The notes under the pieces were generated by a model. That model was not told the origin of the DNA. It did not search any database and saw nothing but the letters and a program-made list of their open reading frames with translations. Both the position numbers and the translations under genes were made by a program. Below are positions 1 to 53,687 of a stretch of DNA of 53,687 nucleotides, piece after piece. The stretch is taken from the NCBI GenBank assembly GCA_022360615.1, contig JAKSCL010000295.1, positions 1-53,687 of the forward strand, read 5' to 3'. Position 1 is the first letter of the stretch; each line of letters begins with the position of its first letter. The stretch comes from Hyphomicrobiales bacterium. GTDB lineage: Bacteria; Pseudomonadota; Alphaproteobacteria; Rhizobiales; JAKSCL01.

Positions 1-74
1 TAGGCCGCGCCCACGGCAAAGCCGGCAATTGCGGCGGCGATGACGCCCAGAATGTTCAATCCGGCGAAAGCCAT
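1..74 (-). CDS. partial CDS (N-terminus only) of a small hydrophobic membrane protein, DUF1761-like
   Basis: Minus-strand ATG at 72-74, 7 nt downstream of a G9 SD-like tract. Translates MAFAGLNILGVIAAAIAGFAVGAA and runs off the window start. The family call is from memory of DUF1761 N-termini. Confidence 0.35.
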   Translation of the reverse strand, partial: MAFAGLNILGVIAAAIAGFAVGAA

Positions 75-81
75 GATCTAT

Positions 82-90
82 CCCCCCCCC
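82..90. repeat. C9/G9 homopolymer tract in the SD position of the downstream minus-strand gene
   Basis: Direct read: t-ccccccccc-tttt at 81-94. On the minus strand this is AAAAGGGGGGGGGATAGATC-ATG. Confidence 0.9.
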
Positions 91-103
91 TTTTCTTCAG
101 CTT

Positions 104-526
104 TTAAGGGGTCTTCACCCCGCCGAGGTCGCAGATGATCCTCCACTCCTCTTCCGTCACCGGCTGAACGGAAAGGCGCGAGTTTTTCACGAGAACCATC
201 TCCTCCAGCCGGGGGTCGTTCTTGATCGTGTCGAGGGAAACGGGGTTCGGGACGTCGGCGACCGCCTTGATGTCGACGCACTCCCAGCGTTCGTCGTCGG
301 TCGTCGAGTCGGGATGGGCTTCGGCGCAGACCTCGACGATGCCGACCACTTCCTTGCCCTCATTCGAGTGGTAGAAGAAGCCTTGATCACCGATCTTCAT
401 CTCGCGCATGAAATTGCGCGCCTGATAATTCCTGACGCCGTCCCACTCCTCGCCGGTATCGCCCTTTTCCTTCTGCTGCTCCCACGACCATTTGAAGGGT
501 TCGGATTTGAACAGCCAATACGCCAT
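104..526 (-). CDS. EVE (PUA-like, thymocyte nuclear protein 1-like) domain protein
   Basis: 140-aa ORF starting MAYWLFKSEPFKWSWEQQ...GVRNYQARNFMREMKIGDQGFFYHS, which is the typical EVE/DUF55 signature. Confidence 0.85.
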   Translation of the reverse strand: MAYWLFKSEPFKWSWEQQKEKGDTGEEWDGVRNYQARNFMREMKIGDQGFFYHSNEGKEVVGIVEVCAEAHPDSTTDDERWECVDIKAVADVPNPVSLDTIKNDPRLEEMVLVKNSRLSVQPVTEEEWRIICDLGGVKTP

Positions 527-552
527 GTCGCGCTCCAGTTCCCGCCGGGTTC

Positions 553-843
553 TCAGGTGAGGTCGGGGTTGCCGATGTTCCAGCTAAATGGCCGGATTTC
601 AACCGTCTCGAACAGGCCGGCGCGGGCATAAGGGTCTTCCTCGGAGACGGCGAGCGCCTCGTCGCGGTTCGACGCCTCGATCACCACGAGGCTGCCCGTG
701 GGATTGCCTTCATCGTCAAGGAACGGCCCGGCGATTTTCAGGCGGTCGCCGAGGCTCTTCAGGAATTCCAAGTGCTCCGGCCGGTTCGCCATGCGGGTGT
801 CGAGCGCGTGGGCCTTGTCGGTGCAGATGAGGGCGTAGAGCAT
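553..843 (-). CDS. YciI family protein
   Basis: 96 aa. MLYALICTDK...RPEHLEFL...GPFLDDEGNPTGSLVVIEA...DPY matches the YciI-like fold pattern. Lies in the operon with the EVE gene. Confidence 0.85.
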   Translation of the reverse strand: MLYALICTDKAHALDTRMANRPEHLEFLKSLGDRLKIAGPFLDDEGNPTGSLVVIEASNRDEALAVSEEDPYARAGLFETVEIRPFSWNIGNPDLT

Positions 844-940
844 TGGGCGTGGTTCCTTGAAAACAGGTTTGGGAAAAGGAAGGATGGGTCGGGTGTGATG
901 AGCGCCGTTTACGGCGTTGTGCGGTGAATTTCCAGTCTAT

Positions 941-1933
941 TCAGTTCTCGCTGCGCAGCGGCCGGGATAAGAGCCTGGTGATCGCGTCCCTGGCGCTGAG
1001 GTCACCGGCAAGCACATGCATCACCGTTTCCATGATCGGTATGTCAATGGCCTTTTTCTTCGCCATCTTCACGACAATCGGCGCGGTGGCCGCGCCTTCC
1101 GTCACGCCGCGGCTGGCCTCAAGCGCCTCGTCGACGGTTTTTCCCGAACCGATAGCCAAGCCGAGCGACATGTTGCGCGACTGCCGGCTCGAACAGGTGA
1201 GCACCAGATCGCCGAGCCCTGAAAGCCCGGTTAGCGTATCGGTCCGGGCATCATGAGCGTCGGCAAAGCGGCGCAATTCGGCGAACCCTCGGGCGATCAA
1301 GGCGGCGCGGGCGCTTGCGCCGAGCCCCAGGCCATCGGAGATTCCGCAGGCAATGGCGAACACGTTTTTGAGCGCGCCGCCGATTTCGACGCCGGTCAAA
1401 TCATCGGTTGTGTAGAGCCGGAAATGATGGCGGGCGAGAACGGGGTGCCATTGTTGGAGCACCTCCGTGTCTTCCCCGGCGAAGGTGACGGCAGTCGGCA
1501 ATCCCCGGGCAAGGTCGGCGGCAAAGCTTGGACCGGACAGCGCCATAACGGTATGGCCGGGCCATGCATCTGAGACGATCTCACTCGGAAAACGGCCGGT
1601 CGATTGCTCAATGCCTTTCGCGCACAGAACAAGTGGAATACCCGCCGGCACATGCGGCTTGGCTTTTTGAGCAAAAGCGCCGAGGAACTGCGCCGGCAAG
1701 GCAAGGACGGCGATGTCGGCCTCCGCAAAACCCTCTTTGAGTATGGTCGTCGCCCTGAGATGTTCCGAAAGCGCATGACCAGGCAGACGGCGCGGGTTCT
1801 CGCGGGTTTCGTTTATGGCGGTTACGGTTTCCGCATCGCGTGCCCAAAGGATTGCCCCGCCCGGCGTATCGGCCCAGAGATTGGCGAGCGCCGTGCCCCA
1901 GGCGCCCCCGCCAAAGACGGCTATTTTCATCAT
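941..1933 (-). CDS. gpsA: NAD(P)H-dependent glycerol-3-phosphate dehydrogenase
   Basis: MMKIAVFGGGAWGTALA Rossmann N-terminus and GLGDLVLTCSS...SRN motif. Start moved from 2053 to the ATGATG at 1933, since the longest ORF would overlap the tsaD 3' end. Confidence 0.93.
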   Translation of the reverse strand: MMKIAVFGGGAWGTALANLWADTPGGAILWARDAETVTAINETRENPRRLPGHALSEHLRATTILKEGFAEADIAVLALPAQFLGAFAQKAKPHVPAGIPLVLCAKGIEQSTGRFPSEIVSDAWPGHTVMALSGPSFAADLARGLPTAVTFAGEDTEVLQQWHPVLARHHFRLYTTDDLTGVEIGGALKNVFAIACGISDGLGLGASARAALIARGFAELRRFADAHDARTDTLTGLSGLGDLVLTCSSRQSRNMSLGLAIGSGKTVDEALEASRGVTEGAATAPIVVKMAKKKAIDIPIMETVMHVLAGDLSARDAITRLLSRPLRSEN

Positions 1934-1958
1934 GTCCAGCTCTCTTTTTTGAACGCTT

Positions 1959-3038
1959 TCACGCCTTTGCTCCGGCTTTGCCGGACCCAAGAACGGGTTC
2001 CGCCCTGTCGTCAAGCGGCCAGCGCGGGCGGGCGGGCGCATCCGGGTCGCCAATGTCTCCGCGCCGGAAACGTTCGATCCCGGCCCAGGCGATCATCGCG
2101 GCATTGTCGGAGCAGAGCGCCTGCGGCGGCAGAACCAGCATGAGCCCCGTGCCCTTGGCCAAATCCTCAAGGCTTTCCCGTATGGCCATATTCGCGGCGA
2201 CGCCGCCCGCCGCGACAATGGCGGTTGGTCTCACATGTTCCTCTTCAAGGAGAGCGAGGGCGCGCCGCATGCGGCTTTCGACGACATCGGTAACGGCTGC
2301 CTGGAAACCGGCGCAGATATCGGCGACATCTTGCTCTGAGAGTGGTTCGCAGCTTTCCGCAGCGTTGCGGGCCGCGGTCTTGAGACCCGCCAGCGAGAAG
2401 TCGGGGCGCTCACGCTTAAGAAGCGGGCGCGGCAGATCGAAACGCTTCGGATCACCTCTCATCGCGGCTCGCTCGACCGCCGGGCCGCCGGGAAAGCCGA
2501 GCCCCAGGAGTTTTGCGACCTTGTCGAAGGCTTCACCGAGCGCGTCGTCAATGGTCGTGCCGAGACGCCGGTAGCGGCCAACGTCTTCGACAAGGAGGAT
2601 TTGCGTGTGACCGCCCGAGACAAGCAAAAGCACATAGGGGAAAACCGTCCCGGAAACGAGGCGGGCTGTTAGCGCGTGGCCCTCCAAATGGTTGATCGCG
2701 ATCAGCGGTTTTCGAATGGCGCAGGCAAGCGCCTTCCCGGTGACAAGGCCGACGATCAATCCGCCAATCAGGCCCGGCCCGGCGGTTGCGGCCACGGCAT
2801 CGAGGTCATCGTAAGCGACGCCCGCTTCTTTCATCGCGTCCGCGATGATCGTGTCGAGGACGTCCACATGGGCGCGCGCGGCGATTTCCGGTACGACTCC
2901 AGCGAACGGTGCGTGCGCCTCCCACTGCGAACGGACGATGTTCGACAGAATCTCCGGTTTGCTATTGCCGTTTGCGCGCACCACGGCTGCCGCCGTCTCG
3001 TCGCAGCTTGTTTCAATGCCGAGGACGGTGATTGTCAT
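1959..3038 (-). CDS. tsaD: tRNA N6-adenosine threonylcarbamoyltransferase
   Basis: [19 protein letters not shown]..., HLEGH and SGGHT motifs. Start taken at the ATG at 3038. Confidence 0.95.
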
Positions 3039-3122
3039 GGAGTGGGGAATGGCCCAGTTCCGCTGATTTTGCAAACCGGCCCAGGCGGTGTAGTGACGAT
3101 GCAGTTGTTCTCATCGGATTAA

Positions 3123-4070
3123 GTGGACCGGTCTTTGGCAGCACATCCCATCCGTATCGGTACGCGCGGCAGCCCGCTGGCGCTCTGGCAGGCCGAGACC
3201 GTCAAAGACCTTCTCCACGAGAAGGCCGGTCTTCCAGTAGACGCCGTGGAGATCGTTCAAGTCACCACTTCCGGCGACAAGATACTCGACCGCCGTTTGG
3301 CTGATTTCGGCGGGAAGGGGCTGTTCACGAAAGAACTGGACAATGCGCTTGCCGACGGCTCCATCGATTGCGCCGTCCATTCCCTGACAGACGTCCCGAC
3401 TTTCCTTCCCGATGCGTTCGTGCTTGCCGCCTATCTGACCCGGGAAGATCCGCGCGATGCGCTCGTCGCACCCGGTGCGAAAACGCTCACCGATTTGCCT
3501 GAAGGGGCACGGGTGGGCACAGCCTCGTTGCGCCGTGAAGCCATGCTGCGCGCGGCCCGCCCCGATCTCGATGTCTCGCTTATCAGGGGCAATGTGGGAA
3601 CGCGTTTGAAAAAGCTGGCCGATGGCGCATTTGACGCAACGCTTCTTGCCTATGCCGGTCTGAAGCGCCTCGGTTTGCAGGACGAAGCGACAGGCATTCT
3701 AGACCCGGAGACGTTCATCCCGGCAGTCGGCCAGGGGATTGTCGCGGTTCAGATCCGCTCGAGCGACCATACATTGGCGGAGCAGCTTCGTTCCCTCAAC
3801 GACCGGCACGCGGAAACCGCCGCGCGCACCGAGCGCGCCTTCCTTGCCAAGCTCGACGGCTCCTGCCGCAGCCCGATTGCCGGGCATGCGCGTTTGGCCG
3901 ACGGGACGATTTCGTTTTCCGGCATGCTGATGACGCAGGACGGCGTCCATCACCTGCGAATCGATGATAAAGGCGGCATTGGTGACGGCGAGGCGCTGGG
4001 CGTGCGGGTGGCGCAATCCATTCTCAATAAGGCGCCGCCGGAACTGCTCGCGGTCCTCGAAGAGGAGTGA
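3123..4070 (+). CDS. hemC: hydroxymethylbilane synthase (porphobilinogen deaminase)
   Basis: IRIGTRGSPLALWQAE N-terminus and C-terminal ...GSCRSPIAG cofactor-Cys region. GTG start at 3123 as in the ORF track. Confidence 0.92.
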   Translation: MDRSLAAHPIRIGTRGSPLALWQAETVKDLLHEKAGLPVDAVEIVQVTTSGDKILDRRLADFGGKGLFTKELDNALADGSIDCAVHSLTDVPTFLPDAFVLAAYLTREDPRDALVAPGAKTLTDLPEGARVGTASLRREAMLRAARPDLDVSLIRGNVGTRLKKLADGAFDATLLAYAGLKRLGLQDEATGILDPETFIPAVGQGIVAVQIRSSDHTLAEQLRSLNDRHAETAARTERAFLAKLDGSCRSPIAGHARLADGTISFSGMLMTQDGVHHLRIDDKGGIGDGEALGVRVAQSILNKAPPELLAVLEEE

Positions 4071-4079
4071 GTGCCTGCG

Positions 4080-4820
4080 ATGCGTATTCTGGTCACGCGT
4101 CCCTCGCCCGATGGCGAACGCACGGCCGAAGCGCTGACCGCTATGGGCCATGAAGCGCTCCTTGCGCCCATGCTTGAGATCCGTTTCGAAACGGACGTCC
4201 TCATCGATCTGACCGGAGCGACGGCGCTCGCATTCACCAGCCGGAACGGTGTGCGGGCCGCCCATGCCCACGCCGCATTTGATGCGCTTTCAAAGCTCAA
4301 AACCTATTGCGTCGGCGAGGCCACAGCGGAGGAAGCAAAAGCTTCAGGGTTCCAATCCGTTGTCTGCGCAGACGGCGATGTGGCGGCGCTTGCCCGGTCC
4401 ATTGTCGCGGCTGGGGAGACGGGACCCATCCTCCATCTGCGCGGGCGTCATGCGGCGGGTGACCTTTCTGGCGATTTGGAACGGGAGGGCATCGAAAGCT
4501 GCGCCGCGATACTTTACCGAAGTGAGCCGGTCCCGGCCCTACCCCGCATCGCCGAGACCGGTCTTTCAACGGGCCAAATCGATGCGATTCTTTTTTATTC
4601 TCCGCGTACAGCGAAGACTTTTGTTAATATCCTTAAGGACGATGCCCTGATTTCTGCGAGAACAACGCCTTGTTTGTGTCTGTCGGACACGATAGCAAAA
4701 CCCTTACGCGCGGCAGGCTTCGAGCGTGTTAAGGTCTCGGTAACCCCCGATGCGGCATCGCTGATGGCGCTGGTGGCCGATGAATCAGCGTCTCAGCAGC
4801 GTCACACGCCGACGACATAA
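4080..4820 (+). CDS. hemD: uroporphyrinogen-III synthase
   Basis: MRILVTRP... N-terminus, about 245 aa, immediately after hemC. The ATG at 4080 is preferred over the GTG at 4071. Confidence 0.8.
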   Translation: MRILVTRPSPDGERTAEALTAMGHEALLAPMLEIRFETDVLIDLTGATALAFTSRNGVRAAHAHAAFDALSKLKTYCVGEATAEEAKASGFQSVVCADGDVAALARSIVAAGETGPILHLRGRHAAGDLSGDLEREGIESCAAILYRSEPVPALPRIAETGLSTGQIDAILFYSPRTAKTFVNILKDDALISARTTPCLCLSDTIAKPLRAAGFERVKVSVTPDAASLMALVADESASQQRHTPTT

Positions 4821-4865
4821 CCAATGCAATGACGGGATGCTTGGCGTTCCCGGGAGGATTGAGAT

Positions 4866-6566
4866 ATGGCGGCCAGCCGCGGCGGCGATAAGACCGGAAA
4901 AACCGGGGACAAGCCAAGAACCGAAAAGCCGGAACAAAAGACGCCATCCACCCGGAAACGGGCAGCGCCCACGCCCACCATCGATTTGAAAGCGCAAGAG
5001 GTGGCGGAGGAGACCAAGAGCGTGCCCGCTAAAGACGCAAAGCCAGCCGAAACAAAGCCGTCCGGCACAAAGTCCATCGGGGCAAAGCCAGCCGCGGCCA
5101 AAGCCGAAACCGCGAAAAGCGAGCCGGTGACGCCGGAGAAAGGGCCTGAGACTGAGACAACAGAAGCGCCCAAACCAAACCCGGAAACCAAACCCGAGAC
5201 CAAGGCTGAAAAGCCCAGACCTGCCGCGGCGCCTTCGAAACCGTCACCAGCAGCCATTGCCCAGAAAGAAGCCCCGCGCAGCCGCCCGGGGCTCACGGGT
5301 CTTGCAGCCGTATTAGGCGGTGCGATTGGCGGCGGCATTGTCTATGCGCTTCTCACCACCGGTATTGTTCCCAGTCCACGCGATGCTGGAATGGAAGGCC
5401 AAATTGCTTCGCTGGAATCGCGCATCAGCGGTCTGCAAGGCGAAATCCCGGATGTGAGCGGTTTGGCGACCGAACAGGGCCTTGGCAATGTGGAGAGCCG
5501 CATCGACACGCTTGAGACGCAGCTTGCCGGCTCAGGCCGAGCCGGAGACGTCTCAATGGAAATCGCCGATCTCACCGCGCGGCTCGATGCGCTGGTGAAC
5601 GCCATGCCTGACGAACCAGGTGCAGCGATTACGGAACTCGATACGCGTTTGAGCAACATTTCAGACGCGCTTCAGACCGAGCGGGAACGTTTCGCCGAAA
5701 TTGCCGCGACGCTCGATACGATGGCGGAGCGGAGCGGGGCAGCCGATGCATCGGCTTTCAGCGGACGGCTTGCCGCACTCGATGCTCAGTCGGCGCGGCT
5801 CGACGCGATCGAGGCCACGATTCAGCGGCTCGCGGTCGATTTGCCTGCCACCGTCGAGACGGTTCGCCTTGAAACCGATGCCATTCGCGGGCTGATTGCC
5901 GACGTCAATGCCTCGTTGGAAGACATTGGAGACAGACAGGTCACCCTTGGCGAGCGCGTTACAACCTTTGAGGCGGGCGTGGCTGATACGGCAACCGCCA
6001 TAGCAGCCCTTCAAGCCGAAGCTGCAACCGATATCCGTGAAAGCCAGGCGGCCCTGGCTGCTGCCTTTGCAAGTCTACAGCGTGCAGCGGATGCAGGCGG
6101 TCCTTTCCGTGAAGAGCTTCTGGCGCTTCAAGATCTTGGCGGTTCTGCCATCGATCTTTCAGCGCTGACGCCCCTTGCCGGTAGCGGCGCACCTTCAGCC
6201 CTGCGTCTGCAATCCCAGTTCCAGACCATTATCTCCGCTATCTTGGATGCAAGCCCGCGCCCTGAGGGTGCGGGTGAAGGTGTTCTTGCGCGTTTGGCTG
6301 CGAACGCCCAAAGCATCGTCCGCGTGCGTCCGACAGGCTATGTGTCCGGCGATACGCCAGACGCTATCGTTGCGCGTATCGAAGTCCTCCTTGCCGATGG
6401 CAGGTTCGAGGAAGCCCGTTCTGAATGGGAAAAGCTAGGCGGCGATGCGAAATCCGCCTCCACCGATTGGGCGGAGGGCTTGCGCCAGCGTATTGCCATT
6501 GACGCCGCTGTCGCGGATCTGACGAAGGCTGTCGCATCGGCGCCCGAAGGCATGAATAGCCAATGA
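4866..6566 (+). CDS. alphaproteobacterial Mic60/mitofilin-family protein (COG4223-type)
   Basis: 566 aa. K/P/E/A/T-rich N-terminus, one TM (GLAAVLGGAIGGGIVYALL), a long coiled-coil-like A/E/L/R-rich middle, and a C-terminal ...LLADGRFEEARSEWEKLGGDAKSASTDWAEGLRQRIAIDAAV block. Sits between hemD and the hemY-like gene. SD GGGAGGA lies upstream. Confidence 0.7.
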   Translation: MAASRGGDKTGKTGDKPRTEKPEQKTPSTRKRAAPTPTIDLKAQEVAEETKSVPAKDAKPAETKPSGTKSIGAKPAAAKAETAKSEPVTPEKGPETETTEAPKPNPETKPETKAEKPRPAAAPSKPSPAAIAQKEAPRSRPGLTGLAAVLGGAIGGGIVYALLTTGIVPSPRDAGMEGQIASLESRISGLQGEIPDVSGLATEQGLGNVESRIDTLETQLAGSGRAGDVSMEIADLTARLDALVNAMPDEPGAAITELDTRLSNISDALQTERERFAEIAATLDTMAERSGAADASAFSGRLAALDAQSARLDAIEATIQRLAVDLPATVETVRLETDAIRGLIADVNASLEDIGDRQVTLGERVTTFEAGVADTATAIAALQAEAATDIRESQAALAAAFASLQRAADAGGPFREELLALQDLGGSAIDLSALTPLAGSGAPSALRLQSQFQTIISAILDASPRPEGAGEGVLARLAANAQSIVRVRPTGYVSGDTPDAIVARIEVLLADGRFEEARSEWEKLGGDAKSASTDWAEGLRQRIAIDAAVADLTKAVASAPEGMNSQ

Positions 6567-6654
6567 TCGGGCAAGTGTCCTATCCTATGGTTTCTGAACG
6601 CCGGGGGGTGTGTGGCATGGTCCACAACGACGAGGTGGCGGGAGACTTGGCCTG

Positions 6655-8586
6655 ATGGTGCGCGTTTTCTTTTTCTTCATTGCCGTTATCGCGATTGCCG
6701 CTGGCGGCGCGTGGCTGGCCGACCGGCCCGGTGCGTTGACTCTCACTTGGCAGGGCTATGTTGCCGAGACGAGCCTCCTGGCCGGCGGCATCGGGCTGAT
6801 CGCCTTTTCCTTCCTCATCATCCTTGTCTGGATGCTGTTCCGTGTCATCACGCGCATGCCCGATATTCTGGCGCGCATCATGCGCGAGCGGCGGCGCGAC
6901 AAAGGTTATCGCGCGCTCTCCCAAGGCATGATCGCGATTGGCTCGGGCGACGCAAAGCTCGCGGCACGGCTTGCCAATGACGCGGAAAAGATGCTTGCGG
7001 GAGAACCGTTGACCGGGCTCTTGAAAGCGCAGGCTGCGCAACTTTCGGGCGACCGGACCGCAGCGCTCGCCGAGTTCAAGGGCATGCTGGAAAGACCGCA
7101 AACGCGGCTTCTCGGTCTCCGGGGGCTTTTCACCGAAGCCAAGCGCGCCAAGGACATGACCGCCGCCCGCCATTGTGCTGAAGAAGCGATGAAGCTTGCA
7201 CCCAAAGTGCCGTGGGCGGCGGCCGCCCTGTTTGAAATCCAATGCGCGAGCCGCGATTGGGACGGGGCGCTGCAAACCCTTTCCGTTTTAGGCGAAAACA
7301 GGCATGTAGACCGGGCCGACGCCCGCAGGCGCCGCGCCGTCCTTCTCACGGCGATGGCGCAGGAGAAGCAGGACGTCGAGCCCGAAAAGGCGCTTGCCCT
7401 TTCAGCCGAAGCGCATGCGCTTGATGCGGGGCTTGTGTCCGCCGCCGTCCTCGCCGGGCGGCTCGCATCGCGCGCGGGAAACTACCAAAAGGCATCGAGA
7501 ATTCTCGAGAAGACTTGGCGCAAGAGCCCGCATCCGGAAGTGACCACCGCTTACGGCTTCCTTCGTTCGGGCGATTCAACCCGCGACCGTTTCAAGCGAA
7601 TCAAGACGCTCTCCCAGAAACTGCCGCACAACCGCGAAAGCCGGATGGCGCTTGCTGGAGCCGCCATCGATGCCCAGGAATGGGAAACGGCGCGTGAGAC
7701 CCTTGGCGCGCTTGTGAAAACGGGCGCGAGCCAGCGGGTCTGCGAATTGATGGCTGAATATTTCGAAGCGCAAGGCGACCGGGGGCGGGCGCGCGAATGG
7801 CTGGCGCGTGCCGTCCATGCGCCCCGCGATCCCGTTTGGATTGCAGACAATGTGATCTCACCCAAATGGGCTCCGATTTCGCCGGTTACGGGCCGTCTCG
7901 ACGCCTTTGAGTGGAAGGTGCCGGTGGAATCGCTCGGCGCGCCGGAGCCGACTGTCGAGATCGCCGATTTCACGGTGGCTGAGCCTGAGCCGGAACCTCA
8001 GCCCGTGCCGGAAGAGGCAAAAGACATCACCGTTGCGGTCAAGGTGACGGCGCCTCAGCCTGAAACGATTGAGGTCGGGACGGAAAAGCCTGAAGCGGTT
8101 GAGGATGAGGACGTGAAGGTCGTCGAGGAGGCGGCTGTTGTGGGGGAAGAGCGCCCCGCCACCGAGGCGCAGCCGGCTGCGGATGCTGAAATCGTCGAGG
8201 AGCCGAAGGCCGAAACTGCCGAAAGGGCGCCTGACGCGGCGGAGCCGGTTGCCGCCGAGGAGAGTATTGAGAAAGCGCCTGAAAAGGTTTCAGCCAAATC
8301 TGTGAGTGCCAAGCCGGCAGAAACCGTCAAATCTGTTCCACCCATGGCTGAGAATGTGGAACCCGCGCCCGCCGCTGCGGGCGATGTACCTCCGGCAAAA
8401 GCCGCCGAATCGTCTTCCGATCCCCATACCCGTGTTTTCAAGAAGGAACCGATTCCGGCTATGGTCGGTGAAGAGGGCGGGGAAGCAACGCTGAAGAAGC
8501 GTCCCGACGATCCAGGGCCCGCAGGCAATGGCGAAGACAAGAACGGCGCGGCCCCACGGGGGCTCGGTCTCTTTTCAACGCGCTGA
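6655..8586 (+). CDS. HemY N-terminal-domain / TPR membrane protein with a long acidic Pro/Glu/Ala-rich C-terminal tail
   Basis: MVRVFFFFIAVIAIAAGGAWLADRPG plus a second TM, then TPR-like repeats. A low-complexity tail starts at about 7945. ATG at 6655 chosen. Confidence 0.8.
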   Translation: MVRVFFFFIAVIAIAAGGAWLADRPGALTLTWQGYVAETSLLAGGIGLIAFSFLIILVWMLFRVITRMPDILARIMRERRRDKGYRALSQGMIAIGSGDAKLAARLANDAEKMLAGEPLTGLLKAQAAQLSGDRTAALAEFKGMLERPQTRLLGLRGLFTEAKRAKDMTAARHCAEEAMKLAPKVPWAAAALFEIQCASRDWDGALQTLSVLGENRHVDRADARRRRAVLLTAMAQEKQDVEPEKALALSAEAHALDAGLVSAAVLAGRLASRAGNYQKASRILEKTWRKSPHPEVTTAYGFLRSGDSTRDRFKRIKTLSQKLPHNRESRMALAGAAIDAQEWETARETLGALVKTGASQRVCELMAEYFEAQGDRGRAREWLARAVHAPRDPVWIADNVISPKWAPISPVTGRLDAFEWKVPVESLGAPEPTVEIADFTVAEPEPEPQPVPEEAKDITVAVKVTAPQPETIEVGTEKPEAVEDEDVKVVEEAAVVGEERPATEAQPAADAEIVEEPKAETAERAPDAAEPVAAEESIEKAPEKVSAKSVSAKPAETVKSVPPMAENVEPAPAAAGDVPPAKAAESSSDPHTRVFKKEPIPAMVGEEGGEATLKKRPDDPGPAGNGEDKNGAAPRGLGLFSTR

Positions 8587-8676
8587 GCTGGTGCTTGAGG
8601 GCATTTAGCCCCAGGATCGCTTAACAGCGAACACATCTTGAGACCTGGGCCCGAATGGGGCATATCAGGAGACCAA

Positions 8677-8752
8677 AGCCGCTTTAGCTCAGTTGGTAGA
8701 GCACATCATTCGTAATGATGGGGTCGCGTGTTCGAGTCACGCAAGCGGCACC
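8677..8752 (+). tRNA. tRNA-Thr (anticodon CGU)
   Basis: Hand-folded cloverleaf: acceptor GCCGCTT/AAGCGGC, D stem GCTC/GAGC, anticodon stem CATCA/TGATG with loop TTCGTAA, T arm GCGTG-TTCGAGT-CACGC, encoded CCA. Confidence 0.92.
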
Positions 8753-8819
8753 ATTTCCTTGGTGTTTGTGCAATTCATTTCTTCATGCCTCCAGTCGGGA
8801 GGCTGACGCCTTGCCATGC

Positions 8820-9584
8820 TTAAAACAACGCCTTTCTCAAAAGGTTCAGCCCGCTCAGTACCATCACGATGAGGATGGCCTTTTGGAAGGCGTCTCCATT
8901 GACCCTGCCGCGCAGAAGGCGGCCGATCTCAAGGCCGGTATGCGTCAGTCCAATGGCTATGAGCGCTGGTACGAGCATGGCTGACGTCATCACGCCTTTT
9001 TGGATGAGGAGAAGAATGAGGATCGAGACGCAGATCAGATAAAGAAAAGAGATGTGGCGGACGAAGATGTCCTTGTCCAACCGTTGCGCGGCTAAAAACG
9101 TGATGAGGGGCGGTGCGAATAGCGACGTGACCCCGCCCAACATACCGGCTGTGAGACCGGTTAACGCTTCAACGGGTACGCGAAGCCGTCTCGTAATTGT
9201 GAGCTTCGGTGTGCGCCATAGGATGAGCGCCATGGCAATCAGCGATGTACCCACGATGATGTTCAGCGTTGCCGTATCGGCTCCGACCAGAATCTGGAGA
9301 CCGATGAACAAACCGGCGAAAACCATAGCCAAAAGCAGCCAATAGCGCGCGGCAAGCTCGCGGACACCGCCGTCCAGGATCGATTGCCAGAGATTCGTCG
9401 TCAGCATCGGGCCGACAAGGAGGAGAATGGCGGATTGGATATCAACCGCCAGAAGCAGAAAGGGCAGCGCGACCAAAGGCAGGCCGATACCGAGCATGCC
9501 CTTCACCAGCCCGCCCAAAAAGGGTCCGAGAAAGGCGATGAACAGGGTTATGAGCGGCAGCGATTGAAGCGTTTCAAGCGACAT
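8820..9584 (-). CDS. TauE/SafE (TSUP) family anion exporter membrane protein
   Basis: 254 aa, polytopic. GxxKGxxGxGxP-like motif GGLVKGMLGIGLPLV near the N-terminus and a repeat (GMLGGVTSLFAPP) in the second half. Confidence 0.85.
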   Translation of the reverse strand: MSLETLQSLPLITLFIAFLGPFLGGLVKGMLGIGLPLVALPFLLLAVDIQSAILLLVGPMLTTNLWQSILDGGVRELAARYWLLLAMVFAGLFIGLQILVGADTATLNIIVGTSLIAMALILWRTPKLTITRRLRVPVEALTGLTAGMLGGVTSLFAPPLITFLAAQRLDKDIFVRHISFLYLICVSILILLLIQKGVMTSAMLVPALIAIGLTHTGLEIGRLLRGRVNGDAFQKAILIVMVLSGLNLLRKALF

Positions 9585-9632
9585 GGAGGCGGCGTGCGGG
9601 GCGGCATGGAGAGTGGAGCGGGCGGCAGGGCT

Positions 9633-10373
9633 TCATTCTGCCTCTTTAGCGCGGGAACCGGCTGTGTCCCCATGCCGATTCTTCATGCCAGCCAGCATCT
9701 CGCGCTTTCGCCCGAAGCCCCGGCGGCGCTCGACCATGAAACCCGCCGCCTCCAGATTGCGGCGCACCCAACCCGCCGCCGTATAGGTGGCGAAGGTGCC
9801 GCCGTCCTTCGTGTTCCTGAAAACCGCGGCCATCAGCGCCTCGCCCCATAACTCCGGGTTTTTGGCGGGGCTGAAGCCGTCGAGATACCAGGCATCCGCT
9901 TTTCGGGGCATCTCGGCGATCGTGGCGTTGGCGTCGCCGACGGCGAGATGGAGGGCCGCCTTTTCGAACGGGATGGTGTGCCATCCCGCTGATGGCGGCC
10001 AGATAGCCAGCAAGGGGCGCGTGAGGGAGGCAAGGTCCGGCCACGGTGAAAGCGCGCGGATCATGGCACCTGGGTTCATCGGAAAGGCTTCGAATGAGAT
10101 GAATGTCAGGCGATGGTCCTTGGGGGCGGTTGCCATGAACCGGTGATAGGTTTGAAGGAAATTGAGCCCCGTTCCAAAGCCCAGTTCGCCGATGGTGAAG
10201 TCGGGCATGGTCCGCCAACGGTCTGGCAGCCCGTTCCCGGCGAGAAACACATGGCCGGTTTCCTCCCGCCCGCCCTCTTTCGAATAATAGGTGTCGTCAT
10301 ACGCGCTCGAGAGTGGCGTATCGTTTGCGGTCCAAAGGATTGAGGCCTGATTGTCAGCCTTTGCGTTTGGCAT
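9633..10373 (-). CDS. mnmD: stand-alone tRNA (mnm5s2U34) methyltransferase domain protein (MnmC N-domain / MnmD, DUF752)
   Basis: ...DDTYYSKEGGREETGHVFL...FTIGELGFGTGLNFL...ADAWYLDGFSPAKNPELW motifs are typical of the MnmC methyltransferase domain. Confidence 0.8.
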   Translation of the reverse strand: MPNAKADNQASILWTANDTPLSSAYDDTYYSKEGGREETGHVFLAGNGLPDRWRTMPDFTIGELGFGTGLNFLQTYHRFMATAPKDHRLTFISFEAFPMNPGAMIRALSPWPDLASLTRPLLAIWPPSAGWHTIPFEKAALHLAVGDANATIAEMPRKADAWYLDGFSPAKNPELWGEALMAAVFRNTKDGGTFATYTAAGWVRRNLEAAGFMVERRRGFGRKREMLAGMKNRHGDTAGSRAKEAE

Positions 10374-10396
10374 GGGCGGGTTTATAGGACGGGCGC

Positions 10397-11539
10397 ATGA
10401 TCACCGCCACGAAAGAGCGCTATGATCTCGCCATCGTGGGTGGCGGTGTTTTCGGCCTGTGGGCCGCCCGCGCCGCGGTCAAGGCGGGGCTCTCCTGCGT
10501 TCTCATAGAAAAGGGCCGGATTGGCGCGGGTTCGAGCGGCGGTGTCGTCGGTGTCCTCATGCCGCATGTGCCGGAACGCTGGAACGGCAAGAAAGCCTTC
10601 CAGTTTGCAGCACTTGATGGGCTTTCGTCCGACATCGCGCGGCTTGAGGCCGAAACGGGCCTTGAGACCGGCTATCGCCGCTCCGGGCGGCTCATCCCGA
10701 TTGTAACAGAGGACAGACTTGCCCATGCGCGGGCCCGCGAAGCGGAAGCGAAGACGCTGTGGAAGGGGGGTGCCGCGCCCTACGCCTTCAAGGTTCTCGA
10801 AGCATCCCCTTTCGCCGGTTGGCCGATAGCGGATGCCGCGCCTTTCGGCATTATCCAAGACACGCTCGCCGCCCATCTGCGCCCGCGCGGGATTTTGAAG
10901 GCTCTCCGTGCAGCTATTGCATCCCGTTGCCGGATCATGGAGGGCGCTCTGTTTCAACGTTTCGATGAGGCTGCGGGCGAAGTCGTGCTGGCAAATGGCT
11001 CTCTTCTTGCCGAACGGGTGGTGATTGCTTCCGGCGTCGAGGCTTTCGAGCTCATTCAGGGCATGACCGGCCAAACGATTGGAAGGGGCGAAAAGGGCCA
11101 GGCCGTGCTGCTCAAGGGCAAGCTCCCAGCCGGCTTGCCGCTTGTCTATGACGACGGCGTCTATGTCGTCCCGCATGACGATGGGACTGTCGCCGTTGGC
11201 TCGACCTCCGAACGGGTGTGGACGGACATCGACGCGCATGAGGCCGATCTGGCGCCGCTACTGGCGAAAGCGAAACAACTCTGCCCGGCCCTTGAAGGGA
11301 TGGAGGTCGGCGAGATGTGGGCGGGCATCCGCCCGCGCGCGAACAAGCGCGATCCCGTGTTGGGGCTTTTGCCCGGCCGGACCAAGACGTATATCGCGGC
11401 TGGCGGGTTCAAGATCGGCTTTGGCATAGCTCACCGGCTCGCTGTGGCGCTGATAGAAGAGATCACGGGCGCGGACCGCACCATCGATGTGCCCGAGACG
11501 TTCCGTCCGGCCGCGCATTTCGCATCCTTGGTTGCGTAG
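10397..11539 (+). CDS. FAD-dependent oxidoreductase (DAO family, possibly the MnmC oxidoreductase-domain equivalent)
   Basis: YDLAIVGGGVFGLWAARAA dinucleotide-binding N-terminus, 380 aa. Divergent from mnmD. Confidence 0.85.
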   Translation: MITATKERYDLAIVGGGVFGLWAARAAVKAGLSCVLIEKGRIGAGSSGGVVGVLMPHVPERWNGKKAFQFAALDGLSSDIARLEAETGLETGYRRSGRLIPIVTEDRLAHARAREAEAKTLWKGGAAPYAFKVLEASPFAGWPIADAAPFGIIQDTLAAHLRPRGILKALRAAIASRCRIMEGALFQRFDEAAGEVVLANGSLLAERVVIASGVEAFELIQGMTGQTIGRGEKGQAVLLKGKLPAGLPLVYDDGVYVVPHDDGTVAVGSTSERVWTDIDAHEADLAPLLAKAKQLCPALEGMEVGEMWAGIRPRANKRDPVLGLLPGRTKTYIAAGGFKIGFGIAHRLAVALIEEITGADRTIDVPETFRPAAHFASLVA

Positions 11540-11608
11540 CCGGCACGCCTTCGCGCTCTAGTTTACTCCCAGTCATTCAGCACTCACTCTAAGCACTGGA
11601 ATGCGCCC

Positions 11609-13147
11609 ATGGCAGGCACGCGCCTGATCCTCGTTCTCGGCGATCAGCTTTCCCGCACCCTCTCCTCGCTCAGGCGCGGGGTGAAGGGCCGCGATGTGAT
11701 CCTGATGGCCGAAGTCTGGGACGAGACCCAATATGTGAAACACCACAAGAAGAAGATCGCCTTTCTCTTCTCCGCCATGCGCCATTTCGCGGCAGCGTTG
11801 GAAGCGGATGGCTGGTCGGTCGATTACGTTCGGTTGACGGACGAGGGCAATAGGGGGTCCTTCACCGGCGAGGTGGCGCGCGCCATCAAGAGACACGCGC
11901 CCGAGCGCGTCATTGTGACGGAACCCGGCGAATGGCGCGTGCTGCAGATGATGGAGGGTTGGGAAGAGGATTTCGGCGTGCCCGTCGAGATTCTTCCCGA
12001 TGACCGGTTCCTTGCGAGCCACCATGAATTCCAGGACTGGGCGAAGGGCCGCAAGCAGCTGCGCATGGAGTATTTCTATCGCGACATGCGCCGCAAAACC
12101 GGGCTCCTCATGGACGGGGATGCGCCCGAAGGCGGCAAGTGGAATTATGACGCGGAAAACCGCAAGCCCGCGAGACGAGACCTCTTCATGCCATCGCCGA
12201 AGCGGTTCGAACCTCACGAAACGACCAGAGAGGTTTTGGACCTCGTTGCAGACCAATTCTCAGAGCATTTCGGTGATTTGGAGCCGTTCTGGTTCGCGGT
12301 GACAGCCGATGAGGCGGAAGACGCGCTCAGCCATTTCCTGGAGGAGGCCCTCCCCCACTTCGGCGATTACCAGGATGCGATGCTCAAGGATGAGCGGTTC
12401 CTCTATCACTCAATTCTCGGGCTCTACATCAATGCGGGTCTCCTTGACCCGCTGGAGGTCTGCCAGCGCGTGGAAGCCGAGTATGAGAAGGGCCGGGTGC
12501 CGCTCAATGCCGCTGAGGGTTTCATCCGGCAAATCATTGGCTGGCGCGAATATGTGCGCGGCATCTACTGGCTGAAAATGCCGGACTACCTGGAAGAGAA
12601 CTTCTTTGAAGCCGAACGGACCTTGCCGTCCTTCTACTGGACGGGGGAAACGGACATGGCGTGTCTGAAGGCCGCCATCACACAAACCAAGGAAGAGGCT
12701 TACGCCCATCACATTCAGCGGCTGATGGTGACGGGTAATTTCGCGATGCTCGCCGGCATCGATCCGAAGCACGTCCACGCGTGGTATCTGATCGTCTATG
12801 CGGACGCCTATGAGTGGGTGGAACTGCCGAATGTACTCGGCATGAGCCAGTTTAGCGATGGCGGTTTGCTCGCCTCGAAACCCTACGCGGCGGGCGGTAA
12901 CTACATCAACAAGATGTCGGATTATTGCGGGACGTGCCGCTACGACGTGAAGACAAAGACGGGCGAAGGCGCCTGTCCCTTCAACGCGCTTTACTGGGAT
13001 TTCCTCGCCCGGAACGAAGACAAGCTGAAGGGCAACCCGCGGCTCAACCAAGTCTATGCCACCTGGGCGCGCATGAAGCCCGAGACGAAGCAGTCTTACC
13101 GGGCAAGCGCCCACGCCTTTCTCGAAAGCCTCGATTACGATGGATGA
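11609..13147 (+). CDS. phrB: FeS-BCP / CryPro-type (6-4) photolyase
   Basis: Near-collinear resemblance to my memory of Agrobacterium PhrB: LVLGDQLS, HHKKKIAFLFSAMRHF, FIRQIIGWREY, HHIQRLMVTGNF, WVELPNV. Fe-S Cys ligands in ...DYCGTCRYD...GACPFNALYW. Confidence 0.92.
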   Translation: MAGTRLILVLGDQLSRTLSSLRRGVKGRDVILMAEVWDETQYVKHHKKKIAFLFSAMRHFAAALEADGWSVDYVRLTDEGNRGSFTGEVARAIKRHAPERVIVTEPGEWRVLQMMEGWEEDFGVPVEILPDDRFLASHHEFQDWAKGRKQLRMEYFYRDMRRKTGLLMDGDAPEGGKWNYDAENRKPARRDLFMPSPKRFEPHETTREVLDLVADQFSEHFGDLEPFWFAVTADEAEDALSHFLEEALPHFGDYQDAMLKDERFLYHSILGLYINAGLLDPLEVCQRVEAEYEKGRVPLNAAEGFIRQIIGWREYVRGIYWLKMPDYLEENFFEAERTLPSFYWTGETDMACLKAAITQTKEEAYAHHIQRLMVTGNFAMLAGIDPKHVHAWYLIVYADAYEWVELPNVLGMSQFSDGGLLASKPYAAGGNYINKMSDYCGTCRYDVKTKTGEGACPFNALYWDFLARNEDKLKGNPRLNQVYATWARMKPETKQSYRASAHAFLESLDYDG

Positions 13148-13307
13148 CCATGCGATAGAAAAGGCCATCTTGACGCTGTGCGTTGAGCGGCGCGCGGTTG
13201 CGGGCTGGCTTCAAAAAGACGGCCGGATTGCCGTGACGCAAAAGCAGGTGGCTGTCGAAGCCGACATGGCGAAGGGCGCCATCCGGTTGGGTCTGCCGAA
13301 GGTTTAG
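13140..13307 (+). CDS. unannotated 55-codon ORF, possible shortened DUF3253-like protein
   Basis: ATG at 13140 overlaps the phrB stop (ATGGATGA). Translates [55 protein letters not shown]. About 73% GC3 by hand count. The C-terminal G-R-I-x-V-T-Q-K...KG-x-IRLGL resembles the DUF3253 C-terminus as I recall it. Below the 60-aa ORF-track cutoff. Confidence 0.45.
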
Positions 13308-13462
13308 CGGGCGACGGATTTAGTACGTCCCGTCCGCCTGCACCGCTCGGAGCAATAGCGGACATTCTCCCAGTCCCGCTCCCATTTCTTGCGCCAGGTG
13401 AACGGACGTCCGCAGACCGGGCAGGTTTTCACCGGCAGATCGGATTTCTTGCGCGGCTTCAT
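13304..13462 (-). CDS. DUF2256 zinc-ribbon small protein
   Basis: [43 protein letters not shown] (CxxC...CxxxC). The ATG at 13462 overlaps the upstream CPF stop (ATGA). The rest of the 160-aa track ORF lies inside the CPF gene. Confidence 0.8.
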
Positions 13463-15036
13463 TCGGCAGCACCGTCGGCTAAGTCCAAATCCGGCTGCTC
13501 GCCGGGTTTCGCGCTTGTGCGCCGGCGCGCCGGTTTGCCCCGCTTCTGCCCCGTCACCGGCATGCCGCTTTTCCAGCTGCCGTGCTTGTCCTGGATCCGG
13601 TTCGCTTCCGCCCGGAAAGCCGGGCCCTTGCGTGCGGCCCAGATTCTCTGCCGTGCTTCTTTCGCCGCCGTCAGATGGTCGATGACGGGTTCTGGATAGG
13701 TTTTGCCGAGGACGGTGCCGGCCTTTTCCCATTTCCAGGGTTCGTGGATGAATTCCTCCGGAACATCTTTCAGTTCGGGCACCCAACGCCGCACGAAAAC
13801 GCCATCCGTATCCTGGTCATGGCCTTGTTTTATGGGATTGTAGATGCGCACCGTGTTGATGCCGGTGGTGCCCGATTGCATCTGCACCTGCGGCCAGTGG
13901 ATGCCGGGCTCGTAATCGGTGAAGGCACGGGCGAGATGCTCTCCGGGGCGGCGCCAATCGAGCCAGAGGTGATAGCTCGCCACCGCCATCAGCATCGCCC
14001 GCATGCGGAAGTTCATCCAGCCGGTGGCGTTCAGCGCCCGCATGGTGGCGTCGACAAAGGGGAGGCCCGTTTCACCTTTCTCCCAGGCGGCAAGGCGCGT
14101 GGCATCCGGTTCCTTCGGGCGCGCGCCGTCATAGCCGCGGTGCAGGTTCTTGAACTCCAGCCGCGGCTCGTCTTCAAGTTTTTGCATGAAGTGGCAGTGC
14201 CAATGGAGGCGGCCCGAAAACGAGACCATCGAACCGCGCCAGCCGCCAACGGTATCTTTCGGCAGGGTCTTGAGCGCGCGCTGGCGGGCCCAGGTGGCCT
14301 GCGCCACCTCGCGCACGGAAAGCGCGCCATGGGCAAGATAGGGCGAAAGCCGCGAGCAGCCGTCAAACCCGGTGACCGGCGATGACATGTCGCGCCGGTA
14401 GGTCTCGCCGCGCTCATGGAGAAAGGATTGGAACGTCTCAAGCGCGATCTCGCGTCCGCCCCTCTGCCGGCCCGGGCAGGGATCCGGTTCGAGCCCGAGG
14501 TCCAAGGCCGAGGGGATCTGACCAGTGTCTATGCCGGCGATGGACGGAAGCGCGGCCGCCGCAGGCGTTATGGGTTCAGCCATGAAACTGTCCCAGCGCT
14601 TCGCCCAGCCATTGCGCGAGGCGATCCGGCGAATGACGCCCGTTTGCGGTTCCTCATGCCAGGGAACGCCGTTTTCGCGGCACCAGGCTTTCACCCTCAA
14701 ATCGCGTTTGTAGGTCCAGGCATTCCCCGTCTCCTCATGCGACCAGAGCGCCGTAATCCCTCGGTCCATTCGGATTGCCGAGAGGATGTCGACGATATCG
14801 CCGGTGCGCACGACAAGCGGCTGGCCAAGCGCTGCGAGGTCCTCGCGCAGGTCCGCCAAGCACTCGGCAATGAAGGCCCATTGCCGGGCCGACATATCGG
14901 GCTCTTGCCACAAATCCCGTTCGGCCACGTAAAGCGGCAGAACGGGACCGGCTCTGCTGGCGCGGGCAAACGGCCGGTGGTCGTCTACGCGCAAATCCCG
15001 CTTGAACCAGACGACCTGCAGGTCTGCTTTCACCAC
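13459..15036 (-). CDS. cryptochrome/photolyase-family (CPF) flavoprotein, subclass unresolved
   Basis: N-terminal [15 protein letters not shown] alpha/beta domain. C-terminal FAD_binding_7-like [10 protein letters not shown]...[13 protein letters not shown]...RIYNPIKQG...RRWVPEL...HEPWKW, followed by a basic tail. Confidence 0.9.
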
Positions 15037-15737
15037 GGGATCGCCTCGCCGTCATAGGCGAAGAAGCCGCCCGTTTCTTCCGGTGTCAGGCGGTCAAGCA
15101 CGGTAAGAAGATTCTGCGCAGCCTCTGCGGGCGTGTGGGTGGTGCGGCCTTTCGCGTATGCGTGGGTCAGCGCCGTGTCGATGGTGCCGGGGTGGAGCGC
15201 GACGCACACGGCGTCAGGGCGCTTGCGCGCGATTTCTATCGCGGCTACCCGGACCACCTGATTGAGCGCCGCCTTCGATGCCCGGTAGGAAAGCCAGCCG
15301 CCGAGCCTGTTGTCGCCAATCGAGCCCACGCGGGCCGAAAGGGTGGCGAAGATGCTCTTGCCGTCGCGCGCAAGCAGTTTGGCGCCATGCTTGAGGAGGA
15401 GTGCGGGGCCGATGGCATTGACGGCATAGGCACGCGCCATCGTCTGAGCATCGAGATATCTCAGCGCCTTTTCGGGCGGTATCCCGTCGACTTCCAGAAT
15501 GCCGGTCGCATCGAAAATCATGTCGAGCGCCCGGCGGGTTTCGGTGATCTCTTTGAAGGCGGTTTCGACCGTCGTCTCGTCGGCGATGTCGAAGCCTGGA
15601 CGGCTCGAACGGCTGAGACGGATCACAGCGCTGCAGCGCGGGTCTTTGTCAAGAGCATCGGCCATGGCCCCGCCGATGCCGCCCGATGCGCCGACCACAA
15701 GCGCTGTATATCCGTCTCTGAGACTCTCCACCCGCAT
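15030..15737 (-). CDS. SDR family oxidoreductase (C-factor-like)
   Basis: ALVVGASGGIGGA cofactor motif and YRASKAALN catalytic motif. Its stop overlaps the CPF GTG start. Confidence 0.88.
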   Translation of the reverse strand: MRVESLRDGYTALVVGASGGIGGAMADALDKDPRCSAVIRLSRSSRPGFDIADETTVETAFKEITETRRALDMIFDATGILEVDGIPPEKALRYLDAQTMARAYAVNAIGPALLLKHGAKLLARDGKSIFATLSARVGSIGDNRLGGWLSYRASKAALNQVVRVAAIEIARKRPDAVCVALHPGTIDTALTHAYAKGRTTHTPAEAAQNLLTVLDRLTPEETGGFFAYDGEAIPW

Positions 15738-16017
15738 CTCCCGTCCGCAGTCGCGAAACTTAGGGCGAAGCGGCCGGCTGGCCAGCCCTGTCCGTCCTGG
15801 CGGGGACGATGGTTAGGCGACGCGGTCGCGGGGTTGCTGACCGGAGGAGCAGGCGTCGAGATTGGAAATTGCGTGGAGACCCATGGCGTTACCGCTCTCG
15901 CGTGTGGCGCTGCCCACATGGGGCGGTAGAAAGCTGTTGGCGTTTGGCACAACGAGATCCACTCCGCTCCAAAAGGGTGATTACGCCTTTTGGACAAATC
16001 AGGGATAGCTGGAGGGC

Positions 16018-16311
16018 TTATGCCTCGTTCGCCTGCGAATGGCCGCGCTTTTCAAGGACGCGGGCAATGCGCGAGACGACGGATTCAGCGAAGGTCAACA
16101 CGGCGAACAAGGCGATCACGCTTAAAATGTCACGAAAGCCCAGGACAAAACCGCGCCAGGGGCTTTGCGGGAGCAAGCGGATGAGATCGTCGACGTAATA
16201 CCAAGCGCCGTAGGCGAGGGCCGCAGCCAAGAGACTGACGGCTACGGTGATTGCGATTCCGGCGGTGGAGATCGGTATGAGAGCATTCTCGCTTCTCTTA
16301 GAATCGCTCAA
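16018..16311 (-). CDS. hypothetical 2-TM membrane protein
   Basis: 97 aa, TTG start with GAGAGGGA upstream. Two hydrophobic helices (AGIAITVAVSLLAAALAYGAWYY and ILSVIALFAVLTF). No family recognised. Confidence 0.55.
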   Translation of the reverse strand: MSDSKRSENALIPISTAGIAITVAVSLLAAALAYGAWYYVDDLIRLLPQSPWRGFVLGFRDILSVIALFAVLTFAESVVSRIARVLEKRGHSQANEA

Positions 16312-16376
16312 TCCCTCTCACTCCCTATTTTATCGCAAATCCGGACGGACACCCGGTGCCTACTTTTCTGGATTTG

Positions 16377-17159
16377 CTAGAGCAGCTCGGCCGTGTCGAA
16401 ATCGGCCTTGAAGACCAGAAGATTGCCGCGCCGTTCCACCTCGCCCTCAAGCGAGACGGTGAGCGCGAGCAGATCGTAAATCGCGTCGGGCGCGGCCTTG
16501 CCGTCCTTGTCCGCCAGGAGGAAGAATTCTTCGCCCTCGACATTGCCGGTCGAGACGAAGACGGTTGGTATCTCGCCGATCAGGCAAAGGCTGGCACAGG
16601 CTTTGTGGGCAAGGCCGCGGCCCGGACGCATGGCGCCTTGATAACACTTTCCGTCGCAGATTTCGCCGGTTAGCCGCCATCGCCCAAGCGACACGGGTTC
16701 GGGTGGCGCGAAGCCCTCGGGTGGGGTGCCGGTCCCGCCGTTGGCCGGTTTCACGCCGCGTTCCCCACCGGCCAGCTGGATCATGTCGATCGAGCCGCGT
16801 TTCAAGAGCACGCCGCCCGCGAGCACCGCCATACCGTCCTCAAGCGTGCGGCCGACACCCGGACCGCGCTTGCCTTGGCCTGAGAGGAGGAAAGCCGTCG
16901 GTTCGCCCGTTTCCGCATCAGGCGCATAGAGGACGGGGTAGGGCTCGGTGGTGATAATGCCGGTCATTTCCACCCGGTTCCAAACGAAGCGGCCATCGCC
17001 CGGGTCGTTCGCTGTCGTGGCAAGCGAGAACGACAAGAGACCCATCCCAGCAACGAACATGCCGCAGGCAATGGCGAGGAAGGGAACGAGCGGCGCCGGG
17101 ATCTTGTTGAAATAGCCGACGAAGAAGGGCTCGCGCTGTTTGTCGTTTGCGACTGCCAT
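16377..17159 (-). CDS. hypothetical N-terminally anchored protein with two CxxxC motifs and an internal repeat
   Basis: 260 aa. TM anchor LVPFLAIACGMFVAGMGLLSF. Motif C168-x3-C172...C188-x3-C192. Its start lies 2 nt after the upstream Rieske gene stop. Confidence 0.7.
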   Translation of the reverse strand: MAVANDKQREPFFVGYFNKIPAPLVPFLAIACGMFVAGMGLLSFSLATTANDPGDGRFVWNRVEMTGIITTEPYPVLYAPDAETGEPTAFLLSGQGKRGPGVGRTLEDGMAVLAGGVLLKRGSIDMIQLAGGERGVKPANGGTGTPPEGFAPPEPVSLGRWRLTGEICDGKCYQGAMRPGRGLAHKACASLCLIGEIPTVFVSTGNVEGEEFFLLADKDGKAAPDAIYDLLALTVSLEGEVERRGNLLVFKADFDTAELL

Positions 17160-17161
17160 CC

Positions 17162-18229
17162 CTAGGTCACCTTCGCCAATTCATCGGGGATCGTCACTGG
17201 GTCCACATGGGTTCCGGGCGGGTTGGGCCGCGGGTCGAGGAGGATGCGGCTGCCATCGAGTTTCAAGCGGTATGTGGCGATCTTGTCGGTAAACGGGGCA
17301 GGCGCCCGGCCACTGGCCGGGTCGAACTGGAAGCCATGCCACGGGCAGGTGACGCAGCCTGCAATGATCTTGCCCTCGCCAAGCGGTCCGTTCTGGTGAG
17401 CGCAGGCGTTCGTCAGCGCCGAGAGCTTCCCGTCATATTTGAAGATCGCGACGCGCTCGCCGCCCGGAACGTCGAAGGTGATGCCACGCTTTTCCGCGAT
17501 ATCGGCCACGTCGCCCGCAACGACCCAGCCTGTGCCGCCCTCTTCGAGGCGCTCGGGTTCGGCGCGGGCAGGTATGCGCGATGCCGCAAAGTGCAGTCCG
17601 GAAACAGTCAGAACGCTTGCGCCGACGACAACTGCAAAGACGGGGTTCTCCGCGCTTTGCAGATAGCCGAGCGCCACATGCATGACGACAAGGGCGTAGC
17701 AAAGATAAATCGACATGTGGATCGCCTTCCAGACCGTCGGGGTGAGGAAAGCGAGCCAGAAATCGTGGCTTGTGACGGCGAGGATGAGAAGAATGAGAAG
17801 CGCCGCGATGCCGAGCGCCTCAAAGGGGAAGCCCTGTACTTGGCCGAAGCTCGTGTTCGACGACAACATCGCCACGTAAGGATCGACCGGCGAGAAGGCG
17901 AAATACCAGCCAAGCACATAGCTTGCGTGTACGAACGCCACGGCGCAGGTGAGCACACCGAAGTGGCGCCTGTTGTAAAGGAGCGGAAGGAAGCGCCGGT
18001 CAAGCCGGGCAAGCGGTCCGATGCACAAAATGACGCTTAGCATGACGAAGGCACAGCTTCCAAAGGCTTGCATCCTGAGGATTGCGCCATCGGGCGGCCG
18101 CGTCACCGCTTGGAAAGCAGGCGCAACCATCAGATAGACGTAGATGTACAGCACCACACCCGCGATCAAAACGAGATCGTAGATGAGCTTGTTGCGGTTC
18201 CAGGTGACGGGGACGTATTTGACGCTCAT
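17162..18229 (-). CDS. ferric-reductase-like (YedZ/NOX-type) 6-TM domain fused to a C-terminal Rieske [2Fe-2S] domain
   Basis: Six hydrophobic helices carry His pairs H89/H101 and H171/H184. Rieske motif CAH(276-278)-x16-CPWH(295-298). Confidence 0.88.
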   Translation of the reverse strand: MSVKYVPVTWNRNKLIYDLVLIAGVVLYIYVYLMVAPAFQAVTRPPDGAILRMQAFGSCAFVMLSVILCIGPLARLDRRFLPLLYNRRHFGVLTCAVAFVHASYVLGWYFAFSPVDPYVAMLSSNTSFGQVQGFPFEALGIAALLILLILAVTSHDFWLAFLTPTVWKAIHMSIYLCYALVVMHVALGYLQSAENPVFAVVVGASVLTVSGLHFAASRIPARAEPERLEEGGTGWVVAGDVADIAEKRGITFDVPGGERVAIFKYDGKLSALTNACAHQNGPLGEGKIIAGCVTCPWHGFQFDPASGRAPAPFTDKIATYRLKLDGSRILLDPRPNPPGTHVDPVTIPDELAKVT

Positions 18230-18402
18230 CCGCCGCTCTCCCCTGCCTCGCCGTTCCGTTCTGCCGGGGCTTCAAGCAGGACCGCCGGGCGATCGGCGGG
18301 TGTTGTCTGACGCATCACGAGCGCCGCGATAAAGGCAAGCGGCAAGGCGATCCCGAGGATCGTCCAGATGGCCGCGTGGGCCTTGCGGTGCGGACCTTTC
18401 AT
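18226..18402 (-). CDS. hypothetical single-TM small protein (58 aa)
   Basis: MKGPHRKAHAAIWTILGIALPLAFIAALVMR... Stop overlaps the Rieske-fusion ATG (ATGA). Internal ATG at 18402 chosen, because the longer ORF would overlap the upstream gene. Confidence 0.5.
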   Translation of the reverse strand: MKGPHRKAHAAIWTILGIALPLAFIAALVMRQTTPADRPAVLLEAPAERNGEAGESGG

Positions 18403-18409
18403 GACGCCC

Positions 18410-18622
18410 TCATGCCTTCTTCCGCTCAAGCTGCAGCCAGCGCAGAAGCACGAAGGGCCAGAGCACCACGACGCCAAAGGCAATCAGCGGGCGGAACATG
18501 TACGTCCCGCGCGCGGACGCATCAATCCGGTCAATGCCGACGAGTAGAAACACGGCGGCAACCGCGATGCCGATCATGCCATAAATCTTCACCGCTTCGA
18601 CGATGAACGCCGCTGTCTCCAT
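18410..18622 (-). CDS. hypothetical 2-TM small protein (70 aa)
   Basis: METAAFIVEAVKIYGMIGIAVAAVFLLVGIDRID...LIAFGVVVLWPFVLLRWL. First gene of the coupled operon. Confidence 0.55.
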   Translation of the reverse strand: METAAFIVEAVKIYGMIGIAVAAVFLLVGIDRIDASARGTYMFRPLIAFGVVVLWPFVLLRWLQLERKKA

Positions 18623-18757
18623 GCGCGCGCCTTACCCCCGTCCGCTCAAAAGATTCACCTACCCAATTAGCAAATCCGAAGGACCGCGCAACGCCAGATC
18701 GACTTTCGTCGCAGTGGTTTTCTGGTGAACCGGGAAGAATTGATCGCTTTGGCGGCT

Positions 18758-19459
18758 TCAAGCCACAAGCGACGCGGAGAAAATCTGAGAGGCGATGTCC
18801 GCGTTCGACGGGGTGCTGCGATAAGCGTTTTCGGCCACCAGGCGGCTCGCCTCGTCGCGGGGGGCTGTTCTGCGGGGATCCTCGTCCTCGCCACCTCTTT
18901 GTTCCTCCACGCGTTGTTTGGCCAGTTCGGCTTGCGCCTGGGCACGCTGTTGTTGCGCCGTACGGGCAACGGCCATGTCCTGGCTCGATGGCTCAGCCGG
19001 GGCAAGAGCTGCCCGGATGACAACATCCATCTTCCGTATTGTCGCTTCCGGATTATCGCGAACCGGCGCCACGTCGATCTCGACTTCACCGGAGACGGCA
19101 TATTTGCGCCCGTCGGGTCCGGTGGTGAACTCATATTTCGGCGGACCGGCATACGTGCCCCCAACAGTCGCATGGGCCTGCTCGTGGGCGCGGACTTCCG
19201 CATCGCGCTTTTTCAGTTCCTGGACTTGCTTTTCCTCGCCTTCGGTCAGTTCTTCGCCGCCTGCAGCTTTTGCCTTTCCTGGTTTTTCGGTCTCTTCCAC
19301 CGGGCGGCTCGATTGTGCAGCCTCGACACGGTTCGTTGCGGCGCCAGCGGCTTCCGCCGGTGCCACGCCGATGCGTTCCGCAGCCTGGTCCGGACGGCCA
19401 GCGGAGAGACGGTCAAACGTCCCCGCACTCCCCGTGAAACTGGTTGAGCCTGACACCAT
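18758..19459 (-). CDS. SprA-related / putative metalloprotease (CJM1_0395-type) family protein
   Basis: ...ELKKRDAEVRAHEQAHATVGG...PKYEFTTGPDGRKYAVSGEV... is the signature of the SprA-related family as I recall it. It contains an HExxH (HEQAH). Confidence 0.78.
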   Translation of the reverse strand: MVSGSTSFTGSAGTFDRLSAGRPDQAAERIGVAPAEAAGAATNRVEAAQSSRPVEETEKPGKAKAAGGEELTEGEEKQVQELKKRDAEVRAHEQAHATVGGTYAGPPKYEFTTGPDGRKYAVSGEVEIDVAPVRDNPEATIRKMDVVIRAALAPAEPSSQDMAVARTAQQQRAQAQAELAKQRVEEQRGGEDEDPRRTAPRDEASRLVAENAYRSTPSNADIASQIFSASLVA

Positions 19460-19645
19460 GGCGTCCAGTTTAGGCTTGGAACCCTCGCCAGCGGGTTAAC
19501 GGTGTATGAAGGTGCATTCGGCTACGATCATAACGCCGTGAATTCACCTTCCCGTAGATTCTCCGCTAACTCACTTTCGATCCTGGCGCTTTGCGCTACA
19601 CTGAAAGAACAACGGGTCGCATTGGACGAGGCAACACCCGGTCTT

Positions 19646-20116
19646 ATGTTTGATAAATTGCGCTCATTTCTCGAAGACCTAACGGGCAAAAGCGGCAAGC
19701 TGGACCTGGAAAAGGAACTCGACGAAAAAATTGCCGCAGCGGCACTGCTTGTCCATGCCGTTGCCGTGGACGGTGTAATTGAGAATGCCGAGCGCGAGAA
19801 GATGTCGGCGCTTCTGCAAAGCCATTTCTCGCTCAGCAAGAAAGAGACCGACCAACTGATCGAAGAGGCGCGCGAGCGCGATTTTGAATCGGTCGATCTT
19901 TACGGCTTCACGAGTGTCTTGAACCGGAGGCTCGATCATGACGGGCGCAGGCGCATCGTCGAGATGCTTTGGGAAATCGTCTATGCCGATGGAAGCGTCC
20001 ACGAATTCGAGGATAATCTCATCTGGCGGGTGGCGGAGCTTCTCGGCGTTTCGACGCGCACGCGCGTGCGCCTGCGCAAACAGGTGAGCGCTGAGCAGGA
20101 AAACGATGACATTTAA
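19646..20116 (+). CDS. TerB-family (tellurite-resistance TerB-like) protein
   Basis: MFDKLRSFLEDLTG N-terminus and AAALLVHAVAVDGVIENAEREKM...LWEIVYADGSVHEFEDNLIWRVAELLGV repeats. ATG at 19646 preferred over the lower-GC extension from 19502. Confidence 0.8.
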   Translation: MFDKLRSFLEDLTGKSGKLDLEKELDEKIAAAALLVHAVAVDGVIENAEREKMSALLQSHFSLSKKETDQLIEEARERDFESVDLYGFTSVLNRRLDHDGRRRIVEMLWEIVYADGSVHEFEDNLIWRVAELLGVSTRTRVRLRKQVSAEQENDDI

Positions 20117-20867
20117 GATTCTCATCGTCGTTCATCAGGAAACGTCCTCGCCCGGACGGGTCGGACACATGCTTGAGGGGATGGGATACCGGCTCGATAT
20201 CCGCCGTCCGCGCTTCGGCGATCCCCTGCCCGAGACAATGGACGATCATGCGGCGGCGGTTATCTTCGGCGGGCCGATGAGCGCCAATGACGGGGATGAC
20301 TTCATCAAACAGGAAATCGATTGGATTGGCGTTCCTTTAAGGGACAAGAAGCCGTTTCTGGGAATTTGCCTCGGCGCTCAAATGCTTGCCAAGCACCTTG
20401 GCGGCAGCGTTGCGCCGCATCCGCACGGGCACGCCGAGATCGGCTATTACCGCATACGGCCAACGGATGCGGGGCGGCGGCTCACCTGGTGGCCGGAACA
20501 GGTCTATCAATGGCACCGTGACGGCTTCACCTTGCCGCGTGATGCAACGCTTCTGGCAGAGGCCGAGATTTTCCCTGAACAGGCCTTCTCCTTTGGACGA
20601 TCCGCCTATGGCTTGCAGTTCCACCCGGAATTGACGTTGGCCATGATGAACCGCTGGACGGTGAAGGGGGCGCATCGTCTTCTCCTGCCCGGCGCCAAAT
20701 CCCGGGCGGAGCATTTTTCAGGCCGCGCACTTCATGACGGCGCGCTCCGCCGCTGGCTTCGAAACTTCCTGAAGTTCTGGATGCGGTGCGGTTGCGAATC
20801 ACCGCAAATCGAGACCGGTTTCGGTGGCGGCCGGCTTGAACTGCCGATTGCCGCCATCAAGTCGTGA
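20106..20867 (+). CDS. class I glutamine amidotransferase-like protein
   Basis: GICLGAQ nucleophile-elbow Cys and LQFHPE His motif. Overlaps the terB-like stop by 11 nt. Confidence 0.88.
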   Translation: MTFKILIVVHQETSSPGRVGHMLEGMGYRLDIRRPRFGDPLPETMDDHAAAVIFGGPMSANDGDDFIKQEIDWIGVPLRDKKPFLGICLGAQMLAKHLGGSVAPHPHGHAEIGYYRIRPTDAGRRLTWWPEQVYQWHRDGFTLPRDATLLAEAEIFPEQAFSFGRSAYGLQFHPELTLAMMNRWTVKGAHRLLLPGAKSRAEHFSGRALHDGALRRWLRNFLKFWMRCGCESPQIETGFGGGRLELPIAAIKS

Positions 20868-21170
20868 CGGCGGGCCGTTCAAAGCAGCCTATTTCGCAAT
20901 TTGCGATGCGCTCTGCATAAACTTCCGGAGCATTACGCGAAATCTTCGCAATTGACGCCATTTGATTGCAAAATATGGGTTTTTTCGATGCGTTCACCGT
21001 TTGGCAAGTGGATTGGCCCATAACGGTGTCTAGCTGGCTGGAAGGTATTGCGTCGTCAGCTTGAGCGGGGCGGAGGAAGGCTGTGCTGTCACCCCTTGCA
21101 AAGTGCGGCCTTCCCCCGTCACCCTGCCCTTTCGGGCAGAGCGACTATCCGCCATTCCCCGCCTTTTCTC

Positions 21171-21196
21171 AAGCCTGCCCGGTCCCGGGCCGGCTT
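21171..21196 (-). terminator. GC-rich hairpin just downstream of the OsmC-like gene (no U-run)
   Basis: AAGCC-T-GCCCGG-TC-CCGGGC-C-GGCTT read directly. Lies 11 nt beyond the stop at 21207. Confidence 0.45.
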
Positions 21197-21206
21197 GTAT
21201 GAGCTT

Positions 21207-21818
21207 CTAAGCAACCTTGGAAAGCGGCGCGCCGTTCAGTTTCACTGAAATATTTGCAGGCGTCTTCTGGGTCATGGCCTGCAGCGACATGCAGGCCTGC
21301 CGGCACCAGCGTACGAAATCCTCGACATCTTTTTCCGATTGCTCCGTCTCAATCAGAAGGTGGATGTCAACCTTGTCCGCCGCCCCGAAGACATCCTTTG
21401 GATGGATGCCGCCAAGATTGAGCGTCGTTGAGAAACACGCCTTCTGCTCAAGCCTTGTCTTGAGATCGATGCCGAGCTGATTTGCGAGCATCTCGATATG
21501 CGACATCATGCAAAGCGCGAGACCGGTGGCGAAATACATGATGGGGGACGGCGCGCTGCCCCGTCCACCGACAGCGGTTCCCTCGTCGCTGATGATTTCC
21601 CAGGTTCCGCCGTTCGGCACGTTTGAAAAGATCGTCGCCTTTTTCAAGTGCTTGCCTTGAGGCAGCGCTTCCACATTCACATGCGCGTTGAACTGCATGG
21701 TCTGGCCCTGCTTCACCTTTTCCAAGGCCGGATCGCCAAAAGTCTCCTGCGATCCCTCGCGGTCGACCTTCCTTACGATTGTGTCCTCCCGCATCGTCCA
21801 TGAGACGGTGTCATTCAT
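21207..21818 (-). CDS. OsmC/Ohr-family peroxiredoxin-like protein (long form, 203 aa)
   Basis: ...GGRGSAPSPIMYFATGLALCMMSH... core motif. ATG at 21818 chosen, since the longer ORF would run into the operator region. Confidence 0.8.
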   Translation of the reverse strand: MNDTVSWTMREDTIVRKVDREGSQETFGDPALEKVKQGQTMQFNAHVNVEALPQGKHLKKATIFSNVPNGGTWEIISDEGTAVGGRGSAPSPIMYFATGLALCMMSHIEMLANQLGIDLKTRLEQKACFSTTLNLGGIHPKDVFGAADKVDIHLLIETEQSEKDVEDFVRWCRQACMSLQAMTQKTPANISVKLNGAPLSKVA

Positions 21819-21849
21819 CGTCAAATCCTCTTGCTGCTCCGTGCGTATG

Positions 21850-21900
21850 GTTGCAATATGCAACTTTCTCCATGTGGGGATACTAGTTGCTATATGCAAC
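21850..21900. promoter_or_regulatory. two near-identical palindromic boxes, probable MarR operators
   Basis: GTTGCAATATGCAAC (21850-21864) and GTTGCTATATGCAAC (21886-21900), 36 bp apart, in the divergent osmC-like/marR intergenic region. Confidence 0.55.
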
Positions 21901-21971
21901 TATCTTTAGCGTATTTCGATAGGGCGATGAAACGGATGGGTAGAGGCAGGGGCTGGGCGACGGGGGAGAAC

Positions 21972-22436
21972 ATGGGACTCGACAACAGAGTTCCCTTTCT
22001 CCTCTCTCGGACGAGCTATCTGATTAAGAAGCACATATTGAGTACACTCGCTGGCCAGGGTTTGGACGGTCTGACTGGAGAGGAAATGGCTATTCTCGGC
22101 CGCGTTCACGAAACGCCTGGTCTCTCGCAATCGGAAATCTCGAACCGGACCATCAAAGACAAAACCACCGTTTCGCGCCTGATTGCCGGAATGGAGCGGA
22201 AAAACCTGATCGAGAGACGGCGGGATGCGGCGGACAAGCGGGTTTTTCACATCCATTTAACCGAGAAGGGTGAGATGTTTGCGGTGGCGCTCTTCGATCT
22301 CATGGATCGGGTGACCGAGGACATTACCGCGGAGATCTCGAATGAGGATCTGGAGACAACGCTTAAAACGTTGAAGGCAGTCTATGCGCGGGCCATCACG
22401 CTGCATGCCTTGGAAGATGAGGTGTCAGGAAAGTAG
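21972..22436 (+). CDS. MarR family transcriptional regulator
   Basis: Winged-helix region ...LSQSEISNRTIKDKTTVSRLIAGMERKNLIERRRDAADKRVFHIHLTEKG. ATG at 21972 has GGGGGAGA 4 nt upstream. Confidence 0.88.
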   Translation: MGLDNRVPFLLSRTSYLIKKHILSTLAGQGLDGLTGEEMAILGRVHETPGLSQSEISNRTIKDKTTVSRLIAGMERKNLIERRRDAADKRVFHIHLTEKGEMFAVALFDLMDRVTEDITAEISNEDLETTLKTLKAVYARAITLHALEDEVSGK

Positions 22437-22558
22437 AGGCCTTTCTCGGCAGCTTCCGGAACAAGGCCGCGACCGCGGTCCGGGCCATCGCCCGCCCGGC
22501 CGGAGACCGTGAACGCGGCGAACTGGTACCTATCTCTCCAGGTCGGACAGGCAGAAAA

Positions 22559-22634
<76 letters not shown>

Positions 22635-22755
22635 GGAAGCGTGTGATTTAGGTGGAGGGCTTCGCTTCTGTCAACGGCCTCGTGCACCGGACTTGGCCTT
22701 CTTGCAATGGGAAATCGTTTAAAGCCTGCTTGCGGCATTCCCGGCAGGAGGTTAC

Positions 22756-22851
22756 ATGACGCGGAAAGACGCGTTCCCTGTGTCCAACAACAGGTTCCTT
22801 AGGCGTTTATGCGCCGCCCGCTCTATCAACGTCTTTGACGGCTCTCCATGA
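22756..22851 (+). CDS. candidate 31-codon upstream ORF coupled to yggT
   Basis: GGAGG sits 5 nt before the ATG at 22756. Translates MTRKDAFPVSNNRFLRRLCAARSINVFDGSP. Its TGA overlaps the yggT ATG (ATGA), and yggT itself has no SD. Confidence 0.3.
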   Translation: MTRKDAFPVSNNRFLRRLCAARSINVFDGSP

Positions 22852-23129
22852 ATTCGCTTCTCATTCTGATCGACAGCATCATAACAATCTATATCTGGCT
22901 GATTGTCGCGAGCGCGATCCTTAGCTGGCTCGTGGCGTTCAATGTGGTCAATAGCCAGAACCGTATCGTCAACGCCATCGGCGACACGCTCTACCGGCTC
23001 ACGGAACCCGCCTTGAGACCGGTGCGGAATATCCTCCCCAGTCTCGGTGGCATCGATGTTTCGCCCGTCGTCGTGATCCTTTTGCTGATCTTTATCCGAA
23101 ACCTTCTTTTTGAGTATTGGCCGCGTTAG
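22848..23129 (+). CDS. yggT: YggT family membrane protein
   Basis: ...IYIWLIVASAILSWL...EPALRPVRNILPSLGGIDVSPVV... is typical of YggT. Confidence 0.88.
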   Translation: MNSLLILIDSIITIYIWLIVASAILSWLVAFNVVNSQNRIVNAIGDTLYRLTEPALRPVRNILPSLGGIDVSPVVVILLLIFIRNLLFEYWPR

Positions 23130-23252
23130 CACTCCTTGAACTCCGATTGCATGGTTTTGACCGCTAAGCCCCGAAGGCTGGCGCAAAACCGGCGCTGGCT
23201 CTTTGACGTCGCCACAGAGCGGTGATCGACAACAACGTGTCGGGAGGACAAG

Positions 23253-24155
23253 ATGGCACAGATACTTGACGGCAAAGCGGTTGCAGCCCGGCTTCGCCGG
23301 GACATCGCCAAGGATGTCGACCATTTGGCCGGCGTAGCGGGTTTCACGCCGGCCCTTGCCGTGGTGCTCGTAGGCAATGACCCCGCCAGTCAAGTCTATG
23401 TGCGCAACAAGACCCGCCAGACGGAAGAGACGGGCATGCGCTCCATCGAGCACCGCCTTCCGGAAGAGACGCCTGAGGCCGATCTTCTCTCGCTCGTTGA
23501 GGAACTCAATGCGGACCCGCAGGTGAGCGGCATCCTCGTGCAGTTTCCGCTTCCCGCGCACATCGATGCCGATAAGGTTGTCGCAACCATCGATCCGGCA
23601 AAGGATGTGGACGGCCTAACGCCGTTCAATGCCGGGCAGTTGGTGCTCGGCAAGCCGGCGCTCGCGCCATGCACGCCGCAGGGCTGCGTGGTTCTGGCCA
23701 AGGAAGCTCTTGGCGCCGACCTTACTGGACGCACCGTCGTCGTTATCGGCCGTTCGATCCTGGTGGGCAAGCCGGCCGCCCTTCTCTTTCTCAACGAGAA
23801 CTGCACGGTCACCATTGCGCATTCGAAGACGCACGATCTTCCGGGGCTTTGCCGCACGGCCGATATTCTGGTCCCCGCTGTGGGGCGTCCTGAGATGGTG
23901 CGCGGCGATTGGGTGAAACCGGGTGCGACCGTCATTGATGTGGGCATCAACCGGATCGATGCGCCGGAGAAAGGTGAAGGCGCGACGCGTCTTGTCGGGG
24001 ATGTCGCCTATGCAGAAGCCGAGAGCGTGGCCGGTGCCATTACGCCCGTGCCCGGCGGTGTCGGACCGATGACCATCGCACTTCTTCTCAAAAACACCGT
24101 GAGAGCGGCGGCTTCAGCCCGAGGCTTCGATCTTTCCGCGGCGTCTTCGGCGTAG
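23253..24155 (+). CDS. folD: bifunctional methylenetetrahydrofolate dehydrogenase/cyclohydrolase
   Basis: [11 protein letters not shown]..., [34 protein letters not shown]. Confidence 0.95.
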
Positions 24156-24196
24156 CTTTTGGAGCGGATCGAATCCCTCATAAAACGGAAAGAAGT

Positions 24197-24730
24197 TCAC
24201 GCCGCTTTCTTCGCTTGTTCGATTGCATCGAGGATCATGGTCTTTGCTTCATCGGGACCGCCCCAGCGGATGATCCTCGCCCATTTTCCCTCTTCGAGAT
24301 CCTTGTAGTGCTCAAAGAAATGGGCGATCTGATTGATCAGCATTTCAGGCAGATCGGCATAGGTTTCGACCGTGTCGTACATCCTGGTGAGCTTGGACGA
24401 GGGAAGCGCGATGATCTTTTCGTCCTGGCCCGCCTCGTCCTCCATCACCATTACGCCGACGGTGCGGCAATTGATGATGCAGCCGGGAATGAGCGCGCGC
24501 CGGTTTGCAACCAACACGTCGACCGGATCGCCATCGCCTGAGAGCGTGTGCGGGATGAAGCCGTAATTCCCGGGATAACGCATTGCCGTATAGAGAAACC
24601 GGTCGACCACCATCGTGCCCGCCGCCTTGTCCATCTCGTATTTGATAGGCTCGTCGCCAAGAGGGACCTCGACAATTACGTTGAAATCCTCAGGCGGGTT
24701 TTTTCCGATGTCGATTGCGTCGATACGCAT
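24197..24730 (-). CDS. ppa: inorganic pyrophosphatase
   Basis: ...NVIVEVPLG...KYEMDK...VVDRFLYT...[21 protein letters not shown]. Confidence 0.95.
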
Positions 24731-24885
24731 TCCGGTCTCCTGACACGTTCTTTAACTCTAGCGTGTGAACCGGTTTAACGCATATCGACTCAATCCGCAC
24801 GCAAGGGGTTGCGATACGTTCCGCTGCTACGCGATGCAATAGGCTGGATGCGGTACCATAGAGATCGCTGACAAGGAGGTGTGCG

Positions 24886-25557
24886 ATGCGAAAAGTCATT
24901 ATAGCGGCGGTCGTTTACTTGGAATCGTTCCGCCGCTCTGTTTCTTTGTTGTCGCATCGTTTTTCGCGCAAAACCGGTGCCCACTTTCCCACACGATGCT
25001 CTAACGCGATTGCCGCGGGCGCGTTGGGAGCCGGCATAATTATCTCCGCGCCCGCCCACGCCGGCCAGTTCGACAGCGCTTACACAAAAATCGATCTGGA
25101 CATGTGCCCGAAACGCGAGGAGTGGGAACTTGGCGCGTCCTTTACCTGCGAGGGTTACAAAGGATGGCCGTTGATTGTCGCTGAGTCCGACTTGCGCTTT
25201 TACATCGCCTACAGCGAAGACACCGAAGGGCAGACAAGCTTTGGCCAGACTATTCCGGCCTTCAACACGATCCATGACACTCTGGAGTGGCGTTTGAAAA
25301 AGGGCCCGGACGGAGGTTGGCAGCCCCTGGCGACCATTCTGAGATATTACACGGACGGTGCGGCGGCCGATGGTTCGACCAAGCAAGGGGAGGTTCTGGT
25401 CGTCACCAAGATTGGGGCGGACGATTCTTGCCACATTGCGCATATCAATGCGCTGACCGTGCCGGACGCCAATTTGGTTGCGCGCCGGATCGCCGATGAA
25501 AAGGCAGCAAGCTTCGACTGCGAAAACGGCGAGATCGAACGTGTCGGTGCGATGTAA
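24886..25557 (+). CDS. hypothetical exported 4-Cys protein
   Basis: AAGGAGG SD precedes the ATG. An A/G/I-rich signal-like segment ends in APAHA. No family recognised. Confidence 0.6.
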   Translation: MRKVIIAAVVYLESFRRSVSLLSHRFSRKTGAHFPTRCSNAIAAGALGAGIIISAPAHAGQFDSAYTKIDLDMCPKREEWELGASFTCEGYKGWPLIVAESDLRFYIAYSEDTEGQTSFGQTIPAFNTIHDTLEWRLKKGPDGGWQPLATILRYYTDGAAADGSTKQGEVLVVTKIGADDSCHIAHINALTVPDANLVARRIADEKAASFDCENGEIERVGAM

Positions 25558-25562
25558 TCGGA

Positions 25563-26069
25563 TCAGCGCCAGACGAAGGCGATCTTCTCGAATTTAAGGC
25601 CGCCGAGCGCTTCGATCGTGCGGGCGTGTTCCTTGCCGCCGAGGGCTTCGTAAAAGCGGCAGGCGGACTCGTTGGCACCCAGCGACCAAACGAGATGACC
25701 GGTATACCCGCGCTCGCGCATGCGGCGCCGTGCTTCCTTGAAGAGGCGCTTGCCAAAGCCGACGCCTTGATATTGCGGCTTCAGATAGAGTTCGTAAATC
25801 TCGCCGCCGAGCGCCAGCTTGCGCACCCGGTTCGGACCGAAAGTGGCATAGCCTGCGACCTCATGGTCGAATTCGAGAAGCAGCGCTTGACCGCCGACGC
25901 GGTGCATGCGCTCCCACCAGCGCACATCGCGCCGCTGGATCATTTTCTCAAGTGTGACGGCCGGGATGATGCCGCGATAGGCGTAGCGCCAAGCATCCTG
26001 ATGCAGGCAGGTCAGCGTTGCAGCGTCCGCCCTCGTCGATATCCGAATGTCGATCGGTACCGTGCTCAT
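25563..26069 (-). CDS. GNAT family N-acetyltransferase
   Basis: ...LYLKPQYQGVGFGKRLF... acetyl-CoA-binding (Q/RxxGxG) motif. Confidence 0.85.
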   Translation of the reverse strand: MSTVPIDIRISTRADAATLTCLHQDAWRYAYRGIIPAVTLEKMIQRRDVRWWERMHRVGGQALLLEFDHEVAGYATFGPNRVRKLALGGEIYELYLKPQYQGVGFGKRLFKEARRRMRERGYTGHLVWSLGANESACRFYEALGGKEHARTIEALGGLKFEKIAFVWR

Positions 26070-26257
26070 GGGGAAAGGCTAGGTCGAAACCCCCCATCAC
26101 GGGAAGTGGTAAAATTATGTATCGTGTCAAAAAAACTGCTTGACGCAACAGCTTCCCAAAGCCGACAGGATACCGGATGCGCTGTTCTACGGGAATCGGT
26201 CGAATTCTGTGCGTTTGGCCGATATGAGATGAACGCAGGCTGGCCAATGTGGACGGT

Positions 26258-27097
26258 TTAGACCACCGGCCAGTTATCGATGAGACGGGTTCCATCGAGA
26301 ACAACCGCCCCGAAGACCCGGGCCGGCCGGTCCCCGACGGTTTCAAGGGGACGAAGCGTTTCGCCGTCGCGGACCTCGATATAGTCGATGCCGAAGCCTG
26401 CGTTTTCAAGGGTTTTCAAGGCACGGTCTATCAGCGGTCCAAGCGGTTCGCCAGAGGCCGCATCCCCGGCGATTGCCGAAAGGGTCTGCGGAAAGATGGC
26501 GGCTTTTTTGCGTGCCTCCTCCGACAGGTAGAGATTGCGCGAGGACATGGCGAGGCCATCCGGTTCGCGGATGATGCGGCCGCCCAGAACCTCCACATTG
26601 AGATCGAGATCATCGGCCATGCGGCGGATGACGAGGAGCTGTTGATAGTCTTTTTCGCCGAAGATGGCGATGTCGGGCTGCACGCGGGTGAAGAGCTTGG
26701 CGACGACGGTCGCCACCCCGTCGAAGAAATGCGGGCGCGACACGGCGCAAAGCCCTTCCGATACGCTGTCCACATGCACGGTGGTCGAAAAACCATCGGC
26801 ATAAACCGAGCCGGGCTCGGGGATGTAGACCAGGTCCGTGCCGAGCCCGCGCAATTTTTCAAGGTCGCCTTCTTCGTCACGCGGATAGGTGGCGAAATCC
26901 TCGTTCGGCGCGAACTGTTTCGGGTTCACGAAGATGGAGACGACTGTGCGTGCGGCCTTTTCCCGCGCCAACCGAACAAGTGAAAGATGCCCCTCATGCA
27001 AGGCGCCCATGGTGGGCACGAGGGCGATTTTCTCTCCCGCATTGCGCCAGTTGCGGATGCGCTGGCGCAGCTCGTCAAGGTTTTGAACGGTATCCAT
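26258..27097 (-). CDS. panC: pantoate--beta-alanine ligase
   Basis: LVPTMGALHEGHLSLV HIGH-type motif. ATG at 27097 chosen (MDTVQNLDEL...). Confidence 0.93.
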   Translation of the reverse strand: MDTVQNLDELRQRIRNWRNAGEKIALVPTMGALHEGHLSLVRLAREKAARTVVSIFVNPKQFAPNEDFATYPRDEEGDLEKLRGLGTDLVYIPEPGSVYADGFSTTVHVDSVSEGLCAVSRPHFFDGVATVVAKLFTRVQPDIAIFGEKDYQQLLVIRRMADDLDLNVEVLGGRIIREPDGLAMSSRNLYLSEEARKKAAIFPQTLSAIAGDAASGEPLGPLIDRALKTLENAGFGIDYIEVRDGETLRPLETVGDRPARVFGAVVLDGTRLIDNWPVV

Positions 27098-27113
27098 TTT
27101 GCAGTCAGGTTGA

Positions 27114-28937
27114 TCAGGCCGCGTTGGCGGTGCGCCGCTCAGCCTTTTTGCGTTCATGGGGGTCGAGATGGCGCTTGCGCAGGCGGATCGATTCGGGCGT
27201 CACTTCAACGAGTTCATCATCCGCGATATAGGCAAGCGCCTTTTCGAGCGTCATCTGAATGGGTGGGGTCAGGCGCACGGCGTCATCCTTGCCGGCCGCC
27301 CGGATGTTGGTCAGCTGCTTCGCCTTCAGCACATTCACTTCGAGGTCATTGCCGCGGGTGTGCTCGCCCACGATCATCCCTTGATAGACCTTGGTCCCGG
27401 GCTCGATCATCATCGGCCCACGGTCCTCCAGATTCCAGAGCGCGTAAGCGACCGCGTCGCCATCGCTGTTGGAAATGAGGACGCCGGTGTGGCGGCCGGG
27501 GATCGAACCCTTCAGCGGTGCGTATTCATGAAAGACGCGGTTCATGATTCCCGTGCCGCGCGTGTCGGTCAGAAATTCGCCGAGGTAACCGATGAGGCCA
27601 CGCGTCGGCACGTGGAAGACGAGCCGCTGCTTGCCGCCGCCGGACGGGCGCATCTCGATCATCTGACCCTTGCGTTCCGACAGTTTCTGGACAACGGCGC
27701 CTGAAAACTCCTCGTCCACATCGACGACCACTTCTTCGACGGGCTCCAGTTGAACGCCGGTCTCAGAATCGGCCTGGTAGACGACGCGGGGGCGCGAAAC
27801 GGAGAGTTCGAAGCCTTCCCGGCGCATGGTCTCAATGAGAACCGCGAGCTGCAACTCGCCCCGTCCCGAGACGAAGAAGGATTCCTTCGTTTCCCCATCC
27901 TCGACCTTGAGCGCCACATTGCCTTCGGCCTCGCGCAAAAGCCTTTCGCGGATAACGCGGCTTTGCACCTTGTCGCCTTCCCGACCCGCTAGCGGCGAAT
28001 CGTTCACCGAAAAGGTCATGGAAAGGGTGGGCGGATCGATGGGCTGGGCTTCGATTGGCGTCATCACCGAAGGCTCGCACAACGTGTCCGCGACGGTGGC
28101 CTTCTCAAGGCCCGCAACGGCAATAATGTCGCCCGCAATGCCTTCTTCGACAGGGCTGCGCTCCAGTCCGCGAAAGGCAAGGATTTTCGAGACCCTGCCC
28201 GATTCGATCAAATCCCCGGCGCGCGATAATGCCTTGATGGGCTGGTTCGGCTTGATCGCGCCGGAAAGAACGCGGCCCGTCAAGACCCGCCCAAGATAGG
28301 GGTTCGCCTCCACGGTGGTGGCGAGCATGCGGAAGGGACCCTCTTCGATGGCCGGTTGAGGCACATGATTGAGGATGAGTTCAAAGAGCGGCGCCATGCC
28401 GTCCTTGGGGCCTTCCGGCTCCGCCGCCATCCAGCCTTCCTTGGCCGAGCCGTAGAGCACGGGAAAGTCAAGCTGCTCCTCATTGGCATCGAGGGCGGCG
28501 AAGAGATCGAAGATCTCGTTCAACACCTCGTCGGGCCGGCTTTCCGGCTTGTCGATCTTGTTGATGGCGACGATGGGCCTAAGGCCAAGCGACAGAGCCT
28601 TCGATAGCACGAACTTCGTTTGCGGCATCGGACCCTCGGCGGCATCCACCAGAAGGACCGTCCCATCGACCATATTCAGGATCCGCTCCACTTCGCCGCC
28701 GAAATCGGCGTGACCGGGCGTGTCGACAATGTTGATGCGGTCGTCACCCCAGTCGAGGGAGGTGACTTTGGCGAGGATGGTGATGCCGCGCTCGCGCTCC
28801 AGATCGTTTGAATCCATGGCCCGCTCGGCGACGCGCTGGTTGTCGCGGAACGCGCCCGATTGGCGCAGAAGCACGTCAATAAGGGTTGTCTTGCCATGAT
28901 CGACGTGTGCGATGATGGCGATGTTGCGCAGGCTCAT
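27114..28937 (-). CDS. typA: translational GTPase TypA/BipA
   Basis: [36 protein letters not shown]. 607 aa. Confidence 0.96.
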
Positions 28938-29043
28938 AAATTCAACTTTTACGGTTGGGGTGAGGGGCCGCGATTTTGCGGTGCAGTATAATCAGAGACG
29001 GCCTGCCCGCAACACCATGCGTGCGGCATCCTAAACGGGTGTT

Positions 29044-30171
29044 CTAAGCTTCGCGTTTCTTGACTTGCGGCACCGAACTGGTACCGCCGGACGGAGGCTT
29101 CTTTTCTGTGTGCACCATCATCAGTTCGGATAGGTTTTCAGGCGTTACATAACCGAGGAGGCGGTTGTCTTTATCGGTGACGGCGACGGCCGGAGCTGCC
29201 TTTTCGCGCATCGCGGTAATGGCGCGTGCAAGCGTTTCACCTCTGTGAACGCTCGGGATTGCGACAAGCCAGTCCAATGCCGGCGCGTTTGCCGCATTCG
29301 TCCGCATGGCCTCGATAATCGCATTCCTTGTGATGATGCCGCGCGGCGCGCCGGCGCCGTCGACCAAGGGGAACTCATGCTGCGTCGTCCGTATGAGGGC
29401 GTCGGCCGCGGCTTCAACCGTGTCCCGGGCCGAGAGCGTTTCGAAACTGGTGATCATGGCATCGTCGACGGGCATGGCGCGGCCAACCGCGGTCATCTCC
29501 ACGTCGTCCGCCTCGGCGCCGGCTGCCAGATAGACAAAGATGGCGATGAAAACGAGGATCGGGTTGCCCGCCATTAGCCCCAGGAAGCCGAAGCCGAAAG
29601 CGAGCGCCTGACCCGTACGGGCCGCAACGCGTGTTGCGTTCACCCGTCCGAGCCGCATGGCGAGAAGCGCGCGGAAAACACGCCCGCCGTCCATCGGGAA
29701 TGCTGGAATGGCGTTGAAAAGGACAAGGAAGATGTTGACGGCGGCCAGCCGTGCAGCAAAGTCCGCCGCCGGGTTCTCAATGGTCTGGAACGTTTCGGCG
29801 TCGAACCGGGCGCCCAAGACAAGGATCAGGATCGCGGCGATCACCACATTGACCATTGGCCCGGCGACCGCGATAACGATCTCCTGCCCCGGGTTCTCCG
29901 GCATCCGCTCGAGCCGGGCGAGTCCCCCGATCGGCAGGAGGGTGATATCGGGCGTTTTGATGCCGTAGCGCTTTGCGGCGATGGCGTGGCCAAGCTCATG
30001 CAGCGCCACGCAGGCGAAGACGGCGCAAATAAACGCAATGGCCTCGATTGCACCTTCGACGCCATCCGTTTGAAGATGGATGATGCCGATCCACAAAAGA
30101 AGAAGAAAGAAGGTGAGGTGGATGCGGATCTCGCTTCCAGCAATCCGGCCTAGTGTGATCGACCAGCTCAT
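29044..30171 (-). CDS. M50 site-2 protease family protein with C-terminal CBS pair
   Basis: HELGHAIAAKRYG zinc motif in a polytopic N-terminal half. A CBS-like C-terminal half follows. Confidence 0.9.
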   Translation of the reverse strand: MSWSITLGRIAGSEIRIHLTFFLLLLWIGIIHLQTDGVEGAIEAIAFICAVFACVALHELGHAIAAKRYGIKTPDITLLPIGGLARLERMPENPGQEIVIAVAGPMVNVVIAAILILVLGARFDAETFQTIENPAADFAARLAAVNIFLVLFNAIPAFPMDGGRVFRALLAMRLGRVNATRVAARTGQALAFGFGFLGLMAGNPILVFIAIFVYLAAGAEADDVEMTAVGRAMPVDDAMITSFETLSARDTVEAAADALIRTTQHEFPLVDGAGAPRGIITRNAIIEAMRTNAANAPALDWLVAIPSVHRGETLARAITAMREKAAPAVAVTDKDNRLLGYVTPENLSELMMVHTEKKPPSGGTSSVPQVKKREA

Positions 30172-30312
30172 GTCCGTTGCGTGCCGCGTGTTTCCTGAGA
30201 AAGATCACAAAGTCGCTTGACCGTGCCGGGAGGCTGTCCCATCACCTGCGCGCTCGCAGGGCATCGTGTCCAACGCACCCTTATGCCAATAGGTAAGGCT
30301 CCGGAACCGTAA

Positions 30313-31152
30313 ATGCCATCACCGAATGCGCTCACGCGATTGGGATTCGCGTCAGGGGAAAGGACGCTCGTCATGGGCGTTCTTAATGTAACGCCCGATT
30401 CCTTCTCCGATGGCGGCCTTTTCGACAAGCCGGAAAAGGCGGTCGCTCAGGCGCGCACCATGCTGAATGAAGGCGCCGATATGATCGATGTCGGGGCGGA
30501 AAGCTCGCGTCCCGGTCACACCCCGATTGGTGCGGAAGAAGAATGGGCGCGGCTTCAGCCGGTGATCGACAGGATCAAAGCGCTCGACACGGTCTTTTCC
30601 ATCGATACGCAAAAGGCGGAAGTGGCCAGGAAAGCGCTTGAGGCGTTGCGCGGGCAGCGCGTCGTCATCAACGATGTCTGGGGGCTGCAGCGCGACGCGC
30701 AAATGGCCCCGGCCGTTGCCGGTGCAGGGGTGCCCATCGTCATCATGCACAACCGCGAAGCGGCGCAAGAGGGCATCGATATCGTCGCCGATATTCACCG
30801 CTTCTTCAAAAAGAGCCTGCAGCTTGCGCACGAAGCCGGGATCGAGGATGATCGGATCATCCTCGATCCCGGGATTGGTTTCGGCAAGACGATTGCCCAG
30901 AACCCTGTCATCCTGAAACGGCTGCCGGAGTTTCGGCGCTACGGGCTGCCGCTTCTTGTCGGCGCGTCCCGGAAGCGCTTCATCGGTCAGCTCTTGAACG
31001 CTGAGGTGCGCGACCGGCTTTACGGGTCGCTCGGCGCGCATCTCGCGGCCGCCGCCGCTGGCGCCGACATCATCCGTGCCCATGACGTACGCCCGCATGT
31101 GGAGGCATTGCAGGTGCTCGATGCGATCGCCCGGGCGCCGGAGACTGTCTGA
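30313..31152 (+). CDS. folP: dihydropteroate synthase
   Basis: LVMGVLNVTPDSFSDGG, DIGAESSRPG, DPGIGFGK. Confidence 0.93.
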   Translation: MPSPNALTRLGFASGERTLVMGVLNVTPDSFSDGGLFDKPEKAVAQARTMLNEGADMIDVGAESSRPGHTPIGAEEEWARLQPVIDRIKALDTVFSIDTQKAEVARKALEALRGQRVVINDVWGLQRDAQMAPAVAGAGVPIVIMHNREAAQEGIDIVADIHRFFKKSLQLAHEAGIEDDRIILDPGIGFGKTIAQNPVILKRLPEFRRYGLPLLVGASRKRFIGQLLNAEVRDRLYGSLGAHLAAAAAGADIIRAHDVRPHVEALQVLDAIARAPETV

Positions 31153-31673
31153 TGACCGGGGCCGCGGTGAAGGCTGCGCTTGGGCTCGGCAGCAATCTCG
31201 GCGATCGCGCCGCGCATATTGCCGAGGCTTGCAGGCATTTGGCGCAGAACCCTAAGGTGCGCCTCCTCAGTGTTTCAGCCCTCTATGAGACGGACCCTTG
31301 GGGAATGACCGAACAGGGGCCTTTTCTCAATGCGTGCGCGGCGATGGAGACAACGCTTGAGCCGAAACCTCTGCTTGAATTCTGTCTCGCGACCGAACGG
31401 CTTATGGGACGGGTGCGCGAGGAGAGATGGGGCCCGCGCATCATCGATCTCGACATACTGATTTATGGCGCTGCGGTTGTGAAGGAGCAGCATTTGACGA
31501 TCCCGCACCCGCACATGGCGGAGCGGGGTTTCGTCATCGTTCCGCTTGCCGAGATATGGCCCGAAGCTCTGATCGGCGGCCGCTCCGCCAAGGCTCTTGC
31601 GGCGGACTTCAAAGGCGATCCGTCCATCCGGCGCTTCGCCCCTGGGCCTGAACTGACCGCATGGACCGGCTAG
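31152..31673 (+). CDS. folK: 2-amino-4-hydroxy-6-hydroxymethyldihydropteridine diphosphokinase
   Basis: RWGPRIIDLDILIYG and LTIPHPHMAERGFVIVPL. Its start abuts the folP stop. Confidence 0.9.
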   Translation: MTGAAVKAALGLGSNLGDRAAHIAEACRHLAQNPKVRLLSVSALYETDPWGMTEQGPFLNACAAMETTLEPKPLLEFCLATERLMGRVREERWGPRIIDLDILIYGAAVVKEQHLTIPHPHMAERGFVIVPLAEIWPEALIGGRSAKALAADFKGDPSIRRFAPGPELTAWTG

Positions 31674-31717
31674 GTGATGGATGCGGCAAAGCCCACGACT
31701 TAACGTACCGCTCTTGG

Positions 31718-32941
31718 CTATTCGTCCATCTGCTTGCGCTGTTCGGCAATGAGTTTAAGCCTGAGAGCGTTCAGCCTTATGAAGCCCTCCGCATCCTGGT
31801 GATCGTAGGACAGGGCACCTTCTTCGAAGGTCACAAGATCCTCGGAATAAAGGGTATGCGGCGATGTGCGTCCCGTCACCGTTGCGCGGCCTTTATAGAG
31901 CTTCAGGCGGACCTCTCCGGTCACCGGGGCCTGCGACACGTCGATGGCGGCTTGCAGCATCTCGCGCTCCGGTGAGAACCAAAGCCCGTTATAGATGAGC
32001 TCGGCATAGCGCGGCATCAACTCATCTTTGAGGTGGGCCGCGCCCCGGTCCAGCGTAATTGATTCCATGCCGCGATGGGCTTCAAACAGGATTGTGCCGC
32101 CAGGCGTCTCATAGATGCCGCGCGATTTCATCCCGACAAAGCGGTTTTCAACAAGATCGAGCCGGCCGATGCCGTGTTTGCGCCCCAGTTCGTTCAATGC
32201 GGTCAGCATGGCCGCCGGTGAAAGCGCCTGACCGTTCAGCGCGACCACGTCGCCCTTTTCAAAGCCCATGGTGATGGTCTCAGCCTTGTCAGGCGCATCT
32301 TCCGGGGCGACGGTACGCTGATAGACGAATTCCGGGGCCTCGACCGCAGGGTCTTCGAGGAGTTTGCCTTCCGAGGAGGTGTGCAGAAGGTTCGCATCGA
32401 CGGAAAAGGGTGCTTCGCCGCGCTTGTCCTTCGGGACGGGAATTTGATTGTGCATGGCGAATTCGATGAGCTTGGCGCGTGAGGACAGGTCCCATTCCCG
32501 CCAAGGCGCAATCACGTGAATGGAAGGATCAAGCGCGTAGTAGGCAAGCTCAAAGCGGACCTGGTCGTTGCCCTTGCCTGTCGCGCCATGACAAACCGCG
32601 TCGGCGCCGGTCTCGTGGGCGATTTCAATTTGACGTTTGGCAATCAGTGGCCGCGCGATCGACGTGCCAAGCAGGTAAAGCCCCTCGTAAAGCGCATTGG
32701 CGCGCATCATCGGATAGACGTAATCGCGCACGAACTCCTCGCGCAGGTCTTCGATGAAGATCTCCTTGATGCCAAGCATTTCCGCCTTCTTGCGCGCTGG
32801 CTCCAGTTCCTCTCCCTGGCCGAGATCGGCGGTGAACGTCACCACTTCGCAGTCATAAGTGGTCTGCAGCCATTTCAAAATGGCCGAGGTATCGAGGCCG
32901 CCCGAATAGGCGAGCACGACCTTGTTGATGCTTTTCGTCAT
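31718..32941 (-). CDS. argG: argininosuccinate synthase
   Basis: [26 protein letters not shown]. 407 aa. GGGAAAGAAGA SD upstream. Confidence 0.96.
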
Positions 32942-33175
32942 TCTTCTTTCCCGGCAGGACTGTCACGCGATGCGACGGAGATGAGGATGCCCTTAAGGAC
33001 AGTCTTCCCCGCATCGGGGGGTTTTGGGCCGCTCTTCGCGGAGTTTCAAGTCCCATTCACTTCCACGTTCCTCGGTGCGTGAGGTGGTTTCAAACCATCG
33101 CAAGCGCTCCCATGTGTCGTTTCGTCGCGCTCTCATCGCGCGAGGCTGGGGTGCAGGACCACTGAGAGGCGAAAA

Positions 33176-33592
33176 ATGCTCAAAGCACTTCTTACCGCTT
33201 TCCTTCTTACCGCAAACCCGGCCTTTGCCGACGCGCCGCCTGAGGGCACCGGCGCCCAAATCGCTCAGCGCGCATCGGAACAAACCGTTTCAGGTTCGTT
33301 TAAAGGGCTGAACCAACACACCGTTTCCGGCGGCGTCGAAGTCAGGAAAGACGGCGATCATTATATCATCGTCTTCAAGGACGATTTCGTCTTTGACGGC
33401 GCACCCGATCCGAAGGTCGGGTTCGGGGCAAAAGGCCGTTACGACCGCGGGACGACATTCGCACCGTTAAAGAAGGACCTTGGCGCGCAGATCTATCGCG
33501 TTCCGGCTCATATCGACGTGTCGCAATACAACGAGGTCCATATCTGGTGCGAGCAGTTCACGGTTGATCTGGCCGTTGCGGCCCTGCGTTGA
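33176..33592 (+). CDS. DM13 domain-containing exported protein
   Basis: Signal peptide MLKALLTAFLLTANPAFA. GSFKGLNQHTVSGGVEV...FVFDGAPDPKVGF pattern. Confidence 0.75.
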   Translation: MLKALLTAFLLTANPAFADAPPEGTGAQIAQRASEQTVSGSFKGLNQHTVSGGVEVRKDGDHYIIVFKDDFVFDGAPDPKVGFGAKGRYDRGTTFAPLKKDLGAQIYRVPAHIDVSQYNEVHIWCEQFTVDLAVAALR

Positions 33593-33692
33593 ACTTTGCG
33601 CCTGACCTCGCGTGAAAAGGACGGCGAAACCTGCTAAGGGTCGATTGGCCTTTGGCAGGTTTGTCTTTTTAGGAACACGCGGAGCGGGGAAT

Positions 33693-34292
33693 TTGGCACG
33701 CCTGCAATTCTGGTACGAATTCGCTTCGCCTTACTCTTACCTCGCCGCCATGCGGATCGAGGAGGAAGCCTTAGAAGCTGGTGTCGAAGCGGATTGGCGG
33801 CCCTTTCTTTTGGGCCCGATCTTCGCCAAACGCGGCTGGAAGACCTCGCCCTTCAATCTCTTTCCAGAGCGCGGCCGCTATATGCGGCGTGATCTCGAGC
33901 GTTGGGCCGAGCGCTTAAGCATACCTTTCACAATGCCCGATCCTTTCCCGCAATATGCCGTTCGCGCGGCACGCATCGCGCTGATCGCGGGGGATGAAGG
34001 CTGGAATGCCCGGTTTTCGAAGGCCGTTTTCCTGGCCGAGTTCTCCGAAGGCCTCGATATCTCCCGGATCGACGTCTTGCGCGGCATTGTTGAGGACCTC
34101 GGGCAGGATGCCGACGCCGTCATGGAGCGCATCAAGGATATCGCCGTTAAAGAACGGCTGCGCGCCGAAACGGCGGAGGCTGAAGACCTCGGCATTTTCG
34201 GCGCGCCGACATTTGTCTCGCCCGATGGCGAACTCTTTTGGGGCAATGACCGGCTTGGAGAAGCGCTTCGTTGGACGGCCGGACACAACTGA
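33693..34292 (+). CDS. 2-hydroxychromene-2-carboxylate isomerase-like DsbA-family protein
   Basis: (M)ARLQFWYEFASPYSYLA N-terminus and GAPTFV...ELFWGNDRL C-terminus. In-frame TTG at 33693 with GGAGCGGGGA upstream is preferred. The longest ORF starts at 33612. Confidence 0.8.
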   Translation: MARLQFWYEFASPYSYLAAMRIEEEALEAGVEADWRPFLLGPIFAKRGWKTSPFNLFPERGRYMRRDLERWAERLSIPFTMPDPFPQYAVRAARIALIAGDEGWNARFSKAVFLAEFSEGLDISRIDVLRGIVEDLGQDADAVMERIKDIAVKERLRAETAEAEDLGIFGAPTFVSPDGELFWGNDRLGEALRWTAGHN

Positions 34293-34313
34293 TCGCTTCT
34301 TCTTCTGCGCGGG

Positions 34314-34553
34314 TTAGAGGCGCCTAAATTGGTCGGCAGGAATGTCGAAAAAGCCGCGCCGGATCTCCCGGTCCACATCCATCGGGGTAAGGCCGATATC
34401 CTTCAATTGCCGTGCGTCCATGCCGCGCAACTGGCGGCGTTGGTGGGCCACGTCGAAGCAAAGGGCGAGATAGCGGGCAAATCCGTAGGCAATATCGGTG
34501 AAACCACGGTTGTGGTGCGCGTGAGCAGATGCTGTGTGCATGAGGGATGTCAT
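34314..34553 (-). CDS. DUF1127 domain small protein
   Basis: ...AHQRRQLRGMDARQLKDIGLTPMDVDREI... is the typical DUF1127 C-terminal motif. Confidence 0.8.
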   Translation of the reverse strand: MTSLMHTASAHAHHNRGFTDIAYGFARYLALCFDVAHQRRQLRGMDARQLKDIGLTPMDVDREIRRGFFDIPADQFRRL

Positions 34554-34620
34554 GGCCTTGGCTCCTTTCCGGCGAGGGCGTCTCGCTTGATGGGAAGCTA
34601 GGCATTGTGCTTATATAATG

Positions 34621-34660
34621 AAAACGAATGTTTATTATCTTTAGAAAAACGAATTGTTAT
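34621..34660. promoter_or_regulatory. AT-rich direct repeats in the divergent DUF1127/LysR intergenic region (possible LTTR site)
   Basis: AAAACGAATGTTTATTAT (34621-) and AAAACGAATTGTTATGGA (34646-), 25 bp apart. Confidence 0.35.
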
Positions 34661-34670
34661 GGAATGAGTC

Positions 34671-35543
34671 ATGCCGCGTGAGATCGATCTCTCCACTCTG
34701 CGTGCCTTCGTCACCGTTGCCCGGACGGGAGGCATGACGGTGGCAGGCCGCCATCTGAACCTCACTCAGGCTGCCGTCAGCCAGCAGATCAAGCGGCTTG
34801 AAGAGCAGTTCCAAACGCAACTCTTCGATCGCGGCCAGCGGCGCATCAGCCTGACGCAGAGCGGCGAAAGGCTTCTTGGTCCGGCGGAGCGCATCCTGGC
34901 CGAGAACGATGCGATCTGGGGCATGATGACCTCGCCCGAAATCGAGGGCACGGTGCGGCTCGGTGTGCCGCATGACATTGTCAGCCCGTTCATGGCGCCG
35001 ATTCTGCGCGGTTTTTCGAAAGCCTGGCCGCGGGTCGATGTGTCCTTGACCATCGGTACGACCAGGGAGTTGCGGCGCCGTTTGGACGATGGCGAACTCG
35101 ATTTGACGCTTACGACGGAGTCGATGACCGATTCAGGCGGTGAACGCCTGATGATGGACCGCCTGGTCTGGGTCGGCGCTCCCAATGGCGAGGCCCATGC
35201 CCGTAACCCGCTTCCCGTGACGATGGGCGATGAGAATTGCGCCTTCCGGGAGGCGGCCGTCGAAGCGCTTTCCGAAGCGGGACGCGACTGGCGCTTTCTG
35301 TGCGCGGTCAGTCATATGACGGCCATGTGCGCAACCATTGAAGCGGATTTGGCTGTTGCGCCTCTGCTTTCGCAAACGGTTCCTGAGGGCCTTGAAATCC
35401 TGATGCCTTCAAGCGGGTTGCCAGCCCTGCCGGTTTATTTCGTCAATCTTTACCGGCAAAAGGCCGGCGTGAGCCCCATCGCCGAGGCGCTCGCCAGCCA
35501 TATCTCGAAGAGCTTCGCGGCGCGCTATCCTCAGGCGGCCTAG
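34671..35543 (+). CDS. LysR family transcriptional regulator
   Basis: LRAFVTVARTGGMTVAGRHLNLTQAAVSQQIKRLEEQ HTH region. 290 aa. Confidence 0.92.
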   Translation: MPREIDLSTLRAFVTVARTGGMTVAGRHLNLTQAAVSQQIKRLEEQFQTQLFDRGQRRISLTQSGERLLGPAERILAENDAIWGMMTSPEIEGTVRLGVPHDIVSPFMAPILRGFSKAWPRVDVSLTIGTTRELRRRLDDGELDLTLTTESMTDSGGERLMMDRLVWVGAPNGEAHARNPLPVTMGDENCAFREAAVEALSEAGRDWRFLCAVSHMTAMCATIEADLAVAPLLSQTVPEGLEILMPSSGLPALPVYFVNLYRQKAGVSPIAEALASHISKSFAARYPQAA

Positions 35544-35995
35544 ACTCTGACCGCAAGGGTCCAAAAGACGGCGATCAGGATAGCGATCTGGACCATGTTG
35601 AGCCAGACGCTCCATTTATGAAGCCGGCCGAAGCGCTGGGCGGCGACGGTGCTGCCCGATTTCGCCTCATCCCGGAGCGCATTGATGCGCGGCATCATCA
35701 CCTCGCGTGCAAAAACGAAACCGGTGGCGACCACGATCAGCGTGAAGCCGATACCGCTGTCGATGAAGAAGGCGTTCGCGCCCGCAACTCCCGAGAGCCC
35801 GGCAAGCACCAGATAGTAGGCCGGAAAAATCGCCCGGGTGTGTTTCCCGGCATCCTCCGCCGAAAGCACCTTGAAGGTGATCGGCGCCACGACGGCAGCG
35901 AAGAACAGCATGGCGCCAAGAGCAATGGCCGTCAGGAACAGGACAAAAAAGGGGATGAATTGGGCGAGCATGACCGACACACCAGACGAGAGCAC
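35540..35995 (-). CDS. DUF4149-like 4-TM membrane protein
   Basis: Hydrophobic 151-aa ORF, ...GAMLFFAAVVAPITF.... An alternative start at 35971 is possible. The family call is from memory. Confidence 0.65.
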   Translation of the reverse strand: MLSSGVSVMLAQFIPFFVLFLTAIALGAMLFFAAVVAPITFKVLSAEDAGKHTRAIFPAYYLVLAGLSGVAGANAFFIDSGIGFTLIVVATGFVFAREVMMPRINALRDEAKSGSTVAAQRFGRLHKWSVWLNMVQIAILIAVFWTLAVRV

Positions 35996-36129
35996 TGCCG
36001 CTGCACTTAGCGCGTAACCGGCCCAGATGGAATGCTTTCGCGCGAAAACCAGCTTTCAACGTTTGTTTGCATTTCGGCAATCGCGATAAAGCCAATGCAT
36101 GATATGGTAAGGCAGCTGCAAAAGACGGT

Positions 36130-36780
36130 TTGAAGCTCATGGAGTTCATCCCCACGCTTCCGGTGGTGTTGGCCTATACGGGTGCGGTCATTTTGATCAC
36201 GCTGACGCCTGGGCCGGACATGACGCTGTTTCTCGGCAAAGCGGTGACACAAGGGCGCACAGCGGGCCTTGCCGCCTTCTTCGGGGCGACCACGGGGGTT
36301 GTGTTTCACACAAGTTTTGCAGCTTTCGGTCTTTCGGCGCTGCTCGCCGCATCCGAGACGGCTTTTGGAATCCTAAAGATCGTCGGCGCGGGCTATCTGC
36401 TGTGGCTCGCCTATCAGGCGATCCGGCACGGTTCGGGATTGAGTTTCGATCCGTCAAACGTGGTGCAGCAGCCGAACCGCAAAGTGTTTCTCACCGGGCT
36501 CGGGATCAATCTGCTTAACCCTAAGATCGTTCTCTTCTTCGTCACCTTCCTCCCGCAATTCGTGGAGCCTGGCGATCCGCATGCCGCGGGCAAGCTCATG
36601 TTTCTCGGCGTGCTTTTCATCACGATTGCTGTTCCCATGTGCGTGCCGATGATCCTTTTAGCGGACCGTGTTTCGATCTTTGTCCGCCGCTCGCCCATTG
36701 TGACGCGCGTCGTCGACTGGACCTTTGCGGGCGTCATGGGCGCGTTCGCCGTCAAGCTTCTGGCGGCGCAGGCAAAGTAG
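36130..36780 (+). CDS. LysE/RhtB family amino-acid exporter
   Basis: ...ITLTPGPDMTLFLGKAV..., LLNPKIVLFFVTFLPQF. Confidence 0.9.
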   Translation: MKLMEFIPTLPVVLAYTGAVILITLTPGPDMTLFLGKAVTQGRTAGLAAFFGATTGVVFHTSFAAFGLSALLAASETAFGILKIVGAGYLLWLAYQAIRHGSGLSFDPSNVVQQPNRKVFLTGLGINLLNPKIVLFFVTFLPQFVEPGDPHAAGKLMFLGVLFITIAVPMCVPMILLADRVSIFVRRSPIVTRVVDWTFAGVMGAFAVKLLAAQAK

Positions 36781-36781
36781 G

Positions 36782-37237
36782 TCAGGAAAGGGAGCGGCTG
36801 CCCGACCACCATTCCCCGGCGCTTCGGCCCGCGAGCAGCCAATAGACAAGGCCACCGGCAAGTCCCGCTGCGGCGGCAGAGGCCAGATATTGCGTGTCGA
36901 TGGGATCGAGCCCGACCGGGCCGGAGAGAATGATCGGCGCGCTTGCAATCACCGCCCCCGCCGCGCCATAGAACACCCAGCCTCTAAGCCGGAAGGCTTC
37001 CGCTGCCGCGATCGCCAAAACAGCCGGCAGCAGCGTGAGTTGCCCCGTGAGTGTAAAGGTCACGATGGAGACGTAAGCGAGATCGAAGAAGCTATCCATG
37101 ATTTCGAACTCCACCTCGGCACGCGGGACGATTTCGTTCTGATAGAAAAGAAACATGCCAGCCATGGCGGCCGCGCCGAGCGCCACCGAGACGGCAATGA
37201 CAATCAAAACGAGCCGCAGGATGAACCGGCCGATCAT
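36782..37237 (-). CDS. hypothetical 4-TM membrane protein (paralog B)
   Basis: 151 aa. The C-terminus AGGLVYWLLAGRSAGEWW parallels that of the upstream gene. ATGA overlap with it. Confidence 0.6.
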   Translation of the reverse strand: MIGRFILRLVLIVIAVSVALGAAAMAGMFLFYQNEIVPRAEVEFEIMDSFFDLAYVSIVTFTLTGQLTLLPAVLAIAAAEAFRLRGWVFYGAAGAVIASAPIILSGPVGLDPIDTQYLASAAAAGLAGGLVYWLLAGRSAGEWWSGSRSLS

Positions 37238-37653
37238 CTCGTCCGGTCAGCCCAACCCATGCCGGCATGTTGGCCGGCAATCATCCAGTAGACTGCGCCG
37301 ACAATGGCGCCGGCAAAGGCCAATAATGGAAGCAAGATGAAAGGTGCCCAGCTAAACGAGAGACCGTACAATACGCTTCCGAACAACGCCAGTAACATGC
37401 CAAGGATCGAGCCTGCGATGATGTGCACGGATAGCCGGCGACATTGAGAGACGTCAGCGAGAATCGCAAGCGGAAACAGTAGGGGTGAGACGAGCGTTGT
37501 TCCGAACAGAGCTTCCGTCCAAACCTCACTTACAGATCTCTCGGAAACCAAGACAAAGAGCAGGAATAATGCGGCGAGGACCGTAACGGTCAGCGCCAAG
37601 ACCGCCACGGCCATTCGCGCGAGTATCGAACTGATGAACCGGGCGCGCGTCAT
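37234..37653 (-). CDS. hypothetical 4-TM membrane protein (paralog A)
   Basis: 139 aa, C-terminus VGAVYWMIAGQHAGMGW. Starts 9 nt after the rlmN stop. Confidence 0.6.
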   Translation of the reverse strand: MTRARFISSILARMAVAVLALTVTVLAALFLLFVLVSERSVSEVWTEALFGTTLVSPLLFPLAILADVSQCRRLSVHIIAGSILGMLLALFGSVLYGLSFSWAPFILLPLLAFAGAIVGAVYWMIAGQHAGMGWADRTR

Positions 37654-37662
37654 CGCGATCTA

Positions 37663-38898
37663 TCACAGCCCTGCGGCCCGCTCCGCGACCCCGAAAGCCA
37701 ACTCGCGCTTCTTCCAGGCGGGCATGCGCTCGGACGCCGATTTCAACTGTCCGCAGGCAGCCATGATGTCCCGGCCCCTCGGTGTGCGAACCGGTGAGGC
37801 ATAGCCCGCCCGGTTGACGATGTCCGCGAAACGCTCGATCTGCTCCCAGTCAGAGCACTCGTAGCGCGTGCCGGGCCAGGGATTGAAAGGGATCAGGTTA
37901 ATCTTCGATGGAATGCCGGAAAGCAGCCGCACAAGCTCTTTTGCGTCCGAAAGCGCGTCGTTCACGCCCTTCAGCATCACATACTCAAAAGTGATCCGTT
38001 TCGCGTTCGAAAGCCCCGGATAGGACCGGCAGGCCTCGAGCAGGCCCTTGATGGGATACTTCTTGTTGAGCGGTACCAGCTCGTTGCGCAGATCGTCGCG
38101 CACGGCATGAAGCGAGATGGCCAGCATCACGCCGATCTCGTCCCCGGTGCGCCCGATCATCGGGACGACGCCCGAGGTCGAGAGCGTGATGCGCCGTTTT
38201 GAAAGCGAAACGCCCTCGCCGTCGGAGGCGGTCAGGAGAGCGTCCTTCACATTTTCGAAATTATAAAGCGGCTCGCCCATCCCCATCATAACGATATTGG
38301 TGATGGCACGTTCGCCTTCAGGGATCGATGCGCCGTCATCGGGCCGATTGGCATTCGGCCAATCGCCGATCCTATCGCGGGCTGTTAGGATCTGGGCGAG
38401 AATTTCCTCCGCTGTCAGATTGCGGACCAGCGTCTGTGTGCCCGTATGGCAGAACGAGCAGGTGAGCGTGCAGCCCACCTGGCTTGAGACGCATAATGTG
38501 CCCCGGTCGCTTTCCGGGATATAGACCGTTTCGATATCGGCGGGCGCTTCCCCCGGCGCTTGCGCCGGAAACCGGAAAAGCCATTTGCGGGTTCCGTCCT
38601 CAGAGACCTGCTCGGTGACGATCTGCGGCCGTTCGAGCGTGAAAGCGGCATTGAGTTCGGCGCGCAAGCTCTTCGAGATGTTGGTCATGTCGTCGAAGGC
38701 GGTCGTACCGCGTTGATAGATCCAGCTCCAAAGCTGGCTTGCACGCATGCGCCTTTGCTTTTCCGGAATGCCGATTTCGCCAAGCCGTGCAGCGAGTGCA
38801 GCACGCGACAGACCGATCAGCGAGGGCTTTCGCTGTTGAAAGGAAGACTTGCGGCCCGCCGCAGGCGGGCCTTGCTTGAGGTCGAGCGCGATAACCAT
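37663..38898 (-). CDS. rlmN: 23S rRNA/tRNA (adenine-C2)-methyltransferase, radical SAM
   Basis: [18 protein letters not shown] radical-SAM cluster, MGMGEPL, and ...AACGQL C-terminal Cys. Confidence 0.95.
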
Positions 38899-38990
38899 AG
38901 CTCTTTCGCCGTTGAACGCGGTGCGTCATAGCATGCGGAATGCTCCCGGCACCACCGGTGCCTTCCGATTTCAGCTTTTCCGCCCGATAG

Positions 38991-39521
38991 CTAGCTGGCG
39001 CATTCCTGCTGGGCGCGGTTCATGGCCGCCGTGATTCCGCTGAGCGAATAGGTGTCGATGGTCTCGGTACCGCGTGTCGAGGTGCCGAAGACCCGCATTG
39101 TGGCGCCGCGGCGCATGGAATCGACGAGTCTGGGTTCATCGGCCACGTTCTCGATCCACGCATTCTCGTCGCGGGCAAAAAGCGGGAAGGTTGTCGCGCC
39201 TACTTCGGCGCGCGTTGAGCCTTCGCGCAGCGGATAACCGTAAATGACGCTCACTTCGCCACGCACCTGTTCGGTCGGGCGGATCGCGATGAAGATATGA
39301 GCCGGTCCGCGCTGACGCCCGGCGGGGTTCATTTCAGAAGACGATGGCTGTGAAATCACAAAACACGTCTTCTGGTCGTTCGATGTGTCCACATAGGCCG
39401 ACCAGGCTCTGAATTCCCCTAAACGCTCGGTCTGCGCTTGCGCCGGTAGCGCTTGCGTCCAGAAAACCACTGCCAATGCCGCAAACCCGATGACCCGAAG
39501 CCCCACTCTGGCCCCTATCAT
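38991..39521 (-). CDS. invasion-associated locus B (IalB) family exported protein
   Basis: Signal peptide, then ...FRAWSAY...C.VISQP... The ATG at 39521 has a GAAGGAGG SD. Confidence 0.75.
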   Translation of the reverse strand: MIGARVGLRVIGFAALAVVFWTQALPAQAQTERLGEFRAWSAYVDTSNDQKTCFVISQPSSSEMNPAGRQRGPAHIFIAIRPTEQVRGEVSVIYGYPLREGSTRAEVGATTFPLFARDENAWIENVADEPRLVDSMRRGATMRVFGTSTRGTETIDTYSLSGITAAMNRAQQECAS

Positions 39522-39793
39522 CCTTGCCTCCTTCGTTGCCACTATGCCGACTTTCCGCAAATCCAGTTCATTAGTTAAGACTCATGGGACGCCATTTCGA
39601 GCCCCGGGAATCATGCGTTGATTCTTGTCAAAAATCACCAATTGAAGAGCCCGCTGCGCGTTTCGCGGCGCATTTTCCCGAAAATCGCCCCAGTTTTCTC
39701 TTGGAAACAAGGAGTGGTTAAGGTTCGGTTATGGATAACGATAGCGCGGGATGATTCCTGCACGCGACACCGTTTTCTATCAAACATTTCGGC

Positions 39794-40390
39794 GTGATTG
39801 GGGCGCAGACAAAAGTGGTTGCAGCTCAAGAGTCTGCTGAATTGACCGCAGCGATCGCGGAACGGCGCGACCGTAAAGCCTTTACGCGTTTGTTCGATCA
39901 TTTTGCGCCGCGGGTGAAGTCCTTCTTGATGCGCATGGGAACGGAAGAAGAAGCAGCCGAGGAAATCACCCAGGAGGTGATGCTGACGCTCTGGCGGAAG
40001 GCGGCGTTGTTCAATCCGGAGAAATCGTCGCTTTCCACCTGGCTGTTTCGGATTGCCCGGAACCGGCGTATCGATCAGATCAGGCGCGCGCGCTCCGATG
40101 GCATAGATACGGACGACCCGACGCTTTTGCCGGAGCCCGAACCGCCCGCCGATGCGGTGTTCAACGCGCGGGCACGCGAAGAGCGGGTGCGCGATGCCCT
40201 CACGGCTTTGCCCGAGGAGCAGCTGGTGCTAATCGAATCCGCATTTTTCCGCGGGCTTTCGCATTCGCAAATCGCCGAGCAGACAGGCTTGCCGCTTGGC
40301 ACCGTGAAATCCCGAATCCGGCTCGCCTTTGAGCGCTTGAGGCGAAGCTTCGAGGGGGATGAAAGGGTCGATACGGATTTCTCGGAGTAG
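39794..40390 (+). CDS. ECF (sigma-70 group 4) RNA polymerase sigma factor
   Basis: Region 2 ...EEAAEEITQEVMLTLWRKA..FNPEKSSLSTWLFRIARNRRID and region 4 ...LSHSQIAEQTGLPLGTVKSRIRLA. The GTG start is uncertain. Confidence 0.88.
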   Translation: MIGAQTKVVAAQESAELTAAIAERRDRKAFTRLFDHFAPRVKSFLMRMGTEEEAAEEITQEVMLTLWRKAALFNPEKSSLSTWLFRIARNRRIDQIRRARSDGIDTDDPTLLPEPEPPADAVFNARAREERVRDALTALPEEQLVLIESAFFRGLSHSQIAEQTGLPLGTVKSRIRLAFERLRRSFEGDERVDTDFSE

Positions 40391-40395
40391 ATGTC

Positions 40396-40941
40396 CTATC
40401 GCGTTTCCGCGTCGCGCATGGCGCGGCGGCTAAAGCGGCCGCCATGCCGGTGAGGTCCGAGCTTCTCCGGCATTTTCCGGGCGGAAATCGGCCGGGCGGC
40501 GAAGCGGCCATGGGAAAGCATGCGATCATACATCACCAGCGCGCCGGCGGTCGCCACATTGATGCAAAAGGCCGTCGGGATACGGACGACATGGCGGCAG
40601 TGGGCAAGCGCGGCTTCCGAAAGGCTGCCGCGCTCGGGCCCCAGGATATAGGCTGCCTGTTTGGGATGGCGGAAGCTCGGCAGGTCGACGGCATCATCTG
40701 TGAGTTCGACGCCGACAAGGTCGCAGCCATCGGGGAGAACCATCTCCTCAACCGATTCCCAGAGATAGAACGGGATATTGCGCGGTGTGCGGGAGGTGTC
40801 CGAATGCATCTCACGAATGCGCGGATCGGCATCAATCACGAAAAAGAACTGCGCCCCGAAGGCATGCGCCGAGCGAATCAGATTGCCTGCATTCATGGGT
40901 TTTGATAGCCCTTCGACACCCATCCCGAAATAGCCGCGCAT
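40396..40941 (-). CDS. SpoU/TrmH family RNA methyltransferase
   Basis: MRGYFGMGVEGLSKPMNAGNLIRSAHAFGA N-terminus and ...LGPERGSLS... ATG at 40941 preferred over 40956. Confidence 0.85.
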   Translation of the reverse strand: MRGYFGMGVEGLSKPMNAGNLIRSAHAFGAQFFFVIDADPRIREMHSDTSRTPRNIPFYLWESVEEMVLPDGCDLVGVELTDDAVDLPSFRHPKQAAYILGPERGSLSEAALAHCRHVVRIPTAFCINVATAGALVMYDRMLSHGRFAARPISARKMPEKLGPHRHGGRFSRRAMRDAETR

Positions 40942-41044
40942 CGTTTCTTCTCTCATCCCACTGCGCCCAACCTGTTCCCACAGGCGAAACCGGCGTGTTA
41001 CTCAGCATAGCGCCCAAACACTCCGAAAGAAAAAGGCCATATCC

Positions 41045-42019
41045 ATGCGCGCTGTGCTTTGCACCCATCTCGGTCCGCCTGAAACACTTGAAATCGGCGA
41101 AATGGATGATCCCATTCCCGGCGACGGTGAGGTGGTCGTTGACGTTACGGCGGCTGCCCTGAACTTCATGGACACGCTGATCATCGAAGGGCGCTATCAG
41201 GTCAAACCGGAGCTTCCTTTTTCGCCAGGCGCGGAGTTTGCCGGGACGGTCAGCGCAATCGGGAACGGCGTCAACGGATTGGCGGTCGGCGATCGCGTGC
41301 TCGGCAATCCGGGTTACGGAGCGTGCCGGGAAAAGGTTCTGAGCCCTGTTCAAGCGCTTGTTCACGTGCCGGCCTCCATTCCCGATGAAAAGGCGGCCGG
41401 GCTTTCCGTTACCTATGGCACCGCAATTCATGCCTTGAAAGATCGCGCGCAGCTTCAGCCGGGTGAGAAAGTCGCCATCCTCGGCGCATCCGGCGGAGCC
41501 GGCATTGCAGCCGTTGAAATTGCGCGGATAATGGGTGCGCATGTGATTGCCTGTGTTTCATCGCCGGAGAAGGCTGCCTTCTGCAGAGAGCGTGGGGCGC
41601 ATGAGACGCTCATTTACGCTGAGGCCGATCTCAAAACGACGCTCAAACAGGCGGGCGGTGCATCGGGCATTGATGTGATCTACGATGCCATTGGCGGACC
41701 TTATAGCGAGCCAGCTTTGAGGGCGCTTGCCTGGAAGGGCCGGTTTCTCGTTATCGGTTTCGCCGCGGGCGACATCCCGACGATCCCGCTTAACCTTCTC
41801 CTCCTCAAAGGTTGCGATATCCGGGGTGTGTTTTTCGCCCGGTTCGCGCAGGAAGAGCCCGAAGCGCACCGGGCAAATCTGCGCCAATTGCTTCAATGGT
41901 GCGAAAGCGGTGCATTGAAGCCCCATGTGGATGCGGTCTACGCGCTCGATGAAACGGCGGACGCAATTTCAGCGCTCGCCGAGCGGCGAGTGAAGGGCAA
42001 GGTTGTCGTGAAGCCCTAG
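41045..42019 (+). CDS. NADPH:quinone oxidoreductase family (MDR) protein
   Basis: ...GEVVVDVTAAALNFMD..., ILGASGGAGIAAVEIAR. Confidence 0.9.
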   Translation: MRAVLCTHLGPPETLEIGEMDDPIPGDGEVVVDVTAAALNFMDTLIIEGRYQVKPELPFSPGAEFAGTVSAIGNGVNGLAVGDRVLGNPGYGACREKVLSPVQALVHVPASIPDEKAAGLSVTYGTAIHALKDRAQLQPGEKVAILGASGGAGIAAVEIARIMGAHVIACVSSPEKAAFCRERGAHETLIYAEADLKTTLKQAGGASGIDVIYDAIGGPYSEPALRALAWKGRFLVIGFAAGDIPTIPLNLLLLKGCDIRGVFFARFAQEEPEAHRANLRQLLQWCESGALKPHVDAVYALDETADAISALAERRVKGKVVVKP

Positions 42020-42486
42020 CCGCCTTTTCCGGGTGTGATGTCTTTCATCATCCGCTCGTCGATATCATCGACACTGGCAATGTCGAGATCGAGCGCCCGA
42101 CGGGCTTTTTCACGGTGTTCGGGCTTGATGTGGGCGGCAAGCGTACGGATTGCCGTGTAGAGAAGCGCCGCGTCATCCGTGTAGCCGAGTCCGGCGATGA
42201 AATCCGGGATCAGGTCCACCGGCATGATGAAATAGAGAAGGACCCCGAGCAACGTTGCCCTCACGCCAAGTGGTGTTTTTGTGTCGAATGCGCAATAATA
42301 GGCAGCGACTAGGTCCTCCGCGAACGGTATGTGTCCGATGACGCGCTTCAGCTTTTTCCAGAAGTCGCGCTTCACGCGGCCTTGGCGCTTCTGAACAAGG
42401 GATAGCGCCCGATCCTGGCCAATGGACCGTGACCGTTCGACCTCGTCTTTCAGTGTCGATGCGCTGTCGCTCATGCGGATCACCAT
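42016..42486 (-). CDS. YkvA/DUF1232 family membrane protein
   Basis: ...LLYFIMPVDLIPDFIAGLGYTDDAALL... motif. N-terminal start uncertain. Confidence 0.8.
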   Translation of the reverse strand: MVIRMSDSASTLKDEVERSRSIGQDRALSLVQKRQGRVKRDFWKKLKRVIGHIPFAEDLVAAYYCAFDTKTPLGVRATLLGVLLYFIMPVDLIPDFIAGLGYTDDAALLYTAIRTLAAHIKPEHREKARRALDLDIASVDDIDERMMKDITPGKGG

Positions 42487-42592
42487 ACCCGAAAGACTAG
42501 ATGGCGTCTTCCTTCAAACGTCTCAAGAGCGGGCTTGCAATGATGCGCATCGCCGTTAAGAGACACCCTGATTTCCAATAGGGGATGCGGCG

Positions 42593-43375
42593 ATGCAGTT
42601 GAGCGGTCTTTCTGCAGTAGTAACCGGCGGTGCGTCCGGTCTTGGGGAGGCGACGGCGCGCCGTTTGGCTGGCGCGGGCGTGAAGGTTGCGCTTTTCGAT
42701 ATGGATGCTGAGCGTGGCCCACAGGTGGCGGGCGAGATCGGCGGGGTTTTTTGCGCGGTCGATGTCTCCGGCCTGGAAAGCGTTGAGGAGGGCTTTCAGA
42801 AGGCGCGCCACATCCACGGCCAGGAGCGCATCTGCATCAATTGCGCGGGCATTGCACCCGTTCAGAAAACGGCAGGTAGGGACCGTGAGACCGGTGCGAT
42901 CAATCCGCATGACGCAGCCCTTTTCCAAAAGGCGATTTCCGTCAACCTGGTGGGCACATTTCTGATGGCAAGCCGCTCGGCCGCCGGAATGATGGCGCTC
43001 GATCCGCTTGATGCGCAAGGTCAGCGGGGCGTCATCGTGTCAACGGCGTCGGTGGCTGCCCAGGACGGCCAAATCGGCCAGGTCGCCTACGCCATGTCGA
43101 AAGCCGGGGTCGCCGGTATGAGCCTGCCCATGGCGCGCGATCTGGCGCGCGAGGGCATCAGGGTATGCGCTATTCTGCCAGGCGTTTTCGGCACGCCCAT
43201 GGTGGCGGCGCTGAGTGACGAGGTGCGCGCATCGCTTGCCCAGACCGTACCGTTCCCCTCACGGCTCGGCGATCCGGATGAGTATGCCGCGCTCGTCCAG
43301 CATGTCTGCGAGAACGATTTCTTGAATGCGGAAAACATCCGCATCGACGGGGCGGTCAGACTCGCGCCGCGCTGA
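42593..43375 (+). CDS. SDR family 3-hydroxyacyl-CoA dehydrogenase type II-like
   Basis: AVVTGGASGLGEA, YAMSKAGVAGMSLPMARDLA. Confidence 0.9.
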   Translation: MQLSGLSAVVTGGASGLGEATARRLAGAGVKVALFDMDAERGPQVAGEIGGVFCAVDVSGLESVEEGFQKARHIHGQERICINCAGIAPVQKTAGRDRETGAINPHDAALFQKAISVNLVGTFLMASRSAAGMMALDPLDAQGQRGVIVSTASVAAQDGQIGQVAYAMSKAGVAGMSLPMARDLAREGIRVCAILPGVFGTPMVAALSDEVRASLAQTVPFPSRLGDPDEYAALVQHVCENDFLNAENIRIDGAVRLAPR

Positions 43376-43669
43376 CTATTCGGCAGCGTAGGCGTCCATC
43401 TTCTTGGCGAGTTTGATGTCGAGTTCGGTCAGACCGCCGGCGTCATGCGTGGCGAGCGTAATCTCGACTGTCTTGTAGACATTGAACCACTCCGGGTGGT
43501 GGTCCATTTTTTCGGCGGCGAGCGCGACCCGGCTCATAAAGCCGAACGCTTCGTTGAAGTCCTTGAAGGCGAACGTCTTGGTGATGGCATCCCGGCCTTC
43601 GACAAGCGCCCAGCCCTCTAGGCTACTCAGCGCCTCGGTCTTTTCGTCGCCTTCCAGCTTTTGCGGCAT
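43376..43669 (-). CDS. phhB: 4a-hydroxytetrahydrobiopterin dehydratase (PCD/DCoH)
   Basis: ...[31 protein letters not shown]... The ATG at 43669 has an AAGGAA SD. The longer track ORF is unlikely. Confidence 0.88.
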
Positions 43670-43826
43670 TTTTGTTTCCTTGCTTCGAGTATTTTGATAG
43701 GCGGAGAGAAGCCGGCCCGAGGGGTTGGACTTGCGATAATACTCCATTTTGGTGTCATTTCTGCGAAGGGGCCTGCGGAAAACCCGTTCGCGTTCGCGCC
43801 TTCGTCCATCCGCTCCCGAAGTTCCT

Positions 43827-44435
43827 TTAAAAACGGAACTCGTTTTCAAGCGGACCGGCGGCATCCTCATACTCGTCGTAGATTCGGGCATAATCGTCGA
43901 CGTTGTCGAAAGGGTAGTCCGCTTCGACGATGTAGGGCCCGCCGCCGCGCGAAGCGCGCGAGGAGTAGAGCACGAAGCGTTCCGCCGTGAAGCTCATGGC
44001 TTGAAAGCCGCCATTCTGGCTCAAATAGGCGGCGACATCGCTGGCCGATGCGCCCTTCAGGCGGGCCAGTGTCAGATGCGGCGTGAATTTGCGCGTTTCC
44101 GGGGGCAGGCCGATCCGTTTGACGGCGCGCTCGATATCGGCCTGCAGTGTCATCAGCGCTTCGCTCTTTACGACCTTGGCATAGATGCTGTGCGGCTTTT
44201 TCCCGCCGAAACTGTCAAGTCCGTCGAGGTCGATGTCGAAATCCGCAGCGGAGACATCATCAAGGACGGCTGCGATGTCGCGGGCCACATGGCCCTCGAC
44301 GTGGCCGATAAAGCGCAGCGTGATGTGATAGTTCTCGACGTCGATCCAACGGGCGCCGGGCAACCCGCCGCGCAGGCGGGAGAGTTCATGGGCGACGGTT
44401 TGGGGAACCTGAAGAGCGGTGAAGAGCCGTGGCAT
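43827..44435 (-). CDS. thpR: RNA 2',3'-cyclic phosphodiesterase (2H family, LigT/ThpR)
   Basis: MPRLFTAL..., with two HxT/S motifs (YHITLRF and PHLTLAR). Confidence 0.85.
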
Positions 44436-44536
44436 TGTAGTGATCCTCCAGCCGTTACTACCCATGACAATAACTATAAACCCGATTCGCCTTGAAAAGC
44501 GTTAGCGGCAAATCATTCGGAGCACCAGGACGAGTA

Positions 44537-45583
44537 TCAGGGGCAGCGGTTCTGATAGAGCTGGTGAAGCGCGTTCACCGCATCCTCCAGATCGTCCGTC
44601 CAGGCCAGGCTGGCGGCATCGATATCGGTTTCGAGCTGTTCTATCGCGGTCGCGCCGATGATCGCCGAGGTGACGAAAGGCCGGCTCGTCACAAAGCGGA
44701 TGGCGAGATGGCTCGGATCAATTCCGCGTTCATCGGCAAGTGCCAGATAGGATTCTATGGCTTCCGCCGCTCCGGGCGTCTCATAGCGCTGCATCCGCTG
44801 AAAAAGAGCTTTTCGGCTTTTCGGCGGCAGTGCGCCGCTGCGGTATTTTCCGCTAAGATAGCCTTGGGCGAGCGGGGAATAGGCGAGAAGCCCGACGCGT
44901 TCGCGGTGGGCGATCTCCGCAAGTCCCATTTCAAAGGTGCGGTTGACCAGATTGTAGGCGTTCTGGATCGCATGGACGCGGGCAAAACCGTTTGTTTTTG
45001 AAAGATGGAGATAGTGCATTGTGCCCCATGCGGTCTCGTTCGAGAGGCCGATGAAGCGGATTTTGCCCTCTTTCACCAGATCGCTCAGGGCATGAAGCGT
45101 GTCTTCAATGGCGATTTCCGGGCCCGTCGCGTGCTCATAGACGGTGCCGTTGCGCCCGAAAAGCGAGGCTGGACGGTCCGGCCAATGCACCTGATAAAGG
45201 TCGATATAATCGGTTTGGAGGTTTTTGAGACTTCCGTGGACGGCCTCGCGGATTTGCTGTCCTGAAAGCTCCGTCTTTCTGCCGTTCTGCCGCAGCCAGC
45301 CCATTCCCGAGCGCCCGGCCACTTTCGAAGCGAGAATGATCTTGTCGCGGTTTTGCCGCGCCTTGAACCAGGTGCCGATGATGCGTTCCGTCGCGCCCCG
45401 CGTTTCTGGTTTCGGCGGTATTGCGTAAAGCTCGGCCGTGTCGAGGAAATTCACACCCCGGTCGAGGGCAAAATCCATCTGGGCGTGGCCTTCGGCCTCG
45501 GTGTTCTGTTCTCCCCATGTCATGGTGCCGAGGCAGATGGCGCTCACTTTGACACCCGTATGTCCGAGTTCGCGATACTCCAT
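44537..45583 (-). CDS. aldo/keto reductase (Tas-like)
   Basis: MEYRELGHTGVKVSAICLGTMTWG..., LDTAELY. 348 aa. Confidence 0.92.
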   Translation of the reverse strand: MEYRELGHTGVKVSAICLGTMTWGEQNTEAEGHAQMDFALDRGVNFLDTAELYAIPPKPETRGATERIIGTWFKARQNRDKIILASKVAGRSGMGWLRQNGRKTELSGQQIREAVHGSLKNLQTDYIDLYQVHWPDRPASLFGRNGTVYEHATGPEIAIEDTLHALSDLVKEGKIRFIGLSNETAWGTMHYLHLSKTNGFARVHAIQNAYNLVNRTFEMGLAEIAHRERVGLLAYSPLAQGYLSGKYRSGALPPKSRKALFQRMQRYETPGAAEAIESYLALADERGIDPSHLAIRFVTSRPFVTSAIIGATAIEQLETDIDAASLAWTDDLEDAVNALHQLYQNRCP

Positions 45584-45648
45584 GTCGGCTCCCTAAATGT
45601 GCTTGAAAAACGGTTATGCGGGAAATGCGAAGGCGGGTAAGCGGGGTT

Positions 45649-46314
45649 TTAGTCGGCGCGGACCTGTTCGATCAATTCCTCAACGAAAGGCAACATGCGC
45701 TGAACGATGATATCGACGCCCTGGCGGTTTGGGTGAATGCCGTCGGGCTGGTTGAGCGCGGGATCGGCGGCAACGCCGTCAAGAATAAAAGGGTAGAAGA
45801 CGACGTCATGCTTGTCGGCAAGCCGCGGATAGATGCTGTCGAACCTTCGCTGATAGTCCGGACCAAGATTGCGCGGCGCCATCATGCCGGCGAGCAGAAC
45901 CGGCAGATCCCGTCTGTCCAGGATGGTCAGCATCTCGTTTAGCGCTGCTTCGCTCGCCTGCGGCCGGATACCGCGCAAAGCATCATTGCCGCCAAGCCCG
46001 AGGATGAGAGCGTCGGCGTCCTCCGGCAGCGACCATTCAAGCCGGGCAAGACCGCCCGCCGTCGTTTCGCCCGAAACGCCAGAATTGGTGACGCGCACAT
46101 CATAGCCCTTGGCCTTCAGTGCTTCTTCCAGAACGGCGGGGAGCGCGTCCTCGGGCGCGAGGCCGTAGCCCGCAGTGAGGCTGTCCCCAAAAGCGACAAT
46201 ATGGACCGGTTCTTCGGCACCGGCCTTTCCTGGCGATAACACTCCGGCCGCCAAAAGAACGAATGCGGGAAAAAACAACACCGTTGCGCGGACAAAAAAA
46301 CCAGGCAAGCGCAA
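45649..46314 (-). CDS. tesA: SGNH/GDSL arylesterase-thioesterase (TesA-like), exported
   Basis: IVAFGDSLTAGYG block I and ...DGIHPN block V. In-frame TTG at 46314 with an AGGAG SD gives a clean signal peptide. The longest ORF (to 46428) would overlap the divergent gene. Confidence 0.85.
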   Translation of the reverse strand: MRLPGFFVRATVLFFPAFVLLAAGVLSPGKAGAEEPVHIVAFGDSLTAGYGLAPEDALPAVLEEALKAKGYDVRVTNSGVSGETTAGGLARLEWSLPEDADALILGLGGNDALRGIRPQASEAALNEMLTILDRRDLPVLLAGMMAPRNLGPDYQRRFDSIYPRLADKHDVVFYPFILDGVAADPALNQPDGIHPNRQGVDIIVQRMLPFVEELIEQVRAD

Positions 46315-46441
46315 AAGTCTCCTCTGACCGCTGGGCTTTTTAGGAATTCCAGGGGCGGCAAACACCGCTTGATCTCCTATGTAAGATGCTCGTATGGCCA
46401 GAAAAGCCGACATTGCGGTGCAACACACAAGGGCCCTCGAA

Positions 46442-47185
46442 ATGAGTGATGTTTTAGGGAACTCAAACGGGGGCGGCGTGACCGCTGCGGTTGAACTTAA
46501 GAATGTGAATGTGCATCTGGGCGAAGCGGCGTCGCGCGTTCATGTCCTCAAAAGCGTTTCGCTGACAATAGGCAAAAGCCAGGCGGTCGGACTTGTTGGA
46601 CCTTCGGGATCCGGGAAATCGACGCTTCTTGCAACGATCGCGGGGCTGGAAGCGCCCGGAACCGGCAACGTTGCGATCAACGGCACGCCGCTGACGGGCA
46701 TGAATGAAGACGATCTCGCCCGGTTCCGCAGAGGCGTGATCGGCATCGTCTTTCAGTCCTTTCATCTCATCCCGAACATGACAGCGCTTGAAAACGTCGC
46801 TGTACCGTTGGAGCTTCTGGGCGAGCGGGATGCCTTCGGCCGTGCGGAAGCCGAATTGAAAAGCGTCGGGCTTGGCGAGCGCGCAGCGCATTATCCGGCC
46901 CAACTTTCCGGCGGCGAGCAGCAGCGCGTCGCGCTGGCGCGGGCGCTTGTTGCCGATCCCGAGCTTCTGATCGCCGATGAGCCGACCGGGAATCTCGACG
47001 GTCCGACGGGTCAGCAGATCATGGAGCTGATTTTTTCCGCCCATCGCGATCGTGGCATGACGCTCGTCCTTGTCACTCACGATATGGGCTTGGCTGAAAC
47101 GTGCGAACGCGTGGTGCGGCTGCGCGACGGGCGGATCGAGTCGGACGGTCTGACCGCCAATCGCAAGACCGAGGCTGCAGAATGA
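46442..47185 (+). CDS. ybbA: ABC transporter ATP-binding protein (YbbA/LolD-like)
   Basis: GPSGSGKST Walker [15 protein letters not shown] signature, [12 protein letters not shown] Walker B. Confidence 0.92.
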
Positions 47186-49755
47186 CGGCTTTTGCGTCAT
47201 CGCGTCCGGCCAGCCCCAGTGTTTTGGCGCTACGCTTCGCGATACGCGAACTGCGCGGCGGTTTGCGCGGGTTTTATGTCTTCATTGCCTGCATCGCGCT
47301 CGGGGTTGCGACGATTGCCGGCGTGGGTTCCCTGTCCCGGGCCCTGAATGACGGTCTTGCGAGCGAAGGCCGGGCGATCCTCGGCGGCGATGTGGAATTC
47401 GCCATCATCCACCGCGAAGCAAGCGACGCAGAGCGGACCTTTCTAGACGGGACAGGCACGCTCTCGACGGTTGCCACGACGCGCGCCATGGCGCGGCTTC
47501 CGGAAGGCGCCGATCAGGCGCTTGTGGAAATCAAGGCCGTCGATGGCCTTTACCCGCTGTTCGGCGGAATTGAACTACGCTCGGGCCGAACTCTGGATAC
47601 GGCGCTCGCCGGTGGGCAGATGGCTCTTGTCGAAGAGGTGCTGCTTGGGCGGCTCGGTCTTTCGCTTGGCGATACATTCACGCTGGGCGATCTCTCCTTC
47701 ACCGTCGCAGACGTCATTGTCACCGAGCCGGACCGGCTCTCCGGCGGACCGGATTTCGGGCCGCGCGTCATGGTTTCCCTGCCCGATTTGCGTGCGACCG
47801 GGCTGATCCAACCAGGTAGTCTCGTTACATGGCGCTACCGCATCAGGCTGGCCGAGTCCGCAAATGCGGATGGCGATGTGAGCGCCGCCATCGCGCGGGC
47901 GGAAGCCGCCTTCCCCGATGCCGGCTGGCGGGCGCGGTCGCGCGATAATGCGGCGCCGCAGCTTCGCCGTTCGGTGATTTCGTTCACGCAGTTCCTCACC
48001 CTTGTCGGGCTGACGGCTCTGATTGTGGGTGGCGTCGGCGTTGCCAACGCCGTGCGCGCCTTTGTCGACATCAAGCGGCCGGTGATCGCCACTTTCAAGG
48101 CCATTGGCGCGACGGGCGGAATGGTCTTTCAGCTTTATCTGGTCCAGATCGCCATTCTTGCCGGTATCGGTACGCTGATCGGGGTTGTGGGCGGTGCAGC
48201 GATCCCGCCAGTTGCGGGCTATTTTCTCGCCGACCTTTTGCCGTTCTCAACGGCAACCCGCGTCTACCCCATCGCGCTTCTCACTGGTGTTGGCTATGGC
48301 TTTTTGACAGCCTTTGTCTTTGCGCTTTGGCCACTTGGCCGGGCGCGGGACGTCCCTGTCAGTGCGCTTTACCGCGACCGCGTAGGCGGGCGTGAGGGTT
48401 TCCCCCGAAAGCGCTATGTTGGGGCCATCGTTTTGCTGCTGGCTCTTCTCATGGGCATGGCGGTCGGCCTTTCCACCATGCGTCTGGTGGCGGGCCTTTA
48501 TGTGGCCGCAGCAGCGGTGAGCTTTGCCGCGCTTTTCGTGGTCGCTTGGCTCATTATGGGGCTGGCCCGGCGTCTGCCCCGGCTTCCAAGTGCCGAAGCG
48601 CGGCTTGCGCTCTCAAACATTCATCGTCCCGGCGCGCTGACGCCGAGCGTGGTCCTCTCCCTTGGCCTTGGACTGACGCTCATCGTCGCGCTTGCCCAGA
48701 TCGATGGTAATCTCTCGCGCCAGCTCACGTCCTCGCTGCCGGAGCGGGCGCCGAGCTTCTTCTTCGTCGATATTCAGAAAAACGATTTCGAAGCCTTTGA
48801 AGAGCTGATTGCTGCGGAGACGCAGTCCGGCACCCTTCAGACAGTCCCGATGCTGCGCGGGCGTATCGTCAGTCTTCAAGGCACACCGGCGCGCGATTTC
48901 GCCGCACCGGCTGAGTATCGCTGGGTTCTGAACGGCGACCGCGGCATCACCTATGCGGAGACCGTGCCGGAAAACACCACGATCGTCGCCGGCGAGTGGT
49001 GGCCTGCGGATTATCAGGGCGAGCCGCTTGTCTCCTTTGAAGCGGATGAAGCGCATGGGCTCGGTCTCGATGTGGGGGATTTCGTCCAGGTGAATGTTCT
49101 GGGGCGAACAATTGAGGCCCGAATCGCGAACTTGAAGGATGCGGACTGGTCGTCGCTCAACATCAATTTCGTGATGCTGTTCTCACCAAACACGTTTGAG
49201 GGCGCGCCCTACACCATGCTCTCGACGCTGACTTTCCCTCACAATGCCGCAGGCAATGAAAGCGATCGTGATGCGGCCATCCTGCGCGCCCTTGCCGAGC
49301 GTTTTCCTGCGATTACCGCGGTTCGCGTCAAGGATGCGCTTGAAGCGGTGAACGCAATTCTCGAGCGCGTGGCTCTTGCGATCCGTTCGGCCAGCAGCAT
49401 CACGCTGGCGGCAAGTATCCTGGTTCTCGCGGGCGCATTGGCAGCCGGTCACCGCCAGCGTATTTACGATGCGGTTATCATGAAAGCACTTGGTGCGACC
49501 CGGCGACGGCTCCTTTGGTCGTTCTTTTTGGAGTATGCGTTCCTGGGGCTTGCAACGGCCGTGTTCGGTGTCCTAGCCGGTGCGCTTGCCGCCTATGCGG
49601 TCGTGGCCTTTGTTATGAATCTTGAGTTCGTTTTTCTTGGACAAGCAGCGTTTGCGGCAGCTTTCGGGGCCCTTGTCCTCACCGTTCTTTTAGGGATCGG
49701 CGGGACATGGACCGTGCTCGGCCGCAAGCCCGCGACGGTCTTGCGCGAATTCTGA
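47182..49755 (+). CDS. ybbP: FtsX-family ABC transporter permease (YbbP-like, duplicated 4-TM modules)
   Basis: About 857 aa with two FtsX-like TM bundles. ATGA overlap with the ybbA stop. Confidence 0.9.
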   Translation: MTAFASSRPASPSVLALRFAIRELRGGLRGFYVFIACIALGVATIAGVGSLSRALNDGLASEGRAILGGDVEFAIIHREASDAERTFLDGTGTLSTVATTRAMARLPEGADQALVEIKAVDGLYPLFGGIELRSGRTLDTALAGGQMALVEEVLLGRLGLSLGDTFTLGDLSFTVADVIVTEPDRLSGGPDFGPRVMVSLPDLRATGLIQPGSLVTWRYRIRLAESANADGDVSAAIARAEAAFPDAGWRARSRDNAAPQLRRSVISFTQFLTLVGLTALIVGGVGVANAVRAFVDIKRPVIATFKAIGATGGMVFQLYLVQIAILAGIGTLIGVVGGAAIPPVAGYFLADLLPFSTATRVYPIALLTGVGYGFLTAFVFALWPLGRARDVPVSALYRDRVGGREGFPRKRYVGAIVLLLALLMGMAVGLSTMRLVAGLYVAAAAVSFAALFVVAWLIMGLARRLPRLPSAEARLALSNIHRPGALTPSVVLSLGLGLTLIVALAQIDGNLSRQLTSSLPERAPSFFFVDIQKNDFEAFEELIAAETQSGTLQTVPMLRGRIVSLQGTPARDFAAPAEYRWVLNGDRGITYAETVPENTTIVAGEWWPADYQGEPLVSFEADEAHGLGLDVGDFVQVNVLGRTIEARIANLKDADWSSLNINFVMLFSPNTFEGAPYTMLSTLTFPHNAAGNESDRDAAILRALAERFPAITAVRVKDALEAVNAILERVALAIRSASSITLAASILVLAGALAAGHRQRIYDAVIMKALGATRRRLLWSFFLEYAFLGLATAVFGVLAGALAAYAVVAFVMNLEFVFLGQAAFAAAFGALVLTVLLGIGGTWTVLGRKPATVLREF

Positions 49756-49896
49756 GCGCTTGCCCAATCTTGTGGTTTTTCAGTATAAGGCCATATCTAT
49801 ACTAAGGTTTCGTCCGCCCGTGATCCTTGCGGATCAGCGGCCAAGTTGCCATATAGCGGGCGGAGAATTCACGCGTCTGACCCTAGAGGAGCGAAA

Positions 49897-50634
49897 ATGT
49901 CAGATTGGAACAATCAAACCGCAGGTTACGAACGGGCCGCGGCAGGCGCGCGCGCGGGGGAAATCGATGAGGGCCTTCGCGCCTATATGCTGGGCGTCTA
50001 CAATTACATGGCGCTTGCGCTTGCGCTCACGGGCGTGGCCGCGCTCGGCACGGCCATCATGGCGACCAGCAATCCTGCCTTTGGCCAGCTTATCTACGCC
50101 AGTCCACTGAAATGGGTGATCATGCTGGCACCGCTCGGCATGGTCTTTTTCCTCAGCGCACGCATCGGAAATATGGCGGTCGGCACGGCACAGACCATGT
50201 TCTGGATCTTCGCCGCGCTCATGGGCCTGTCCCTTTCCTCGATCTTCCTGGTCTTTACCGGTGAATCGATCGTGCGGGTGTTTTTCATCACGGCGGCCGC
50301 CTTCGGCAGTTTGAGCCTATGGGGCTACACCACGAAAAAGGACATTTCCGGCTGGGGTTCGTTCCTGTTCATGGGCCTCATCGGCATCATCATCGCGATG
50401 GTGGTCAACATTTTCCTTGCGTCTTCGGCACTGCAATTCGCCATTTCGGTCATCGGCGTCCTCGTCTTCGCCGGCCTGACCGCTTATGACACGCAACGCA
50501 TCAAAGAATCGTACTATGTCGGCGATGACGGCACGTTGGCTGCAAAAAAGTCGATCATGGGCGCTTTGTCGCTTTACCTGAACTTCATCAACATGTTCGT
50601 CATGTTGCTGCAGCTCTTCGGTAACCGCGAATAG
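49897..50634 (+). CDS. Bax inhibitor-1/YccA family membrane protein
   Basis: ...GLRAYMLGVYNYMALALALTG... and C-terminal ...GALSLYLNFINMFVMLLQLFG. AGAGGAG SD precedes the ATG at 49897. Confidence 0.9.
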   Translation: MSDWNNQTAGYERAAAGARAGEIDEGLRAYMLGVYNYMALALALTGVAALGTAIMATSNPAFGQLIYASPLKWVIMLAPLGMVFFLSARIGNMAVGTAQTMFWIFAALMGLSLSSIFLVFTGESIVRVFFITAAAFGSLSLWGYTTKKDISGWGSFLFMGLIGIIIAMVVNIFLASSALQFAISVIGVLVFAGLTAYDTQRIKESYYVGDDGTLAAKKSIMGALSLYLNFINMFVMLLQLFGNRE

Positions 50635-50670
50635 GCGCGTCTTAGACCACATCAAACAGTGAACAGCTGA

Positions 50671-50698
50671 GCCCGGCGCCTATGGCGCCGGGTTTTTC
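50671..50698 (+). terminator. Rho-independent terminator
   Basis: GCCCGGCGCC-TAT-GGCGCCGGG followed by TTTTT, 36 nt after the stop of the BI-1 gene. Confidence 0.85.
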
Positions 50699-50880
50699 GT
50701 TTGTATGCCTTGCCGCAGAGGCAAGCGCATTTAGCCTCACTTTCAAGGCGGATCACGTATCTGTGATCGCTGAATCCGGCCGATTGCAGCCAAACGGTGA
50801 TCCGGATTGTCGCAGTCTCCGTACCGACACTGAATGGGTGCGACGTTGTACGCAAATCCTTCGGGGTCAGGAGACACATC

Positions 50881-51750
50881 ATGACACGGACTTCGAGTGC
50901 AGACCGCAGCCTTGTTCGCGCGGCGATGAACGCGCCTTATCTTGAGCGGCAGGAAGAGCATCAACTTGCCGAGCTTTGGAAAGAGAAGCAGGATCAGGAA
51001 GCGCTCAACACGCTGGTTTCGGCGCATATGCGGCTTGTGATCGCGATCGCAGCACGTTTCAGGAATTTCGGGCTCCCCATGGGGGACATGATCCAAGAAG
51101 GCCATGTCGGTTTGCTCGAAGCCGCTGCCCGCTTCGAGCCCGAGCGCGAAGTGCGGTTCTCGACATATGCCACCTGGTGGATCCGCGCCTCGATCCAGGA
51201 CTATATCTTGCGGAACTGGTCGGTCGTGCGCGGCGGGACGAGCTCCGCGCAAAAAGCGCTCTTCTTCAATCTGCGGCGGTTGCGGGCGCGCCTTTCAAAA
51301 GGCGGGGAGAGCATGAACGATACGGCCGTCTATCAGCAGATCGCGTCGGCCATCGGTGTTTCCGTTAGCGATGTGGAGGTGATGGACTCACGCTTGTCCG
51401 CTCCGGACACGTCACTGAATGCGCCGATCGCCGAAGCAGAGGGTTCGGGCACCAGCGAGCGCCAGGACTTTCTTGTCTGCACCAAGCCGCTCCAGGATGA
51501 AGTGATTCCGGAGGATATCGACCGGGAACGCCGGTCCAATTGTCTTACCGAAGCACTGGATGTATTGAACGAACGCGAATTGCAGATCGTGCGGGAACGG
51601 CGATTGTCCGAAGACGGTGCGACCCTTGAATCGCTTGGCGCGAAGCTTGGCATTTCGAAAGAACGGGTGCGTCAGATCGAAAGCCGGGCCCTTGAGAAGC
51701 TGCGCACGCATCTGGTGACGCATCACCCCGAAGCGGGATCATTTGTGTAA
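50881..51750 (+). CDS. rpoH: RNA polymerase sigma-32 (heat shock) factor
   Basis: ...YLERQEEHQLA..., the RpoH-box-like QKALFFNLRRLR, and region 4.2 GISKERVRQIESRALEKLR. ATG at 50881 with a GGAGA SD. Confidence 0.93.
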   Translation: MTRTSSADRSLVRAAMNAPYLERQEEHQLAELWKEKQDQEALNTLVSAHMRLVIAIAARFRNFGLPMGDMIQEGHVGLLEAAARFEPEREVRFSTYATWWIRASIQDYILRNWSVVRGGTSSAQKALFFNLRRLRARLSKGGESMNDTAVYQQIASAIGVSVSDVEVMDSRLSAPDTSLNAPIAEAEGSGTSERQDFLVCTKPLQDEVIPEDIDRERRSNCLTEALDVLNERELQIVRERRLSEDGATLESLGAKLGISKERVRQIESRALEKLRTHLVTHHPEAGSFV

Positions 51751-51761
51751 AGGATGAAAAA

Positions 51762-51789
51762 AGCAGGGCACTCTTTTCCCTGCTTTCTT
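51762..51789. terminator. bidirectional hairpin terminator between the convergent rpoH and M48 genes
   Basis: AAAA-AGCAGGG-cactctttt-CCCTGCT-TTCTT read directly. Confidence 0.7.
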
Positions 51790-51806
51790 AATTCTTCGTC
51801 CGCTCT

Positions 51807-53288
51807 TCAGTCGCTGACGACCTTAACCCACATGTTGGGTCTGAGTGGCTGACCGTCTCCCAACCCATTCAAGACGCGGAATCGTTCCTCTTTGTTATCT
51901 TCCTCAGGAAGAGTGCGGGCGAGCGACTGGATGGTATCGCCGGGCCGCACCTGATGGGCGCTCAGACGGAGCGGCTTTGCGCGGGCGAGTTCGTCGCCAG
52001 CAAGGCGGCGAACCGTCTGGGCGGCTTCGAGGAAGGCGGCGTCCTTCAGGTTGTTGATACTGCGGGTGGCAAACAGCATCCGGAACACCCGGTCCTGCGA
52101 CCAACGGAAGACAAACAGCCGGAACTCCCAGCCGCTTGAGGATGCCCGCGCCGATAGCGCCCGCATACCGTTGATCGTCAAATCCTGAATGTCGGTCACA
52201 TTCACGCCATCCGACCATACCGCTTCAAGATAGCCGCGGAGCGTTCCGTTCGGCTCGATAGGTTCACCGTCAAAGCGCATGACCGAACCGTCCGCCGCGA
52301 TGGCGTTCACCGCATCCGGACGGTTGTCGATCCGGTAGCCGGGCGGGACGGTGAAGGTGAGCGCGAGCCCTGGATGAATGTAACGGCGGCCGCGGACAAA
52401 GCCTTCGACCTTGTCGTCGCTGTAAAGCATGCCGCTGATCGATTGGATATATGTGGCGCGCGCCACCGGATCGTTGACCGGGCTTGCGTAGCCGAGCGCA
52501 CGCGATTCGCTTAAAATGGCGGCAAGCCGCTCCGGCGGGGCCGGGTGGGTGGAGAGGAATTCGGACGCATTCGGGTCGAATTCGGCGAAAAAGCGCTTGG
52601 CTCTCAAGCTGGACTTCTTGCTCATAGCCGACAGAATGACGGCGGCCGACAACGGGTCATAGCCGGCATTGGCGGCAATCTTCAGCCCGATCGTGTCCGC
52701 TTCCAATTCCTGCTGTTGCGAAAACCGCGCGATATAGCTTCGGGCGCTGTCAACGGTCGCCGCGCGGATGGTTTGGTCGGTGTTCGGTGCTGCCACAGCC
52801 GCCGTCGCGGCGATGGTCGCCTCGATTTCCTGCTGCCGGCGAATGGCGTGGCGGGCGATCACATGCGCCATTTCGTGGGCAAGCACGGCCGCCAATTCGG
52901 ATTCCGTATTGGCCAGTGCCACCATGCCGCGCGTTACATAAAGATAACCGCCTGGAAGCGCGAAGGCGTTGACGCGGGGCGCATTGAGGATCGTGACCTT
53001 GTAGCGGCGGTTGCGGTCAGACGCCTGGGAAAGTCGCTCGACAATACGCTCGACCATCGCATCGACCTGGGGGTTGTTGTAGACACCCCCATAAGCCGAG
53101 ACCAGTTGCGGATGGGCGCGCCGGGCAATGGCGCGCTCTTGTGCTTCCGATACGAAGAAGCCGTCGCCGCCATGGACCACGGATGGCGGAACGCCGCCGC
53201 CGCGGAGCAGCCCGTTGGCGCAGCCCGCCAAAACGATGGCGGTTGCTATAAAGACCGTAATGCGCCGGGCTGCCAATCCGATAGCCAT
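51807..53288 (-). CDS. M48 family metallopeptidase lipoprotein with C-terminal LysM domain
   Basis: Lipobox VLAGC, the HEMAHV zinc motif, and a C-terminal ...HQVRPGDTIQSLAR...LNGL... LysM. Confidence 0.9.
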   Translation of the reverse strand: MAIGLAARRITVFIATAIVLAGCANGLLRGGGVPPSVVHGGDGFFVSEAQERAIARRAHPQLVSAYGGVYNNPQVDAMVERIVERLSQASDRNRRYKVTILNAPRVNAFALPGGYLYVTRGMVALANTESELAAVLAHEMAHVIARHAIRRQQEIEATIAATAAVAAPNTDQTIRAATVDSARSYIARFSQQQELEADTIGLKIAANAGYDPLSAAVILSAMSKKSSLRAKRFFAEFDPNASEFLSTHPAPPERLAAILSESRALGYASPVNDPVARATYIQSISGMLYSDDKVEGFVRGRRYIHPGLALTFTVPPGYRIDNRPDAVNAIAADGSVMRFDGEPIEPNGTLRGYLEAVWSDGVNVTDIQDLTINGMRALSARASSSGWEFRLFVFRWSQDRVFRMLFATRSINNLKDAAFLEAAQTVRRLAGDELARAKPLRLSAHQVRPGDTIQSLARTLPEEDNKEERFRVLNGLGDGQPLRPNMWVKVVSD

Positions 53289-53687
53289 TAATCCGTCTTC
53301 CCTGCCTCCTTCGCGGGATCGGCAACGGGAAACTCCAGTTGTTCCGGATGGGCCAGTTCGATCATCGGCCCGTTCCGGTAAATCATGAAACCACGCATGC
53401 GTATCCGCTTTTTCTCAAGCGTGTGTAAATCAATACTATTTGCTTTGAGCCGCCTCACGCTCCTCGCACTCGCGGCAAGGGTCATGTCGGATCGCCAATC
53501 CTCACCGAAATTAAGATAGGTCGTTCCGCGGACAGTTGCGACCTGCAAAACCCTACCTTCAAGAATCCGATATGCGCCAATCGCTCTCCTCGCCTCTTCG
53601 CCGTCATTTGCGTCGAGAATGTGATGATTGGACCGCGCCCACAGCCCTTTGCGCGCAACACGTGCGGCATTCTCTCTTAACAGAAGA
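53288..53687 (-). CDS. partial CDS (C-terminal part): thermonuclease (SNase-like) family protein
   Basis: Hand translation continues in frame upstream of the 86-aa track ORF to the window end: ...ENAARVARKGLWARSNHHILDANDGEEARRAIGAYRILEGRVLQVATVRGTTYLNFGEDW... ARKxxxGLWA is an SNase motif. Its TAA overlaps the M48 ATG (TAATG). Confidence 0.65.
   Translation of the reverse strand, partial: LLLRENAARVARKGLWARSNHHILDANDGEEARRAIGAYRILEGRVLQVATVRGTTYLNFGEDWRSDMTLAASARSVRRLKANSIDLHTLEKKRIRMRGFMIYRNGPMIELAHPEQLEFPVADPAKEAGKTD

Follow-up and report, generated by a model that had tools for sequence, protein, structure and literature searches.

To our knowledge, the role of the NOX/STEAP/MsrQ heme domain in bacteria is understood for two systems only, MsrPQ repair and the bacterial NOX. 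The core of NOX5, SpNOX and NOX2–p22phox consists of six helices and holds two hemes, with a His pair on each of helices 3 and 5; p22phox is a structural partner of NOX. In MsrQ–MsrP (YedZ–YedY) a six-helix heme protein with a ferric-reductase-type domain (FRD) carries electrons over from the cytoplasmic side and delivers them to a dedicated partner in the periplasm, whose gene lies alongside; MsrQ itself has one heme and FMN, and the inner His pair is missing from it (PMC3591440; PMC12525009). Dual Sec-Tat heme–MoCo fusions of the Sco3746 type hold a heme-b membrane domain and an extracytoplasmic redox domain in one polypeptide, joined by the final helix (Tooke et al. 2017, PMC5449189). A Rieske domain is named, beside an FMN domain, as an electron-transfer accessory of FRD proteins under the bacterial model M4 in a figure legend of Zhang et al. 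2013 (PMC3591440).

The locus described here lies in a stretch of 53,687 nucleotides from a Hyphomicrobiales bacterium, hereafter the window. It encodes two small membrane proteins (p70 and p58), a 355-aa fusion of an FRD heme domain with a Rieske domain, an anchored protein (p260) and a third small membrane protein (p97). The initial annotation knew of no characterised system of this composition, and a full-text literature search bears this out, since it found only the 2013 catalogue of FRD and Rieske domains (PMC3591440). The likeness of the cassette to M4 follows the wording of that legend, which gives an architecture only and no operon, partners, topology or function. This five-gene cassette is widely conserved among bacteria and previously undescribed.

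The cassette shares with MsrPQ the six-helix heme protein and the adjacently encoded periplasmic partner, and with NOX the predicted diheme core. It nevertheless differs from both. The transmembrane part of the fusion protein matches the MsrQ model of NCBIfam at E = 5.5e-11 but with 42.4 bits, far under the cut-off of 130 bits, and all four His are invariant in it, unlike in MsrQ. Electron input would be through a fused Rieske domain instead of a separate flavin reductase, p260 is an anchored OB-like Cys3-His-Met protein whereas MsrP is a Tat-exported molybdoenzyme, and three additional small membrane subunits are present. Relative to NOX, a one-electron Rieske cluster takes the place of the FAD/NADPH domain, a periplasmic partner domain is obligatory and there is no sign of O2 as acceptor. 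The Sco3746 type has the layout of the natural FRD–Rieske–p260 fusions (see below), some of which carry RRF before the final helix; in the window, however, the genes are separate, p260 has no twin-arginine and the external domain is no molybdoenzyme.

Organisation and distribution of the cassette

All five minus-strand genes proposed initially were found as ORFs with the sizes given for them (Table 1). They are tightly coupled, and their junctions proved to be as described: p70 and p58 are 7 nt apart, p58 overlaps the fusion gene by ATGA, p260 follows after 2 nt and p97 after a spacer of 65 nt. The ATGA joins the stop of p58 to the start of the fusion gene, and the ATG start of p58 agrees with the MKRAHR... 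start of its homologs. Dozens of genomes conserve the small ORFs both in position and in sequence, which marks them as real genes, and in Rhizobium the whole set of five is annotated by RefSeq.

Table 1. Positions of the cassette genes, their domains and the adjacent repeats in the window
Feature	Position	Strand	Remarks
p70	18410-18622	-	70 aa, ORF list
p58	18226-18402	-	58 aa; ATG start inside 85-aa TTG ORF
Fusion protein	17162-18229	-	355 aa; PF01794 + PF00355
FRD transmembrane region of fusion	17576-18196	-	~aa 12-218; AF2 helices
Rieske domain of fusion	17240-17527	-	aa 235-330; Pfam, ligand conservation
p260	16377-17159	-	260 aa; anchor + two OB-like barrels
Invariant p260 motif	16584-16667	-	aa 165-192; conservation in 150 representatives
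8-bp inverted repeat, p260-p97 spacer	16335-16377	-	fold -15.7 kcal/mol
p97	16018-16311	-	97 aa; TTG start, GGGAG/GAGAGG ribosome-binding site
Hairpin CCAAAAGG..CCUUUUGG	15968-15994	-	~25 nt past p97 stop; no U tract

A neighbourhood survey of 80 genome loci and 80 metagenome loci found p70, p58, the fusion gene and p260 together and in one order. p260 is present in 79 of the 80 genome loci, the lone exception being truncated by a contig end, and in the reciprocal search, started from p260, its metagenome relatives always lie directly 3' of a fusion gene. Order and coupling are retained in Rhodobacterales, Hyphomicrobiales, Rhodospirillales, Acetobacteraceae and a Nitrosovibrio genome. The carriers comprise Roseobacter-group bacteria, Roseibium, rhizobia, Acetobacteraceae, the Nitrosovibrio genome and a Phycisphaerales MAG, and a relative of the fusion protein is encoded in at least 593 species-level genomes.

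A single polypeptide comprises the fusion protein and p260 in Falsiroseomonas ponticola. Three family representatives have such an FRD–Rieske–p260 chain, among them the isolate protein WP_203074759.1. Thus the fusion protein and p260 are physically tied, with the p260 domain opposite the Rieske domain across the membrane.

The fusion protein and its partners

In the fusion protein both domains expected from the initial annotation scored above the Pfam cut-offs: PF01794 with 43.1 bits against 28 (residues 57–181) and PF00355 with 55.2 bits against 20.3 (residues 235–320). Models of NCBIfam also matched the protein. The other Pfam models matching it, PF13806 and PF22543, are of Rieske type; a FAD- or NADPH-binding dehydrogenase domain was sought in the same way, and only PF01794 and the Rieske-type models were found. 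The AF2 model (pLDDT 82) has six helices with four His in a NOX-like arrangement. The two pairs proposed as heme ligands, H89/H101 and H171/H184, are invariant in 142–148 aligned homologs with one exception at H184. They lie on helices 3 and 5, where they are predicted to form two b-heme sites, His89/His171 being on the cytoplasmic side of the AF2 helices and His101/His184 on the periplasmic side. The model and the conservation agree with a six-helix diheme FRD of the NOX/FRE type, in which helices 3 and 5 each bear a pair of His 12–14 residues apart. By Foldseek the transmembrane domain resembles that of NOX5 (5o0t, TMt 0.65), with further matches to human NOX5, DUOX1 and STEAP1/2.

The Rieske ligands recognised initially (C276, H278, C295 and H298) are invariant in 155–156 homologs. 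The domain matches Rieske ferredoxins by Foldseek (TMt 0.75–0.79) and 2qpz by sequence (E = 3.8e-11), and it resembles the NDO, BphF and CarAc ferredoxins in both sequence and fold; the extra Cys pair of the bc1 type was sought in its sequence and is absent. Judged by these comparisons it is of the dioxygenase-ferredoxin (low-potential) type. It is predicted to be cytoplasmic: it lies C-terminal to the six helices, and the loops of the fusion protein obey the positive-inside rule.

The partners p70, p58, p260 and p97 matched no family in Pfam or NCBIfam and their homologs are all "hypothetical", in line with the initial failure to assign them; for p70 alone there are 416 homologs, every one so named. 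p70 has two helices and a predicted periplasmic loop with the conserved motif GIDRxDxxARGxYxFRP, and a homolog with 40–63% identity occupies the equivalent position in 77 of 80 loci. p58 consists of a cytoplasmic HRxAHxxIW motif, a single TM helix and a periplasmic RQ..P tail. It was found by tblastn in 43 of 80 loci, and essentially all of the 77 loci with upstream sequence have an equivalent, which is encoded by an ORF of its own or makes up the C-terminal third of one of ~125 aa. Indeed p70 and p58 form a single 3-TM ORF in 40 of these 77 loci, p70 corresponding to its N-terminal two thirds.

For p97, plain tblastn gave no match in the 80 loci, which would leave it outside the unit. A positional ORF search overturned this: a two-helix ORF of 61–114 aa lies directly 3' of p260 in at least 60 of 78 loci. 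With an HMM built from these ORFs, p97 ranked first among all ORFs of the window (E = 0.004), and a loop with RG..R and a "LAVFxVLTF"-type second helix are common to p97 and this small gene family. We assign p97, from these sequence features, as a diverged member of the two-helix family downstream of p260.

p260 has an N-terminal anchor helix (residues 24–49) followed by two OB-like beta-barrels (AF2, pLDDT 87.6). Sequence profiles gave no relatives in Pfam, NCBIfam or the PDB, and Foldseek returned SSB-type OB domains only, with weak E values (4e-3 to 7e-2) and per-domain TM-scores of 0.5–0.6. By these searches p260 is a new family without described relatives, of 1995 representatives at 50% identity. 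Among 150 representatives the protein is variable except for the motif G-E-x-D-x-K-C172-x2-G-x-M177-[KR]-P-x2-G-x2-H185-x2-C188-x3-C192, in which C172, M177, H185, C188 and C192 are invariant. The initial description of a 4-Cys protein thus holds for three Cys but not for C168, which is Cys in only 59 of the 150, and the site is Cys3-His-Met. We regard residues 165–192 as a candidate metal or redox centre. Two disulfides formed by the four Cys can be rejected as the sole role of these residues, because C168 varies while its would-be partner C192 is invariant; some of the Cys could nevertheless be in structural disulfides.

The anchor of p260 is N-in/C-out by flank charge in 123 of 131 family members, and its barrels are predicted to be periplasmic. 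The predicted topology therefore sets the Rieske domain and the barrels on opposite sides of the membrane, so that vectorial transfer makes sense. Co-occurrence of the partners, conservation of the His pairs, the family status of the partners and topology had been named beforehand as points on which the proposal might fail; on each the results agree with it.

No twin-arginine motif precedes the anchor helix of the window p260, where FNKIPAPL is found, and helix 6 of the window fusion protein is not preceded by RR. An aligned, Tat-like RRF motif is present in 36 of the 150 p260 representatives; since the window p260 is not among them, cofactor loading may differ between lineages. Tat export or an Fe-S cluster was rejected for the window p260, which has no RR motif; elsewhere RR is not correlated with the Cys pattern.

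Sco1/SenC has CxxxC plus His, CusF has an OB-fold, and CcmE is an OB-fold heme chaperone with a six-helix CcmC and a small CcmD. These families offer leads, the points of likeness to p260 being an N-terminal anchor, periplasmic Cys/His/Met residues, an OB-like barrel, a polytopic heme partner and small TM proteins. However, none gives a sequence match or a significant structural match, and the motif and the tandem-barrel layout of p260 differ from theirs.

A proposed transmembrane electron conduit and competing readings

The reading that we favour, tentatively but with a substantial chance of being right, is that the five genes make up one membrane complex acting as a transmembrane electron conduit. 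It builds on the linkage of the genes, the identities of the domains, the conserved ligands, the logic of the topology and the natural fusions. If the complex forms and its cofactor sites are occupied, the cytoplasmic low-potential Rieske [2Fe-2S] domain would take single electrons from cytoplasmic donors. These would cross the NOX-like six-helix domain via two b hemes, the inner one held by His89/His171 and the outer one by His101/His184, and would emerge at the periplasmic face, where p260 is anchored. The acceptor would be its Cys172/Met177/His185/Cys188/Cys192 cluster; the likeliest identity of this cluster is a redox centre that binds metal (Cu, Fe or heme) and is loaded outside the cytoplasm. 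This centre would reduce a periplasmic substrate, or the bound metal may itself be reduced. p70 plus p58 (three helices) and p97 (two helices) would be structural partners of the heme domain.

Candidate donors appear in part of the genomes. In about 30 of 80 loci the cassette shows translational coupling, in two gene orders, to genes for PoxB-like and GltS-like enzymes fused to Rieske domains; the extra genes of about one genome in three encode a pyruvate-oxidase-like and a glutamate-synthase-like enzyme, each joined to a Rieske domain, and a cation/proton antiporter. The TPP enzyme, whose nearest relatives are pyruvate oxidase and ubiquinone-dependent pyruvate dehydrogenase, and the glutamate-synthase-like FMN enzyme could each deliver electrons, both having an N-terminal Rieske domain. 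Neither enzyme nor the antiporter was found across the 53.7-kb window, which also holds nothing evident as a reductase of the Rieske domain or as a donor to it, and a molybdopterin domain is absent from the five proteins and their conserved neighbours.

A wider proposal, rather unlikely in our view, is that the cassette represents a third, mechanistically distinct class of bacterial FRD electron-export machine beside MsrPQ and bacterial NOX, in which soluble PoxB- and GltS-like dehydrogenases with a Rieske "plug" would feed, from Rieske to Rieske domain, a Rieske–diheme conduit ending in a new periplasmic metal/redox centre on a tandem-barrel fold of a kind not seen before. If true, 2-oxoacid or amino-acid oxidation would be linked directly to periplasmic redox chemistry (metal reduction, repair) in abundant marine and soil Alphaproteobacteria. 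As a possible third bacterial use of the heme domain, the cassette combines one-electron Rieske input with three wholly unannotated protein families and could reveal a new route of cytoplasmic reducing power to the periplasm. Defining its periplasmic chemistry would give functions to thousands of "hypothetical" genes, and the system is tractable: the genes are few, the predicted cofactors are readily detected spectroscopically and the natural fusions can guide expression.

Several other readings have to be weighed. That the genes form no functional unit, through chance adjacency or because some small ORFs are not genes, might be argued from small proteins without family assignment and a p97 missed by plain tblastn. 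But order and coupling are conserved across lineages, neighbours are fused and RefSeq calls the five genes; with these conservation data this extremely improbable reading is effectively refuted. In an unlikely alternative the membrane quinone pool is the partner with which the diheme domain trades electrons; the module would be a Rieske:quinone oxidoreductase (PoxB- or ETF-QO-like), or else a quinol dehydrogenase of NarI type that supplies a reductase in the cytoplasm, with p260 and the small proteins in assembly, stabilising or regulatory roles. The kinship of the co-encoded TPP enzyme with pyruvate oxidase and a ubiquinone-dependent dehydrogenase points this way, as does E. coli MsrQ, of the same superfamily, which carries a bound ubiquinone as possible electron acceptor (PMC12525009), and the window holds no periplasmic catalytic partner of known type. 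No quinone site is identifiable by sequence, however, and the obligatory linkage or fusion of an invariant Cys3-His-Met periplasmic domain to the heme protein is left unexplained.

This invariant Cys/His/Met site would be unnecessary if the outer heme reduced O2 to periplasmic superoxide or H2O2 as in NOX, with the Rieske domain in place of the FAD/NADPH domain and p70/p58, p97 and p260 as maturation or stabilising partners (cf. p22phox, DUOXA, EROS). We give such an oxidase a small probability: all four heme His are kept, as in NOX and unlike in MsrQ/STEAP, the TM domain is structurally closest to NOX5, DUOX1 and NOX2, and small TM partners are typical of NOX (8kei, NOX2–p22phox–EROS, is among the matches), but the likeness is limited to the heme-binding TM core common to all FRD proteins, and SOD, catalase or signalling genes are not consistently linked. 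It is also quite improbable that p260 is a thiol reductant, its dithiol (helix CxxxC plus a resolving Cys) being recharged via the heme conduit to reduce oxidised periplasmic proteins or small molecules, as a metal-free analogue of MsrPQ/DsbD. The three invariant Cys with the C188-x3-C192 pair would suit this role, as would a periplasmic p260 exported unfolded, without twin-arginine motif, in the lineage of the window, and the sigma-factor and chlorite-dismutase-family genes beside the Rhizobium cassette. Yet direct electron transfer from heme to disulfide has little precedent, His185 and Met177 are equally invariant and indicate metal or heme ligation, and the stress-gene neighbourhood occurs in a single genus only. 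The conduit ending in a metal-binding p260 centre is the reading that we retain.

Flanking genes and non-coding elements

The 280-bp gap reported between p97 and the SDR gene was confirmed. The adjacency of the cassette to an SDR–photolyase–DUF2256 operon is likewise present in the window but is local only: none of the 80 loci has the SDR, the two photolyase-family genes or DUF2256, and a photolyase link was discarded. Where an SDR adjoins the cassette in another genome, it is no ortholog of the window SDR (27% identity). In Rhizobium the cassette adjoins an ECF sigma/NrsF pair and a chlorite-dismutase-family gene, an arrangement seen in this one genus.

The inverted repeat noted in the p260–p97 spacer exists, but its fold is not special, being at the level of shuffled sequences (z = -0.68). 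In other genomes p260 and the downstream small gene overlap by 4 nt, so that the spacer is missing there. The repeat was thus rejected as a regulatory element and probably has no special significance. Promoter and terminator scans gave counts at the shuffle level and are uninformative; the hairpin 3' of p97 was not called by the terminator scan. Its fold (z = -2.2) is equalled by 3 of 200 shuffles, and the 3' end of the operon is probably at this hairpin.

Layout and conservation of the cassette

The five co-oriented ORFs reported in the initial annotation (p70, p58, the fusion, p260 and p97, the four partners being named by their length in amino acids) are confirmed by the ORF list and by the sequence itself. 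Their junctions match the sequence exactly: p70 and p58 lie 7 nt apart, p58 and the fusion overlap in ATGA, 2 nt separate the fusion from p260, and a spacer of 65 nt precedes p97. A purine-rich Shine-Dalgarno-like stretch lies ahead of every start. Both domains anticipated on the fusion score above their Pfam cut-offs: the ferric reductase-type transmembrane domain (FRD, PF01794; residues 57–181, 43.1 bits for a cut-off of 28) and the C-terminal Rieske domain (PF00355; residues 235–320, 55.2 bits for a cut-off of 20.3). For p70, p58, p260 and p97 there was no match in Pfam or NCBIfam.

Features of the cassette and its surroundings in the window (cassette genes from the ORF list and the sequence)
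Feature	Position	Strand	Remarks
p70	18410-18622	-	70 aa, start ATG
p58	18226-18402	-	58 aa, start ATG
fusion	17162-18229	-	355 aa, start ATG
p260	16377-17159	-	260 aa, start ATG
p97	16018-16311	-	97 aa, start TTG
hairpin CCAAAAGG-N9-CCUUUUGG	15968-15994	-	z = -2.2; right after p97 stop; without U tract
SDR	15030-15737	-	overlaps start of photolyase gene
525-aa class photolyase/cryptochrome	13459-15036	-	PF00875+PF03441; overlaps DUF2256 ORF
DUF2256 zinc-ribbon-like ORF	13304-13480	-	
512-aa 'photolyase-related protein'	11609-13147	+	PF04244
SprA-related protein, 233 aa	18758-19459	-	PF12118, E = 9e-38

Relatives of the fusion number in the thousands and, if named at all, are called only 'Rieske 2Fe-2S domain-containing protein' or 'ferric reductase-like transmembrane domain-containing protein'. 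A scan with one genome per species gave at least 593 loci, of which 80 were kept for analysis. The co-occurrence of the partners with fusion orthologs is borne out, since the order and strand of the cassette recur across these 80 loci. p260 was found in 79 of them (the single miss is a contig end) and p70 in 77 (the three misses lack upstream sequence). By tblastn p58 appeared in 43 loci only; reading of the region revealed it in every locus: in 37 it is an ORF of its own that ends where the fusion starts, and in 40 it makes up the C-terminal third of a three-helix ORF of about 125 aa continuous with p70. p70 and p58 are thus the halves of one protein, split in the lineage of the window and in Roseibium. 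p97 gave no tblastn match in the 80 loci. Nevertheless, at least 60 of 78 loci have a two-helix ORF of 61–114 aa whose start lies within a few bases of the p260 stop; most often the two overlap by 4 nt. These ORFs and p97 have in common an 'RG(T)...R' loop and a second helix resembling 'LAVFxVLTF', and when all window ORFs are scored with an HMM made from this set, p97 comes out top (E = 0.004). In RefSeq, a Rhizobium leguminosarum plasmid shows exactly these five genes, annotated hypothetical, hypothetical, Rieske, hypothetical and hypothetical.

The reciprocal search of metagenomes with a p260 profile returned a fusion-gene match in 78 of 80 loci, the other two (L096 and L159) having less than 100 nt upstream of p260. 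Of the 55 metagenome loci that extend 1.2 kb or more upstream, 52 have the two genes strictly adjacent. That the five genes form no functional unit is thus so improbable as to be effectively excluded.

Three more genes join the cassette in about 30 of the 80 loci (among them L002-L009, L016, L035, L039, L042, L046-L048, L058, L061, L064, L071, L076 and L077; e.g. L077:2649-10082), as seen by clustering of flanking ORFs and Pfam/NCBIfam scans, and are often translationally coupled to it by overlapping stop and start codons. One codes for a K+(Na+)/H+ antiporter of the CPA1 type. The second product (536 aa; Rieske-GltS) couples an N-terminal Rieske domain to a glutamate-synthase FMN domain (PF01645), and the third (660 aa; Rieske-TPP) couples one to a TPP enzyme nearest to pyruvate oxidase and ubiquinone-dependent pyruvate dehydrogenase. 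The order is antiporter, Rieske-GltS, p125, fusion, p260, small gene, Rieske-TPP in Rhodobacteraceae and antiporter, Rieske-GltS, Rieske-TPP, p70, p58, fusion, p260, small gene in Roseibium; a linkage that outlasts such rearrangement indicates functional coupling with the cassette. Rieske-free TPP enzymes are repeatedly encoded in the vicinity as well, on the opposite strand. The fusion and the Rieske-TPP protein have closely paralogous Rieske domains (32% identity, E = 2e-14), both with the motif HQxGPLGEG...CPWHG, and the soluble Rieske enzymes suggest themselves as candidate electron donors in the cytoplasm. All three genes are absent from the 53.7-kb window, so the five-gene membrane module forms the autonomous core. 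These optional Rieske-flavoenzyme partners are an important extension of the initial annotation.

The fusion protein, p260 and their single-chain forms

The exhaustive profile search for p260 gave a family of 1995 representatives at 50% identity. Three of them are single chains of 563–623 aa that unite PF01794, PF00355 and a whole p260: one cluster (P0421/P0510) containing WP_203074759.1 from the isolate Falsiroseomonas ponticola, and the representatives P0470 and P0473. The fusion of the three parts is real, as the WP_203074759.1 cluster was seen in three independent sources. Such natural single chains argue strongly for physical cooperation between the heme-Rieske protein and p260, and they fix the relative topology, with one helix between the Rieske domain and the p260 barrels. 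In P0470, helices 4-5 of the FRD domain are apparently missing.

In the AF2 model of the fusion (pLDDT 82) a beta-rich domain comes after six long helices. With Foldseek the transmembrane part matches the NOX5 transmembrane domain 5o0t (TMt 0.65), human NOX5, DUOX1, STEAP1/2 and NOX2, and the Rieske domain matches Rieske ferredoxins of aromatic dioxygenases (TMt 0.75–0.79), in agreement with the sequence search (2qpz, E = 3.8e-11). The domain has none of the extra cysteines that come as a pair in bc1-type Rieske proteins of high potential, which puts it in the low-potential ferredoxin class. Its ligands C276, H278, C295 and H298 are invariant in 155–156 homologs. The two His pairs noticed initially, H89/H101 and H171/H184, are likewise invariant in 142–148 homologs. 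With all four histidines retained, the fusion is in the NOX/FRE state and not in the MsrQ/STEAP state, in which, according to PMC3591440 and PMC12525009, a flavin takes the place of the inner heme. The loop charges of the fusion obey the positive-inside rule (N terminus +3; five K/R for one acidic residue in loop 75–88; periplasmic loops neutral or acidic), which places the Rieske domain, on sequence grounds, in the cytoplasm. No twin-arginine signal lies ahead of helix 6. A cytoplasmic location is expected for an Fe-S domain without such a signal.

The AF2 model of p260 (pLDDT 87.6) consists of an anchor helix (residues 24–49) and two beta-barrels, the second with one short and one longer helix between strands. 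Its likeness to OB folds is weak (Foldseek: SSB, E = 4e-3; per-domain TM 0.5–0.6), and a profile search against the PDB found nothing. Across 150 representatives K97, G165, D169, K171, C172, G175, M177, P179, H185, C188 and C192 are invariant. The "4-Cys" description of p260 thus stands for three cysteines, within a Cys3-His-Met signature, and falls for the fourth, C168, which is Cys in only 59 of 150. The odd number of invariant cysteines, together with His and Met, speaks against disulfides of a purely structural kind and for a putative site that binds metal or heme or is redox-active; structural disulfides alone are also disfavoured by C192, which is kept even where C168, its would-be twin-CX3C partner, is missing.

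The anchor of p260 is flanked on its N side by a mean of 2.3 K/R and 0.4 D/E and on its C side by 1.2 K/R and 2.2 D/E; in 123 of 131 members the N side carries the higher net charge. The anchor is thus predicted to be N-in/C-out, and these charges together with the single chains place the barrels in the periplasm. As the p260 of the window has no twin-arginine motif, it would have to take up any cofactor after export, which argues against an Fe-S cluster. Unexpectedly, an aligned Tat-like motif L-R-R-F-[LAV] lies just ahead of the anchor in 36 of 150 representatives (carriers among P0371-P0508; equivalent window region 17085-17110); its presence does not correlate with the Cys pattern. The family extends beyond Proteobacteria, as shown by an RR-type member in a Phycisphaerales (Planctomycetota) MAG.

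Proposed electron transfer and its alternatives

We classify the system as FRD-based transmembrane electron transfer. This reading of the initial annotation is supported with corrections concerning the Cys3-His-Met site, the split p70/p58 and the photolyase link. In its full form, which we prefer with a confidence slightly short of even, a five-subunit, 12-helix membrane complex would conduct single electrons outwards. They would start one at a time at the cytoplasmic Rieske cluster, pass to the inner heme (H89/H171) and the outer heme (H101/H184), and reach the periplasmic Cys3-His-Met centre of p260 and a putative substrate; p70/p58 and p97 would be structural subunits. Gene linkage, the fusions, the identity of the domains, the invariance of the ligands and a topology that makes sense are shown; the presence of the cofactors, assembly of the complex, the outward flow, the kind of centre in p260 and the substrate are inferred. 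FRD proteins are classic metalloreductases. Given this precedent and the fit of the ligand set, we lean weakly towards a metal-centred p260 site (Cu, Fe or heme); a thiol-based periplasmic reductase seems improbable.

A link to the quinone pool, in which p260 would be a non-catalytic subunit, is unlikely, albeit less so than the thiol-based reading; it draws on the PoxB-like neighbour gene in other genomes and on the ubiquinone that PMC12525009 places on MsrQ. NOX-like O2 reduction is about as doubtful as thiol chemistry. The module resembles both NOX and MsrPQ in its working and is a member of neither: the fusion has none of the FAD/NADPH domain of NOX, it scores 42 bits for an MsrQ equivalog cut-off of 130, and the molybdoenzyme partner of MsrPQ has no counterpart here. 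The single-chain variants and the dual Sec-Tat heme-MoCo fusions (Tooke et al. 2017) are alike in layout only. In Zhang et al. (2013, PMC3591440), the bacterial FRD model M4 lists Rieske with FMN, which may differ from our fusion, and is given no operon, partners or function. A full-text literature search found no characterisation of the system, which adds three protein families without annotation and with a sizeable phylogenetic footprint.

Neighbourhood of the cassette

The 280 bp between p97 and the SDR gene are confirmed in the sequence, and the adjacency to the SDR-photolyase-DUF2256 operon proves local: this operon is linked to the cassette in none of the 80 other loci. The hairpin after p97 is stable and may mark a transcript boundary between the two. 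The photolyase cluster spans 11609-15737, its PF04244 gene converging on the minus-strand genes with 3' ends facing. Elsewhere, SDR or patatin genes adjoin the cassette in about a dozen further loci. On the plasmid of R. leguminosarum WSM1689 (L161; NZ_CP007050.1, 32941-39429) an SDR gene lies upstream with an 8-nt gap, and the cassette is followed by genes for a TetR regulator, ECF sigma and DUF1109/NrsF anti-sigma proteins and a chlorite-dismutase-family protein.

Directly upstream of p70, the SprA-related gene is co-oriented at a gap of 135 nt; an SprA-like gene is linked to the cassette in 0 of the 80 other genome loci. Divergent from it, at 19502-20867 (+), a TerB-domain gene (204 aa) is followed by one for a class-I glutamine amidotransferase (253 aa), stop and start overlapping. 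Further on (21207-22436) lies a divergent pair, an OsmC-like protein (-) and a MarR-family regulator (+), whose ORFs, when called at their longest, share about 70 nt; the true start of one or both thus probably lies downstream of the call.
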